A DNA stretch of 64,000 nucleotides from an uncultured Candidatus Saccharibacteria bacterium (GCA_947085855.1 CAMTYB010000001.1:405788-469787); one strand, 5' to 3'. Shown: positions 1 through 64,000, counted from the first letter of the stretch. Notes: a model not told the origin generated them from the sequence alone. A program made the numbers and translations.

Positions 1-514
1 GAGCTACCGGCCGAACAAATTCATTTTGTAACTTGATGTACGAAAGTTGCTTTGCTTCTTCATTCTTGTCCTTTGTAGCTCGTACATATTCTAAGGTTTG
101 ATCGATATACACATTCCAAGCAGTTGAAAATGCACTCTCAGCCTCCACCCCATAATAGCCTGCTGTCAACTTCGCAATATCCGAACCTACCTTGTACAAT
201 TTTTCTTTGTCTTGATCAGTGTTTTTTCCTTCACTGGCGTCTGATACAGCTTGATTGATCAGTCGGGCGTGTTCATTAGCTAAGTCGGAAAGTGTCGCCT
301 TAGTCTCTTGGGAGTCTTTAGCCTTGCTGTCTTGCTTGTCTTGGACGTACCACAGTGTAAAAGCGGCAGTTGCCATAACTAACAAAGCTAGGATAATCAT
401 GCCAGCCTTTTTCTTGTTAGCCGGCCTACGTGGCTTTAGGCGTCGCAACAGATTTTTGACTGGTTGCTTTTGCGGCTGCTTGTCGGCAGACTTCTCCTCT
501 TTTTTATTGTCCAT
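1..514 (-). CDS. hypothetical membrane-anchored protein (N-terminal part; 3' end runs off the window)
   Basis: Absent from the ORF track because there is no stop in the window. A reverse-strand ATG at 512-514 opens MDNKKEEKSADKQPQKQPVKNLLRRLKPRRPANKKKAGMIILALLVMATAAFTLWYV..., a basic N-terminus plus one hydrophobic helix. The frame stays open to position 1. The + ORF 255..518 is its low-complexity shadow. Confidence 0.5.
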   Translation of the reverse strand, partial: MDNKKEEKSADKQPQKQPVKNLLRRLKPRRPANKKKAGMIILALLVMATAAFTLWYVQDKQDSKAKDSQETKATLSDLANEHARLINQAVSDASEGKNTDQDKEKLYKVGSDIAKLTAGYYGVEAESAFSTAWNVYIDQTLEYVRATKDKNEEAKQLSYIKLQNEFVRPVA

Positions 515-714
515 TTAAAACTTTCGTTTACATACCTAATAAATTATTACTTATGCTTATACTAATTCCTTTGCACGATTCCTGGCAAGTCTCTACAGAA
601 CTAATATTCAATTAGTTAGCTTCCTTACAGAAGTAGTCGACTATTTTTACGATAATTTAGGTTGCGTAATGCACATATGTTATATTTTTCAATATTGACA
701 TGAGCAGTTTGTAC

Positions 715-743
715 TTGACAATATATGGTAAAGTGTGTATAAT
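715..743 (+). promoter_or_regulatory. sigma70-type promoter, TTGACA-17 nt-TATAAT
   Basis: TTGACA at 715-720 and TATAAT at 738-743 with an exact 17-nt spacer. A downstream aaggaagga SD precedes the ATG at 811. Confidence 0.6.
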
Positions 744-810
744 TTGGGCCAGAATACGCATTTGAGAAGAGTTTTAGCGCGTATACAAAGCTTAAGGAAG
801 GACATAGTAC

Positions 811-1269
811 ATGTCTCACAACCAAGATCCACGTCAATTCGCACCGCAAGCAGACCCTAGTCTGTTGGCTGAACTACGTCAAAACGTTGTAGCATTGGCT
901 GCTACCACTGTTATCGCGCTTGCTGCAACCGCTGAAATCGCTCAAGGCGCCTCTACTAACTCACAGACTGGACGCCCATTAGCTCCAGAAATTGAAAAGC
1001 CAAAACCAGGTCAAAAGCCTGCCGATGGCCGCAATACGCTTGAATGTCGACAAGTCGAAGTAAAGATTCCTGATACACCTGCCGCAGAAAAACCACGCGA
1101 AAATGATCATCGAATTGTTAAGGGCAAAACTGTAGCTGGTGGCATCACCGGTCTTATGGTTAGCTTTGGCAAACGTACCACTGGCTCTACCAAGAGCGAA
1201 AAGTCTAAAGCAGCTTCAGCTACTCGACAAAACTGCGACAGCGACCTAGACCGTCCAAGCTTAAGATAA
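811..1269 (+). CDS. hypothetical protein (152 aa), no recognisable domain
   Basis: ORF track entry preceded by a consensus promoter and an SD. The product has an Ala-rich hydrophobic stretch followed by a Lys/Pro/Thr-rich region. Confidence 0.45.
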   Translation: MSHNQDPRQFAPQADPSLLAELRQNVVALAATTVIALAATAEIAQGASTNSQTGRPLAPEIEKPKPGQKPADGRNTLECRQVEVKIPDTPAAEKPRENDHRIVKGKTVAGGITGLMVSFGKRTTGSTKSEKSKAASATRQNCDSDLDRPSLR

Positions 1270-1283
1270 ACTCTCTATCTAGA

Positions 1284-2189
1284 TTATTTATTGAGTTCGT
1301 GGCCACCGAATTTATTGCGCATAGCCGCAAGTAGTTTGGTTGCAAAGTTGGTCTCGCCTTTTTGCGAAGCCAAGCGAACATCGAATGAAGCCTGAATTGC
1401 CGGCAATGGAATGCCGAGGTCTTTGGCAGCCTCGAGAGTCCAGCGAGCTTCGCCCGATTCGGCCACAAAGCCATCAATGCCTTCGAGGCTCGGGTTTTCG
1501 CGTAATGCATCGCGGCTTAATTCATTGAGCCACGAGACGATTACGCTACCGTGCTGCCAGACTTCACCAGCCGCAGCGAGATCAAGGTCTTTGTACGGCC
1601 CTTCGCGTAGCATGCGATAGCCTTCGGCGAGTGACTGCATCATGCCGTATTCGATGGCGTTGTGGACCATTTTGACATAGTGGCCAGAGCCGGCCGGTCC
1701 GAAGTGCTGATAGGCACCGCTCGGTGCAGCAAGCACCTGAAATACTGGTTCGAGGCCTGGGAAAGCATCTTCCCCGCCACCGATCATCATAGAAAAACCA
1801 TTCTGGTAGCCCCACACGCCACCGCTTGTACCACTGTCGAGCATGGTTGAGCCAGCGGCTTCAACCTTTTTGGCTCGTTCTTGGGTTTGGCGGAAGTCAG
1901 AATTGCCACCATCAATCAAAATACTGCCTTTTGGCACAAGCGCCAGCCATTCATCAAGCTGCTCATCGACTGTGTCAGCTGGTACCATCAACCAGACGAC
2001 TACCTGCTCGCCTTCGGCGAAGGCAGCCACAACGTCTTCTTTGGTATAGGCTGCTGTTGCTCCATAGGTAACGGCTTCGTCAACCTTGGCAGCGCTGCGG
2101 TTGTGCGCGATCACTTGGTGATCGGCTTCGCTCAATTTGCGAGCGATCTGCATACCCATGCGTCCTAATCCAGCAATTGCAATCTTCAT
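1284..2189 (-). CDS. gnd: 6-phosphogluconate dehydrogenase (decarboxylating), short ~300-aa Gnd-like form
   Basis: N-terminal Rossmann motif MKIAIAGLGRMGMQIARKL, length and overall conservation typical of the short 6PGDH family. AGGAGGG SD lies upstream of the ATG at 2189. Confidence 0.85.
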   Translation of the reverse strand: MKIAIAGLGRMGMQIARKLSEADHQVIAHNRSAAKVDEAVTYGATAAYTKEDVVAAFAEGEQVVVWLMVPADTVDEQLDEWLALVPKGSILIDGGNSDFRQTQERAKKVEAAGSTMLDSGTSGGVWGYQNGFSMMIGGGEDAFPGLEPVFQVLAAPSGAYQHFGPAGSGHYVKMVHNAIEYGMMQSLAEGYRMLREGPYKDLDLAAAGEVWQHGSVIVSWLNELSRDALRENPSLEGIDGFVAESGEARWTLEAAKDLGIPLPAIQASFDVRLASQKGETNFATKLLAAMRNKFGGHELNK

Positions 2190-2378
2190 GTGTCCCTCCT
2201 GCGTAACAAGCCACTGGCTTTGAGTACATTATTTGTGTTGCTATTCATTATACCGTTCTTTAGCCAAACCCGAGCACGAGTTTATATAAAGAGTAGGCTT
2301 CGCCGCTCACCTCTGTTACAATAGAGTTCACTGAGTATCGCCAGCTACAAGACACAACACAACCTAATACGGAAGTCG

Positions 2379-2401
2379 AGGTTGGGTTAGATGCTAAGCA
2401 T
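2379..2401 (+). repeat. block A-left: extra copy of the ychF SD/ATG/first codons
   Basis: aggttgggttagatgctaagcat versus 7558-7580 aggttgggttaaatgttaagcat, 21/23 identical by hand alignment. Confidence 0.7.
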
Positions 2402-2403
2402 TG

Positions 2404-2455
2404 GCATGAACAAGACGCAACCATACCATTCAGCATCACTTTTTTAATGCCACCA
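2404..2455 (+). repeat. block B-left: imperfect direct repeat of 7372-7423
   Basis: The core 2411-2455 versus 7379-7423 is 40/45 identical by hand. Both copies read Q[D/E]ATIPFSITF[L/S]MPP in one frame. Confidence 0.7.
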
Positions 2456-2876
2456 CTAGATAAAAGAACCAGAGGTTATACGCCTCAACAGATTAGAGAA
2501 CTGCAAGAAACTATTGATGGTAAGTGGTAAAATTGGCGTTCATATTTATCGATCAAGTGAACATGCAGCAACGTTACGAAAATTTATTCCCGAATATTCG
2601 ACACCCCACCACACTCACCACTATATTTATTGTTATTACAAAGCAGCATTAACTGACTGGTCTTCATAGCCATAGCAAAATACTTACGCTTACTTTTTTT
2701 AGAGGACTTGGCCGACCAAGAATGCGTGATAGGGTATGAGCGGTCAATATTAATAGAGGACGGCCCAATGCCAGTATGGCTGAACGGGTGGCGTATATGA
2801 GCTTGGAAGAGTCATTAATAGATACGATTAATATGCAGCAAGAAGGAATGCCAACGTCTGGTTTTTCGGAATATAC

Positions 2877-5000
2877 CTATTTACTCGGCCACCATACCCA
2901 TTTTCCTAGCAGTACAGACAACGACGGAATCAGTATAAGAGAGATTAGGAACGCGCCAAGCGCGATACCGAGCGATACGCTAAAGCCCATTTGCGTTAAC
3001 AGGCTTAAGCCAGCAAAGGCTAGAGAAGCAAATGTTCCCGCCAAAATCACACCAGCGGATATAAGTGTTGAAGCCGTATGCTCCACAGCCTGTTGTGCAG
3101 CTTGCGCAGGTGAGCTGCCTTCTAAATGCACTTCTTCGCGTAGACGGGAAATCATTAGTATGTTGTAATCCGTGCCAACCGCAACCACAAAGAGGTAGAG
3201 TAAAATTGGAAGCATAAAGATAAGGCCGGAACTATCACCTATAACAGTAAATGCATACGTTGTGGCACCTAAAGTTGCAAGGACACCAAGGGCTACCGAT
3301 AATAGTAGATATACCGGTGCAACGAGGCTTCGCAGCAAAACTGCCAAGATGATAAATATCATCACTGCAGCAAGCGGTACAATAGTGCGGATGTCTTTGT
3401 TAGTGGCATCCTTCAAGTCAGCATAAGTGGCGGTTTCGCCGCCGACTGCTATTTCGGCGTCAAGTCCAGTACTGTGAGCGGCTTGGCGGATTGGGCCAGC
3501 TACATTACTTATCGCTTTATCCGAAGTTGGGTCGTCTGCAAGCAGCAGAGAAATGACAGCCGCCTTACCATCTCTGGACTGTTGGGCGAGAACAGGCGCT
3601 GTACCACTCGGAGGTGAGGCTGTTTGTGGCGGCAGCACACTTGCTACGCCCTCCGCTTTAGTCAGGGCAGTTGCAAGCGTCGTCAAAGATTCCTGGCTAA
3701 GGGCTGCATCACTGCGTACATAGACCGTAGTGGGACTGGCAATACCCGGTGGATAAGCTGCCATCAATTCCTTAAAAGCTCGTCCCGATTCAGTGTTAGT
3801 CGGCAATTGACTCGTCAGATCAAAGGAGGCGCTATACTGTGCCAGACCTGAGGTCATCAGTGCCAGGACGGCAATGCTAGCAGCTGCCACTCGCAATGGT
3901 TGCCTTGCAATCAGCCGCCCCAATTTGCCAGCAAATCTGCCAGTAGATGCAGTCTGCCATTTCTTTGATGGCCAAAATATTTTATCGCCGATAATAGCAA
4001 GCAGTGCAGGCACAAGCGTGATAGAGGCCAGCATCATCAGCATTACAGACACTATTAGCCCTGGTGCTAGCGTACTGAAGAAACCAAGGGACGCTGCAAA
4101 CATTGCCGTGAATGCTGCGCCAACCACGAGTGCCGCAGAAAAGATCGCGGCGCCGGCTCTGGTCAGCGCAAAGCTGACTGCCCCTCTCGAGTGATCACCA
4201 CTTCTCAGACGCTCCCGGTAACGGAAAAGCAGAAACAGTATGTAGTCGGTGCCAATTCCAAAGAGAACAACTATTAGTAAAGAAGTCAGCTGTCCGCTGA
4301 CCTGAAAATCGAACGCTTGAGCCATCGCTGCCAGTATTGAAGTCGCCATCGTGTAGATAAGGCCGACAGAAACAAGCGATAACAAGGCCGCAAATGGGCT
4401 GCGGAAGATGATAGTAGGGAGTATCAGTATTAACAGTACCGTCACTAGGCCTACTATTTTTTCGGCATTACCTGACGATTCCTTGAGGTCTACGGCAATT
4501 GCCGGCTGGCCGGTCACAGCATAACTAAGTCCTGAGCCTCTAAGTTCTGAGCCCAGTTTTTGCCTCAAGGATGTCACGGCTCTTAACACGGCTTCGTCTT
4601 GTGGACCGCCCCTTATTTCCACTTGTGCCAGTTGTATCTGTTTATTTTGTGACAGCATTTGCGGGACTGAAACTACCTTCTCTACCCGTTCGATCCCGGC
4701 AGTATTCAACTGCTTCACCGCCTCTTGTATTTGCCGTTGGTCTTCTGTATTTAGCTGTTTATTATCAGACTTCTTAAAAAGAACTATTGCACTTTGACCT
4801 TCTGATTGCTGAAAAGCTTGCTTGGCGATACCTTGGGCTGTGGCTGATTCATAAGTATCTGGCAGGAAGCTCGCCTGATCGTCTGAGGTTACGCTTGATA
4901 AACTTGGGGACAGCGTCACGGTAACTATGGCGGCAATAACCCAAAAAATTACAATATACCATCTTTTTTCAGTTATAAAATCAGAAAATTTTTTTATCAT
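2877..5000 (-). CDS. MMPL family (RND superfamily) membrane transporter
   Basis: 707 aa. Architecture is N-terminal TM, large loop, TM bundle, second loop and second TM bundle. Sequence features are typical of MMPL/YdfJ-like exporters. Confidence 0.85.
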   Translation of the reverse strand: MIKKFSDFITEKRWYIVIFWVIAAIVTVTLSPSLSSVTSDDQASFLPDTYESATAQGIAKQAFQQSEGQSAIVLFKKSDNKQLNTEDQRQIQEAVKQLNTAGIERVEKVVSVPQMLSQNKQIQLAQVEIRGGPQDEAVLRAVTSLRQKLGSELRGSGLSYAVTGQPAIAVDLKESSGNAEKIVGLVTVLLILILPTIIFRSPFAALLSLVSVGLIYTMATSILAAMAQAFDFQVSGQLTSLLIVVLFGIGTDYILFLLFRYRERLRSGDHSRGAVSFALTRAGAAIFSAALVVGAAFTAMFAASLGFFSTLAPGLIVSVMLMMLASITLVPALLAIIGDKIFWPSKKWQTASTGRFAGKLGRLIARQPLRVAAASIAVLALMTSGLAQYSASFDLTSQLPTNTESGRAFKELMAAYPPGIASPTTVYVRSDAALSQESLTTLATALTKAEGVASVLPPQTASPPSGTAPVLAQQSRDGKAAVISLLLADDPTSDKAISNVAGPIRQAAHSTGLDAEIAVGGETATYADLKDATNKDIRTIVPLAAVMIFIILAVLLRSLVAPVYLLLSVALGVLATLGATTYAFTVIGDSSGLIFMLPILLYLFVVAVGTDYNILMISRLREEVHLEGSSPAQAAQQAVEHTASTLISAGVILAGTFASLAFAGLSLLTQMGFSVSLGIALGAFLISLILIPSLSVLLGKWVWWPSK

Positions 5001-5144
5001 ATCGCTTTCTCGTTAGGTGATACTACTCTTATATTTTTTGTCCAAAGTCTGTTACATATTATTGCACATCTGGACATTAAATACCTTTATCAAACGGCCT
5101 GCTTGCAGCCATACATGCAGTTTATTCGGATGAATGACATATGT

Positions 5145-6704
5145 TCAAGGCCTCACTTCATCCACCTCTTTCGACGAATTGCTGAGCGGCGTTTCGCGCA
5201 AGAACAATGCTACCGCGAAAGCCGCTAAGGCGAACGGGATGGCGTACAGGAACATATCATGGAAAGCGCTTATATAACCGCTTAATACCGCCTGCTTGTA
5301 CTCCGCCGGCAGGTTGGCTATACCACTCGTAGCGGCGTTATGGGTAATACTAGCCGCCCCCGGAAACGACTGCTCCAGATAATGAGTCAACCTGGATATG
5401 AGAATAGTACCGAAAACAGCACCGCCCAGACTACCACCTACACTTCTAAAGAATGATACGGTCGATGTGGCACTGCCGAGATCGGAGCGAGGCGTGGCGT
5501 TCTGCACAGCAAGGGTTGGTATCTGAATAAACATGCCGAGGCCCAGGCCGATTACGAGCATCCATACCGATAAGGTAACGTGGCCCGTATCGAGTCCAAG
5601 GTGGCTAAACAGCCATAATCCGATTGCGAGCAAAAGCGTTCCTATTATTGGGTAGATCTTATACTTGCCGGTTTTAGTAATCAGCCGGCCCGAAACGATG
5701 GACGCTATGAAGACCCCGATAATCAACGGAAGCATCAACAAGCCGGATTCGGTCGGTGAATTGCCTCTGACAATTTGCTGGTACTGGGGAATGTAGAGTA
5801 TGCTGGCGAACATAGCGATTCCTGAAAGCACCGACAGGAGTACTGAAACATTAAAGATATCGTTCTTAAATAGCTTTAAGGGTATGATTGGTTCGGCGGC
5901 ATAACGCTCGCGCCAGATGAACAGCGCGCCAAATGCCAAGCTGGCTGCCGCCAAACAGTAAATCTGTGGAGAGTTCCATTCATACTCGGTACCGCCCCAA
6001 ACAGACAACATAAGTACAGATACGGTCGCAAATGACAGAAGAGCTGCGCCTAGGAAATCAACCTTGTGAGGGCTACGTCGAACCGGCAGGTGCAGTACTT
6101 TGTCAATCACAACGAGCGCCAACAGGCCTAGTGGCAGGTTGAAGAAAAATATCCAATGCCAGCCAAGGTGTTCAGTAAAGAATCCTCCTAGTAACGGGCC
6201 GGCTACACTGGCTACTGCAAACACTCCGGCAAAATAACCTTGATACCTGCCTCGTTGCCGGGGAGGCACTAGGTCACCGACGATAGTTAGCACCGTAGCC
6301 ATAATTCCTCCGCCGCCTAAACCCTGTATCGCCCTGGCTCCGATTAGCTGGTTCATGTCCTGGCTTGCGCCGGCTAGCAATGAGCCTGCCAAGAACATGA
6401 TAATTGCAATGTTTAATATTTTTTTACGTCCGTACATATCGCCCAGCTTGCCGTAAATCGGCGTAGCGATAGCACTAGCTATCAGGAATGAAGTGACCAC
6501 CCAGGATAACTTGTCCAAAGCATGTAAATCTACTGCAATCTGTGGCAATGCGGTCGCTACAATTGTCTGGTTAAGGGCAGCGAGAAGCATGACCACCATC
6601 AAAGCTCCCATCACTTCCATGATTTGAGCATGGCTAGGTTGTGTACCTTCCTTAATACCTGCTGAATTCGTCTTAGATTTTTTCAACGACTTTAATAATG
6701 ACAC
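5145..6704 (-). CDS. MFS transporter, DHA2 (EmrB/QacA-like, ~14 TMS) drug:H+ antiporter family
   Basis: 519 aa. Contains the MFS motif GKLGDMYGRKK, many TM helices and DHA2-like length. GTG start at 6702-6704 with a GGGAGA SD. Confidence 0.85.
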   Translation of the reverse strand: MSLLKSLKKSKTNSAGIKEGTQPSHAQIMEVMGALMVVMLLAALNQTIVATALPQIAVDLHALDKLSWVVTSFLIASAIATPIYGKLGDMYGRKKILNIAIIMFLAGSLLAGASQDMNQLIGARAIQGLGGGGIMATVLTIVGDLVPPRQRGRYQGYFAGVFAVASVAGPLLGGFFTEHLGWHWIFFFNLPLGLLALVVIDKVLHLPVRRSPHKVDFLGAALLSFATVSVLMLSVWGGTEYEWNSPQIYCLAAASLAFGALFIWRERYAAEPIIPLKLFKNDIFNVSVLLSVLSGIAMFASILYIPQYQQIVRGNSPTESGLLMLPLIIGVFIASIVSGRLITKTGKYKIYPIIGTLLLAIGLWLFSHLGLDTGHVTLSVWMLVIGLGLGMFIQIPTLAVQNATPRSDLGSATSTVSFFRSVGGSLGGAVFGTILISRLTHYLEQSFPGAASITHNAATSGIANLPAEYKQAVLSGYISAFHDMFLYAIPFALAAFAVALFLRETPLSNSSKEVDEVRP

Positions 6705-6724
6705 TCGGCTCTCCCTTCTTGCAT

Positions 6725-7177
6725 CTACTTCTCAATGGCCTGCAGTATTTTTCTGTTCACTTCATTTGCCAGACGCAATTCATCAACTGACAGCTCACTG
6801 GTTAGTTTCTGAACCAATTGACTACGCTTTTGCTTTATTTCCGTCATCAATTTTTTTCCTTGATCTGTTAACACAAGGTTCTTTACACGTCGGTCATGAC
6901 TATCTGTGCTTCTGTCTACGTAGCCATTACACACCAAATAATCTACAAGTCTTGTTACTGCTCCATCGGTCACTCTCATTCTCTCCGCTATCTGGTGACC
7001 TGTTGCAGGTTGCATTTCTTGTGCCGCCTGCAGAGTGGCAATAAGCGTAGGCTTGAGTCCCTTAGCATCTACAAAATCGTAAAAAACCTTTTTCCATGCC
7101 CTATAAAGCTCTCTGTTTATAGTTACGTACTCTGACACCAGTTCATCCCTGTTCACAATGGTTGACATAGTAAACAT
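6725..7177 (-). CDS. MarR family transcriptional regulator
   Basis: 150 aa. The winged-HTH region ...ATGHQIAERMRVTDGAVTRLVDYLVCNGYVDRSTDSHDRRVKNLVLTDQG is typical of MarR. The gene lies directly upstream of the MFS gene. Confidence 0.85.
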   Translation of the reverse strand: MFTMSTIVNRDELVSEYVTINRELYRAWKKVFYDFVDAKGLKPTLIATLQAAQEMQPATGHQIAERMRVTDGAVTRLVDYLVCNGYVDRSTDSHDRRVKNLVLTDQGKKLMTEIKQKRSQLVQKLTSELSVDELRLANEVNRKILQAIEK

Positions 7178-7371
7178 TTTACATACTATACTTTACGTAG
7201 TCAATGATAATGCTTATATAAAAACTGCGCCCATTGATTATTCCTGTACAAATGAATAAAAATAGTTAATACAGAATTTGCCTTATTTTTCTATTTATTA
7301 TGGGAACTATTGTTAAATTTAGCCGCGATAGACCATATAGAGTAGGTGGTCGCAATTCAACATAATTATGT

Positions 7372-7423
7372 GCACTCACAAGAAGCAACCATACCATTCA
7401 GTATCACCTTTTCCATGCCACCA
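7372..7423 (+). repeat. block B-right: imperfect direct repeat of 2404-2455
   Basis: See block B-left. It lies 134 nt upstream of block A-right. Confidence 0.7.
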
Positions 7424-7557
7424 GTTCCTCACCAGTATGTCTTACGACGATAAGCTTTTTACTGTTAGGAAGATAGTTGATAAAGTAATAGCAACGAAGG
7501 AGCAAATAACAATATGCGGAAACATACCGTCATACGCCAATTCAGTGGCTATTCAAA

Positions 7558-7580
7558 AGGTTGGGTTAAATGTTAAGCAT
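7558..7580 (+). repeat. block A-right: the functional ychF SD/start, repeated at 2379-2401
   Basis: Overlaps the real ychF start codon at 7570. Confidence 0.7.
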
Positions 7581-8658
7581 AGCTATTGTTGGCCTGCCAA
7601 ATGTTGGTAAATCGACGCTGTTTAATGCGTTAACGAATAATAATATCCTGGCTGCTAATTATCCATTTGCCACGATTGAGCCAAATACTGGCATCGTGCC
7701 GATTCCCGACCCTCGGCTCGCCAAGCTCGCCGAATTATATGGCTCCAAAAAAGTTGTCCCCGCAACAGTTACCTTTGTAGATGTTGCTGGATTGGTTAAA
7801 GGCGCGAGCCAGGGCGAAGGTTTGGGCAATCAGTTCTTGAGCCACATCCGTAACTGCAATGCGATCTGCCAGGTAGTCCGGGCCTTTCATGACGAAAACG
7901 TCTTGCACGTCGACAACCAAGCTAACCCAACCAGCGATATTGACGTTATAAATACCGAGCTCGTACTGGCTGATTTGCAGACGGTCGAAAAACGTCTGCC
8001 GCGTGTAGCCAAAGAAGCACGAGCTAATCCAAAGCTTCGACCGGAAGCTGATTTCCTGGAAAAAGTAAAAACTGTGCTCGACAACGGCACCCCGTTGTCG
8101 TCTGATCCGGAGATTATGGATGATGAATTAACTCCTTGGTTGAAGCAAGAACTGCAATTGCTGACGCTTAAGCCGATCATGTATTTGTTCAATGTTGATG
8201 ACGATACCTTGGCTGATAGTTCACGTCAGGCTGAGCTTGCAAAGTTGGTGGCCCCGGCTCAAGCTCTCTTCGTTAGTGCCAAGCTCGAAAGCGAGCTGCG
8301 CGAGCTTTCGCCGGCCGACGCCACCGAGCTCCTCGAAAGCTACGGCGTCCACGAATCCGGCCTCAACCAAGTCATCCACGCCGCCTACAACATTCTCGGC
8401 CTACAAAGTTACCTGACTGCTGGTGAACAGGAAGTCCGTGCCTGGACCATCACCAAAGGCGCGACTGCCCCACAAGCCGCTGGCGTCATCCACACCGACT
8501 TCGAACGCGGCTTCATTGCCGCCACCGTCGTGTCATATCAAGATTTGGTTGAAGCTGGATCGGAAAGCGCTGCTAAAGCCAAGGGCGCCATTCGCACCGA
8601 AGGCAAAGACTACATCATGCAACCGGATGATGTAGTTGAATTCAAGTTTAACGTCTAA
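7570..8658 (+). CDS. ychF: redox-regulated/ribosome-binding ATPase YchF
   Basis: MLSIAIVGLPNVGKSTLFNALT P-loop, Obg-family G motifs and the conserved C-terminal TGS-like end ...DDVVEFKFNV. Confidence 0.95.
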   Translation: MLSIAIVGLPNVGKSTLFNALTNNNILAANYPFATIEPNTGIVPIPDPRLAKLAELYGSKKVVPATVTFVDVAGLVKGASQGEGLGNQFLSHIRNCNAICQVVRAFHDENVLHVDNQANPTSDIDVINTELVLADLQTVEKRLPRVAKEARANPKLRPEADFLEKVKTVLDNGTPLSSDPEIMDDELTPWLKQELQLLTLKPIMYLFNVDDDTLADSSRQAELAKLVAPAQALFVSAKLESELRELSPADATELLESYGVHESGLNQVIHAAYNILGLQSYLTAGEQEVRAWTITKGATAPQAAGVIHTDFERGFIAATVVSYQDLVEAGSESAAKAKGAIRTEGKDYIMQPDDVVEFKFNV

Positions 8659-8700
8659 GTCTTTTATTGAATCTGGCTATAGCTGTACGAGGCCGTACTT

Positions 8701-8725
8701 TTAAAAAGGCACACTCCGTGTGCTC
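8701..8725 (+). repeat. hairpin unit 1 of the GCACAC-N3-GTGTGC family
   Basis: ttaaaaaGGCACACtccGTGTGCtc, with stem 8709-8714/8718-8723. The first 15 nt are identical to 10471-10485. Confidence 0.7.
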
Positions 8726-8761
8726 ACTTTCAATTTCGAGAGGTGTTCATGTAAAGCCAAT

Positions 8762-8783
8762 GACACACGGAGTGTGCTGTTTT
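8762..8783 (+). terminator. hairpin unit 2 (inverted copy, loop gga) followed by TTTT
   Basis: gaCACACggaGTGTGctgtttt. It is the reverse complement of unit 1's core, and a T-run lies at 8780-8783. Confidence 0.5.
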
Positions 8784-8863
8784 AAAACCAGACTCAAACC
8801 ATACACATAAATGACTCATAAACTTGACTATCTCAAGTATTCTCAGCTACACTGGATACAAGT

Positions 8864-9643
8864 ATGGGAAAGAACAGTGAGTCAGCAGAGCCTGCTCTGC
8901 GCGTTACCAATTTGCAAAAAACCTATGCCAGTGGCACTGAAGCCCTGAAAGGTATTAACCTCGAGATTCCTCAGGGTTCTTTTTTTGGTTTGCTCGGCCC
9001 GAACGGCGCCGGCAAGTCTACCCTCATTCATTGCATCATGGGCCTCGCCATCCCTACCGGGGGCAGCGCCACGGTCCTCGGCCATGACATTGTCAAAGAT
9101 TATCGACTGGCTCGCGCCAATGTTGGCCTCGCTCCACAAGAAGTAAACCTGGACTGGTTCTTGAACGTCGAAGAAACGCTCGATTATCACGGCGGTTATT
9201 ACGGCATGCCCAAAAAAGAACGCCAGGAGCGCATTGCCGAACTCCTAGAAGCCTTTTCGCTGACCGAAAAGCGTAAGTCTAACGGTCGTAACCTATCTGG
9301 TGGTATGAAACGCCGCGTTATCCTAGCCCGAGCTTTGATGCATCGACCAAAGATGCTCATTCTTGATGAGCCGACCGCTGGTGTTGATGTCGAACTTCGG
9401 CTCGAGCTCTGGCGCTATATGAAGAAAGTGAATAAGGAAAACAAAACCACCATCCTACTTACGACACACTACATCGAAGAAGCCGAGCAACTGTGCGACA
9501 ACCTTGCACTTATCAATCATGGCAAGATTATCAAAACAGGCACCAGCGACGAACTCAAGAAAGCCTACAAGAAGAAATCCCTGGAAGATGTGTACCTGGA
9601 GCTCATCGGCCGCAGCGAGTTGACTCGAAATGGCAAAAAGTAA
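8864..9643 (+). CDS. ABC transporter ATP-binding protein (ABC-2/DrrA-like subfamily)
   Basis: Walker A GPNGAGKST, signature LSGGMKRR and Walker B MLILDEPTAGVD. Confidence 0.9.
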   Translation: MGKNSESAEPALRVTNLQKTYASGTEALKGINLEIPQGSFFGLLGPNGAGKSTLIHCIMGLAIPTGGSATVLGHDIVKDYRLARANVGLAPQEVNLDWFLNVEETLDYHGGYYGMPKKERQERIAELLEAFSLTEKRKSNGRNLSGGMKRRVILARALMHRPKMLILDEPTAGVDVELRLELWRYMKKVNKENKTTILLTTHYIEEAEQLCDNLALINHGKIIKTGTSDELKKAYKKKSLEDVYLELIGRSELTRNGKK

Positions 9644-9651
9644 GAAATTTC

Positions 9652-10446
9652 ATGAGCTCGATAGCTACGAGTCCGCGACGTCTTGGCCTCCTGCCCTTCT
9701 GGACGGTGCTGCGTCGTGAATTGTCACGCTTTTGGGGTATAAAGCGACAAACTATTATCGGACCTGTCCTGGAGACGTATCTGTACATCAGCGTCTTTGG
9801 CGCATCGCTCGGCAGCCGCATCAGCGAACTGGATGGCTTCCGCTATATTATTTTCATTATACCTGGCCTACTAATGATGAGCTTCTCTATCAATATTTTC
9901 AGCAATAACGCCTCGTCAATCATGCAGCAAAAGCTGCAGCACTCGATTGACGACCAACTGGCTTCTCCGGTTACTAACACGCAGCTTCTGGCAGCGTTTG
10001 GCTTGGGCGGCTTTATACGATCAATGATCATTACGAGCATCACATTCTTGACCGCCTGGATACTGATACCCGATCTTCCAATGGAACACCCGTTCCTATT
10101 CATACTGAGCTTCTGTCTAATTGGCTTGTTCTTCGCCATGGCCGGTGTTTTGGTTGGCCTAAGATCTGAAAAGTTTGACGACCTCAGCTTGTACCAAACG
10201 TTCATACTACAGCCGTTAATCTTCTTGGGCGGAGTCTTTTACTCTGCTTCTTTGCTGCCGCCTGTGTTCGAAGCAATTACCCGATTCAACCCAATCTACT
10301 ACATGATTAATACGGTTCGCTACTCGATGCTTGGTTCAGCTGACGTCAATGTCGCGATCAGCTTGAGTGTAATCGGTGTTTTTGCCTTTGGCCTATTCGG
10401 TGTCAATTACGTCCTATTCAAGCGCGGCTACAAACTACGTAATTAA
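9652..10446 (+). CDS. ABC-2 type transporter permease
   Basis: The track ORF 9493..10446 was trimmed to the ATG at 9652 (MSSIATSPRR...), 8 nt after the ATPase stop. The product has six predicted TM helices, typical of ABC-2 permeases. Confidence 0.8.
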   Translation: MSSIATSPRRLGLLPFWTVLRRELSRFWGIKRQTIIGPVLETYLYISVFGASLGSRISELDGFRYIIFIIPGLLMMSFSINIFSNNASSIMQQKLQHSIDDQLASPVTNTQLLAAFGLGGFIRSMIITSITFLTAWILIPDLPMEHPFLFILSFCLIGLFFAMAGVLVGLRSEKFDDLSLYQTFILQPLIFLGGVFYSASLLPPVFEAITRFNPIYYMINTVRYSMLGSADVNVAISLSVIGVFAFGLFGVNYVLFKRGYKLRN

Positions 10447-10470
10447 TCTTCGAACCATACTTCGGCACAT

Positions 10471-10499
10471 TTAAAAAGGCACACTGTATGTGCCTTTTT
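10471..10499. terminator. bidirectional intrinsic terminator, hairpin unit 3
   Basis: ttaaaaaGGCACActgtaTGTGCCttttt, with an A-run upstream and T5 downstream. It lies between convergent genes. Confidence 0.75.
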
Positions 10500-10530
10500 A
10501 AGAAGTCGTAGGAAGTTATATTAGGACTCG

Positions 10531-10553
10531 TGGCACACTGCGTGTGCTCTTTT
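10531..10553 (+). repeat. hairpin unit 4 of the GCACAC-N3-GTGTGC family
   Basis: tgGCACACtgcGTGTGCtctttt. Positions 10532-10549 versus 8708-8725 are 17/18 identical. Confidence 0.7.
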
Positions 10554-10589
10554 GAATGTGCGCCTAACTAACCCCGACCCACTACTAGA

Positions 10590-11591
10590 CTATGGTTGCA
10601 GGGTTTCGTAGACGGCTTTTGATACATCAGCCATCTGACTCCATGATGCATCGTTGTTGGTCATGATGACTACTACGTATTGGTGCTGGCCAATAGTGAC
10701 AACTGCAGCATCGTGGCGTAGGCTCTTGTTTTCGTGAGCAATGTTGGCAACTAGGCAATCGGTTTGCTGTTCGCAGACTTTTGGGAGACCTTCGCGCTGG
10801 GTATGAGCATAGAGGCCATCAAAAACGATACGTCGAGCTTTGTCGCTGATCAGCTGACCCTTTTGAATTTGATACAGGAACTCGCCAACATCACGTGGTG
10901 TAGTTGCTTGCTTCTTGGCATCTTCAATTGTGGTCTTCTTGAAGCTATGACTTTCGAGTACTGAGTCAGCTTCTTTGATGTTAGCGTAGCCATTGAGCGA
11001 GCTATTGCAGCTCGGATCTTTGCCATTAATTAACGCTTCTAGACACTGAGCAATGGTTTGCTTACCAGCTCTGGAATTCCAGTTAGCTGATGGTGTTTTG
11101 GCTTCCAGCGGCAAAGTCAGGAATAAGTTCGCTAAGCTGCCAGCCTCAAAGCTCGTGTCGGCGTTTACACTGGCCATGCGATCAGACTTAACATCGCGGA
11201 TGTAAACTGACCACTTTTGCCCACCAGGCACGTTCTTGAGCTTGTTCTTAACTTGCTTGGCAAGTTGCTCATCTTCACGGGCTTTGGTGGTGGCATCTTT
11301 GAGCTTGTTGCTTGCCTCGTCAGATTCTTCTTGAGTATCGATAGGTCCGGTTTGTCGCTGCGAAGCTAGAGGTTTGTTTTGCTGATGTTTAGCATAAAGA
11401 TCGGCTAACTTCATGCCGCCCACCCCAATACCAGCAATAACTACCACCATGCTCATCATGCTGGCTGCCATTTGCAGTTTATTAGCTGCTCGTCGCTCCA
11501 ACACACCATGACCGTGGTTGAAATAATATACTTTTTTGCCGCGCCCCGTTAATAACCGAAACGGCATAAAACCTTTACCTTTAATTTTCAT
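10590..11591 (-). CDS. membrane-anchored protein with a class-A beta-lactamase-like (serine hydrolase) domain, tentative
   Basis: One TM helix (MMSMVVVIAGIGVGG). Then WSVYIRDVKSDRMASVNADTSFEAGSLANLF resembles the beta-lactamase2 N-terminal motif, but with S-L-A-N in place of S-x-x-K. ...NKSLRHDAAVV resembles the KTG region. Confidence 0.4.
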   Translation of the reverse strand: MKIKGKGFMPFRLLTGRGKKVYYFNHGHGVLERRAANKLQMAASMMSMVVVIAGIGVGGMKLADLYAKHQQNKPLASQRQTGPIDTQEESDEASNKLKDATTKAREDEQLAKQVKNKLKNVPGGQKWSVYIRDVKSDRMASVNADTSFEAGSLANLFLTLPLEAKTPSANWNSRAGKQTIAQCLEALINGKDPSCNSSLNGYANIKEADSVLESHSFKKTTIEDAKKQATTPRDVGEFLYQIQKGQLISDKARRIVFDGLYAHTQREGLPKVCEQQTDCLVANIAHENKSLRHDAAVVTIGQHQYVVVIMTNNDASWSQMADVSKAVYETLQP

Positions 11592-11978
11592 TTTTGTCTC
11601 TTTTTGTTAGCTTTTTAGCTTTGGTTTTAACACGCCTGCATAGGGCGTGCATTGTTTATGAAAATTGTTTTATTTTTTGAGTTTTGGTTTTTGCGTTTGT
11701 TTCAGTATTGGATTTGGCATTTAATTTTGCTTTTTATTTCTCCAAGTACTAAGTCCAACATACCATACCCTTTTTGCCGCCTGCAAGTCTTTTTTGCTCA
11801 CGCTTTATAGGCCGGCACGGCACAACCAAATAGTATCCAGTTCCACCAAACGTATACAAATTTTATTACTACCCCTACCCCTGTTATTAAGATAGTGTGG
11901 CCTGCGCTTTAGCGCCACGACTCATTTGTGTGTCCGTAAGTTTTCCACAGTACACAAAAATTTAGTCAGGGCGTCTGC

Positions 11979-12713
11979 CTACAAAACATGCAACACGTAA
12001 AATCGTTCTTTGTTGCCCTTTTGCCCGCTGACTTGGCTATCGGCTTTGTCGATAATTTTAAAATATTGCTTAGTCCATGACTCAAAATCCTTAAGGATGT
12101 CTCGCCGTAGTTTTTCGTTTTTAATTACACCTTTGTGCTTAACGGCACTATTGCTGGCTTCAAACTGCGGCTTAACCATAGCAATGATCTGCGCCCCAGC
12201 TGGCACCAACTGAGCTATATGCGGCAATACGTCTCGCAAAGATATAAACGACACATCAATGACTACATAATCAACCGGTCGACTCAGTTCTTTTATGTCT
12301 CGAATGTCAGTCTGCTCATGCAATTCAATCTGCGGATGATGTCGCAACGTTGGATGCAGTTGATTAGAACCAACGTCCACCGCTATGACATAGTCCGCAC
12401 CTTTCTGAAGCGCATAATCAGTAAAGCCACCAGTACTACTGCCGACATCCAGCACTACCTTACCCCGAAAATCGAGCTTAAATAGCGCGCTCACTGATGC
12501 CAGTTTGAGCCCAGCTCGGGACACATATTGTTCAGTTGCTGTCAGCTTAATCGAGTCACTGCCTGTTACCATGTGTCCAGGTTTGGTAATAACTTTATTG
12601 TTAACCTTGACTGAGCCAAGTCGAATAAAACTTTCAGCTTGACTACGAGTTGGCACGAGGCCTTGGGCTACAACAGCTTGATCGAGTCGAAGCTTGTTAC
12701 TTTTTTCGCTCAC
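11979..12713 (-). CDS. tlyA: TlyA family rRNA 2'-O-methyltransferase (S4 domain + FtsJ-like)
   Basis: N-terminal S4-like RLDQAVVAQGLVPTRSQAESFIRLGSVKVN followed by the SAM motif VLDVGSSTGGFTDYAL. Confidence 0.85.
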   Translation of the reverse strand: MSEKSNKLRLDQAVVAQGLVPTRSQAESFIRLGSVKVNNKVITKPGHMVTGSDSIKLTATEQYVSRAGLKLASVSALFKLDFRGKVVLDVGSSTGGFTDYALQKGADYVIAVDVGSNQLHPTLRHHPQIELHEQTDIRDIKELSRPVDYVVIDVSFISLRDVLPHIAQLVPAGAQIIAMVKPQFEASNSAVKHKGVIKNEKLRRDILKDFESWTKQYFKIIDKADSQVSGQKGNKERFYVLHVL

Positions 12714-13260
12714 GGTAGGCGCCTGTCGCCGTGTCTACACTAATGACATCGCCGGTTTTAATAAAAGCTGGCACCTTCACATTGACTCCAGTTTCGAGCG
12801 TTGCGTCTTTGGTTAGTGCTGAGGTCGTATCCCCTTTGACCACATCCTCAGTATAGGTAACTTCTAGGAAAACATTTTTTGGTAGTTCTACGCTAATGAC
12901 ATGCCCGTTAAATGATTGCGTTTGCACGCGGTCACCTTCTTTGAGGAAGCGAGCTTGGTCGCCAACAATATCGGCTGCTATTTCGTGCTGCTCAAAGCTC
13001 GTCTCGTCCATGAAGAAGTAAACAGCGCCATCGTTATAAAGATACTGGGCGTTGCCATTACTGACGTCAGCTGCTTTGAGCTGCTCGTTGCCCTTGAAGG
13101 TTTTTTCTAGAACTTTGCCATCGGTAAGACTTTTGATTTTGACGTTAACAATGGAGCCACCGCGACCGACAACTTTTTGGCCATATTCAATAACCCGGTA
13201 CGGAGTACCTTCAAATTCAAAAATAGTGCCTTTTTTTAGATCGGTTACACCGAGGGCCAT
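12697..13260 (-). CDS. efp: elongation factor P
   Basis: 187 aa with DLKKGTIFEFEGTPYRVIEYGQKVVGRGGSIVNVKIKSL, a typical EF-P N-terminal domain. Confidence 0.95.
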   Translation of the reverse strand: MALGVTDLKKGTIFEFEGTPYRVIEYGQKVVGRGGSIVNVKIKSLTDGKVLEKTFKGNEQLKAADVSNGNAQYLYNDGAVYFFMDETSFEQHEIAADIVGDQARFLKEGDRVQTQSFNGHVISVELPKNVFLEVTYTEDVVKGDTTSALTKDATLETGVNVKVPAFIKTGDVISVDTATGAYRERKK

Positions 13261-13269
13261 GTTAACTCC

Positions 13270-13551
13270 TTATTTAATCTTGCGTAGTTGTTCTCTAAAA
13301 TGCTCAGCCAAGCGCGCCAATTCAAGCGTGTGATGGTGACTAATGGCCTGACTGCTGCCAGCGTGTTCGACTAAACGAATAACCTGCTTTAATCGATCAT
13401 CAATACTGTGCGGGTTCTTCCGAACTTGCACATCGTCTTCTAAGCGCTGTACTTCTTGCTTTAAGGCTTGAGCTGCTGGGCTACTGTGGTCATCGATATA
13501 ACCAAGCACCTTACTCTGGTACGCCAGAATATTACGATAGTACTGATCCAT
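13270..13551 (-). CDS. hypothetical small helical protein (93 aa)
   Basis: ORF with an aggagg SD, located between rpsR and efp. No recognisable motif. Confidence 0.5.
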   Translation of the reverse strand: MDQYYRNILAYQSKVLGYIDDHSSPAAQALKQEVQRLEDDVQVRKNPHSIDDRLKQVIRLVEHAGSSQAISHHHTLELARLAEHFREQLRKIK

Positions 13552-13589
13552 AGAACCTCCTAGCTGATATATACCTAGTATATAGAGCT

Positions 13590-13793
13590 TTAGTTGCTGG
13601 CTACAAATGGTAGCAAGGCGATATGACGTGATCGCTTGATAGCAACTGCCAAACGGCGTTGCTGACTTTCGGTCAAGCCGGTCTTCTTGCGGGTTTCAAT
13701 CTGACCGTATTGGTTTACGTAACGCTGAAGCGTCTTGAAATCCTTGTAGTCGAAGTACGGTACATCCGTACGGTGTTTAAAAATCTTTGCCAT
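13590..13793 (-). CDS. rpsR: 30S ribosomal protein S18
   Basis: 67 aa with ...DYKDFKTLQRYVNQYGQIETRKKTGLTESQQRRLAVAIKRSRHIALLPF. Confidence 0.9.
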   Translation of the reverse strand: MAKIFKHRTDVPYFDYKDFKTLQRYVNQYGQIETRKKTGLTESQQRRLAVAIKRSRHIALLPFVASN

Positions 13794-13819
13794 GTTTTAG
13801 ATAACTCCTTGAACTTTAC

Positions 13820-14287
13820 TTAAAATGGAATGTCGTCGAGATTGATTGGTTCGTCGCCAATATCTTCAATCGCGACGTCTTTGTCTTTTGATTTCTTGGT
13901 TGAAGAACTAGCAGGGCCATCAGCAGGTGGGGCTGGGGCTGAATCGCCACCTTCACCACGACCACCGAGGAAGGTTACATCAGATGCAACAACTTCGAGC
14001 TTATTGCGCTTCTGGCCGTCTTGTTCCCACTGTCGGCTTTGCAAACGACCGCTAACCAATACTGGTCGGCCTTTGGTAACATACTGGGCTACACGCTCAC
14101 CGAGCGGTCCCCAAGCAACTACATCTACGTAGTCAGTGGCTTCTTGCCAGTTACCGTCTTTGTCTTTGTAGCTCCGGTTGAGTGCAAGACTGAAACTAGT
14201 AACAGATTGTCCGCTTGGAATCTGTCGTAAATCTGGGTCTCGCGTTAGATTGCCCATTAATACTACTTGATTAAAACTTCTTGCCAT
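13820..14287 (-). CDS. ssb: single-stranded DNA-binding protein
   Basis: OB-fold N-terminus NQVVLMGNLTRDPDLRQ, a Gly/Pro-rich linker and the acidic tail ...NLDDIPF. Confidence 0.95.
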   Translation of the reverse strand: MARSFNQVVLMGNLTRDPDLRQIPSGQSVTSFSLALNRSYKDKDGNWQEATDYVDVVAWGPLGERVAQYVTKGRPVLVSGRLQSRQWEQDGQKRNKLEVVASDVTFLGGRGEGGDSAPAPPADGPASSSTKKSKDKDVAIEDIGDEPINLDDIPF

Positions 14288-14376
14288 CCCTATTACCTAT
14301 TTCCCTCTCCTCAATAACTTAGTAATGCTACTCGTCATAGTATACGTCGAATATTAAAAGCTTATTAAGCAATCGG

Positions 14377-14757
14377 CTATTCTTGTGTTTTGGCTTCTTC
14401 GTCGCTATTGCCACCTCGAGCTTGGGCTTTAGCGACTTTTTCAGCACGCAAAGCTTCGGCTTTTTCGATAGCCTTGAAGTCTGGCCGAGTAATCAAGTAA
14501 CGAATCACTTCGTCGGTGATGTTGAGAATTGACTCAACTTTCTTGACGCTCTCACCAGGCAGTTGGACGGTGTAAAACACATAAACAGCATGATCTTGCT
14601 TGGCAATTGTATATGCTAGTTTACGCTTGCCCCAGCTGTCTGTCTTTTCAACCTTACCACCGTTATCAGTAAAGATCTTCTCTACTTTTGCTTGTGGTTT
14701 CGTAAGATCGATTTCTAGATCTGGATGAAACAAGATTGCAATCTCGTATGTATTCAT
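14377..14757 (-). CDS. rpsF: 30S ribosomal protein S6
   Basis: MNTYEIAILFHPDLE... The start was trimmed to the ATG at 14757, which is preceded by an aaaggag SD. Confidence 0.9.
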   Translation of the reverse strand: MNTYEIAILFHPDLEIDLTKPQAKVEKIFTDNGGKVEKTDSWGKRKLAYTIAKQDHAVYVFYTVQLPGESVKKVESILNITDEVIRYLITRPDFKAIEKAEALRAEKVAKAQARGGNSDEEAKTQE

Positions 14758-14819
14758 CTGTACTCCTTTGGTTAACGTCCGCACGCTCTAAGGCTGCGAA
14801 CTGAGTTAATAATCTGCTT

Positions 14820-14848
14820 ATTCTACCTTTTTTACCTCTGTTAGTCAA
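14820..14848 (-). promoter_or_regulatory. candidate promoter of the rpsF-ssb-rpsR operon (TTGACT-17-TAGAAT on minus strand)
   Basis: The reverse complement of 14843-14848 is TTGACT and of 14820-14825 is TAGAAT, with a 17-nt spacer. Confidence 0.5.
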
Positions 14849-14865
14849 GGGCTCAAAGGCTTGCG

Positions 14866-15645
14866 TTATGCGACTTCAAGTCGTTCTTGCATTGTCCTGT
14901 AGTAATCCGGGTAGTAATCGCCGGTAAAGAAGTTGCCGACTGTCCGGAATACACGTCTAACTTGATCACCCATGATGCCCAGTTCATGTAAATCTTGCGC
15001 CGGAACAACTTCTTTAACCGTCTGAATCGAGGCCAGATGAAGGATAGCATTCCCAAGCCGAGCTTTATCGGCTGGCGACGTTCTGGAACTCAAAAACTTA
15101 TCGACGAGTGGCTTATTATCAATTAAAGCCCTGATGTCCTTCTGTAGAGCATAGTCAGCGAAGAACCTACCGATTTCTCTACGTCGCTTTTGGTTACGAG
15201 TTGGGTGGTGAGCCATCTCAATATTAGTTATTGGCGGGCGAGATAACCAATTTCGGTCGTCAGCTGATAGATTTACGACAGAGTAATCTCCATAGTAATT
15301 ATTAAGATCTATGGCCTTTAGCGGCATAACTCGAGCGCATGAAAGTACCGTTAGTTTAAATCTCTCTTCGTCAGTCTGCGGCAATGGTGGGCCCGCAAAC
15401 AATTTGTGATAACGCTTGTGAAGATATTCTTCTAGTACTTGACCACGAGAAAAACGTAGAGCTCGTCCACCCAACGTCCCCCTGGATAGTTCCGGTGCTC
15501 TTTCTGGATGAAAATGATGATGGAAGGTTCGTGGAAAATCAAGCTCGCGCATCTCTGCTTCAGCAGGCGCAATAGGTAATGGCAAGCCTGTCAGTTCACA
15601 GGTTGGCGTTGGTATTTTGAGTGCTTTTTCGATTTCTATGGTCAC
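14866..15645 (-). CDS. hypothetical protein (259 aa) with a His cluster FHHHFHPE
   Basis: Long ORF between ftsK and the rpsF operon. No confident family assignment. Confidence 0.6.
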   Translation of the reverse strand: MTIEIEKALKIPTPTCELTGLPLPIAPAEAEMRELDFPRTFHHHFHPERAPELSRGTLGGRALRFSRGQVLEEYLHKRYHKLFAGPPLPQTDEERFKLTVLSCARVMPLKAIDLNNYYGDYSVVNLSADDRNWLSRPPITNIEMAHHPTRNQKRRREIGRFFADYALQKDIRALIDNKPLVDKFLSSRTSPADKARLGNAILHLASIQTVKEVVPAQDLHELGIMGDQVRRVFRTVGNFFTGDYYPDYYRTMQERLEVA

Positions 15646-15716
15646 GCTTCCGTCTCACTGCGTTACCTTGGTCTCCATTGGTACTATATGAATATATGTT
15701 AAAAAGCTCAAGTAAA

Positions 15717-17954
15717 TTAGCGCGCTAAATAGTTATCTTTAGGGTTTTCATCTGGCATGTCGTCATAGACATCGCCGTCAGGATTTGCTGCGACTTCGCC
15801 ACCACCAAAGACATCATCCATACTATTGACCAAGACATCGCGCGGTCGTGAGCCATCAGCTGGGCCAACAATGCCCTGCTCTTCCATTGATTCGACTAAA
15901 CGAGCAGCGCGGGCGTAGCCTACGCGCAAACGGCGTTGTAGTAGGCTCGTACTAGCTTTGCGACCTTCGATGACAACTCGGACGGCATCGCGCCATAGAT
16001 CGTCTTCAGCTTCGCCACCGGGTCCCATATCGGCTACAACGCCCCCGCGACCATTCAGCTGGACTGGTTGGCTCACAACCTCGTCGTCGTATTGTGGAGC
16101 TCGCTGGTCACGGATAAAGTTAGTGACCTTACCGGTTTCTTTGTCTGATATAAAGGCAGCTTGAACACGCTTAGGTTTAGGCATGTCACTCGTCAGAAGC
16201 AACATGTCACCTCGTCCGAGCAACTTCTCGGCACCAGCTTGGTCAATAATAGTTCGTGAGTCGACTTGGCTCGCGACAGTAAAAGCAATTCTGGCCGGTA
16301 CGTTAGCCTTGATGAGACCGGTGATGATATCGACACTTGGACGCTGGGTGGCCAAGACAAGGTGAATACCAGCTGCACGAGCCTTCTGAGCTAGGCGCAC
16401 AATCAAGGCTTCAACATCACGGGCGGCCATCATCATAAGGTCGGCTAGCTCATCAATCACGATCACGATGTAAGGCATGCCCTCTTCTTTTTTAAAATCG
16501 TTATATTCGACAATGTTGCGCTTACTAACTTCAGCCATGGTGCGCAAACGGCGTTCCATCTCGGCTACCGCCCACTTAAGAGCACTGATGCACTTTTCCG
16601 GTTCATTAATCACTGGCGTCAACAGATGAGGTAAATCATTATACGGAGCCAGCTCGACTTGCTTGGGGTCTACCAAGATAAGCTTAAGATCAGATGGCGA
16701 GTTGCGGTACAGCAAGCTCGTCAAAATGTCGTTGATCATGACCGATTTACCAGAACCAGTTTGACCAGCTACCAGCAAGTGAGGCATCTTCGCTAAGTCA
16801 CCGACAATTGGCAACCCGGCAATGTCGCGACCAATTGCAAATGACAGCGGGCTACTACTCTTTGACTGCCAGTCAGGTGTCGTCAAAATACCACTCATAC
16901 GAACTGTGGCCGGCTTAACGTTCGGTACTTCTATGCCAACTAAGCGTTTGCCCGGAATCGGTGCTTCTATACGAATGGAGTGCGCAGCTAAATCAAGTGC
17001 TAGGTTGTTGTCCAAGGCAGTAATTTTGGTTAATTTTACTCCTGTTGGCGGTTTCAGGGTGTACTGCGTAACTCGTGGGCCAACGTTGGCACCTTCCATC
17101 TCAACCTGAATATTGAAGTTATTGAAAGTATCCTGAATGGTCTGAGCGTTGCCTTCAACATCACCGGCATCGGCCTTATCTTGTTTCTGATCAAGTAAAT
17201 CAATGCTTGGAAATTTCCAATCCGGATCACTCGCAACGGTAAGTGCTTCATGATTCTCGCTATGAGCCATTTTGTGGGCCGTATTTTTAAGACTAGAAAG
17301 ACGATGTGGCTGCTTACCCGTTTCGTTCCTGGCAGAGTGAACAGTCGGCACACCTTCATTTAACTTAAATTGGCGCTCTGTGTTGGTTTTGAGCGACTCA
17401 AGATCGGTATCTTCTTTTTTATCCTGTTGGAATGGCTTCAATAAAATTTTGAGCGAAATATTAAATGAAACCAGGAACAAGACTATCGATAAGACCAGGA
17501 ATACAAAACTTGCCGGGATCTTGTCGAGCGCCTGCAAAAAGACACCACCGACGACCGCTCCGGCGTGGCCACCGTGGCCACCCGCGTCAACATTCATAGC
17601 GTCATTGCTGTCAGCAAATAACGTATGCATGAGCGCTGACAATGCTAGTATCAGCCCCACCATACTCCATAGCTTACCGATCGGTATACGATTGTTTTCG
17701 CTCGTAAATTTATTAATTGCCAGGTACAGCAAAGCAAACGGCACCAGGTATGCAATATATCCAAACGCCCAGTAAAGACCTTCAAACATATTAACCGGCA
17801 GTGGACCACCGGCACCAAAGCCACCAGGGATAAGTAAAACAGCTAAAACGGCCATGAAAATGGCGGCGCTTAAGGGCCAAAAACCAGAAGGATCGCGAAC
17901 GACAGGTTCTGCGACTTTTTTCCGGGTCGATTTAGCTTTTTTTCTTTTTGCCAT
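15717..17954 (-). CDS. ftsK: DNA translocase FtsK
   Basis: N-terminal TM helices, Walker A VAGQTGSGKS, Walker B VIVIDELADLMM and a C-terminal gamma winged-helix (LLQRRLRVGYARAARLVESMEEQGIV). Confidence 0.95.
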   Translation of the reverse strand: MAKRKKAKSTRKKVAEPVVRDPSGFWPLSAAIFMAVLAVLLIPGGFGAGGPLPVNMFEGLYWAFGYIAYLVPFALLYLAINKFTSENNRIPIGKLWSMVGLILALSALMHTLFADSNDAMNVDAGGHGGHAGAVVGGVFLQALDKIPASFVFLVLSIVLFLVSFNISLKILLKPFQQDKKEDTDLESLKTNTERQFKLNEGVPTVHSARNETGKQPHRLSSLKNTAHKMAHSENHEALTVASDPDWKFPSIDLLDQKQDKADAGDVEGNAQTIQDTFNNFNIQVEMEGANVGPRVTQYTLKPPTGVKLTKITALDNNLALDLAAHSIRIEAPIPGKRLVGIEVPNVKPATVRMSGILTTPDWQSKSSSPLSFAIGRDIAGLPIVGDLAKMPHLLVAGQTGSGKSVMINDILTSLLYRNSPSDLKLILVDPKQVELAPYNDLPHLLTPVINEPEKCISALKWAVAEMERRLRTMAEVSKRNIVEYNDFKKEEGMPYIVIVIDELADLMMMAARDVEALIVRLAQKARAAGIHLVLATQRPSVDIITGLIKANVPARIAFTVASQVDSRTIIDQAGAEKLLGRGDMLLLTSDMPKPKRVQAAFISDKETGKVTNFIRDQRAPQYDDEVVSQPVQLNGRGGVVADMGPGGEAEDDLWRDAVRVVIEGRKASTSLLQRRLRVGYARAARLVESMEEQGIVGPADGSRPRDVLVNSMDDVFGGGEVAANPDGDVYDDMPDENPKDNYLAR

Positions 17955-17965
17955 TATTTACCCTC

Positions 17966-18010
17966 ATTGTACTCGCTTATCTGTTGATTCGCTATAGTAA
18001 TGAGTACAAT
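17966..18010 (-). promoter_or_regulatory. 5'-UTR stem-loop of ftsK (9-bp inverted repeat ATTGTACTC/GAGTACAAT)
   Basis: Positions 17966-17974 and 18002-18010 are perfect reverse complements. On the mRNA the 3' arm abuts the gaggg SD. Confidence 0.5.
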
Positions 18011-18019
18011 TCACCTTAA

Positions 18020-18048
18020 ATTGTAGCATAAAATACTACAAAAGTCAA
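18020..18048 (-). promoter_or_regulatory. candidate ftsK promoter (TTGACT-17-TACAAT on minus strand)
   Basis: The reverse complement of 18043-18048 is TTGACT and of 18020-18025 is TACAAT, with a 17-nt spacer. Confidence 0.55.
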
Positions 18049-18080
18049 TAAACACTGGCCAAATATAGACACCCCTTATA

Positions 18081-18109
18081 TTGCAAATTGGTAATAAATC
18101 TGGTAAAAT
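18081..18109 (+). promoter_or_regulatory. candidate promoter TTGCAA-17-TAAAAT
   Basis: Reads toward the ORF starting at 18151. Its position argues against the track start at 18088. Confidence 0.4.
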
Positions 18110-18150
18110 ATCGAGTTGAAAGTTACCAGAAGATATTAAAAAATAGTAGT

Positions 18151-18651
18151 ATGAGCCTTCAAAAAGATCCCAATACAGCAACCTTTGGTAAAGAAAGAGG
18201 CCCTCTTCCTGAGGCGAATTTTTTTAGTGATGTGCAACACTTCAATGAAGTAGTTCACGATCAAGCTACTGTGGCTCTCGCTCAGATTAATGGCCAAGCT
18301 CCTGTGGACGGATCGATTCATCATACGCTACTACTGGCTGCTCCATCTGCCGAGGATAAAAACCGCGAGGACTGGTATATGCGCAAAGTCGGCGCCACAA
18401 CCGTGCAGCAGGCCAAGCAGCCACTTGTTTTAGAATATCTTCACGCCGATTCGCGTGCCATTACAGATGAAAGACGCGAAGATCCTAACCCAAATCGCCG
18501 TCTAGACAACTACGCGATGCAGCTTGTCTTCCGAGTCGGTCAAGTGGCTAATGACGGCAATAATGGTCGGACTACACCTTTGAACAGAGCGCCACGTCGT
18601 GGCAGCCACGGACGACCTAATCGACCCGGGCATCCTGATTCAGCAGCTTAG
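18151..18651 (+). CDS. hypothetical protein (166 aa), weakly supported
   Basis: Track ORF trimmed to ATG 18151 (MSLQKDPNT...). No clear SD. The 3' end overlaps the rnj 3' end by 35 nt. Confidence 0.4.
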   Translation: MSLQKDPNTATFGKERGPLPEANFFSDVQHFNEVVHDQATVALAQINGQAPVDGSIHHTLLLAAPSAEDKNREDWYMRKVGATTVQQAKQPLVLEYLHADSRAITDERREDPNPNRRLDNYAMQLVFRVGQVANDGNNGRTTPLNRAPRRGSHGRPNRPGHPDSAA

Positions 18652-20725
18652 CGCGCATTTTCGCAAAGCGTTGCTGCATTTCCTGAGCTTCTTGCTCGGG
18701 ATTTTTTTGTGGCGCAACATTCGCAGTCGGGGCACTGCCCTTTTTGCCGCCACCTTGCCGAGAACCAACTACGTTAACTACCGGGATAACGATTGGACTG
18801 CGGCCGGTTTGTTCATATAGGAAGTGAGTAATGTGTTCTTTGAGTTCAAGTTTGAAACGATCTAGATCAACCCGCTTAAAGCGCTGAGCGACGGCTCGCT
18901 TAAGCTCTGTGCGGAACTCGTTCATCAACTCTTCTTGACCCTTCATATAGATAAAGCCACGACTGATAATATCCGGGCTCGTCATCAGCTGAGCAGATTT
19001 TTTATCAATTGTCAGGACAACTGCTACCAGACCTTCGTTACTCAACATCAAGCGATCCTTGACCACGACATTACTCACGATAGCGCCGGTTTGGTCAATC
19101 AAGACAGTACCGTGTGGCACCTTGCCAATGATCTCCATTTTGTCTGGCGTAAAGGCAATGATGTCGCCGTTGTCGGCATTTAAGGTGTGTGATCGAGGAA
19201 TGCCTTCTTCTACAGCAATCTCGATGTGTTGACGCTTAGCCGTAAAGTCACCGTAAACTGGCAAGAAGAACTTTGGCTTGGTCATGTTGATCATGTCGCG
19301 GTATTCTTCGACACTGGCGTGACCAGATACGTGTAGTGGTCCGCACCCATCAATTTCACGGGATTCGTGACGGAAAATGTGCACACCTTTACGATGGAAA
19401 TCATCTACCATCGAGCGAACTTTGGCATCGTTGCCGGTGTACGGAATTGGCGTACTCGACAAGATAACGGTATCTTGTTCCTTTAGTTTAACGTGACGGT
19501 GTTCGCCATTACTCATACGCTGCAAAGCTGAGCTTGGCTCACCCTGTGAACCAGTACAGATAACAACTGCTTCATGATCTTTTACGGTATTAATGCTGGC
19601 AATCGGCACAAAAGTACCCTTTGGAATCTTCACAAAGCCGTTACGGACAGCCATTTCGAGTGTACTAACCATGCTGCGACCATCCATCACAACCTTGCGA
19701 TTGTGGTGTACGGCTGCGTTGACGATCATCTGAACGCGGTTCATGTTGGTGCTAAACAAGCCTACAAAGATCCGGCCAGGCGCATTATCCATAATGTCGA
19801 TGAAGCTTTGTTCAATAGTCGATTCTGATGGCGTGCGACCCGGTCGTTCTGTTGTAGTACTTTCACTGAGCAGGGCCAAAACACCTTCTTTACCAAGTTC
19901 AATAAAGCGCTCGGTATCGGTTCGTTCGTGGTCGAGCGGATTAGGGTCCAAACGGAAGTCACCGGTGTTGATGAGGCGACCGACTGGAGTGTCGACAACA
20001 ATCGCAGTACTGCCTGGGATAGAGTGCGTTACACGTATAAGTTCGATGAAGAATTCACCGACTTTAAGTCGTTCGTGAGTATTTTCGTTCATGATAACTG
20101 TCTTGAGCTCAAAGCCTTCCGGCATTGGCAAGCCAAAGTTATTGAAAATCTCTTCGACGCGACCAATCGTAAAGCGACTACCGTATACCGGCGCTGGGTA
20201 CAGCGGCAAGATATGCGGCAGGCCACCGATGTGGTCCAAGTGACCATGTGTGATCACATAGCCCTTCAATTTATGCTTAATGGAGTCAAGGTAGGCTACG
20301 TCAGCCACACCATAGTTAATGCCTGGTAAGTCGACGCCAAGGTCGCTACCGCAGTCCATAATGATGGCATCGTTTTTATACTCAACCAGGATGGTGTTCT
20401 TTGAACCACCACCGTCGAGGCCACCAAGTCCGATGACTTTGAGGCGTGGACTGTCGTCAATGAAGTTGGCGCGTACTTTTGCGTCGCCATTGGTACTCGC
20501 CTCGGCAGTTAAGTATTGGCTCGCGATGCGGTGAGCATCGTCACTGGCTCGACGTTGAGCGCGGATAGCAGCTCCACGACTAACCGTGCGTCCATTGCCG
20601 TTGCCAGAGTTGGCTTTGCCATTCTTAGCATTCGGTCGTTTACCGGCAGGGCCATTGCCTTTGCCTTTTTTATTAGCAGCGGGTTGGTCAGCAGGTTTAT
20701 GCTGTTCTTTCGGTTGCTGTGTCAT
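18617..20725 (-). CDS. rnj: ribonuclease J (metallo-beta-lactamase/beta-CASP)
   Basis: HGHLDHIGG motif and beta-CASP region. The start was trimmed to ATG 20725 (MTQQPKEQ...), and the N-terminal ~90 aa are Lys/Gly/Asn-rich. Confidence 0.9.
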   Translation of the reverse strand: MTQQPKEQHKPADQPAANKKGKGNGPAGKRPNAKNGKANSGNGNGRTVSRGAAIRAQRRASDDAHRIASQYLTAEASTNGDAKVRANFIDDSPRLKVIGLGGLDGGGSKNTILVEYKNDAIIMDCGSDLGVDLPGINYGVADVAYLDSIKHKLKGYVITHGHLDHIGGLPHILPLYPAPVYGSRFTIGRVEEIFNNFGLPMPEGFELKTVIMNENTHERLKVGEFFIELIRVTHSIPGSTAIVVDTPVGRLINTGDFRLDPNPLDHERTDTERFIELGKEGVLALLSESTTTERPGRTPSESTIEQSFIDIMDNAPGRIFVGLFSTNMNRVQMIVNAAVHHNRKVVMDGRSMVSTLEMAVRNGFVKIPKGTFVPIASINTVKDHEAVVICTGSQGEPSSALQRMSNGEHRHVKLKEQDTVILSSTPIPYTGNDAKVRSMVDDFHRKGVHIFRHESREIDGCGPLHVSGHASVEEYRDMINMTKPKFFLPVYGDFTAKRQHIEIAVEEGIPRSHTLNADNGDIIAFTPDKMEIIGKVPHGTVLIDQTGAIVSNVVVKDRLMLSNEGLVAVVLTIDKKSAQLMTSPDIISRGFIYMKGQEELMNEFRTELKRAVAQRFKRVDLDRFKLELKEHITHFLYEQTGRSPIVIPVVNVVGSRQGGGKKGSAPTANVAPQKNPEQEAQEMQQRFAKMRAKLLNQDARVD

Positions 20726-20753
20726 ATAATTTATTCCTTTTATAGTTATTTTC

Positions 20754-21347
20754 TTAATAATTGCTGAGTTGCTGGAGTACACTTGGGATGCCGGCAAAAT
20801 CTTCCAGTAAGGTTGCTCTAAGATCCCCGTTGTACAGTGCTGCAGCTGGATGATACAGCGGCATGATAACGATTTTGCCATCACCAAATGCGACGCGTTT
20901 AGGTTGTCCATGTATCTGAGTAATTTTCTTGTCTGGCAAGAAGTACTCCATGCTATGACGACCTAAGGTCACAATGATGCGTGGCTGAATAATCTGTAGT
21001 TCTTCGATCAGAACGGGCCAAAAGGCCTTTTTTTCATCTGGTCGAGGATCCCGATTATTCGGTGGTCGGTACTTCACAATGTTGGTAATGTAAACATCGT
21101 TGCGTACTAGATCGACTTCCGCCAACATCTCATCGAGGAATTTACCGGCGGCACCGACGAATGGTATGCCCTGCAAATCCTCATTTTTACCCGGCGCCTC
21201 GCCTATAAAGACGATATCGGCGGTCGGGTTGCCGTGGCCCATGACGAGCTGAGTAGCTGACTCGGCCAACTCTGCACAGATATTTTGCTCAATAATATCT
21301 GTCTTAAGTTGGGCAAGTTGAGCCTGATTACTTTTTTGATCTACCAC
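20754..21347 (-). CDS. uracil-DNA glycosylase, family 4
   Basis: [27 protein letters not shown] and the HPAAALYN motif near the C-terminus. Confidence 0.85.
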
Positions 21348-21597
21348 GCGTTCCCTTTTTGGCTGATTTGGATTTGGAAGTAGTACGAGTTTTTTTGGCT
21401 GGAGACGACATAAAAATGAGTGCTTTGATAAGGTTCATTATGCCACCAATCACCAGCACAACGCTAGCGACATAGGCAAACAAATTAGCGGTATCGATAG
21501 CGATAGATATGAATAGATACGCGAACAGCAACTCGCCCACGCCGAATACGAGGTAACCTCGTCGAGTTTTATGAAATGTTTCGAGTTGCTCTAACAT
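21328..21597 (-). CDS. small membrane protein (89 aa) with a basic Ser/Lys tail
   Basis: Two hydrophobic helices followed by ...[26 protein letters not shown]. Confidence 0.5.
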   Translation of the reverse strand: MLEQLETFHKTRRGYLVFGVGELLFAYLFISIAIDTANLFAYVASVVLVIGGIMNLIKALIFMSSPAKKTRTTSKSKSAKKGTRGRSKK

Positions 21598-21620
21598 ACT
21601 ATTTCCCTACCTCACCTAGC

Positions 21621-23765
21621 TTAACTTTGTTTGGCCTCGTTACGTTCGCGAGCTACTGCTTTCATACTGAGCTGCAAACGTCCACGGTCATCAATGGCAA
21701 CCAATTTAACGGTCACTTTGTCGCCTTCTTTTACTACATCGCCTGGTTTATCGACACGCTCTTCCTTCATCTCGCTAACGTGCACCAAGCCCTCTTTTCC
21801 TGGCATGATTTCTACAAAAGCACCGAAGTCGAGCACACTGACCACGCGACAATTTTCATAAATAGTACCGACTTCTGGCTCAGCCGTAATAGTTTTTACC
21901 CACTGGATAGCTGCATCAATACTCTTCTTGTCTGGACTTGCGATCATCACTATTCCATCATCTTTGATGTCAATTTCGGCACCGGTTTCGGCAATAATCC
22001 TGTTGATCATTTCACCGCCTTTACCGATCACTTCGCGAATCTTGTCTGGATTGATTTGAATTGATTCAACTCGAGGTGCAAATGGACTCAACTCGGCTTT
22101 TGGACGTTGCAGTGTCGTCAGCATATGGTCCAAAATATGAACTCGGCCATCTTTGCCTTGCATCAAGGCTTGTTTCAATACGTCCACTGGCAAACCATGA
22201 ACCTTCATATCCATCTGTAAAGCAGTAATACCCTTACGAGTACCGGTTACCTTAAAGTCCATATCACCAGCGAAGTCTTCGGCATCAGCAATGTCGCTGA
22301 GCACAATCGGCCGATCACCGTCCATCATCAACCCCATAGCAATACCACTAACGGGCGCCTTGAGAGGCACACCGGCGTCCATCAGGGCAAGCACTGCTGA
22401 ACAGGTAGCAGCCATACTGGTGCTGCCGTTCTGGCTCATAATCTCAGTAACTGATCGAATCATATACGGGAATTCAGCTTCAGTCGGCAGAACCGGCTCT
22501 ACGGCACGCTCAGCTAAGTAACCGTGTCCGATTTCACGACGACCTGGACTACCGAGTCGTTTGACTTCACCAACGGTGTAGCCAGGAGCATTGTAATGGT
22601 GCAGATAGCGTCGTTCGCCTTCCCGTTCCATGGTGTCTACGAGCTGTACGTAGCTCAGAGGCGCCAGTGTGACGACGTTAAGTGCCTGTGTCATACCGCG
22701 AGTAAATAAGCTTGAACCGTGCGTTCGTGGCAAGAAGCCGACTTCGCTCGATAGCTGTCGAATTTCAGTCGTCTTGCGACCGTCCGGACGGATATTGTCT
22801 TCGACAATGCCCTTACGCACATCTTTGTGGAGTGCCAAGGTAAAGGCTTCGTCATATTCGCGGCGGCTTGGGCCAGCTTCGTTATCGATCTTGTCGGCAA
22901 AAGCTTCTTCCATTTGTGACCGCAAGTCGCGGATCATTTCATTACGTTCTGGATACGGTTGTCGCAAGACTTCACCGAGTTTACCATCTACCCAGGCGTC
23001 AACTTCGGCTTGGATACTATCGTCTGGCAGAACCAACTTGTATTCTTGCTTCTTGATATCAAGCTTAGCAACCAATTCATTCTGAAGCTCGATGGCAGGC
23101 TGCATAGCCTTGTAGGCATAATCGAGTGCAGCTACCACTTGTTCTTCATCGACTTCTTGGGCACCGGCTTCTACCATCATGATGCCAGCCTTGGTACCGG
23201 CTACAACGAGGTCAAGATTACCGTTTCTCAGGGCTTCTGGAGTCATGAATGACTCAAAGTCACCCTTATCATTAACACCAACGCGCAAGCCAGCTACCGG
23301 GCCGTCAAACGGCGCACCGGTCAACATAAAGGCTGTGCTCATAGCGATCATGGCGATCATGTCCGGTCGAAAGGCTGGATCCATGCTTAATACAGTTGCT
23401 ACACCCTGCACTTCGTGCCGGTATCCTTTTGGCCACAGTGGCCTAATAGGGCGATCAATCAATCGACCAATCAAAATGGCGTCGTCGCTCGGGCGGCCTT
23501 CACGCTTGATGAAACGGCTGCCGCTAACCTTACCGGCTGCATACATTTTTTCTTCGTAATCAATGCTGAGTGGAAAATAATCAAAATCTTCTAGGGTTTT
23601 TGAGCCAACCATAGCTGTGCCAAGCACGACGGTATCGCCATATTTCACTAAGACACTTGAGGTGCTACGAAAGCCAACACGGTTAACTTCTAAAGTAAGG
23701 GTGCGACCACAATACTCAGTACTTACACTGATGATTTCTTGGCCGAATGGGTTAATTGTAGACAA
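21621..23765 (-). CDS. pnp: polyribonucleotide nucleotidyltransferase (PNPase)
   Basis: 714 aa with two RNase PH domains, KH (GKGGEMINRI) and S1 (VVSVLDFGAFVEIMPGKEGLVHVSE). Confidence 0.95.
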   Translation of the reverse strand: MSTINPFGQEIISVSTEYCGRTLTLEVNRVGFRSTSSVLVKYGDTVVLGTAMVGSKTLEDFDYFPLSIDYEEKMYAAGKVSGSRFIKREGRPSDDAILIGRLIDRPIRPLWPKGYRHEVQGVATVLSMDPAFRPDMIAMIAMSTAFMLTGAPFDGPVAGLRVGVNDKGDFESFMTPEALRNGNLDLVVAGTKAGIMMVEAGAQEVDEEQVVAALDYAYKAMQPAIELQNELVAKLDIKKQEYKLVLPDDSIQAEVDAWVDGKLGEVLRQPYPERNEMIRDLRSQMEEAFADKIDNEAGPSRREYDEAFTLALHKDVRKGIVEDNIRPDGRKTTEIRQLSSEVGFLPRTHGSSLFTRGMTQALNVVTLAPLSYVQLVDTMEREGERRYLHHYNAPGYTVGEVKRLGSPGRREIGHGYLAERAVEPVLPTEAEFPYMIRSVTEIMSQNGSTSMAATCSAVLALMDAGVPLKAPVSGIAMGLMMDGDRPIVLSDIADAEDFAGDMDFKVTGTRKGITALQMDMKVHGLPVDVLKQALMQGKDGRVHILDHMLTTLQRPKAELSPFAPRVESIQINPDKIREVIGKGGEMINRIIAETGAEIDIKDDGIVMIASPDKKSIDAAIQWVKTITAEPEVGTIYENCRVVSVLDFGAFVEIMPGKEGLVHVSEMKEERVDKPGDVVKEGDKVTVKLVAIDDRGRLQLSMKAVARERNEAKQS

Positions 23766-23968
23766 ATTTTCTCCTTTTAGTCGTCATCTCGATTCAGATA
23801 TACAGATAATGTATGCAGTATAGCTGTGTACCGACACGACGACTGATTATTAATTGTTACTCATTGATAATTATAATGAATTGCGCCCGTTCCGAGAACT
23901 AGCAAATTTGGAAGCGGACCTCGTTGAGCTGCTAGATGATGCGCACATCATGCGCACCTGTCCAATAG

Positions 23969-24235
23969 CTAACGGCGAATGCCGAGCTTCTTGACCAAGT
24001 CAAGGTAACGCTGGCTATTCTGCTCTGATAGGTAGCGAAGCAATCGCTTTCGCTTACCGACCATCTGAAGTAAACCACGACGAGCCATGTGGTCTTTCTT
24101 GTTTACTTTCAGGTGTTCGGTTAGTTCCTGAATTCGGGCAGTCAAAATACCAACTTGCGCAGCCGGATCACCGGTGTTCTTCGCATCTTTGGCCAAATCA
24201 ACCACTATTGATTGTTTTTTCTCACTTGTAACCAT
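23969..24235 (-). CDS. rpsO: 30S ribosomal protein S15
   Basis: 88 aa with ...GILTARIQELTEHLKVNKKDHMARRGLLQMVGKRKRLLRYL. Confidence 0.95.
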   Translation of the reverse strand: MVTSEKKQSIVVDLAKDAKNTGDPAAQVGILTARIQELTEHLKVNKKDHMARRGLLQMVGKRKRLLRYLSEQNSQRYLDLVKKLGIRR

Positions 24236-24244
24236 GTAAACTAT

Positions 24245-24273
24245 ACTTTAGCACATCTGTTAGCATGGTGCAA
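24245..24273 (-). promoter_or_regulatory. candidate rpsO promoter (TTGCAC-17-TGcTAAAGT), implying a leaderless or near-leaderless mRNA
   Basis: The -10 element ends 9 nt before the ATG at 24235, and no SD lies between them. Confidence 0.4.
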
Positions 24274-24436
24274 CCCGCTGTACCAAAATTACTCCTGTAA
24301 TTAAGAAAGATTTAAGATTGTAGCAATCGCTATAACCTGACTGAACATACATTATATCAAATATTATTGAATTTGTCAATATCACTACCGAAATGCCAGA
24401 CAAGGATAAGAAGTTATAGGTTATACTTTTAAATAT

Positions 24437-24793
24437 ATGGGTAACTCTGATAGTCAAGTTAAGCAGTTTACAAAAAACATGTCTCGGGTGCATGCCCAAA
24501 ATCCAATTAACGAGGCTGAATTTTTATACCTCTGTAAAGAAGCTGTGGACTTGGTGCGCATAGAATGGGATGACAGAGAAATTATTGCTAATCGCATAAC
24601 TCATATATGGCATCGACACTCCGATCAGTTAAGTGATCGAGCAAAATACATAGGCGGCTTGTTTGCAGATTTGGAAGTACCTGATAATTTTGTCGAGCAA
24701 TCGCCGAAAAGTAAGTCGGTTATTGATCTGTGGAATGAGCTAGATAAGACAGTGATGTTGGCCATACATGACTTTCAAACAAAACATAATTAA
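24437..24793 (+). CDS. hypothetical helical protein (118 aa)
   Basis: ORF in an AT-rich islet. Its stop codon abuts the stop of the convergent gene 24794..25321. Confidence 0.5.
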   Translation: MGNSDSQVKQFTKNMSRVHAQNPINEAEFLYLCKEAVDLVRIEWDDREIIANRITHIWHRHSDQLSDRAKYIGGLFADLEVPDNFVEQSPKSKSVIDLWNELDKTVMLAIHDFQTKHN

Positions 24794-25321
24794 TTACTCA
24801 AAAGTATAACGATTTGAAGTATCCCGCTTATAAGGCTCGTAGGGATCTTCCTTGTTCATATTTACAATTACTTGGTCGTCAAGATCACGCACGTACTCTG
24901 CATTAACTCCATCATTAGTTATGATTTCTCTGTGATTATAAGGATCAGGGTCGCCTGTCCCGTCCCAGATAACTCGCATGCGGTCACCATCTTGTTTTAT
25001 TCTTGCCGGTTCTCCGTCAATAGTCCCTTTTTCTTCCCATCTTTCAGCAAGAGGTTTCCACTTTACGTTCGTTTCCGCTTCGACTACCTCTCTTACTATC
25101 TTAGTAATTGCCTTGGGCGGGAGTGAGACTGGCTCAGAATTAGCTCCTGCCAGAAAGGGAGGTGTTGAAGATCCATGCCATCCTCCACAGTACGGACACC
25201 AAAAGTGATTCAACGCATGTTTGCTTACATCAACTTCGTATGAGATTTTGGGCAGCTTTTCTGGGAAAGCTTTTACGCCTTTGACATATTCTTGAGAAGG
25301 TTCTTGTTCTCTGTTTTTCAT
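24794..25321 (-). CDS. hypothetical protein (175 aa) with an HFWCPYCGGWH Cys/His motif
   Basis: The start overlaps the stop of the upstream metallopeptidase gene by 4 nt, a pattern of translational coupling. Confidence 0.6.
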   Translation of the reverse strand: MKNREQEPSQEYVKGVKAFPEKLPKISYEVDVSKHALNHFWCPYCGGWHGSSTPPFLAGANSEPVSLPPKAITKIVREVVEAETNVKWKPLAERWEEKGTIDGEPARIKQDGDRMRVIWDGTGDPDPYNHREIITNDGVNAEYVRDLDDQVIVNMNKEDPYEPYKRDTSNRYTFE

Positions 25322-26343
25322 AAGCCCACCTCTTTTTTAACCAAATTATTTATTGCATCCGCTGCAACTAACGACTCTGTTAGATCATGAGAGTTGGTGC
25401 TGTCCAATGCATTGAAAAGTCCTGGATTAAGTGCATCGACTTTCTCTCTAAGTGCTTCGCGATTTTTAAACTTATCGATTTCATGAGTACGTGAGTCAAT
25501 AAAAATCTTCCAGATGTCTGGCGAATACTCAACAAGTCTCTCCATCGCCCAAGCGGCATAGCAGTAAGAACTCTGAGAAAACGCATGTCTAACTGGAAGA
25601 TTGACTACCGTTCTGCCATCAGCGGAGCGGAGCTCTGACCTAGTATCTTCTGCTATCCCTTCAAGATTAGTCCATAAGTACATATGAGCGCAAAGGGTTG
25701 CAAATCCCTCTTCAAAAAAGCCACCTTTATTCTTGAAGCCCCCGAGTCCGCATGGTGCAACATCACTAACTGCGCCGATGATCGCACCTTGAGGATCTTT
25801 ATTTAAAAAGAAATATACAGTGTCTGATGCGCCAGCTAAATGTACTAATTCATGAGCTGCTAACTGTTCTATGTATAATTCTTTACCGATGTATGGAACG
25901 GACGTAAGTGTTTTTGCTAGTTTTTCAGAGTACATAACAGCATTTTTATCAATTACGAAAGCTTGTCTATGAATACCGCTCATAATTCCTGGGGTTTGTA
26001 TGTGGTTTGGTTTTTCTGGATCATCCGACAGATTAAGACTGTTGACATAAGATAATTTACCAACAGGTCGAATTCCCAAATTTCCTAGGAACTTAGCTAT
26101 CCTATCCATATTGCTGATAGGCATCGACTCGCCAAAATTACGGTTTCTGAATCCTAGCATGAAATTGGCGACTCCAGACGTGACCTCAACGAGCATTTCC
26201 TCTGCCTGGTCATTTGGAAGAATATCATCAAAACTCAGTAGTTTGTATGATTCAAAATCTTTAACCGAGATACATTCTAATGAACGACCCAGCTCGTAAG
26301 GCTGATAAGGTACACTGCGACTGTACAGCTGCTCACCAATCAT
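25318..26343 (-). CDS. putative zinc metallopeptidase (HExxH ... EEGFA, gluzincin/peptidase-MA-like), no signal peptide
   Basis: AAHELVHL is encoded at 25840-25854 on the minus strand. FFEEGFATL lies about 43 aa downstream, like the NEGFA third-ligand motif of MA-clan peptidases. Confidence 0.6.
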   Translation of the reverse strand: MIGEQLYSRSVPYQPYELGRSLECISVKDFESYKLLSFDDILPNDQAEEMLVEVTSGVANFMLGFRNRNFGESMPISNMDRIAKFLGNLGIRPVGKLSYVNSLNLSDDPEKPNHIQTPGIMSGIHRQAFVIDKNAVMYSEKLAKTLTSVPYIGKELYIEQLAAHELVHLAGASDTVYFFLNKDPQGAIIGAVSDVAPCGLGGFKNKGGFFEEGFATLCAHMYLWTNLEGIAEDTRSELRSADGRTVVNLPVRHAFSQSSYCYAAWAMERLVEYSPDIWKIFIDSRTHEIDKFKNREALREKVDALNPGLFNALDSTNSHDLTESLVAADAINNLVKKEVGL

Positions 26344-26469
26344 ATGATCCTTATATCATGCCTTTGCTGAACATATCAACAAAGTTTAGTCATGACCTAC
26401 AACCGTTATGCTTGCTTCTTCCCTTTCAATTCAGTACCCTACATACGTACGATTAACAGAGGAGTCAGT

Positions 26470-27783
26470 GTGCCAGTAAATGTAGTTTTGGGCGAGCAAC
26501 GTGGAGATGAAGGCAAAGGTCGATACGTAGACATGTTAATGCCAGAACATGAAATTGGCGCCCGTTTTAACGGTGGTGCAAACGCTGGTCACACAATCGT
26601 CTGCGACAACGGTGAGGGCGAAGAAGAAGTTTACAAAGTCCATGGACTTCCGAGTTCAATCATTCACCCCCACGCCAAAAGCGTTATGGGACCTGGTGTA
26701 GTCATCGATGCTATCCGACTCTGCAAAGAAATAGATACTCTACAAAATCAAGGTGTCGAAATATCACCCAACAACCTCCTCATTAGCTCGGCAGCAAAGT
26801 TAATCCTCCCTACTGACGTTTCTGCTGACGAAATCCGTGAAGCTGGTAAAGGCGGTCAGGGTTCTACCAAATCAGGTATCGCTCAAGCCTACGCTGCCAA
26901 GGCTATGCGTGAAGGCTTGCAAGCTTCAGACTTTAAACATGGCTTGCACTATATTGCCGACGCTATCGTGGAGGGCCTGAACGATCAAGCAGACGACCGT
27001 GAAGACTATGACTTGCCAACCATTAACCCTAATGCGGCTGCTCGAGAATACTTGGCGGCTGCTCAACGGCTTGGCGATTTCGTAACCGACACAACCATTT
27101 TCTTACACCGAGAACTGCGTAAACCAAATCCGGCTCATGTTTTAGCTGAAGGCGCTCAAGCTACTTTGCTCGACATTGACCATGGCATGTACCCATTCAC
27201 CACCTCTTCAACAACCACTATTGGTGGTGTTATGACAGGATTAGGTATTCCGCCACAGTTTATTGACCGTACCTTAGGTGTTATCAAAGCTATGCCATCT
27301 CATGTTGGTGGTGGTCCATTTCTAACTGAAATTACTGATCAAGATTACTTAGACCAGCTTCACGGTGATAAAAGTACCGTGGATGCCGAGGTTGGCACGA
27401 CTACTGGTCGTACCCGCCGGCTTGGTTTCTTGGACTTAGTTCAGGTTAAACGAGCCCAGATGATCAATGGTACAACCGAGATCGGCCTTACCAAAGTAGA
27501 CTGGGTGCCACGCTATGGCGACGAAATACCGATTTGCGTTGGGTACTCTCGTAAGGGCAAGAATTACGACCTTGGCGTTGATGCCGCTTACAAATACGAC
27601 GAGTGCACGCCGCAATACGTAAATCTCAAGACGTGGAAGGAAGATATTTCAGACGTACGCAGCTTTGATGATTTACCTCGAAATGCCAAGCGCTACCTCA
27701 ACTTTATAGAGCGAGTCCTGCGCCGACCTATAACCTACATCGGAGTTGGCCCGGGTCGCGACCAAGTTATCGTCAAAAAGTAA
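26470..27783 (+). CDS. purA: adenylosuccinate synthase
   Basis: GDEGKGRYVD P-loop and GGANAGHT. The start was trimmed to GTG 26470, 6 nt after an agagga SD. Confidence 0.9.
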   Translation: MPVNVVLGEQRGDEGKGRYVDMLMPEHEIGARFNGGANAGHTIVCDNGEGEEEVYKVHGLPSSIIHPHAKSVMGPGVVIDAIRLCKEIDTLQNQGVEISPNNLLISSAAKLILPTDVSADEIREAGKGGQGSTKSGIAQAYAAKAMREGLQASDFKHGLHYIADAIVEGLNDQADDREDYDLPTINPNAAAREYLAAAQRLGDFVTDTTIFLHRELRKPNPAHVLAEGAQATLLDIDHGMYPFTTSSTTTIGGVMTGLGIPPQFIDRTLGVIKAMPSHVGGGPFLTEITDQDYLDQLHGDKSTVDAEVGTTTGRTRRLGFLDLVQVKRAQMINGTTEIGLTKVDWVPRYGDEIPICVGYSRKGKNYDLGVDAAYKYDECTPQYVNLKTWKEDISDVRSFDDLPRNAKRYLNFIERVLRRPITYIGVGPGRDQVIVKK

Positions 27784-27784
27784 C

Positions 27785-29299
27785 TTAACTGGCGCCAGCA
27801 GCAGCAATAGCACTCGGCGTTCGCCGTATATAACTTACGCCTTCCTGTATGTCTGGAATATCCTTAAAGCCTGAAGCGCTCATCTGTATTGCAACACCTG
27901 TCATTGTGTCTTCAATAATGTCTGCAACTGGGCCTTTTAGAGGTATCTTCTTGGCTACACCCTCAACATATATACGTTTTTTTGGCGATCCAATTCCATA
28001 TCTTTGCCGTGCAGCTATAGAGGCAAGTTGTTCTTCGCTTGAGCCCATGCCCATGTATTCTTTGCAGTCTCTCCCCTGCTCATCTCTGACGCGCTTACCT
28101 GCTGCTTCATCAGTTGCAGCCACAAGACCGCCTACCATTACAACTCCGGCTCCGAGCGACAACGCTTTTGTAACGTCGCCAGAATCCCGTATGCCTCCAT
28201 CCGCACAAACAACGACGTCCTCTCCTGTTTCGGCTACAGCCTTAGCTACATCGTAAACCGCTGTTGCCTGTGGCGCTCCACCTCCAAGACGTTGTCCAGA
28301 TATGCATATACTACCCGGGCTTTGACCGGCTCGGATTGCATCTGCTCCACGCCTAACTAACTCGATAGCTGGGATGCCAGCAGATATATTGCCGGCCATA
28401 ATATCAATGTCTGGCAGATCTTCGCGAGCTTCCTTCAGGACTTTAAGTGCATGTTTTACAGATTGAAGTGTGTTAATTGGATGAATCAACTCGCCATGCG
28501 AAGTATCAAGAATTACCAAATCTACATACCTATGTATTTCCTTGATTCTAGCAAGTGCATCGGCCTCAAAGGTTGATATCGAAGCTGCTGTACGAAGGCT
28601 GCCGTACTTATCTAAACTCATGTGAGAACCTTCGACGGCTAGACGCACGTTATCAAAAAGGTACAGCCCAGAAACTTTTCTAGTATTGGGGTCGATTAGC
28701 GGCAGGAGGCTTATGCCTCGTTCGCTCATTATGTCGTACGCCTCCTTGGCAGTAGTTTCAGGGGCTGCAGTCACTACTTCGTCAGCTGGCTTCATGATGT
28801 CGCTAATCTGCTTTGCTCTACCGAGTTCAGTTTGATTTGGGGCAAGCTCACGTTTTGTCACGAGACCTGCAAATATGCCATCACTATTTACGACGGGTAG
28901 CGTGGTGGGCTTGGTGTCAGTCTCCTCAATTCGAGCCAAAGTTTCCTCGACAGTTTGGTTGGCAAATGCAGAAACCGGATTATTAATTCGAGTCCTCAGC
29001 CTATGTTTAACTTCACGCAGCATGCGCTTCTGGTCTTCAACCGGATGCGAGTATGGTACGGCTGCAATCCCACCTAACTCCGCCATAGCGATCATCATTT
29101 CAGTACCAGTTATTGTCGTCATCGGTGACGCTATGATCGGTGTAGTCAATTCAATGTTACGAGAGACTCGACTGCTTACATCTACTTGGTCTATCGTTAC
29201 GTGACTTATTTGTTCGTTGCGAATTGTTAAGTCATCGTATGTCAGTCCAATAAACTCAACATTGGATGTACGCTCAAAGAGTGCGGCTTTATTTCCCAT
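27785..29299 (-). CDS. guaB: IMP dehydrogenase family protein with a CBS pair
   Basis: GLTYDDLTI N-terminus, the catalytic loop GSICISGQ and GGIRDSGDVTKAL. The start was trimmed to ATG 29299. Confidence 0.85.
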   Translation of the reverse strand: MGNKAALFERTSNVEFIGLTYDDLTIRNEQISHVTIDQVDVSSRVSRNIELTTPIIASPMTTITGTEMMIAMAELGGIAAVPYSHPVEDQKRMLREVKHRLRTRINNPVSAFANQTVEETLARIEETDTKPTTLPVVNSDGIFAGLVTKRELAPNQTELGRAKQISDIMKPADEVVTAAPETTAKEAYDIMSERGISLLPLIDPNTRKVSGLYLFDNVRLAVEGSHMSLDKYGSLRTAASISTFEADALARIKEIHRYVDLVILDTSHGELIHPINTLQSVKHALKVLKEAREDLPDIDIMAGNISAGIPAIELVRRGADAIRAGQSPGSICISGQRLGGGAPQATAVYDVAKAVAETGEDVVVCADGGIRDSGDVTKALSLGAGVVMVGGLVAATDEAAGKRVRDEQGRDCKEYMGMGSSEEQLASIAARQRYGIGSPKKRIYVEGVAKKIPLKGPVADIIEDTMTGVAIQMSASGFKDIPDIQEGVSYIRRTPSAIAAAGAS

Positions 29300-29367
29300 A
29301 CTAACTACCCCGCTGGTTAGATTAAGATTGTACCCACAATAGCATGTTGGCACCGGTAAGTGAATCG

Positions 29368-30051
29368 CTAGAGCTTGAGGAGTGCTTGCTGAATCTGCTC
29401 AACTGTCAAATCATCAAGCGAGGTAATCTGCGGACTCGTAAATTCACCGACGCGACTCCGGTGTAAATCACTCATATATGCCCCTGTTGCAAGCAATTCG
29501 CCAAGATCTGTCACCAAGCTTCGAATGTACGTACCGCTACTAACATCTGCGGTAAATTTTACATAGGGATATTCATAATTATTTAACTTTAATTCACTAA
29601 TATGAACGGCTCGAGGTTCGATTTTTACTTCCTTGCCTTCTCTGGCTAGTTTGTATGCCCGTTTGCCACCAACTTTCACAGCCGAGTATGCTGGTGGGGT
29701 CTGCATAATATCGCCAACAAATTGGCCTAGTGCAGCCTCAATCTCCGAAATAACTGGCTGCAGCGAGCTAACGGATGCTTTTTCACCCTCTTCGTCGCCT
29801 GTAGTGCTGGTTTCGCCTAATTTCATGGTGACTTCGTAGGTTTTATCGAGTTTACTGAATTCGGCAGCCCGTTTGCAGTAGCTACCCACAACTATAATCA
29901 TGAGGCCTGTCGCTAGCGGGTCTAGCGTGCCTGTATGACCAACTTTGACTTTATGGCCTGTCTCTCGCTTATACGTCCCACGAACTTTGGCAACAACATC
30001 AAATGATGACCAGCCGCTTGGCTTATCAATTAATAAAATTCCATCCATCAC
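29368..30051 (-). CDS. truB: tRNA pseudouridine(55) synthase
   Basis: GILLIDKPSGWSSFDVV and the catalytic GHTGTLDPLATG. Confidence 0.9.
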   Translation of the reverse strand: MMDGILLIDKPSGWSSFDVVAKVRGTYKRETGHKVKVGHTGTLDPLATGLMIIVVGSYCKRAAEFSKLDKTYEVTMKLGETSTTGDEEGEKASVSSLQPVISEIEAALGQFVGDIMQTPPAYSAVKVGGKRAYKLAREGKEVKIEPRAVHISELKLNNYEYPYVKFTADVSSGTYIRSLVTDLGELLATGAYMSDLHRSRVGEFTSPQITSLDDLTVEQIQQALLKL

Positions 30052-30596
30052 TCTATTGAAGCAGGTTGACGCAGCATTTCAATATGAGGAATAAATTTGA
30101 GCGGCGGGTCTGGGATTTCAGGAGGGATTTCACGACTATATTCAAAACCGAATTGTTTATACATATTTATAGCATTTTCGTTGGATTCGATAGTTTCTAG
30201 GCGAATTGCCCTCTGTTCTGGCTCGAGCCATGTAAGCGCGTCTGTAAAAAGTTTTCCACCGATACCAACGCCTTGTGCCTCTTCAAGAACATAAATAGAC
30301 AAGATTTCACCAAGCTGATCATTTAGTTTTTTGGCAACTACAAATCCCTGTACCGCGTCGTTCTGCTTGGCGACAGCTATATGTACGTCAGGATTATCAA
30401 GCGCCGCCTTACCGCGCTCAATTCCTGCAGAATTATCGGCAAAAATAATATCAACGTCGGCTTCACTTATATAGTCTGGGGCAATTTTGGGGTATGTCGC
30501 TCGCCAAACCGCATAGCGAACTGCTTCTACACTAGCAATATCATCACTCGCAGCCGGCTGTATAGAAATATCTTCGCTTTGTGCTAGTCGTTCCAT
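30048..30596 (-). CDS. GNAT family N-acetyltransferase
   Basis: The acetyl-CoA motif EEAQGVGIGGKLF and a typical GNAT length. Confidence 0.8.
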   Translation of the reverse strand: MERLAQSEDISIQPAASDDIASVEAVRYAVWRATYPKIAPDYISEADVDIIFADNSAGIERGKAALDNPDVHIAVAKQNDAVQGFVVAKKLNDQLGEILSIYVLEEAQGVGIGGKLFTDALTWLEPEQRAIRLETIESNENAINMYKQFGFEYSREIPPEIPDPPLKFIPHIEMLRQPASIE

Positions 30597-30599
30597 GTT

Positions 30600-32354
30600 C
30601 TACGGATTAGCTGGTGGCATCATTGGGGGCGGCACAGGTGGGGGCGGTGAGTTTGGTGCAGAATCTGGGGCAGCTTTTGGCTCTTCACCCTTGTCTTCAC
30701 TGCTGTCTGCTGGGTTATTACCTAAATTGAGGTCTAGCGGCTTGGCGCCAAGGGCATTAATTGGCTCTGGGCGATAGTTATCTGGATTATTTGAGGCCTG
30801 TTCGACTGCTGAGCGAGCAGTATCAACCGAGACATCAGGCACATCGCCGTTTTTCTCTGCGGCTACATGAGTACTGTTAACTGATCGTTCGATGTCAGAT
30901 AGTGTTTGACCATCGCTTGAACGACTCAGTGTGGTTCCACCGGTAGCCTTGGCAGCTTGGCTTATTGGATCGGAGGTACCTGAGTATTGCTGGTGTTCGG
31001 GGATGCTATTTGCCGTTAGCTGACCGCCTAATTTGGGTGGATCGAGTACAATTTTTGGATTGTTGTCTTTGACGCCACTAATCTGGGGAGCGTTGGGGTC
31101 ACGCGGCTCTTCTGGTTCTTCTTCTGCTTCGTCAGCCGTCTGTGCCTCTTGTTGAGTTTGTGTGCTCAGAGCTGCGGCGGCTTCACCAGCTGCTTTTTGG
31201 GCTTCTTCCTCGGCCAGGCGTTCTTTTTCTTCTTCTAGATCTTTAATAGCTCGCAATGTGCCTTCGTCATCGATATGAATATCGTCATCGTGCTCAATTT
31301 GAATAGTGCCGTCTTTACCGACCTTTGAATCTTCGGCTGTATGATCGGCTGGAGTTTCTGGTTCTTCTGGCTCTTCTGGTTCGGGTTCTTCAGCCTGCGC
31401 AAGCTCTTCGAGTTCTGGAGGTTGAGCTAGCTCTTCTGGTTCTTCTGCCACCGGCGGAATTTCCTCGGCTGGTTCAGGTTCAGGCTCGGGTTCTGGTTCT
31501 TCGAGCTTGCTTGATACGAGCTGGGCACTAGCACCGGCTGACATCAAGACACCAGCGACAGACATCGTGTGTGGCTGGGCTTTGTCGTTACCAAAGCGAT
31601 CAGTTTCAGCTACCATACCAGTGAGCAATGAAGTTGAAATTTGCGGATCGAGCAAGTCTTTGCCGATTTCAACCACGAGGTCGCTGACCATTTCACACAG
31701 ACTACTGGCATTGTTGTCTACCCAGTTGATTGATCCAAGGTTGCTCATGCTATCGGTGTTAAGGGCGGCCACAGTGGCATCGTGCAAAATGCGTCCATGG
31801 GCAGTGATAGCTGCGTCTAGCTGAACCTGATCATGGATACCAAGCATAATTATGAGGTCAATATTGAAGTCACCCTGGCTAAAGTTAAGGTCTTTTTCGT
31901 CAATACTGGTTTTGTATGGAGTAATGAAGATCTTTACAAAATCATCCTCTACTTTGTAGCGCAGTTTGTCGGCCTTTGATTTATCGAGTGAAATAATAAA
32001 ATCACGCAAGCTATCGGTGTTAGTTTCGATAGTTCGCTCTGGCTCCAAGAACTCAATAGTCGATGGTACCTCACCGCTAAAAACAGCGGTCGCATGCTTA
32101 CCCTTTTTGTTGAGGGCAAGTGTCAGACCAATACATGCTGCCAACTGATCGACTGATGGACTGTCGCTAACCGTAATCATCACATTGTTTGCCTTGTTGA
32201 GACGATCAACTAACTGCGAGAATTGATCTTTGGGCGAAGCTGCTGGGGGCGGCACATTATTTGTAGGAGGGTTAAATCCCCCACCGCTCGGTGAGCCTGG
32301 CAGAATTGGTGGAGTAAGCGGGTTGATTACTGGCAGTTGATTGTTGGGTGGCAT
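30600..32354 (-). CDS. DHH-phosphoesterase-like domain protein with degenerate catalytic motifs and a long acidic Pro/Glu-rich tail
   Basis: VMITVSDSPSVDQLAACIGLTLALNKKGKHATAV parallels DHH motif I-II with the His/Asp residues replaced. It is followed by an EPEPEPEPEP... low-complexity region. Confidence 0.5.
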   Translation of the reverse strand: MPPNNQLPVINPLTPPILPGSPSGGGFNPPTNNVPPPAASPKDQFSQLVDRLNKANNVMITVSDSPSVDQLAACIGLTLALNKKGKHATAVFSGEVPSTIEFLEPERTIETNTDSLRDFIISLDKSKADKLRYKVEDDFVKIFITPYKTSIDEKDLNFSQGDFNIDLIIMLGIHDQVQLDAAITAHGRILHDATVAALNTDSMSNLGSINWVDNNASSLCEMVSDLVVEIGKDLLDPQISTSLLTGMVAETDRFGNDKAQPHTMSVAGVLMSAGASAQLVSSKLEEPEPEPEPEPAEEIPPVAEEPEELAQPPELEELAQAEEPEPEEPEEPETPADHTAEDSKVGKDGTIQIEHDDDIHIDDEGTLRAIKDLEEEKERLAEEEAQKAAGEAAAALSTQTQQEAQTADEAEEEPEEPRDPNAPQISGVKDNNPKIVLDPPKLGGQLTANSIPEHQQYSGTSDPISQAAKATGGTTLSRSSDGQTLSDIERSVNSTHVAAEKNGDVPDVSVDTARSAVEQASNNPDNYRPEPINALGAKPLDLNLGNNPADSSEDKGEEPKAAPDSAPNSPPPPVPPPMMPPANP

Positions 32355-32509
32355 AGTGTATTTTGTTTGTAGTTTTTATGTTTGTAACTTTAGTTGCAAT
32401 ATACCATAAGCTGTTTATATTGTCCAGGGTTTTTTCAGGGAATCAGCTCCTTTGCGCCACTTTTTTGCCCAAGGCACTTTTGCCGTACGGCTATTTATTA
32501 CCCCGACCA

Positions 32510-32538
32510 TTTACAAAGCAGGCAAAAAACCGTATAAT
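32510..32538 (+). promoter_or_regulatory. rpsT promoter TTTACA-17-TATAAT
   Basis: TTTACA at 32510-32515 and TATAAT at 32533-32538, about 80 nt upstream of the rpsT ATG. Confidence 0.6.
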
Positions 32539-32619
32539 TTGTACCTGAAACTTTGCGTACTGACACGATTTGTTCTGGTACGTAAATCAATAAAGTAGCT
32601 AACAAGAAGAAAGAAGTCT

Positions 32620-33024
32620 ATGCCAATTATCAAGTCTGCGCGCAAGCGCGTTCGTGTTGCTCGCAAGGCAACCACTCGTAATGTAAAAACTAAGCGCAAC
32701 CTCAAAACTGCCGTTAAGTCTTTGACTGCCGCTATTAAGGGCAAAGATAAAAAAGCTGCTGAAGCTTTTCAAAAAGCACAAAGCGCTATTGACCAAGCCA
32801 CTAAGAAAAATGTTATTCACAAGAACAAAGCTGCCCGCAAGAAGAGCCAGCTCGCTAAAGCTGCCAAAGCTGCCGGTGTACCTGTAAACGGTGCCGGTGC
32901 CAAGAAGGCCGCTCCGAAAGCATCTGCCAAACCAGCTGCAAAGAAAGCCCCTGCTAAAAAGGCTGCACCAAAGAAAACTGCTGCTAAGCCAAAGGCTGCA
33001 GCCAAAAAGACTACCAAAAAATAG
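32620..33024 (+). CDS. rpsT: 30S ribosomal protein S20 with a C-terminal Ala/Lys/Pro-rich extension
   Basis: MPIIKSARKRVRVARKATTRNVKTKRNLKTAVK... is canonical S20 for about 86 aa. About 48 aa of AKKAAPK-type repeats follow. Confidence 0.85.
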   Translation: MPIIKSARKRVRVARKATTRNVKTKRNLKTAVKSLTAAIKGKDKKAAEAFQKAQSAIDQATKKNVIHKNKAARKKSQLAKAAKAAGVPVNGAGAKKAAPKASAKPAAKKAPAKKAAPKKTAAKPKAAAKKTTKK

Positions 33025-33039
33025 ACCGGTCTTAGCTAC

Positions 33040-33969
33040 TTAAGACATTTCGGCAAACCGAACTATGGCGTACTGAAGAGCCTCGTCGTAGTCAATGGTT
33101 TGCCGTTTGCTTTTATAATCAATGTCTCTCAACAGCTTGAGACTCGCATGAACATCTGCCTTCCCCATCCTCTGAGCAATCCGCTGGCTCTTTTGCAATA
33201 CAAATGGATTCAAGCCACTTTTGCTGGCTACAGACCTGGCATCTAGGTTTTTGGGCGCCGTTGCCGCCACTGCCACCGCATGGAGTTGCCACACCAACAT
33301 AGCGTGGATAGCTTGGGGCTCAACTTTTTGTTGTCGCTGCTCGTCATAGAGCTGCAAAGCCCGCTTGAGGTTACCGCTAAAGGCCGCGTCAATCATATTG
33401 AACACCGTTGTCGCCGGATTTTCATCGGTTAAATTATCGATGGTCTGACGTGATATTTGCGCGTCAAAAAGTACCAGCTTTGTGAGTTCGTTACTGAGCT
33501 TCATCTGATTCGGACCAACACGATCAACCAAATAGCGAGCGCTCTGCTCAGTTATGTCACCACCGAGCAGCTCGGTTTGCTGTTTGACCCAGCCGGTCAG
33601 GTTGGCTGCTTCGGTTTCGTCGTGCTCCTCAAAGTTAGATAATTTTTTGAGCGCCTTGTAGTAGGCAGCTCGTTTATCAAGCTTACCTTCAACAATAATC
33701 AAGTCAGTGTCGTCACCAGCTCGTTCAATTAACGTGTCCAGCTTTTCTGTGGCATCATTATTTTGAGCAACTTCGCGTACTACTACCATTTTCCGAGCTG
33801 CCAAAAACGGCTGCGACTCTACTGCGCCCAAGATCTGCTCATAGGTAACCTCGCTCGCATCGATTTTTTCAAGCGCTAAATCACCATGCTCCCGGACAAA
33901 AGCATCGGTTAGCTCGCGAACGCGACGATTGATCTGAAAAGCGTTTGTACCAACAAAAACCTGCACCAT
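33040..33969 (-). CDS. holA: DNA polymerase III subunit delta
   Basis: 309 aa. The N-terminal pattern ...ALEKIDASEVTYEQILGAVESQPFLAARKMVVVRE is typical of HolA. Confidence 0.75.
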   Translation of the reverse strand: MVQVFVGTNAFQINRRVRELTDAFVREHGDLALEKIDASEVTYEQILGAVESQPFLAARKMVVVREVAQNNDATEKLDTLIERAGDDTDLIIVEGKLDKRAAYYKALKKLSNFEEHDETEAANLTGWVKQQTELLGGDITEQSARYLVDRVGPNQMKLSNELTKLVLFDAQISRQTIDNLTDENPATTVFNMIDAAFSGNLKRALQLYDEQRQQKVEPQAIHAMLVWQLHAVAVAATAPKNLDARSVASKSGLNPFVLQKSQRIAQRMGKADVHASLKLLRDIDYKSKRQTIDYDEALQYAIVRFAEMS

Positions 33970-33989
33970 AGTCTCTATAGTTTACTGTT

Positions 33990-34868
33990 TTAGCGCAGCT
34001 TTTGACAGTACGGACAAGTGTGTGTGCCCCGGCCGGCCACTCGACTCTTTTGGATAACGGTGCCACAGCGTGGGCATGGCAAGTTTTCGCGCCGAAAAAC
34101 TCGCGCAAAACCAAGGTAGCTGCCCTTTTTACCTTCGGCATTCACATAATGCTTATCTGTCGAACCACCCTTTTCAATCGCTAAGCGCAGGACATATTGC
34201 AGCTCTGTAAATAGTTTCTTACGCTGAGCTGGCGTAACGTTTTTTACTAGTGTAGCAGGATGAATTTTGGCGCCCCACAGACTTTCGTCCGCATAAATAT
34301 TTCCGACACCAGCAATAACTGTCTGATCTAATAGAGCTGCCTTGATCGAGGTGTTCTTGCGCCGATCAAGTCGTGTACTCAACCCGGCAGCAGTAAAATC
34401 TTTGGCAAGCGGTTCGGGACCAACTTTTTTAAAGAAGTCGAGGTTTTCTACTTCGACCGTTGGCATCAATCGTACCCAACCAAATTTTCGTTGATCGTTG
34501 AAATAGAGCGTTCCGGCAGCGTTAGCAAACGTAATGACAACCCGAGTTGATCTATCGGGCAATTGCCCAATGAGAGAATCATTTGGATGGCCAGCACCAA
34601 AGCGACCGCCGTGCGGCTGAACAAAGACTAATTGGCCAGTCATTTTGAGGTGAATAACCAAACTGTATTTGGTCGATAGATCAATGAGTAAAACTTTTGC
34701 GCGCCGACGAACGAGCTGTACTTTGGCACCAACCATAAAGGCATCAACATCTGCCGCTGCATTTGGAAAGCTTTTAGCCGTGTCGCTCGTTACCGATTCA
34801 ATAACAAGATCAGGCAGCAGTTGCTGGAGACCGATTTTAACGGTCTCGACTTCGGGTAGTTCTGGCAT
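33990..34868 (-). CDS. mutM: formamidopyrimidine-DNA glycosylase
   Basis: MPELPEVETV N-terminus, H2TH region and a C-terminal zinc finger CPRCGTVIQKSRVAGRGTHTCPYCQ. Confidence 0.9.
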   Translation of the reverse strand: MPELPEVETVKIGLQQLLPDLVIESVTSDTAKSFPNAAADVDAFMVGAKVQLVRRRAKVLLIDLSTKYSLVIHLKMTGQLVFVQPHGGRFGAGHPNDSLIGQLPDRSTRVVITFANAAGTLYFNDQRKFGWVRLMPTVEVENLDFFKKVGPEPLAKDFTAAGLSTRLDRRKNTSIKAALLDQTVIAGVGNIYADESLWGAKIHPATLVKNVTPAQRKKLFTELQYVLRLAIEKGGSTDKHYVNAEGKKGSYLGFARVFRRENLPCPRCGTVIQKSRVAGRGTHTCPYCQKLR

Positions 34869-34889
34869 AAAACCAGTATAGCAATTACT

Positions 34890-35498
34890 CTAAGCGCCGA
34901 GTGTTATACCGGTAGTAAAACCGTTGTAGTCAGGGATTTGGCGCTGGAACAATGTTTGAACTTGAATCCGATTACCGGTAAAGCTGCCTTGATTCGAACT
35001 ACAGCTCGTAGACCAGGTCCTTAAAACAGCTGGATTAGCTCCAGGATCAATTTCATAGGTATACAGAAGGCCAAGCGGACACGTAACACCTTCTACTCCT
35101 CGGTTGTCGACTGCAGCCCGCTTAGCAAAACCAGCACCTTCAAGTGAATCGATAAAGGTATTGTAGGCTTCGGTGGTATTTGGAAGCGTCTGCGTCTTAA
35201 TAACCTTACCGTTATAACCTTCGAGTACGTCAATTGTTCGAGTTGAGCGGTCTACAGTAATCCGTATGCTACGATGCGTTTCTTGAGCGTTCACGATTCC
35301 GCGAACCGTAAATTGTACCGGCAGCCCTTTGGTAGCTGATTCGTTGAGCACTTTTTCGTTTGGTGTCTGGATTGTGGGCCGTCTATCTGTTTGCTGAAAG
35401 CTATTTCGGATCACATTAAAGAGCACGACCATGAGAATAATCGCTCCAATAAGTAGTAAAACGCCGAGGGCGTACCGAACGTAACTCCTTATATCCAT
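34890..35498 (-). CDS. hypothetical membrane-anchored protein (202 aa)
   Basis: N-terminal TM helix (ALGVLLLIGAIILMVVLF) followed by a soluble domain. No motif recognised. Confidence 0.55.
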   Translation of the reverse strand: MDIRSYVRYALGVLLLIGAIILMVVLFNVIRNSFQQTDRRPTIQTPNEKVLNESATKGLPVQFTVRGIVNAQETHRSIRITVDRSTRTIDVLEGYNGKVIKTQTLPNTTEAYNTFIDSLEGAGFAKRAAVDNRGVEGVTCPLGLLYTYEIDPGANPAVLRTWSTSCSSNQGSFTGNRIQVQTLFQRQIPDYNGFTTGITLGA

Positions 35499-35586
35499 AC
35501 TTATATTATACTACATAATCAATATAAATGCAATATGCTTGCGCTTATCCTGGTGTATAGCTCCCTATGTAACGTAGAATAAGGCT

Positions 35587-35826
35587 ATGACGCAGCATTT
35601 GGGCGACCTTTTATCGAATAAAGCCTTTCAGGAACCACCTGAAATTAAACAGATCAAAGAGTTCGTTAAGGCCGAGCTCAACATCGAGCCTCGTGTATCT
35701 GTTACTCAAAATCTTTTGATTGTACAGGTTCCGAGCGCCGCCGCTGCAGGCGTGTTGCGCACAAAACTACCGACCCTACAGGCTCTACTCGCTACCAAAC
35801 AACGGATTGTTATCCGGATTGGTTAG
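35587..35826 (+). CDS. small hypothetical protein (79 aa), possibly DUF721/DciA-like (tentative)
   Basis: The pattern ...LLIVQVPSAAAAGVLRTKLPTLQ resembles DUF721, but the similarity is weak. Confidence 0.35.
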   Translation: MTQHLGDLLSNKAFQEPPEIKQIKEFVKAELNIEPRVSVTQNLLIVQVPSAAAAGVLRTKLPTLQALLATKQRIVIRIG

Positions 35827-36293
35827 CTGCTTTTAGCAAGCACGTCCGTGAACTCGGCTGGATATTTGTTGGCGAGCCGTTTGGCGGCCTCTGGTGCACT
35901 GACCCATTCATATGCTAGGTGTTCGGGACTCAACACAATAGTGCTGCGTGGTGGAATTTCTACTGTGTAAATCATCAAGGCTAGACCGGCCTTTTTGCTA
36001 TCTGGATCCGTCTTATCAATTGGCACTTTGTGATGGGATATAACTGCTGTATAAAAAGCCTCTTTAGAAACTTGCGTGATACCTGTTTCTTCAACAATCT
36101 CTCTGTGCAATGTCTCGAGTGGTGTTTCGCCCTCGTCAATACGGCCACCAGGAATATCCCAATACGGTTCGGCACCTTTAGAATGGTCACGCAAACTGGC
36201 TTTAAGGACCAATATTTCGCCACGGTCATTTTTGATAAGCGCTTTGATACCAACGTAAAACAGTTTAGATTCAGCCACTATAATTCTCCCCAA
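35823..36293 (-). CDS. NUDIX hydrolase
   Basis: Nudix box GGRIDEGETPLETLHREIVEETG. Confidence 0.85.
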   Translation of the reverse strand: MGRIIVAESKLFYVGIKALIKNDRGEILVLKASLRDHSKGAEPYWDIPGGRIDEGETPLETLHREIVEETGITQVSKEAFYTAVISHHKVPIDKTDPDSKKAGLALMIYTVEIPPRSTIVLSPEHLAYEWVSAPEAAKRLANKYPAEFTDVLAKSS

Positions 36294-38956
36294 TTTTTAC
36301 CAACCGACGTGTCGACTGTTAATTTAACTCCCAGCTCGTAGACATCTTCCATAATGTGCTTAACATCTTCAGCCACTCTTTTGGCTTGATCATCTGGACA
36401 CTCAATCAGGATCGAGTCATGTACTTGCAGGAGCATGTAACATTCTTTGCGATTATCCAGGTAATTCTGAACCTTAACCATGGCTAACTTCATCAGATCA
36501 GCTTCGGTACCCTGAATTGGCATATTAATGGCAGCACGCTCAGCTGCCTGGCGAACAATAAAGTTACTAGAATGAATATCTGGCATTGGTCGTCGGCGAC
36601 CAAATAGTGTTTCCACATACCCTTGCTTGCGCGCCTGATCTTTTAAGGCATTCATATACTCCAGTATCGGTTTGCGTAATTCAAAGTATTTATCAATAAA
36701 TTGCTTGGCTGCCGTCATAGTCATGCCAGTAGCAATACTCAAGCCGTGCGGACTCATGCCATACAGAACACCAAAATTAATTACCTTCGCATCACGCCGC
36801 ATTTGCTTGGTCACATCTTCTGGTTCACGTCCATACACCTGCGCAGCAGTAGCGGTGTGAACATCAACATCGCGGTTAAACATATCGATCAACTCTTTAT
36901 CACCTGCCAAAACCGCAGCCAGTCTGAGCTCAAACTGACTGTAATCAACACTGACTAAACTAAATTCTGGACGGGCCACAAAAGCCGTCCGAATATGATT
37001 GCCAAGTTCAGTTCGCACTGGAATATTCTGCAGATTCGGATCTACTGAACTTAATCGGCCAGTCTGAGCAATCGTCAGATTAAACGTCGTATGAATGCGA
37101 CCTGCTTCGTCGCATAGTTTTGGCAACGCTTCCACATAAGTACTCATGAGTTTAGTGACTTCTCGATACTGACTAATGAGAGGGATCACTGGGTGGGCTT
37201 CACGTAGCTTCTCTAGTTCGTGCGCAGCCGTACTATAGCCGGTCTTCCCTCTTTTAACTCCTTGGGTTGGTAGTTGTAGCTTTTCGAATAAAATCGTGGC
37301 CAGCTGTTGTGGACTACTGATATTAAAGGCCTCGTCAGCATAACCATAGATTTGCTGCTCGAGGTCACTAATCGTGTCTTTGAGTTGTTCAGAGAAGTCC
37401 GCCAGGTAGGCCGTATCAAGCAAAATACCTTCGTATTCCATGCGAGCCAAAACTGAAATAACTGGCCACTCTATATCTTTTGCCAGGGTTTGGACTTTTG
37501 GCATCTCGGCCAGAGCAGCCTCTTGCTGCTCGTACAGCGCACGCATAATGGCCAGGCAGTCAGCTGCCCGTTCAGCAAACTCTTCGGCCGACACATTATC
37601 GAGGTCTGGGCCTTGATAACCCAGGTCAGCCTGAGCAATTTCGGTTAACGTTTGTTCACGTCGAAGACTGTTGAGTAAAAAACTGGCAATCAAAACGTCG
37701 TGGCCAACATTGGCGAACTCCACACCGAGTTCTATACCAACTTTAATTGTCGATTTGATGTTGTAGCCAAGCTTTTTAACCGCTTTATCGGCCAATACTG
37801 GACCTACGACAGCTTGAAATTGTTGAGCCGAAACAGCTTCAACATCTATTACGTAAGCCGTGTCTGCTGCATCGCTAACAATAAACCACTTTGGCTTTTT
37901 GCCGTGCTTGCCATAGGCATAGCTATGGATAAAGACTTCTTTGGATTTGGCTAGCTTGAGGCTTTCAAGTTCCTCGTTAGAACTAACATGAATAACTTTT
38001 GGTAGCGTCAGTTTAACGTCGGTGTGCGGTGTAGCCGTTGCAGCTGGGTCAACTTTCATAATTTCTGGCAGCTGGCGGACCAAGGTGCGGAATTCAAACT
38101 TCTGCAGCACATCAGCCACTTGATTTGGGTCACACTTACTACCATCGACTTCTGCAAGATCAAGTTTAATTGGTGCATCAGTCCAAATCCGAGCCAATTG
38201 TTTGCTCAAGTAAGCTAGTTCTTTACCTGCCTCTAATTTTTTGTGCGTGGCACCAGATATAAGATCAATGTTCTCGTAGACGCCATCAAGTGTTTTGTGC
38301 TCCTTGAGCAATTGAATGGCACCTTTTTCACCAATGCCTGGTACGCCTGGAATATTGTCCGAGCTATCGCCTTTTAGGGCTTTAAGATCAAGGAATTGTT
38401 CGGGAGTAATTTGGTATTTTTCAAAAAAACTTTCGGGGTGAAACAGCTCAATTGTACTGAGGCCTTTTTTGAGCGCATAAACGTGCGTAAGTGGACCAAC
38501 TACCTGCAACATATCGAGGTCAGAGGTAATGAGCTGGGTTTCGATACCTTGCTCCGAAGCCTGTTTAGCGAATGTTCCCATGATATCGTCGGCTTCGTAG
38601 TCATCAAGCTCATACAAGGGCCAACCAAATGCTTCGAGCAATTCATGTAGCAACGGAATTTGTTCATAAAAATCTGGTGGTGCCGGTTTACGATTAGCTT
38701 TGTACCCAGGATACAGTTCAACTCGCTTGCGAATGTTGGTTTTTGGCTTATCCCAAGCCACGCAAACATAATCCGGCTTAAGTCGACGAATAACTTCCAG
38801 GGCCATAACGGCAAAGCCATAGACCCCGCCGGTTGGCGTACCATCTTTGGTGCTCAAGTTAGGCATGGCGTAGTAGCCACGGTAAAAAACACTCTTTCCA
38901 TCGATAATGGCTAGCTTTTTTGGATTCTTCGTAGCGGGCTTAGCTTTCTCTGCCAT
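36278..38956 (-). CDS. polA: DNA polymerase I (5'-3' exonuclease + polymerase domains)
   Basis: 892 aa with a 5' nuclease N-terminus, DYSQFELRLAA (motif A) and QVHDSILIE (motif C). Confidence 0.95.
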   Translation of the reverse strand: MAEKAKPATKNPKKLAIIDGKSVFYRGYYAMPNLSTKDGTPTGGVYGFAVMALEVIRRLKPDYVCVAWDKPKTNIRKRVELYPGYKANRKPAPPDFYEQIPLLHELLEAFGWPLYELDDYEADDIMGTFAKQASEQGIETQLITSDLDMLQVVGPLTHVYALKKGLSTIELFHPESFFEKYQITPEQFLDLKALKGDSSDNIPGVPGIGEKGAIQLLKEHKTLDGVYENIDLISGATHKKLEAGKELAYLSKQLARIWTDAPIKLDLAEVDGSKCDPNQVADVLQKFEFRTLVRQLPEIMKVDPAATATPHTDVKLTLPKVIHVSSNEELESLKLAKSKEVFIHSYAYGKHGKKPKWFIVSDAADTAYVIDVEAVSAQQFQAVVGPVLADKAVKKLGYNIKSTIKVGIELGVEFANVGHDVLIASFLLNSLRREQTLTEIAQADLGYQGPDLDNVSAEEFAERAADCLAIMRALYEQQEAALAEMPKVQTLAKDIEWPVISVLARMEYEGILLDTAYLADFSEQLKDTISDLEQQIYGYADEAFNISSPQQLATILFEKLQLPTQGVKRGKTGYSTAAHELEKLREAHPVIPLISQYREVTKLMSTYVEALPKLCDEAGRIHTTFNLTIAQTGRLSSVDPNLQNIPVRTELGNHIRTAFVARPEFSLVSVDYSQFELRLAAVLAGDKELIDMFNRDVDVHTATAAQVYGREPEDVTKQMRRDAKVINFGVLYGMSPHGLSIATGMTMTAAKQFIDKYFELRKPILEYMNALKDQARKQGYVETLFGRRRPMPDIHSSNFIVRQAAERAAINMPIQGTEADLMKLAMVKVQNYLDNRKECYMLLQVHDSILIECPDDQAKRVAEDVKHIMEDVYELGVKLTVDTSVGKNWGEL

Positions 38957-38972
38957 ATCTTTCAGTATACAA

Positions 38973-40031
38973 CTACTCGGTTCTCTGTAGCAGACTTAAT
39001 GTTAACTCTTCCAAAAAGTCCACGGCTGAGGCATCCCAACGTACAGCATGCTGACGTAGTGATTTGATAGCTGCATCGTAGTGAGCTTGGGCTTCTGATC
39101 GCGCGTGCGCAACTGCACCTGAATTTTCAAAGATACGCAGGCATTGTTCAAAATCTTTGCTCGTTATAGATACATTGCCAAGCTGTTTGCGCAAAAAATC
39201 GGTGTCGGCTTTACTGGCATAGTCTAAAGCATAAGCCGTTAATATTGTTTGCTTACCTTCCCAAATATCATCACGGGGCTGCTTACCGGTCTTGGTATTC
39301 GGCTGCATAATTAACAGGTCATCGGTAATCTGGAATAGCTTCCCTGCGTGTAGCGCAAAGTCAGTAATTGCGTTGGTATCTTCGCAACCAGCATTCGCCA
39401 GTACCATGCCCATGTGGATTGGGTTTAGCACGCTGTAGTGAGCTGTTTTCCACTGCATAGTCTTATCAATCTCTGGCAAACTCGCTTCACCTGCCTGGGC
39501 GTTAGCTACATCATGAGTTTGGCCGTGCGCCGTGACAACCATAGTGTGATTCATGATGGTAAGTGCTTTGAGTTTGATTGCGTCAGAAACGTCCATCGTG
39601 GCCAACACCAATTGAGCACCATGCGAGCCCAGCAAGGCAGCATTCAAGGCCTGTGCTACCCCCACATGGGCGTCAGTGCTACCGAGTGCTACGTGGGCGC
39701 TCGAACCACCACGTCGCTCGATAGATCGATCTTGTATATCGTCAATGATTAAGATGGAGGCATGCATCATTTCAACTGCTCGAGCAGCTTGGAGCGCTAC
39801 AGCTTGATCGGTGCCGCCACACATCTGATAGCCTACTAATGTCAGGATGCCGCGCACACGTTTGCCGCCACGCCGCAAGATATCTGCATAGGCTTGAGCA
39901 ACTATTTGAGATGATGAGCCGTAGGTCTCCCGAGCCTGAGTAACAATGTGTCGGCTATAGTGGTCGATATCTTTGTCAATGAGCGTTTTATACTGCTGAA
40001 GCTGTTCGCTAAATGACAAGATCTTGCTCAT
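38973..40031 (-). CDS. polyprenyl diphosphate synthase (trans-IPPS)
   Basis: First Asp-rich motif IIDDIQD and second FQITDDLL. Confidence 0.85.
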   Translation of the reverse strand: MSKILSFSEQLQQYKTLIDKDIDHYSRHIVTQARETYGSSSQIVAQAYADILRRGGKRVRGILTLVGYQMCGGTDQAVALQAARAVEMMHASILIIDDIQDRSIERRGGSSAHVALGSTDAHVGVAQALNAALLGSHGAQLVLATMDVSDAIKLKALTIMNHTMVVTAHGQTHDVANAQAGEASLPEIDKTMQWKTAHYSVLNPIHMGMVLANAGCEDTNAITDFALHAGKLFQITDDLLIMQPNTKTGKQPRDDIWEGKQTILTAYALDYASKADTDFLRKQLGNVSITSKDFEQCLRIFENSGAVAHARSEAQAHYDAAIKSLRQHAVRWDASAVDFLEELTLSLLQRTE

Positions 40032-40591
40032 AGTATGTCTGCAAGTACCTTTTCGACTTGAGCTTCAAATTCAGTAATCGAGGCGCTGTTATCAATGAGA
40101 ATGTCAGCCCCTGCTTTAACATCGGCCAGGCTCAACTTGGCAGCGTCGCCGTCTGATTGCATTTCGGCCTGCTGTTCGGCCATAAATTCTTCAAAGGTCT
40201 TTTGGTCTTCTATTCTGCCTCTGTCATTGGAAGTAATACGCTCGTAGCGAACCTTCGGATCAGCATCTACCCAGATCACAGTACCGTTTAACTCGTGAAC
40301 TCGATCAACCTCGCCTGCGTTACGGAGGCTACCTACGACTAGTGTGTCGAAGCCAGCTGCTTTGGCAGCGGCAATTCCTTTATCGACAATAACACCGAGG
40401 CCTGATTCGCGGCGCCACTCAGCACTCAAATTACGCTTGTTTTCACGGCTGAACGGTACTTTACGTTTTTTTAGCTCAGCCTCGAGCATTTCAGATGCCG
40501 AAGCAGAATAAAAACCATACTTACGAGCCAGTAAATGCGCGATTGTGTCTTTGCCGCTGCCGTTTGTACCTGATAACCCAATAATCTGCAT
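40028..40591 (-). CDS. P-loop nucleotide kinase-like protein (dephospho-CoA/NMP kinase fold)
   Basis: MQIIGLSGTNGSGKDT Walker A and a length of ~187 aa. Substrate cannot be determined from the sequence. Confidence 0.55.
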   Translation of the reverse strand: MQIIGLSGTNGSGKDTIAHLLARKYGFYSASASEMLEAELKKRKVPFSRENKRNLSAEWRRESGLGVIVDKGIAAAKAAGFDTLVVGSLRNAGEVDRVHELNGTVIWVDADPKVRYERITSNDRGRIEDQKTFEEFMAEQQAEMQSDGDAAKLSLADVKAGADILIDNSASITEFEAQVEKVLADIL

Positions 40592-40615
40592 ACTCAGTAC
40601 CCTACTGTTATCTTT

Positions 40616-41734
40616 TTAGCTGATGTAGTCGTGGAGTTTGCGAGCATCTTTGTGCTTGCGCAATTTTGCCAAAGCTTTGGCTTCAATTTGACGAATGCGC
40701 TCACGCGTTACACTAAATTCTTGTCCAACCTCTTCGAGGGTGTGACTCTTTCCGTCTTCAAGGCCAAAGCGCAGTTTAAGAATTTTTTGTTCACGCTCGG
40801 TCAAGCCGCTCAACATGTCTTTAACATGCTCCTTGAGCAACTGATTGGTAGCTGATTCTTCTGGGCTAACTGTTTCATCATCTTCGATGAAGTCGCCCAA
40901 AACACTATCCTCTTCGTCATCGCGAACACTGGCATCAAGTGAGTGGATGTCCTGCTTAATCTTCATGATGTGTTCAACTTTTTCGACTTCCATCTCCATA
41001 GCTTTGGCGATTTCTTCGTTAGTCGGTTCACGATTCAATTCTTGGGTCAGACGACGCTGGGTGCGCAACAATTTATTAATGGTCTCAAACATGTGTACCG
41101 GAATACGGATCACGCGAGCCTGGTCGGCAATTGCCCGAGTAATAGCTTGGCGAATCCACCAGGTAGCATAGGTACTAAATTTAAAACCTTTGTCTGGGTC
41201 GAACTTTTCAACCGCACGTAGCAAACCAGTGTTACCTTCTTGAATGAGATCAAGTAGGTCAAGGCCACGACCGACGTAACGCTTGGCAATCGAAACCACC
41301 AAACGCATGTTTGCTTCAGCCATTTTGTCTTTGGCGTCTTTGTCGCCAGCCACAACCCGCTGAGCCAAGGCCAGCTCTTCGTCAGCTTTGAGCAATGGGA
41401 TCTTACCAATTTCTCGCAGGTACAAGCGAACCGAGTCGTCGGCAATGTCATCAAGGTAGGCTTTGTCATCAAGTACAATTTCTTCTTCGTCTTCGGCTAC
41501 CCACTCATCACTGAATTCAACCGCTGCTTTACCATTTTTACTATCGACTGCAGTTGTAACTTTGATGTTTGCATCAGCTAGTGCAGTGTATAAGTCGTCG
41601 AGGATTTTGGTGTTTGCCTTTTTTTCAGGAATGCTGGCAAAGATCGTTTCTTGGTCGATCTTGCCTTCCTTCTTAGCTTGCGCTAGTAATTTTTTCTTAG
41701 CGTCGAGTAACGCTTGCTTCGGGTCATCTGCCAT
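40616..41734 (-). CDS. rpoD: RNA polymerase sigma factor RpoD (primary sigma-70)
   Basis: Region 2 [19 protein letters not shown] and region 4 [23 protein letters not shown]. The start was trimmed to ATG 41734 with a GGAG SD. Confidence 0.95.
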
Positions 41735-41762
41735 ATATTCTCCAAAATTACCACGTCGCACA

Positions 41763-43517
41763 TTATGATACGCGTGTCCGTTTTAATAATTGATTTAGTT
41801 TATTAACTCGTGCTAACAAGTCGGCAGCTTCAGCTTCATCGGCTTGCTGCAATTTTCGTTGAATGATTTTATTTTGCTTTTTGACAAATTGGTCAATGAT
41901 TTTGGCTCTGAGTCGTGCGGCTTCGTATTGAAGTTCCGTCATATCGATCTCGCCGTATAGTTCTTCGAACTGTAATGATAGTATTTTAACATAATCAGCA
42001 ATAGGCTGCAATTTGTCAGCCCTCGCCAGGTCGCCCTGGAACTCTGGATTTGTCTTTAAATATAAGAGGAGTAGTTTCGCCTCGTCATCGTTAAACATCT
42101 GCTCATTTGTAAGCTCCATGTACTGACGCGTGGTCGGCATCATCAACATCAACCCCAAGAAATGTTCCTGGGCTCGCTTATCTTCTATCTGCTTCGGTTG
42201 CGGTGCGGACACCGATGCCTTGATGACCTTTTTGCGTAGTGCAGGCTCGCCGACTGTGTTAAGTTTTGCACGCATTGAATCGGGGTGGACTGCCGTAAGT
42301 TCAGCAATTCTCTGGATGTAATGGTCCTGCTCGACAGCATCAGGCAGTAATCGAACAATATTGAGTGACACATCAGTAAATTCACGTTTGCCCACCGCAG
42401 AAGTTAGGTCTAAGCGCTGCTGATACACCTCGAGCACCCAATCGAGGGCTGGCTTTTTATCGTCGATGGACTGCTTCCACAGCTGCGGGTCTTGCTGGAT
42501 TAACTCATCCGGATCTTTGCCGCTCGGTATAGTAATGATCGATAGATTAACTCCAGTCTTGCCGGCAATCGGAATAGCTCGTTCGGCGGCAGCTACACCA
42601 GCTTTGTCCTGGTCGAACGCTAAGCGTACATCAGGCGTCAAACGACCCAGGCTCTTGAGTTGAAATTCCGTCAGTGCCGTACCGGCTGTCGCCACCACAT
42701 GAGCCACACCCGCTTGATGCGAGGCAATAACATCAAGATTCCCCTCTACTAGTACGGCAACTTTCTCTTTTTGAATCGTCTTTTTGGCTAAGTGTAGTCC
42801 GTAAATATGCCGACTTTTGTCATATAAAACTGTGGCCGCTGTGTTGATATACTTCGGTGCATTTGGATCATTTTTTAGCAAACGAGCTGTAAAGCCAACA
42901 ACTCTCCCAAATGGATCTGCTAGCGGCACCATGATACGCCCCCGGAACATATCAACCGATCGGCCACGTCGTTCGACTGTTACGCCGGCGGCTTTGAGTT
43001 CAACCTCGGTAAACTGTTTTTTTAACAGGAAGTCAGTCAGCACTCGCTCATTGTCTGGACTGTAGCCCAATCTAAAATCGGCTGCCGTCTTGGCGGTAAA
43101 TTTACGTTTTTTTAGGACGTAATCCCTGGCATAATCGCTCGTACTCAGTTGAGTCTGATAAAACGTAGCGGCAGCATCGAGTAGCTCATAGAGCCGCTCC
43201 TTGTTTGGCCCACGACTGCCTTTGCCCTGGCTTTTGTATTGATCCAAGTCAACACCGGCTTTACGGGCCAATAATTCCAGTGAACCCATGAAATCGAGTC
43301 CTTCAACTTCTTGGATAAAGGTAAACATATCACCACCGCGCTGAGAGCTGAAGTCGTGCCAAATTTGTTTATCGGGACTAACAATGAAGCTCGGAGTCCG
43401 CTCGTTGGTAAACGGACTTAATCCTTTATAGTTTTTGCCGGCACGCTTAAGCTGAACATACTCGCTTATGACGTCCTCGATACTGAGGCGACTTTTTACT
43501 TCACTGACCCCGTCCAT
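41763..43517 (-). CDS. dnaG: DNA primase
   Basis: Zinc-ribbon region, a TOPRIM domain ([16 protein letters not shown]) and its position upstream of rpoD. Confidence 0.95.
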
Positions 43518-43623
43518 ACCTCTAGTCTACGGTTTTAATTGCAAACTTGAAAGGATAAGCGATACTTGGTCGACAGGTTGATTGCACTTTAAGTAATGCT
43601 CTTCGACCGGTATAATAACGCTT

Positions 43624-44301
43624 ATGCCTCCAAATCAAACACCCGGCCCTGGGCAACAAAATCCATATCAGCAGTCACCTCAAGATCCCTACGCCTTCAT
43701 TATGAATAACGAGCCGCCCAAAAAAGGGAACGGTTTTAATTTTAACAATAACAGTATGGCTGTACGCATTGCAGTTGTTGTTTTTGGTTTAATGTTGTTC
43801 ATTATTGCCTTCACAGTCATTAACTCGTTTATTAGCCGCTCGTCTAACGCCCAGACCGATCGTTTAATAGAGGTCGCCCAAGCCCAAACCGAGATTATGC
43901 GGGTCAGTCGAATTGCCGAAGATGATGCCAGTGACCTAAAGACCCGAACCTATGCCTACAATGTCAGCCTGTCGACCGACTCATCACTCAGACAGGTGAA
44001 AAGCCTGCTCCAAAAACGTGGCAAGAACGAAAAGAGCTTGGCCAAAACCTTAGGGGCGGGCAAAAATGCTAAGACCGACGCTGCACTCGAGGAAGCTAAG
44101 AAAAATAATCGCTTTGACGACACCTTTTTAGCACTTATGAATAATGAAATCGGAGACTATCAAAAACTTATCCAAGCTGCCTATGAAAGCGGTAACAACA
44201 CCGAAAAAAAGACGCTCACCACCTCTTTTGAAAGCACCAAATACTTAGTCGCAAAAAAGACGGCCGATGACACAGAAACCTCTTCTGACACTCAAGAATA
44301 G
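43624..44301 (+). CDS. hypothetical membrane-anchored protein (225 aa)
   Basis: Pro/Gln-rich N-terminus, one TM helix (IAVVVFGLMLFIIAFTVI) and a helical ectodomain. Confidence 0.55.
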   Translation: MPPNQTPGPGQQNPYQQSPQDPYAFIMNNEPPKKGNGFNFNNNSMAVRIAVVVFGLMLFIIAFTVINSFISRSSNAQTDRLIEVAQAQTEIMRVSRIAEDDASDLKTRTYAYNVSLSTDSSLRQVKSLLQKRGKNEKSLAKTLGAGKNAKTDAALEEAKKNNRFDDTFLALMNNEIGDYQKLIQAAYESGNNTEKKTLTTSFESTKYLVAKKTADDTETSSDTQE

Positions 44302-44646
44302 CTAACTAACAGTAGGTATGGTGTCCGGACTACCGGTCACCAGATTGTAGCTATGACGTATAAAGCCTTGGACTTCTTCCCAAGGCAGTTGGCCACTTAA
44401 AATGATGGTGTTCCAGTGTTTTTTATTAAGGTGGTAGCCGGCCATGACGGTTTCGTATCGTTCTCTTAAAATCTTTGCCAACTGTGGGTCACACTTCAAG
44501 CTAATGCGTAGCGGATCGCTGCCCTCACTAATAAGGGCAAACATTTTGTCATTCACTTTATAAACAGCAACTGATTCGCCAAACGGATACTCCCGTACCG
44601 CGTTAGGCATTGTTAATACATAGTCTTCGACAGTCTTGTGATCCAT
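44302..44646 (-). CDS. MmcQ/YjbR family DNA-binding protein
   Basis: YPFGESVAVYKVNDKMFALI...LKCDP...HLNKKHWNTI is typical of the YjbR family. Confidence 0.75.
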   Translation of the reverse strand: MDHKTVEDYVLTMPNAVREYPFGESVAVYKVNDKMFALISEGSDPLRISLKCDPQLAKILRERYETVMAGYHLNKKHWNTIILSGQLPWEEVQGFIRHSYNLVTGSPDTIPTVS

Positions 44647-44650
44647 ACCA

Positions 44651-45211
44651 CTACTCGCCAGCTTGCACGTCCGGCTTCTTAAGTACCCCTAAGTAATACT
44701 GTAGTTCGGCAATGCTTGCCTGAATATCATCAAAAGCACGGTGAACTTCTTTTTTTTCAAAGGTTTGATTGTACTTTGATTGCATTAAAATCTTGAAACT
44801 ACTGACGTCCAGCATGCGGTAGTGCAGCAAGGCATCAACCTCGGGCCACCATTTCTTAATAAAGTTACGATCGTTATGTATAGAGTTACCAGCTAATACA
44901 GCCGACTCATCACCAAATTGAGCCTGTATAAAGCCAACAAATTCGTGAATCACCTCTTTTTCGTCTCGACCACTTGTGGCAATGCGATCTAACAGGCCGC
45001 TCGTGCTGTGTTGCTGTTGGCACCACTCGTCCATACCATCAAGTATCTCTTGCGGTTGCGCAATCACTGCTTCGTAACTGGCTAGCGTTTTAAAATTAAA
45101 GTCAGTCACTTCGGCTGCAATTTCGATGATGACATCTTTATTTACATCGAGACCAGTCATTTCCAGGTCAACCCAAAGAAGTTTGCTGGCAGGGGCTTTT
45201 TTATCAATCAT
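44651..45211 (-). CDS. orn: oligoribonuclease
   Basis: DEDDh exonuclease motifs LLWVDLEMTGLD and GNSIHNDRNFI. Confidence 0.9.
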   Translation of the reverse strand: MIDKKAPASKLLWVDLEMTGLDVNKDVIIEIAAEVTDFNFKTLASYEAVIAQPQEILDGMDEWCQQQHSTSGLLDRIATSGRDEKEVIHEFVGFIQAQFGDESAVLAGNSIHNDRNFIKKWWPEVDALLHYRMLDVSSFKILMQSKYNQTFEKKEVHRAFDDIQASIAELQYYLGVLKKPDVQAGE

Positions 45212-45230
45212 TTAAGGTATTATACGTTAT

Positions 45231-46004
45231 ATGCCAATACGTAAACGAACTTTGACAATTGCCATCACTAGTCTCGTGGTCATAGCAGCCATTATTGGCG
45301 TCATTATGTGGCGCCATGACACCGTTTTTTCACCCAAAAAAGATACGCCACAAGCCAACGTGGCAGCTTCCCAGCAAAACGATCAGTCTCCTAAGCCCGC
45401 CGAGACTCCAGCGCCAGCATTTAACAAAGGCCTGTTTTCGCTCACCGATACAACCAGTCCCTGGATGATTGTTAACAAAAAGCGACCATTACCAAGTACC
45501 TTCACCCCCTCAGACCTCATAGCAGCCGGTGGCGGTCAGACTATGCGCCGCGAAGCCACCGAATCCCTGCAAAGACTACTGGCTGACGCCCAAAAAGCCG
45601 GCGTACCTCTCAAATCGCTCAGCGGTTACCGATCGTATACTACTCAAGATCGCGTCTACAATTCCTATGTCGCCAAAGATGGGCAAGCGGCAGCCGACAC
45701 CTATAGTGCCCGCCCGGGACATAGCGAGCACCAAACCGGTCTGGCTATGGACGTTGGCAATACCAACGGACAATGCGACCTAGACACGTGCTTTGGCGCC
45801 ACCAAAGGCGGCCAGTGGATAGCTCAAAACGCCCATAAATACGGTTTTACTATCAGATATTTACAGAGTAAAACTAGTGTTACCGGCTATCAATACGAGC
45901 CGTGGCACGTGCGCTATGTTGGGAATGATTTGGCCCAGGAGCTCTACAAGAACAAGCAAACAATGGAAGAATTCTTTGGGCTGCCAGCGGCGCCAAATTA
46001 CTAA
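45231..46004 (+). CDS. D-alanyl-D-alanine carboxypeptidase, VanY/M15B family, membrane-anchored
   Basis: SGYRSYTTQ, SEHQTGLAMD and EPWHVRYVG motifs, with an N-terminal TM helix. Confidence 0.85.
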   Translation: MPIRKRTLTIAITSLVVIAAIIGVIMWRHDTVFSPKKDTPQANVAASQQNDQSPKPAETPAPAFNKGLFSLTDTTSPWMIVNKKRPLPSTFTPSDLIAAGGGQTMRREATESLQRLLADAQKAGVPLKSLSGYRSYTTQDRVYNSYVAKDGQAAADTYSARPGHSEHQTGLAMDVGNTNGQCDLDTCFGATKGGQWIAQNAHKYGFTIRYLQSKTSVTGYQYEPWHVRYVGNDLAQELYKNKQTMEEFFGLPAAPNY

Positions 46005-46007
46005 ATT

Positions 46008-46469
46008 TTACTGTTGTGGGCGTGGTTTATCGATTTTATCTAACTTCAAAGCTTTGACTGCAAAGTAAATCACAGCAGCTACTGCTAAGAAGCTGATCAT
46101 GACATTCAGAAAAGCGCCGTAGGTAAATACCGCCACCTTATCGCCAACAGTTAGGCTAAATGTCTTCTTAGTGAGGTCACCTTGACCAGGCAAAATAAGT
46201 CCCACGACTGGATTTACGAAGCTGGCTACAATTTGGTCAACCAAGGCCTTTACTTGTATACCAATAGCCAAACCGATGGCTAGGCCAACGACACCTTGCT
46301 CGCGAACAAAGTCAAAAAAGCCACCGAGCGGTCGGGCTGATTTAGTAGCGGCTACACGCTTGGTAGCGCGCTCTTTGGCCTTCTTTGCTGCACGACTCGC
46401 GACTACTTTGGCCTTTTTAGATGGCTTTTTATTAGCTTGATTGATATTCTTGGGTGTTTGATCGGGCAT
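46008..46469 (-). CDS. mscL: large-conductance mechanosensitive channel with a ~45-aa basic N-terminal extension
   Basis: The core FFDFVREQGVVGLAIGLAIG...VNPVVG is canonical MscL. A Lys-rich extension precedes it, and no in-frame alternative start codon was seen in the stretch checked just upstream of the core. Confidence 0.85.
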   Translation of the reverse strand: MPDQTPKNINQANKKPSKKAKVVASRAAKKAKERATKRVAATKSARPLGGFFDFVREQGVVGLAIGLAIGIQVKALVDQIVASFVNPVVGLILPGQGDLTKKTFSLTVGDKVAVFTYGAFLNVMISFLAVAAVIYFAVKALKLDKIDKPRPQQ

Positions 46470-46503
46470 ATGTACTCCTGTTCAGTCTCTTCTCTGTCCG
46501 TTA

Positions 46504-47151
46504 CTACAATAATATGTTTTTAAGCTGTTTCATAGTGGCAGCAACTTCTGTCGGACGATTACGCTCCAAGATCGAAATATCTTGCAAGCCCCAGCCTACA
46601 GCAATACTGTTGACACCAGTACTACGGGCAGCCCGGATATCGCGGGTTTCATCACCAACCATCCAGACAGCTTTGCGCTTATAGCGTTGCCGCAACAGCA
46701 ATTTAGCAATTACTGTCCGTTTGCTGCCAAAAAAGAGTGTCTTGTACGACAAGATCTCGACTTTTTGCTCTAAGCCATAGCGCTCGAGCACCGCCTGAAT
46801 CGTATCTGGTAAATTTCGGCTCAAGATGTAAACGTTGATGTTTTCTTTTTGAAGCTCACGAATTAAATCAACTGCGCCTGGAAACAGTTTAACTTTCTCT
46901 GATTCAAGTTTCATAAGCTGTTTAGCGCTGCGCACTAGGCTTGGGAATTGCCACCACCGTATGCCAACCCATTGTCGCGCCTGGTGCAAACTGCCCTTTC
47001 GCAATTTTGCATACGCCTCGTCTGTCATTTCTGGCCAGTTATTTTTTTGAGCCAATTCTGTGTAAATAGCCCGGATAATCGGCCCGGTATCTGCTAGGGT
47101 ACCGTCAAAATCAAAAATCACCGCTTGTGGCACGATTTTTTTAGTCGACAC
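46504..47151 (-). CDS. HAD superfamily hydrolase (phosphoglycolate phosphatase-like)
   Basis: Motif I AVIFDFDGTLADT and motif IV VGDETRDIRAA. Confidence 0.8.
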   Translation of the reverse strand: MSTKKIVPQAVIFDFDGTLADTGPIIRAIYTELAQKNNWPEMTDEAYAKLRKGSLHQARQWVGIRWWQFPSLVRSAKQLMKLESEKVKLFPGAVDLIRELQKENINVYILSRNLPDTIQAVLERYGLEQKVEILSYKTLFFGSKRTVIAKLLLRQRYKRKAVWMVGDETRDIRAARSTGVNSIAVGWGLQDISILERNRPTEVAATMKQLKNILL

Positions 47152-54395: not shown

Positions 54396-56039
54396 TTACA
54401 TCATGCCCATGCCGCCCATGTCTGGGGCAGCCGGAGCTGATGGAGTCTTTTCTGGTACTTCGACTACGAGTGCGCCCATAGTCATAGAAGTACCGGCAAT
54501 TGAAGCCGCACTTTCGACGGCTTTTTTGGTAACTACAACCGGGTCAATAACACCTTTAGCCTTGAGGTCAACCAGCTTGGCTGGAGCATTTACATCAATG
54601 CCCTGCCCTGGCTTAGCAGCACGGACCTTTGGTAGCCACTCATCAGGATTTAAACCAGCGTTTTCTAGGATAATGCGAAACGGTTGTTCGAGGGCGCTTT
54701 TAAGGATAGAAGCACCGGCAGCAACTGAGTCAGCGCCATCTACGAGGATGCCAGCAGATAGGTTAACCAATGTGACACCACCACCAGGCACAATGCCTTC
54801 CGATAGGGCAGCTTTGACGGCTGCTACAGCATCATCAACGCGGAATTTCTTCTCTTCGATTTCAGTTTCGGTAGCACCACCGACTTTAATGACGGCTACT
54901 TTGCCGCTGAGTGAAGCACGTCGCTGATCGAGATTATCTCGATCATATGAAGAGCTGGAGGTAATACCTTGGGCTTCGATTTGGTCAATCCGGCCTTTTA
55001 CGTCAGCCATCTTGCCAGCACCCTCAATGATGGTGGTCGTATCTTTGCCAACAATTACTTTGCGCGCAGAGCCGACTACATCGAGGTCAACGTTTTCAAA
55101 AGTCATACCACGATCTTCACTAATGACGGTAGCGCCCGTTAGAACGGCAATGTCATTCAGGATATCGGTACGTCGCTCACCAAAGGCAGGCGCTTTGACG
55201 GCTACGGTATTAAATACACCTTTGAGCTTGTTAAGTACCAAGGTAGTCAGCGCTTCGCCTTCAACGTCTTCGGCAATAAGGACGAGGTCTTTCTTGCCAG
55301 ATTGAGCTAGCTTCTCGAGTAATGGCAAGAATTCTTGGATAGAGCTGAGCTTTTTGTCAGTAATGACAATAGCTGGCTTATCGAGTGAGGCAATCATGCG
55401 AGTCGTATCAGTTACCATGTAGGCACTGACAAAACCACGATCCATGGTGAAGCCTTCTACAACTTCACTTTCCATATCAAGGCCTTGGCCTTCTTCTACC
55501 GTGACCACGCCGTCTTTGCCGACTTTTTCGATGACATCAGCGATCAATTGGCCAATCCCTTTATCGCCAGCCGAAATAGTAGCAACTTCGGCTACACGAG
55601 ACTTCTTGCTTTTGATGTCTTCGGCTAGTCCATCTAATTGCGCTAGAACGTCCTTAGCAGCCTGATCTAGGCCTTTTCGGAGCAACATTGGGTTGTGACC
55701 AGCTGCAATCAATTTATTGGCCTCATTGAGGATGTGATACGTCAGAACGGTTACGGTTGTTGTACCGTCACCGGCAGTATCATTCATTTTATTGGCAGCT
55801 TGCTTGATCAGCTCGGCACCAACTTTGTAGCCAAGGGTTTCGTCGTCGACATCTTCGATGTCAACACCTTTAGCCACCGTTACACCGTCGTGAGTTACGG
55901 TTGGATGACCATAACTTTTGCCAATAACTACGTTGCGACCCTTTGGTCCCATAGTAGTTTTTACGGCGTTATAGAGAATATCAGCTCCACCCAATACCCG
56001 CTTGCGGGCGTCATCATCATAAAATACTTTTTTTGCCAT
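54396..56039 (-). CDS. groL: chaperonin GroEL
   Basis: MAKKVFYDDDARKRVLGG..., AGDGTTTVTVL and the C-terminal GGMGMM. The start was trimmed to ATG 56039 with a GGAGG SD. Confidence 0.95.
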   Translation of the reverse strand: MAKKVFYDDDARKRVLGGADILYNAVKTTMGPKGRNVVIGKSYGHPTVTHDGVTVAKGVDIEDVDDETLGYKVGAELIKQAANKMNDTAGDGTTTVTVLTYHILNEANKLIAAGHNPMLLRKGLDQAAKDVLAQLDGLAEDIKSKKSRVAEVATISAGDKGIGQLIADVIEKVGKDGVVTVEEGQGLDMESEVVEGFTMDRGFVSAYMVTDTTRMIASLDKPAIVITDKKLSSIQEFLPLLEKLAQSGKKDLVLIAEDVEGEALTTLVLNKLKGVFNTVAVKAPAFGERRTDILNDIAVLTGATVISEDRGMTFENVDLDVVGSARKVIVGKDTTTIIEGAGKMADVKGRIDQIEAQGITSSSSYDRDNLDQRRASLSGKVAVIKVGGATETEIEEKKFRVDDAVAAVKAALSEGIVPGGGVTLVNLSAGILVDGADSVAAGASILKSALEQPFRIILENAGLNPDEWLPKVRAAKPGQGIDVNAPAKLVDLKAKGVIDPVVVTKKAVESAASIAGTSMTMGALVVEVPEKTPSAPAAPDMGGMGMM

Positions 56040-56061
56040 CTGTAAATTCCTCCAGTTGCTG

Positions 56062-56355
56062 CTATTTAACCTTTGCCAATACGTCGTCTTCTTTGACAAT
56101 AATAAAATCTTCGTCGCCTACACGAACTTCGGTAGTACTGTAACCTTTGTAGACAATTCGATCACCTACTTTTAGTTCCATTGGGATGCGTTCATTGTCA
56201 TCACCAACCTTCCCGGGACCCACAGCCACAACCGTGGCGGTTTTGGGCTTTTCGGCGGCATTACCAGGAATATAGAGACCACTGGCGGTCTTAGTAGCAA
56301 TCGGCTCAGCCTGTGCTACAACATAATCTGCTAGGGGTTGAATTGGTACGGCCAT
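56062..56355 (-). CDS. groS: co-chaperonin GroES
   Basis: 97 aa with ...IQPLADYVVAQAEPIATKTASGLYIP... and a mobile loop. Confidence 0.95.
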   Translation of the reverse strand: MAVPIQPLADYVVAQAEPIATKTASGLYIPGNAAEKPKTATVVAVGPGKVGDDNERIPMELKVGDRIVYKGYSTTEVRVGDEDFIIVKEDDVLAKVK

Positions 56356-56443
56356 TTGTATCCTCCTCTGGCTTTGGCGTTAGTTATATGTCCAAGAGCA
56401 GCGCCCTCTCGCAAGGGCCAAACACCGGCCAGGCACTGTCTTA

Positions 56444-56470
56444 TCAGCACTCACTATAGCCGAGTGCCAA
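56444..56470 (-). promoter_or_regulatory. CIRCE operator (HrcA-binding inverted repeat)
   Basis: The minus strand reads TTGGCACTC-ggctatagt-GAGTGCTGA, versus the consensus TTAGCACTC-N9-GAGTGCTAA. It overlaps the -10 of TTGACA(56482-56477)-18-TATAGT(56458-56453). Confidence 0.8.
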
Positions 56471-56492
56471 TTTCCGTGTCAAGCCTAGCAAC

Positions 56493-57203
56493 TTACTCTG
56501 CGCTTTGATAGGTTGTTAAGCCGATAGCCCATGATGCAAGTATGGACATGTACTGCTTTTGTTCATTCGGCTTTAGTACGTGCCCAGCAGCTTCAATTGT
56601 GTGCTCTACCACCTCCGGAACTATGGCTATTTCATCAGTTATTGAGCTGGGCACTACCTCATCAAGACCAGACGTCACTAAAGTAACTGGTTTTTTATAC
56701 TGACTTAAAATATTGAGCGCATTATTACCCTCGTCGACATGCTTCTGTAGAACGTCCGTGTCAGAGTATTCTCTGCGAGGCTTGTCTTGGTAGGCGTTCG
56801 GGTAAAGGGGTGCTGCTCGTAAAAAGAGACTAGATATATCACGCTTATCGCTAGCCAACAAACCTACATATCCCCCGTAACTGATGCCCGCTAGCGCAAT
56901 ACGTCCCGCATCAACTGGATGCTGTTCCTTCATGTAGTCGTAGGCTGATACCACATCTTCAACGTGGTCATTAACGCTGAAGTCATCCAAATCACCTTCA
57001 CTCTGACCATGACCACCAAGGTCTACCGTGAGACAAAGGATTCCTTTCGAGGAAAGATACCGACCTGATTGAGCGCACCTGCTTCTATCCGATCTAAAGC
57101 CATGCGTCATAATGACGCCTACTCCAGTAGGGTCATCCGGCATATATGTAGTAGTCGCCAGTTCTCCTTTGACACCCTCAATACGCGTTTTAGTTTTGGC
57201 CAT
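56493..57203 (-). CDS. alpha/beta hydrolase (dienelactone hydrolase/S9-like)
   Basis: Nucleophile elbow GISYGGY, an oxyanion-like HGF and a C-terminal His (AAGHVL). Confidence 0.75.
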   Translation of the reverse strand: MAKTKTRIEGVKGELATTTYMPDDPTGVGVIMTHGFRSDRSRCAQSGRYLSSKGILCLTVDLGGHGQSEGDLDDFSVNDHVEDVVSAYDYMKEQHPVDAGRIALAGISYGGYVGLLASDKRDISSLFLRAAPLYPNAYQDKPRREYSDTDVLQKHVDEGNNALNILSQYKKPVTLVTSGLDEVVPSSITDEIAIVPEVVEHTIEAAGHVLKPNEQKQYMSILASWAIGLTTYQSAE

Positions 57204-57300
57204 TACATTCCCATGTAAGGTTATTGATCATATCCGTTATTATAAAACAAAGATGTATTTTCACCAAAAGATTCTTTCGTAGTATTTTTTACTAACATTC

Positions 57301-57329
57301 TTGCTTTATTTTGTAATTTATGATAGAAT
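57301..57329 (+). promoter_or_regulatory. candidate promoter TTGCTT-17-TAGAAT placing the TSS at or next to ATG 57337
   Basis: The -10 element ends 7 nt before the ATG, and no SD lies between them. Confidence 0.4.
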
Positions 57330-57336
57330 ATACAGC

Positions 57337-58146
57337 ATGAGTGGCACAATTGAAACAACTCATGGCTCAGTAGCACCGACTCTAGAAGAAGCACAGTTAA
57401 CAGATGTAATTCGATCGGCTGCTGATGAATATGTTTACCGACATGATGGCCTAGTTGTGCCCTGTCCTCTTGTACCAGCTGGAAAAGTTGGCCCTGATTA
57501 CTTTCAAGCTGTAGCAGGAACTGCACACAGTATACTGGATATTCACTCTGTCGAAGGAGACCATACGAGCGATAGCGACTATGTCGATGCATCTTCAGCT
57601 CTACTTCAAAGAACCCTTCGAACTCGTGAAATTGGCGTTGACTGCAGTGGTTTTGTGACTAGTGTCCTTAGCCGAGGCTTAGGAAAATTAGCTATTGACC
57701 CCTTTGAAGTCAGAATACCCCATAACGACTTTGATACAGGATATTTAATTCCTGGTCACGAGCTCGATAACAGCCCCGAGGCTACAGCTAAAGCTAACCT
57801 GCGCCAAGAAAAGTTAGAAAATGGCGAGCTAGATAGTGAAACAAAGAACGATTACGATATCCAACGTCTGGTTGATAATTCTGATCCGCTTGAAGCCGGC
57901 GAACCCCTTAAGGCAGGTGATCTCGTTGTCTATGATCCTTCGGATCTTATGAAAGACCCCTACCAGCTTGGCCACGTCGCCCTAATTACCCGCGTTAAAA
58001 GTGGTCGAGCTAAGATAGTTCACTCCGGTGGCGCCAATACACCAGGTGTGCAAAGCATGGCACTACCTGTTCAGCGTCTTTCTGGAAATGCACCAGATGC
58101 GAAGACCTCAGTTACCGTACGTCGTTTGCATGCTCTTAAGCGTTAG
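57337..58146 (+). CDS. NlpC/P60 family cysteine peptidase-like protein without a signal peptide
   Basis: GVDCSGFV (catalytic Cys) and GDLVVY...LGHVALI (His). The track start (TTG 57301) was trimmed to ATG 57337 (MSGTIETT...). Confidence 0.7.
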   Translation: MSGTIETTHGSVAPTLEEAQLTDVIRSAADEYVYRHDGLVVPCPLVPAGKVGPDYFQAVAGTAHSILDIHSVEGDHTSDSDYVDASSALLQRTLRTREIGVDCSGFVTSVLSRGLGKLAIDPFEVRIPHNDFDTGYLIPGHELDNSPEATAKANLRQEKLENGELDSETKNDYDIQRLVDNSDPLEAGEPLKAGDLVVYDPSDLMKDPYQLGHVALITRVKSGRAKIVHSGGANTPGVQSMALPVQRLSGNAPDAKTSVTVRRLHALKR

Positions 58147-59447
58147 TCGTTCTTTCGACTAGCTAGTTCTTCGCGGGCGACTTCTCGTTCGTCCCAAGGC
58201 ACTTTTTTGCCGCCCATATTGCGGTAATCTTCGTTACCGATCCCTGTTAGCAGGACTGTGTCACCAGCTTTGGCCTGCTTGAAGGCCAGGCGGATAGCCT
58301 CTCGACGGTCCTCGAGGACTGTAGTTTTGGTCTGAGCTTTGACGGCTTTGATGCCGGCATAGACTTCGTCGCGTATGATTTCTGGGTCTTCGGTGTAAGT
58401 TTCGTCATCGGTCAGGTAGATGCGGTCAGCTAGCTTGCCGACGACTTCACCCATGGGACCGCGTTTGGTTTTGTCCCGATCGCCCGTAGAGCCAAACACA
58501 ATGGCAACTTTACCCTTGGTAATCTCTTTGAGCGCCTGCAAAACATGCTCCAGGGCATCTGGTGTGATCGCAAAATCAACCACAACATTAAACGGTTGGC
58601 CAGCTTTAACGGACTCCATGCGGCCGGGTACAGATTTCAATGCCCCGAGTCCCTGCTCTATCTGTTGCTGCGTGAGGCCAACGGCCTTACCTACCCCATA
58701 AGCTGCAAGCGCATTGTAAGCATTGAATTTGCCGACGAGCTGCGAAGTAAAGGCCGTGTGCTCGCTATCGTAGCGGGCGGTAATAGAAAAGCCTTGGGCA
58801 GATAAATCAGTGCTCGTTAAGCGTAAGTCGGCATCTTTGTCTTCGCCATAACTGATAATTTGGCTTTCGGCTGTCTCTGCCTCACTCTTGAAGAAGTCAA
58901 ACCACTCATCATCGGCATTGAGTACACAATATTTCGGACTATATGGCGGTTTGAGTAGCAGCGCTTTGGCCGAAGCATAGGCCTGCATGGTGCCATGGTA
59001 GTCGAGGTGTTCTTGGGTCAAGTTAGTAATAGCAGCAATTTCAACTGGGGTGCCATCGATTCGGCCTTGGTCGAGCGCATGACTGGTTACCTCTAGAATT
59101 ACCCAGTCAACCTGGGCGGCACGGGCTTCGGCAAAGAACTTTTGGACGACCGATTGGTGGCTGATCGTTAAATGAGTCCGATTTGGCCGATTGTCACCAT
59201 CTACCTCTATAAAAGCGGTCGTATAGACAGCGGTTTTAAGGCCAGCGTGCTTGAGCATGGCGTTGATGTAGCTAGCAGTAGTCGTTTTGCCATTGGTGCC
59301 AGTTACAGCGATGATGTGCATACCACGAGCTGGGTAGCCATAGCGAGCCCGCCAGAAGGCACCGCGACTCTTGCGGTAGGTGTATTCAAGACTATGGATA
59401 GCACCTGTCGGCAACAGACGCCGAGCAAGACGCTTAGGGTTAATCAT
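58143..59447 (-). CDS. murE: Mur ligase family protein, MurE-like
   Basis: IIAVTGTNGKTTT P-loop and central and C-terminal Mur ligase domains. The usual DNPR region reads DDETYTEDP. Confidence 0.8.
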   Translation of the reverse strand: MINPKRLARRLLPTGAIHSLEYTYRKSRGAFWRARYGYPARGMHIIAVTGTNGKTTTASYINAMLKHAGLKTAVYTTAFIEVDGDNRPNRTHLTISHQSVVQKFFAEARAAQVDWVILEVTSHALDQGRIDGTPVEIAAITNLTQEHLDYHGTMQAYASAKALLLKPPYSPKYCVLNADDEWFDFFKSEAETAESQIISYGEDKDADLRLTSTDLSAQGFSITARYDSEHTAFTSQLVGKFNAYNALAAYGVGKAVGLTQQQIEQGLGALKSVPGRMESVKAGQPFNVVVDFAITPDALEHVLQALKEITKGKVAIVFGSTGDRDKTKRGPMGEVVGKLADRIYLTDDETYTEDPEIIRDEVYAGIKAVKAQTKTTVLEDRREAIRLAFKQAKAGDTVLLTGIGNEDYRNMGGKKVPWDEREVAREELASRKND

Positions 59448-59479
59448 TACCCTATGATACCAGTGTTAAAGACGATGAT

Positions 59480-60016
59480 CTACGACTGAGCGGTTAAGTC
59501 ATTGACCGCTACAAGGGTCGTCTCTAGATTATCTAGGGCCCTCTCGGTACTAACCTGTAGCAAATCTGAATTAGCGTCTTCTAAATCCTCGATTGCATAC
59601 TCCCAGACTACTGCAGCCCCACTTTTCCGAGGATATTTAACGGCAATCGTAAGCTCGCTGGCCAACTCTTCATCTGGGTCAACTCCGTAAACTTTTAGTC
59701 GATTGCTCTCTCCAAAGCCAAGAATATTTCCTTTATACGTATCGAGTAAGACAGCGGTTTTATAGAGGTCCTTGACGGTTCTATCCTTAATATCTTTCTC
59801 GGCGCCTACAAATGCTATATCACAGAGGTCAGACTTCAAGTCTGTATTAAGAAGCACTCCTAACCGGAGCTTGTTATCTTCGACAATCTGTTCGTCTGCC
59901 CTCTCTATACGAGTATTGAGATCTTCGTAGCATCTTTCTGTAGTTTGAACACCACGCGCAAAGCCAAACCCAGGTATATATTCACGAGGCTCTCTGGCAG
60001 GTGTCTGACGTCCCAT
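59480..60016 (-). CDS. hypothetical protein (178 aa)
   Basis: ORF divergent from tsaD. No motif recognised. Confidence 0.5.
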   Translation of the reverse strand: MGRQTPAREPREYIPGFGFARGVQTTERCYEDLNTRIERADEQIVEDNKLRLGVLLNTDLKSDLCDIAFVGAEKDIKDRTVKDLYKTAVLLDTYKGNILGFGESNRLKVYGVDPDEELASELTIAVKYPRKSGAAVVWEYAIEDLEDANSDLLQVSTERALDNLETTLVAVNDLTAQS

Positions 60017-60060
60017 ATCTAAATATCATCATATCACCGATGTATAATAAAGCTACTCCT

Positions 60061-61122
60061 ATGAAAATTCTTGGTATTGAAACCAGTTGTGATGAAACGG
60101 CAGCAGCCGTTGTTCAGGATGGCACTACCCTGCTGTCTAATGCCGTGGCAAGTTCGATGGACCTGCACAAAGTCTACGGCGGCGTTGTGCCAGAGATAGC
60201 CGCCCGCAGCCACATTGAGGCGATGATGCCAGTCGTAAATCAAGCTCTAACAGAGGCCACATGCACCTGGGATGACATCGATGGCATTGCCGTTACCTAT
60301 GGTCCTGGCCTCGGTGGCAGCCTGTTGATTGGCGTGCTGACTGCTCGTACCCTCGCAATTACCAAGCAAAAACCCTTATACGCTGTTAATCATGTCACCG
60401 CTCACTGTTTTGCCAATTTTCTGACCAAAACACCTTTGGATAATTACCAGCTGCCGAATTCCGCGCCTGACTTCCCTGTCTTAGCGTTGATTGTCAGTGG
60501 CGGACACACTCAACTCGTGTTGTTTACGGATTATTTTGACTATCGAATCTTGGGACAAACTGGTGATGATGCCATCGGTGAAGCCTTTGACAAGGTAGCC
60601 AAAATTCTTGGTCTACCCTACCCTGGTGGCCCGAGTATTCAGGCAGCAGCTAGGGGCGGCGATGATCGGGCCTATCGTCTACCAAAGGCTCGTTTAGAGC
60701 AGCCATATGATTTTAGTTTTTCTGGCTTAAAAACAGCAGTTTTGCGGACTGCCCAAGCGGCTGTTGGTAAAGATTTCACCTTTCCGAGTCATCAAATTGC
60801 ACCCCTGTTAAGCGAGCAGCAAGTGGCTGATTTGGCGGCTAGTTTTCAACGTGTAGCGGTCGAGACAGTCGTCGATAAAACGTTAGCTGCCTTCGAAGAA
60901 TTTAAACCACGCAGCGTTATCATTGCCGGCGGCGTAGCCGCGAGTGCAGCCTTGCGCCAAGAATTGCAAGCACGCTTACCAATTGAAATTTCCTATACAG
61001 ACTTGAAGCTGTGCACTGATAATGGCGCCATGGTTGCCGCCTGCGGATCTGTTATGGCTGCCCAGCAGCTGCCGACGGCTGATCCTTTTTCGCTCGATAT
61101 TGTTCCCAATTTAAGTATGTAA
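60061..61122 (+). CDS. tsaD: tRNA N6-adenosine threonylcarbamoyltransferase (Kae1/TsaD)
   Basis: MKILGIETSCDETAAAV..., HIEAM and GGVAAS motifs. The start was trimmed to ATG 60061. Confidence 0.95.
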   Translation: MKILGIETSCDETAAAVVQDGTTLLSNAVASSMDLHKVYGGVVPEIAARSHIEAMMPVVNQALTEATCTWDDIDGIAVTYGPGLGGSLLIGVLTARTLAITKQKPLYAVNHVTAHCFANFLTKTPLDNYQLPNSAPDFPVLALIVSGGHTQLVLFTDYFDYRILGQTGDDAIGEAFDKVAKILGLPYPGGPSIQAAARGGDDRAYRLPKARLEQPYDFSFSGLKTAVLRTAQAAVGKDFTFPSHQIAPLLSEQQVADLAASFQRVAVETVVDKTLAAFEEFKPRSVIIAGGVAASAALRQELQARLPIEISYTDLKLCTDNGAMVAACGSVMAAQQLPTADPFSLDIVPNLSM

Positions 61123-61172
61123 AATACCTCTGTAATTCGACATTTTTGTGGAAAACTTGCCCTATATGCTGC

Positions 61173-61200
61173 TTGTGTTAAGTATCTTACAAAGTATAAT
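61173..61200 (+). promoter_or_regulatory. candidate promoter TTGTGT-16-TATAAT in the tsaD-valS spacer
   Basis: TTGTGT at 61173-61178 and TATAAT at 61195-61200. Confidence 0.45.
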
Positions 61201-61220
61201 GATGAGTGAAAACAAACAAG

Positions 61221-61264
61221 TTTTTGCTCGTGGGCTAGAGGCATCTGGCTCACGAGCAGCAAAA
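61221..61264 (+). ncRNA. long stem-loop (15 contiguous bp, GGCA loop; ~19 bp with a 2-nt bulge) in the valS leader or a small transcript
   Basis: 61225-61239 pairs with 61244-61258 (two G-U pairs). The flanking TTTT/AAAA extend the stem. No U-tract follows on either strand. Confidence 0.45.
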
Positions 61265-61479
61265 CTACTCGTAAACATTGTGGAATTTAGAACGATTTGG
61301 AGAGGACTGTGACCCGCAGTTTTGTCTTTTTACTGTTTAAATTTCACGTGAAACGCTGTTGTTCGTATTTTGTTCAATAGTCATTTCACTTTTCTACAAC
61401 AAGAGTTAACATTTATTTAACATTTGTATGCTAACAGAGGTAATCCACAGCAGACACTAGAGGTGGTATACTGAACGAA

Positions 61480-64000: not shown

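Follow-up and report, generated by a model that had tools for sequence, protein, structure and literature searches.

The 5.2-kb block that separates a gnd-like gene from ychF in this Saccharibacteria DNA (a 64-kb stretch, here called the window) is probably what remains, after decay, of DNA that a large serine recombinase (LSR) integrated site-specifically at the first codons of ychF. Its three genes, which encode a MarR-family regulator, an MFS permease and an MMPL transporter, would be the cargo of this decayed LSR island, because the block is bounded by repeats and carries an LSR relic, a short reading frame at its left end (the tail) marks such elements elsewhere, and the corresponding site is empty in the closest relative (Table 1). 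An earlier note on this DNA had described the module as bracketed by permuted direct repeats, and our analysis supports the reading of the block as an insertion between such repeats. The permuted order of the repeats, which the note had ascribed to a generic duplication or recombination junction, is instead explained by two specific joints: A-B on the left is an attL-type joint, and the LSR relic followed by A on the right is an attR-type joint.

Table 1. Features of the gnd-ychF region, in window coordinates.
Feature	Position	Strand	Evidence or remark
gnd-like 6-phosphogluconate dehydrogenase gene, left chromosomal flank	1284..2189	-	Pfam NAD_binding_2 + 6PGD
Putative ancestral ychF promoter motif ctctgttacaat, TG-extended -10	2311..2322	+	motif level only
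A0, probably the oldest ychF start, leaderless and now dead (CTGAGTATCGCC)	2331..2342	+	inferred from alignment
36-nt spacer ("leader")	2343..2378	+	always between two A copies in other genomes
A-left, attL core: dead second-generation ychF SD + ATG + MLSI	2379..2401	+	21/23 vs A-right
Tail ORF, 43 codons + stop, HWHEQDATIPFSITFLMPPLDKRTRGYTPQQIRELQETIDGKW*; left end of unit 1	2399..2530	+	LSR reading frame
Non-coding DNA, tail stop to MMPL stop	2531..2876	.	
MMPL-family RND transporter gene, cargo	2877..5000	-	Pfam MMPL, E = 7e-115
DHA2 (EmrB/QacA-type) MFS efflux permease gene, cargo	5145..6704	-	Pfam MFS_1
MarR-family regulator gene, cargo; first gene in the minus-strand unit	6725..7177	-	Pfam MarR, E = 1e-11
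marR upstream region; may also hold unit 1 right end and ychF promoter	7178..7362	.	
B-right, a second tail copy truncated after ~17 codons (SQEATIPFSITFSMPP) at 7423	7363..7423	+	
3′ relic of LSR gene	7422..7610	+	tblastn with L005 LSR, E = 5e-20
A-right, attR core with live ychF SD and ATG (7570)	7558..7580	+	pairs with A-left only
ychF, redox-regulated ATPase, target gene	7570..8658	+	NCBIfam TIGR00092, 450 bits

The repeats are real and non-random, as the earlier note had claimed. The copies of block A (2379–2401 and 7558–7580) agree at 21 of 23 positions, and those of block B (2395–2455 and 7363–7423) at 49/61 without gaps, with 41/46 in a 46-nt core. Each block occurs exactly twice in the 64-kb window at ≤3 mismatches, where 100 shuffles lead one to expect 0. 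Local BLAST between the two non-coding stretches of the block recovered B at E = 7e-12 and A at E = 4e-4, and nothing significant beyond them. The blocks are contiguous as A-B on the left and stand as B-134 nt-A on the right, the permuted order reported before. The left ATG (2391) leads into a dead-end frame of 18 codons, also as reported, and the right ATG (7570) opens the 362-aa YchF. A is thus the stretch of identity around the crossover, with A-left belonging to attL and A-right to attR.

The DNA from B-right to A-right is the 3′ end of an LSR gene. The 134 nt between these repeats, together with A, correspond to the last ~54 codons of the recombinase, which read …QFLTSMSYDDKLFTVRKIVDKVIATKEQITICGNIPSYANSVAIQKVGLNVKHS and then continue out of frame into ychF as far as a stop at 7608–7610. 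Window DNA at 7413–7598 is 76–78% identical to LSR 3′ ends located upstream of ychF in three other loci (L005, L048 and L073), and the relic is 100% identical over 162 nt to positions 913–1074 of L088, in which it extends farther upstream (…EAFSEPFTQFLTSM…). The succession of LSR 3′ end, A and ychF seen at A-right recurs in L073 and L094. The window retains only these last ~54 codons of the LSR; the Resolvase and Recombinase Pfam domains are found in the intact genes of L005, L073 and L004. The earlier statement that no integrase or transposase is present therefore holds only for intact mobility genes in cis and is otherwise wrong, given the LSR relic. Because no intact LSR remains in cis, the island should be unable to move any more without a recombinase acting in trans. 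The block contains no transposase ORF, none of 25 weak inverted-repeat pairs lies at its ends, and its bounding repeats, at 23 and 61 nt, are not of the short target-site duplication type left by transposons.

The same LSR family is found at ychF in many genomes. An intact LSR gene abuts ychF in at least seven other Saccharibacteria genomes, and eight loci carry it at full length (L005, L048, L073, L004, L025, L010, L061 and L094). A search for recombinase homologues returned 749 at E ≤ 1e-30, and the ychF P-loop region, read in an alternate frame, forms the C-terminus of 88–98 of the top 120 database LSR homologues. Ahead of the gene for the L005 protein (567 aa, Resolvase + Recombinase) lie genes for an HTH_17 Xis-like protein and a Toprim primase; the best NCBIfam match of the L005 protein is CcrB, with a score of 97 bits where the cut-off is 900. 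No LSR of this family was present at the 13 ychF loci fetched from outside the Saccharibacteria (mostly Actinomycetota), IMG/VR viral contigs yielded nothing when searched with the B core and the L005 LSR, and no description of the system was found in the literature on Saccharibacteria or CPR. The attL ends of intact elements were not found within 10 kb upstream in five loci (L005, L004, L061, L073 and L094), so that these elements must be longer than the flank available; with attL >10 kb upstream, no fetched locus holds an intact element with both its ends. Contiguous LSR-A-tail joints do occur (P0182, P0230, P0121 and P0135). No circular or excised form was recovered, and a check for circular contigs found no terminal overlap in L086, L088, L089 or L091–L093, the last three of which carry both LSR and tail.

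Block B proved to be the start of a conserved 43-codon tail, which is situated beyond the attachment site and in frame with the LSR. B-left (2395/2404–2455) constitutes the first part of the tail ORF, and the frame Q[D/E]ATIPFSITF[L/S]MPP, to which the earlier note drew attention, is found in both B copies. Its suggestion that B derives from coding sequence is borne out by intact copies: the tail is under purifying selection, with dN/dS of about 0.2 (0.16–0.20 against L086 and L089b), and control frames lack such a bias. Tail homologues occupy attL-type joints in L016 (three copies), L086, L087, L035, L063, L089, L090 and L003. The tail is also contiguous with the LSR C-terminus in P0121, P0123, P0127 and P0135, and contiguous and in frame in the full-length LSRs P0182 and P0230. 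We also considered whether B might be a piece of the LSR, and rejected this, since the conserved frame of B differs from that of the LSR relic at B-right and intact LSRs lack B-like sequence at that position. To judge from sequence identity, B-right and B-left appear to represent different tail sub-lineages: B-right agrees with an independent metagenome copy (L086) at 45/46 positions and with B-left at only 41/46, which argues that B was acquired twice rather than duplicated in place.

A survey of relatives for an unoccupied gnd-ychF site, proposed in the earlier note, found one in the closest relative, L002, in which the two genes are 88 nt apart. This evidence comes from a single genome, whose gnd, ychF and downstream ABC genes encode proteins 82% identical to those of the window; the gnd-like gene itself (NCBIfam TIGR00872, 309 bits, over the cut-off) has as its 82% identical counterpart the L002 gene directly beside ychF. 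Window 2306–2336 aligns without gaps to L002 6197–6227. The promoter motif lies 7–9 nt before ychF ATGs or attL-type relics in L002, L016 (four copies), L035, L084 (two), L087 and L090, and A-left adjoins the ancestral ychF promoter. A0 (CTG AGT ATC GCC, for ATG AGT ... ATC GCA in L002) is separated from the -10 element by 8 nt, the same spacing as for the live L002 ATG, and thus probably marks the oldest start. The 36-nt spacer that follows it also stands between A1 and A2 in L005, L048, L013, L088 and most database LSR C-termini, in which it reads ...HSDTRDTTQ...QVGLDAKYW, and L088 1067–1140 is 96% identical to window 2334–2407. YchF begins MLSI... in the window and in the LSR-adjacent L005 and L094, MSLSI... 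in L002 and L089, and MSSLSI... in L035.

Elsewhere, the tail marks the left end of such elements, and in several genomes successive tails are lined up ahead of ychF, each pair enclosing a different gene. Tail-bounded tandem units were seen directly in four loci (L003, L016, L089 and L090), and the window has two tails. The accompanying cargo comprises toxin-antitoxin, ankyrin and unknown genes, with no MarR gene nearby. At each junction in L016 the tail is preceded by a further copy of the ychF promoter, ATG and about seven codons, and L089 contains a similarly emptied unit, consisting of a tail, about 300 nt, an LSR relic, A and another tail.

Based on these joints, we propose the following history. 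In the excised circle the LSR ORF would run across attP (…KVGLNVKH-W-HEQDATIPF…*); this placement of attP inside the ORF is suggested by the tandem-type joints and by selection on the tail. Integration would exchange the recombinase C-terminus for out-of-frame ychF sequence, and the right end of the element would furnish ychF with a new ribosome-binding site and start, MLSI… replacing MSLSI…. The resulting attR joint is much like attB and could therefore receive further elements, so that units would pile up beside ychF. Unit 1 in the window would comprise tail 1 and the MarR-MFS-MMPL genes, and would be followed by unit 2. B-right and the LSR relic most likely represent this second unit after an internal deletion at 7423/7424, of which 17 tail codons and 54 LSR codons would survive: tail similarity stops at 7423, identity to the L088 relic begins at 7422, and the two share a 2-nt "CA" microhomology at which the deletion may have occurred. 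A recognisable copy of A would have been lost from the joint between units 1 and 2. Local alignment scores for a decayed LSR or A copy to the left of B-right fell within the shuffle distribution, and an ungapped comparison with A by hand, unscored by any tool and in a register set by B, gave 12/24; the two-unit history therefore calls for a further, unseen deletion or for a right end that has diverged. In this history, ychF is cut off from its ancestral promoter (2311–2322), and its transcription has to start within 7178–7569.

The three minus-strand genes named in the earlier note (MMPL, MFS and MarR) were confirmed, as were the long flanking non-coding stretches, which measure 687 and 392 nt. 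The MFS permease scores 270.5 bits against NCBIfam TIGR00711 (cut-off 230.2). The closest homologues of the MMPL protein that were checked (66–71% identity) lie in Saccharibacteria contexts with other neighbours, and those with a named source (47–54%) all come from Saccharibacteria among the 120 matches listed; an origin of the module in Actinomycetota hosts is thus not supported. On another contig, an MMPL-MarR pair with 70% identity is separated by ~8.5 kb from a Resolvase/Recombinase/Zn_ribbon gene. Stretch 2531–2876 had no Rfam match, no terminator-like site and no tblastx or blastn match to the fetched loci, and tblastx of 2531–2876, 5001–5144 and 7178–7362 against all fetched loci returned nothing. 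Promoter-like sites in the 7178–7362 region (minus strand 7204–7176, plus strand 7162–7189) were no more frequent than by chance, and when the two non-coding stretches were scanned for promoter and terminator consensus sequences, the counts were no higher than in shuffles. Region 7178–7362 is not significantly similar to either the LSR relic or A; a tattgttaaattt motif within it, at ~7309–7320, resembles the ychF promoter motif by eye. The absence of Rfam matches at E ≤ 1 in 2000–8000 indicates that no known leader or riboswitch is present, and since no tRNA or tmRNA was found in the whole window, this is not a tRNA-targeting island.

How many units the window holds bears on the history proposed above. 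A single integration, with B later duplicated in place so that B-left and B-right are sisters, would account for the single LSR relic, the two clear copies of A and the lack of a significant A or LSR remnant to the left of B-right; the duplication might have happened, for example, while the MarR-MFS-MMPL genes were captured into the tail region. We regard this as unlikely, because B-right is closer to L086 than to B-left, because the sequence on its 5′ side (TATGTGCAC) is like that at the L016 joints, unlike that of B-left (TTGGCATGAAC), and because tandem tail-bounded units have been seen directly. Moreover, no insertion mechanism is known to result in a 60-nt target duplication.

Generic recombination, segmental duplication or homologous import, without a dedicated site-specific recombinase, could produce permuted direct repeats, and would suit a block that has no intact recombinase and a GC content close to that of its flanks; it is nevertheless very improbable, given that an LSR relic sits exactly between B-right and A-right, that the same family is found at the same ychF nucleotide position in many genomes, and that several of these share the A/tail architecture with unrelated cargo. 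There is equally little to recommend an ancestral block that was lost in L002, with A and B as leftovers of an old local duplication. MMPL and/or MFS genes do occur within a few kb of ychF in L034, L055 and L084, but in L084 the MMPL-MarR pair is not part of the array: it is found on the far side of the native ychF promoter, in another gene order and at 66% identity. Furthermore, in the window the native promoter lies to the left of the block together with two dead ychF starts, as insertion at a gene start would lead one to expect, and a precise deletion restoring the 8-nt promoter-ATG spacing in L002 would be unlikely. Both B copies are ~200 nt upstream of minus-strand starts (gnd and marR), as might suit repeats with a cis-regulatory role, for instance as MarR operators or as a leader RNA of ychF, maintained in duplicate. 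We give this hardly any credence, since no Rfam family matches, B evolves as coding sequence in one frame, and elsewhere it accompanies toxin-antitoxin, ankyrin and unknown cargo with no MarR gene nearby.

Integration by an LSR provides a concrete mechanism for an odd repeat pattern and indicates the route by which a reduced CPR genome acquired an efflux module. It also points to a widespread system in which serine recombinases of Saccharibacteria repeatedly target the first ychF codons and build arrays of cargo genes. A bolder reading, possible though on balance doubtful, is that the ychF start in Saccharibacteria acts as a dedicated cassette-capture platform, served by one LSR family with its ORF across attP, on which units are stacked. 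If so, small units carrying toxin-antitoxin pairs, transporters or unknown genes would each rebuild the ychF start, some bringing a copy of its promoter, and the conserved 40-residue tail, present only with an intact attP, would switch the activity or direction of the recombinase. Such a platform would be a serine-recombinase analogue of the integron in ultra-small, host-dependent bacteria thought to be poor in mobile elements. Prophages have been described in oral TM7, and none in the three environmental TM7 genomes examined (PMC7739484). The loci studied here were obtained from metagenomes of soil, groundwater and reactors, and the system would therefore be a main route of gene gain in environmental members. 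LSRs with a defined, highly conserved attB are sought as genome-integration tools, and a recombinase C-terminus that depends on the state of integration offers a testable model for directionality control.

The ychF gene or its upstream edge is also an integration site for LSR-encoding pipolins of Actinomycetota and for the pneumococcal prophage PPH005, and in pneumococcus a defective prophage with int beside ychF is reported to control ychF expression; the passages of these reports that were consulted describe neither cassette arrays nor a tail (PMC11551731, PMC8637289). No piPolB was seen at the locus studied here. In integrons, and in CIME/ICE accretion in streptococci, recombinase-less units are presumably moved in trans and, as here, one docking site gathers many short units, each with a recombination-site repeat. 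In contrast to integrons, the recombinase associated with the ychF units is serine-type rather than an IntI tyrosine recombinase, and the boundary repeat is a protein-coding tail with a copy of the target gene start rather than an attC hairpin. In myxophage Mx8 (int/intX) and SSV1-type elements, the integrase gene reportedly spans attP, so that integration alters or splits its C-terminus as we propose for the LSR, but these are tyrosine recombinases at tRNA genes, and the part exchanged here would be a conserved 40-residue tail. The staphylococcal SCC elements (SCCmec, ACME and pseudo-SCC) use the large serine recombinases CcrAB or CcrC to integrate at the end of rlmH/orfX. In both systems integration by an LSR at one end of a conserved housekeeping gene leaves that gene intact, serial accretion creates tandem units split by direct repeats, some of them without a recombinase, and the cargo includes resistance or transport genes. 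They differ in that the target here is the 5′ start of ychF rather than the 3′ end of rlmH, the recombinase scores far below the Ccr family cut-off (97 versus 900 bits), and the host is an ultra-small CPR bacterium. The ychF system resembles SCC-type accretion, with an attachment site that would lie inside the recombinase ORF.

The block of ~5.2 kb between the two copies of repeat A is probably the decayed product of an integration at ychF by a large serine recombinase (LSR). Window positions 7413-7598 share 76-78% DNA identity with the sequence directly 5′ of ychF in three comparison loci (L005, L048 and L073), with weaker similarity in L004, L030, L061 and L025. An identity of 76-78% is far above expectation for intergenic DNA; the YchF proteins of those genomes are ~70% identical. 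In L005 the matching stretch forms the 3′ end of an LSR gene, whose 567-aa product has a Resolvase and a Recombinase domain; an HTH_17 (Xis-like) gene and a Toprim primase gene precede it. Full-length LSR homologues directly adjoin or overlap the start of ychF in L005, L048, L073, L004, L025, L010, L061 and L094. Translation of the window in the LSR frame gives …QFLTSMSYDDKLFTVRKIVDKVIATKEQITICGNIPSYANSVAIQKVGLNVKHS and continues into ychF out of frame; A supplies the codons VGLNVKH of the LSR frame and the SD, ATG and MLSI of ychF in another. With the L005 LSR as query, 749 database proteins were retrieved at E ≤ 1e-30, and 88-98 of the best 120 homologues terminate in an alternate-frame translation of the ychF P-loop region (…CWxAECWQV…) and therefore had integrated at ychF. 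The earlier note was right about an insertion, an empty site and the coding nature of B, but overlooked this relic, which explains everything: the 134 nt between B-right and A-right are the end of the recombinase gene.

The intact LSR element at ychF in L094, a longer one, carries a reverse transcriptase gene (RVT_1) adjoining a bAvd-like gene (467-1756). This gene pair is the signature of diversity-generating retroelements and suggests that the L094 element is phage-like. In the window, a 20-codon ORF, MRKHTVIRQFSGYSKGWVKC followed by a stop (7514-7576, plus strand), overlaps the LSR relic in a different frame, has a strong AAGGAG site upstream at 7497-7502 and an equivalent in L005, and ends in a stop codon that overlaps the ATG of ychF (ATGTTAA). 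It could serve translational coupling to ychF or result simply from the conserved LSR codons.

Anatomy of the gnd-ychF region in window coordinates
Feature	Position	Strand	Remark
gnd-like dehydrogenase	1284-2189	minus	
Putative native promoter	2311-2322		left side of the block
A0	2331-2342		apparent dead first-generation ychF start
36-nt spacer	2343-2378		elsewhere always between two A copies
A-left	2379-2401		dead second-generation start
Tail 1	2399-2530		includes B-left
346-nt stretch			between tail 1 and MMPL
MMPL	2877-5000	minus	
DHA2-type MFS	5145-6704	minus	
MarR	6725-7177	minus	
185-nt stretch			between MarR and B-right
B-right	7363-7423		
LSR relic	7422-7610		
A-right	7558-7580		carries the live start
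ychF	7570-8658	plus	

The repeats and the gene set of the earlier note withstood scrutiny of identity, uniqueness in the window and gene assignments. The A copies are identical at 21 of 23 positions, and B-left (2395-2455) aligns with B-right without gaps at 49 of 61 positions, including a 46-nt core with 41 identities. Each is a unique pair within the 64-kb window, shuffled sequence gave zero matches, and a BLAST comparison of the two non-coding stretches returned only A (E = 4e-4) and B (E = 7e-12). No tRNA gene was found in the window, and no Rfam family match (E ≤ 1) in 2000-8000. Between the gnd-like gene and the minus-strand gene upstream of it lies an ORF of 152 aa (811-1269, plus strand) that includes a hydrophobic segment, has no Pfam match and is conserved only in L001, which is the same contig.

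The homologues of its ychF assign the window to Saccharibacteria (TM7). The empty site is supplied by L002, which of the genomes in the species-level collection is closest to the window: its gnd, its ychF and the ABC gene downstream each share 82% protein identity with their window counterparts, and the divergent gnd and ychF genes are separated by 88 nt. Eight nucleotides upstream of the ychF ATG, this intergenic region contains the motif ctctgttacaat, which recurs at the left side of the block. There, CTGAGTATCGCC follows it at an equal distance of 8 nt and resembles the L002 ychF start (ATGAGT…ATCGCA) in a dead form. Because the same motif is found directly 5′ of ychF, or of a truncated start of this gene, in L016, L035, L084, L087 and L090, we read it, at the level of the motif, as the native, near-leaderless ychF promoter.

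B-like sequence was located in L016 and two metagenome contigs, and in every case it opens a frame of ~40 codons, the tail, in the LSR frame. L086 begins with A directly joined to B, as on the left side of the window. In L087 and L016 the ychF promoter motif, ATG and 7-10 ychF codons precede B. The tail reads HWHEQDATIPFSITFLMPPLDKRTRGYTPQQIRELQETIDGKW in the window, …FSMPPLDKRTRGYTPKFIKELQETAGGNW in L086 and …ATIPFSITFDMPELDKQTRGYLPEYIQELQITIGGEG in L087, each followed by a stop, and more distant variants also exist (…TQLPFELKLxMPxTDRGxRGYS… and …NQPFEIxFxLPEPDDKRTRGYS…). A dN/dS of 0.16-0.20 between intact copies, with no excess of synonymous change in the other two frames, bears out that B is coding sequence. 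At attL-type joints the tail lacks a start codon of its own; elsewhere it is fused in frame to C-terminal relics of LSRs (P0121, P0123, P0127, P0135 and P0122) and also to the full-length recombinases P0182 (567 aa) and P0230 (611 aa). On the simplest reading, the LSR ORF of the un-integrated element would span attP and end in the tail, and integration would split this ORF, leaving the tail at attL and a truncated LSR at attR. No circular contig was recovered. That the attP-spanning ORF acts as a functional switch is a tentative idea, which we consider rather unlikely.

We lean slightly toward a block composed of two units, namely tail 1 with MarR-MFS-MMPL (unit 1) and a tail fragment with the LSR relic (unit 2), the second internally deleted. 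Tail similarity stops at 7423 and identity to L088, a contig from another sample, begins at 7422, with the dinucleotide CA shared, so that the B-right/LSR joint is a deletion junction; a similar emptied unit is present in L089. B-right matches the L086 tail at 45 of 46 positions versus 41 of 46 for B-left, which places the two B copies in different lineages of the tail. L088 contains the same LSR relic (100% identity over 162 nt), reaching further upstream (…NIDLEAFSEPFTQFLTSM…) and joined via A to the same spacer and a second A copy (96% identity to window 2334-2407), after which a different tail variant follows, a combination showing that modules are exchanged at A. The weak point of the two-unit model is the joint between the units: counted by hand in register, only 12 of the 24 nt left of B-right agree with A, and no alignment of this region was better than those of shuffles. 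This joint reflects either a second deletion or a unit 1 with a divergent right end. The arrangement of A, a 36/42-nt spacer and A is seen in window 2331-2401, L005 9926-10012 and L088 1049-1140, with either promoter or LSR on its left and either ychF or tail on its right; it may be a scar left by an older integration, or the site may have been duplicated in tandem.

A tblastn survey with four tail variants as queries revealed three tails in series upstream of ychF in L003, L016 and L090, two in L089, and one each in L035, L026, L063 and L084. In L016, the promoter motif, ATG and ~7 ychF codons precede the tail at all three junctions, each pair of tails encloses a small gene of its own, different from the others, and the live ychF carries a fourth copy of promoter and start. 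The cargo consists of PIN/MazE and YafQ toxin-antitoxin pairs in L089 and L090 and of an ankyrin-repeat gene in L084. Serial tails with differing cargo identify the ychF start as a docking site for accumulating units, each of which gives ychF a fresh start and sometimes a promoter too. Repeated docking is mechanistically plausible because the attR joint would be nearly identical to attB. L084 (8560-10010, minus strand, and 10001-12600) displays the putative native promoter, ATG, a decayed tail, the ankyrin-repeat cassette, a new promoter and ychF. The L016 contig, with its three-cassette tail array, is titled Candidatus Limnocylindrales and has a Saccharibacteria-type ychF (71% identity); it is probably mis-binned.

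All source-named homologues of the MMPL protein among the 120 listed (47-54% identity) are annotated as Saccharibacteria, and the closest with fetched context, P0002 (71%) and P0008 (66%), lie in Saccharibacteria genome contexts. These two and P0003 (70%; gene table only) show the order MMPL-MarR without an MFS gene, and a Resolvase/Recombinase/Zn-ribbon gene lies at a distance of ~8.5 kb from P0003. In L084, an MMPL-MarR pair (66% identity) is found near ychF, just outside the array and beyond the putative native promoter. The homologues, together with a GC content of the block close to that of its flanks, argue that the efflux module moved within the phylum; these sequences gave no evidence for transfer from an Actinomycetota host. 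MMPL genes are also near ychF in L034 and L055. In L082, the Saccharibacteria genome with the closest MMPL homologue, SMODS and S_4TM genes (CBASS-type defence) adjoin a REP_ORF2-G2P replication-protein gene (594-2358).

The block itself is a dead remnant and a new instance of LSR island accretion; its parent family, in which the LSR ORF appears to contain attP and units form cassette-like arrays at the start of ychF in CPR bacteria, merits a dedicated survey. Attachment sites inside the integrase ORF are a feature of tyrosine integrases of the Mx8 and SSV1 types. PMC11551731 and PMC8637289 give ychF as a reported target of LSR-bearing pipolins of Actinomycetota and describe, in pneumococcus, prophage integration beside ychF and a defective prophage reported to control ychF expression. 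A study of TM7 found prophages in oral TM7 and none in the three environmental genomes examined (PMC7739484). A full-text literature search found no description of a ychF LSR/tail system in Saccharibacteria or CPR. Because the best NCBIfam match of the L005 LSR, CcrB, scores 97 bits against a cut-off of 900 and the integration target is another one, this LSR is not a member of the staphylococcal SCC group. SCC is nevertheless the best functional parallel: in SCC, integration by an LSR occurs at the end of a conserved gene, which is kept intact, and tandem composite islands, parted by site repeats, include units without a recombinase.
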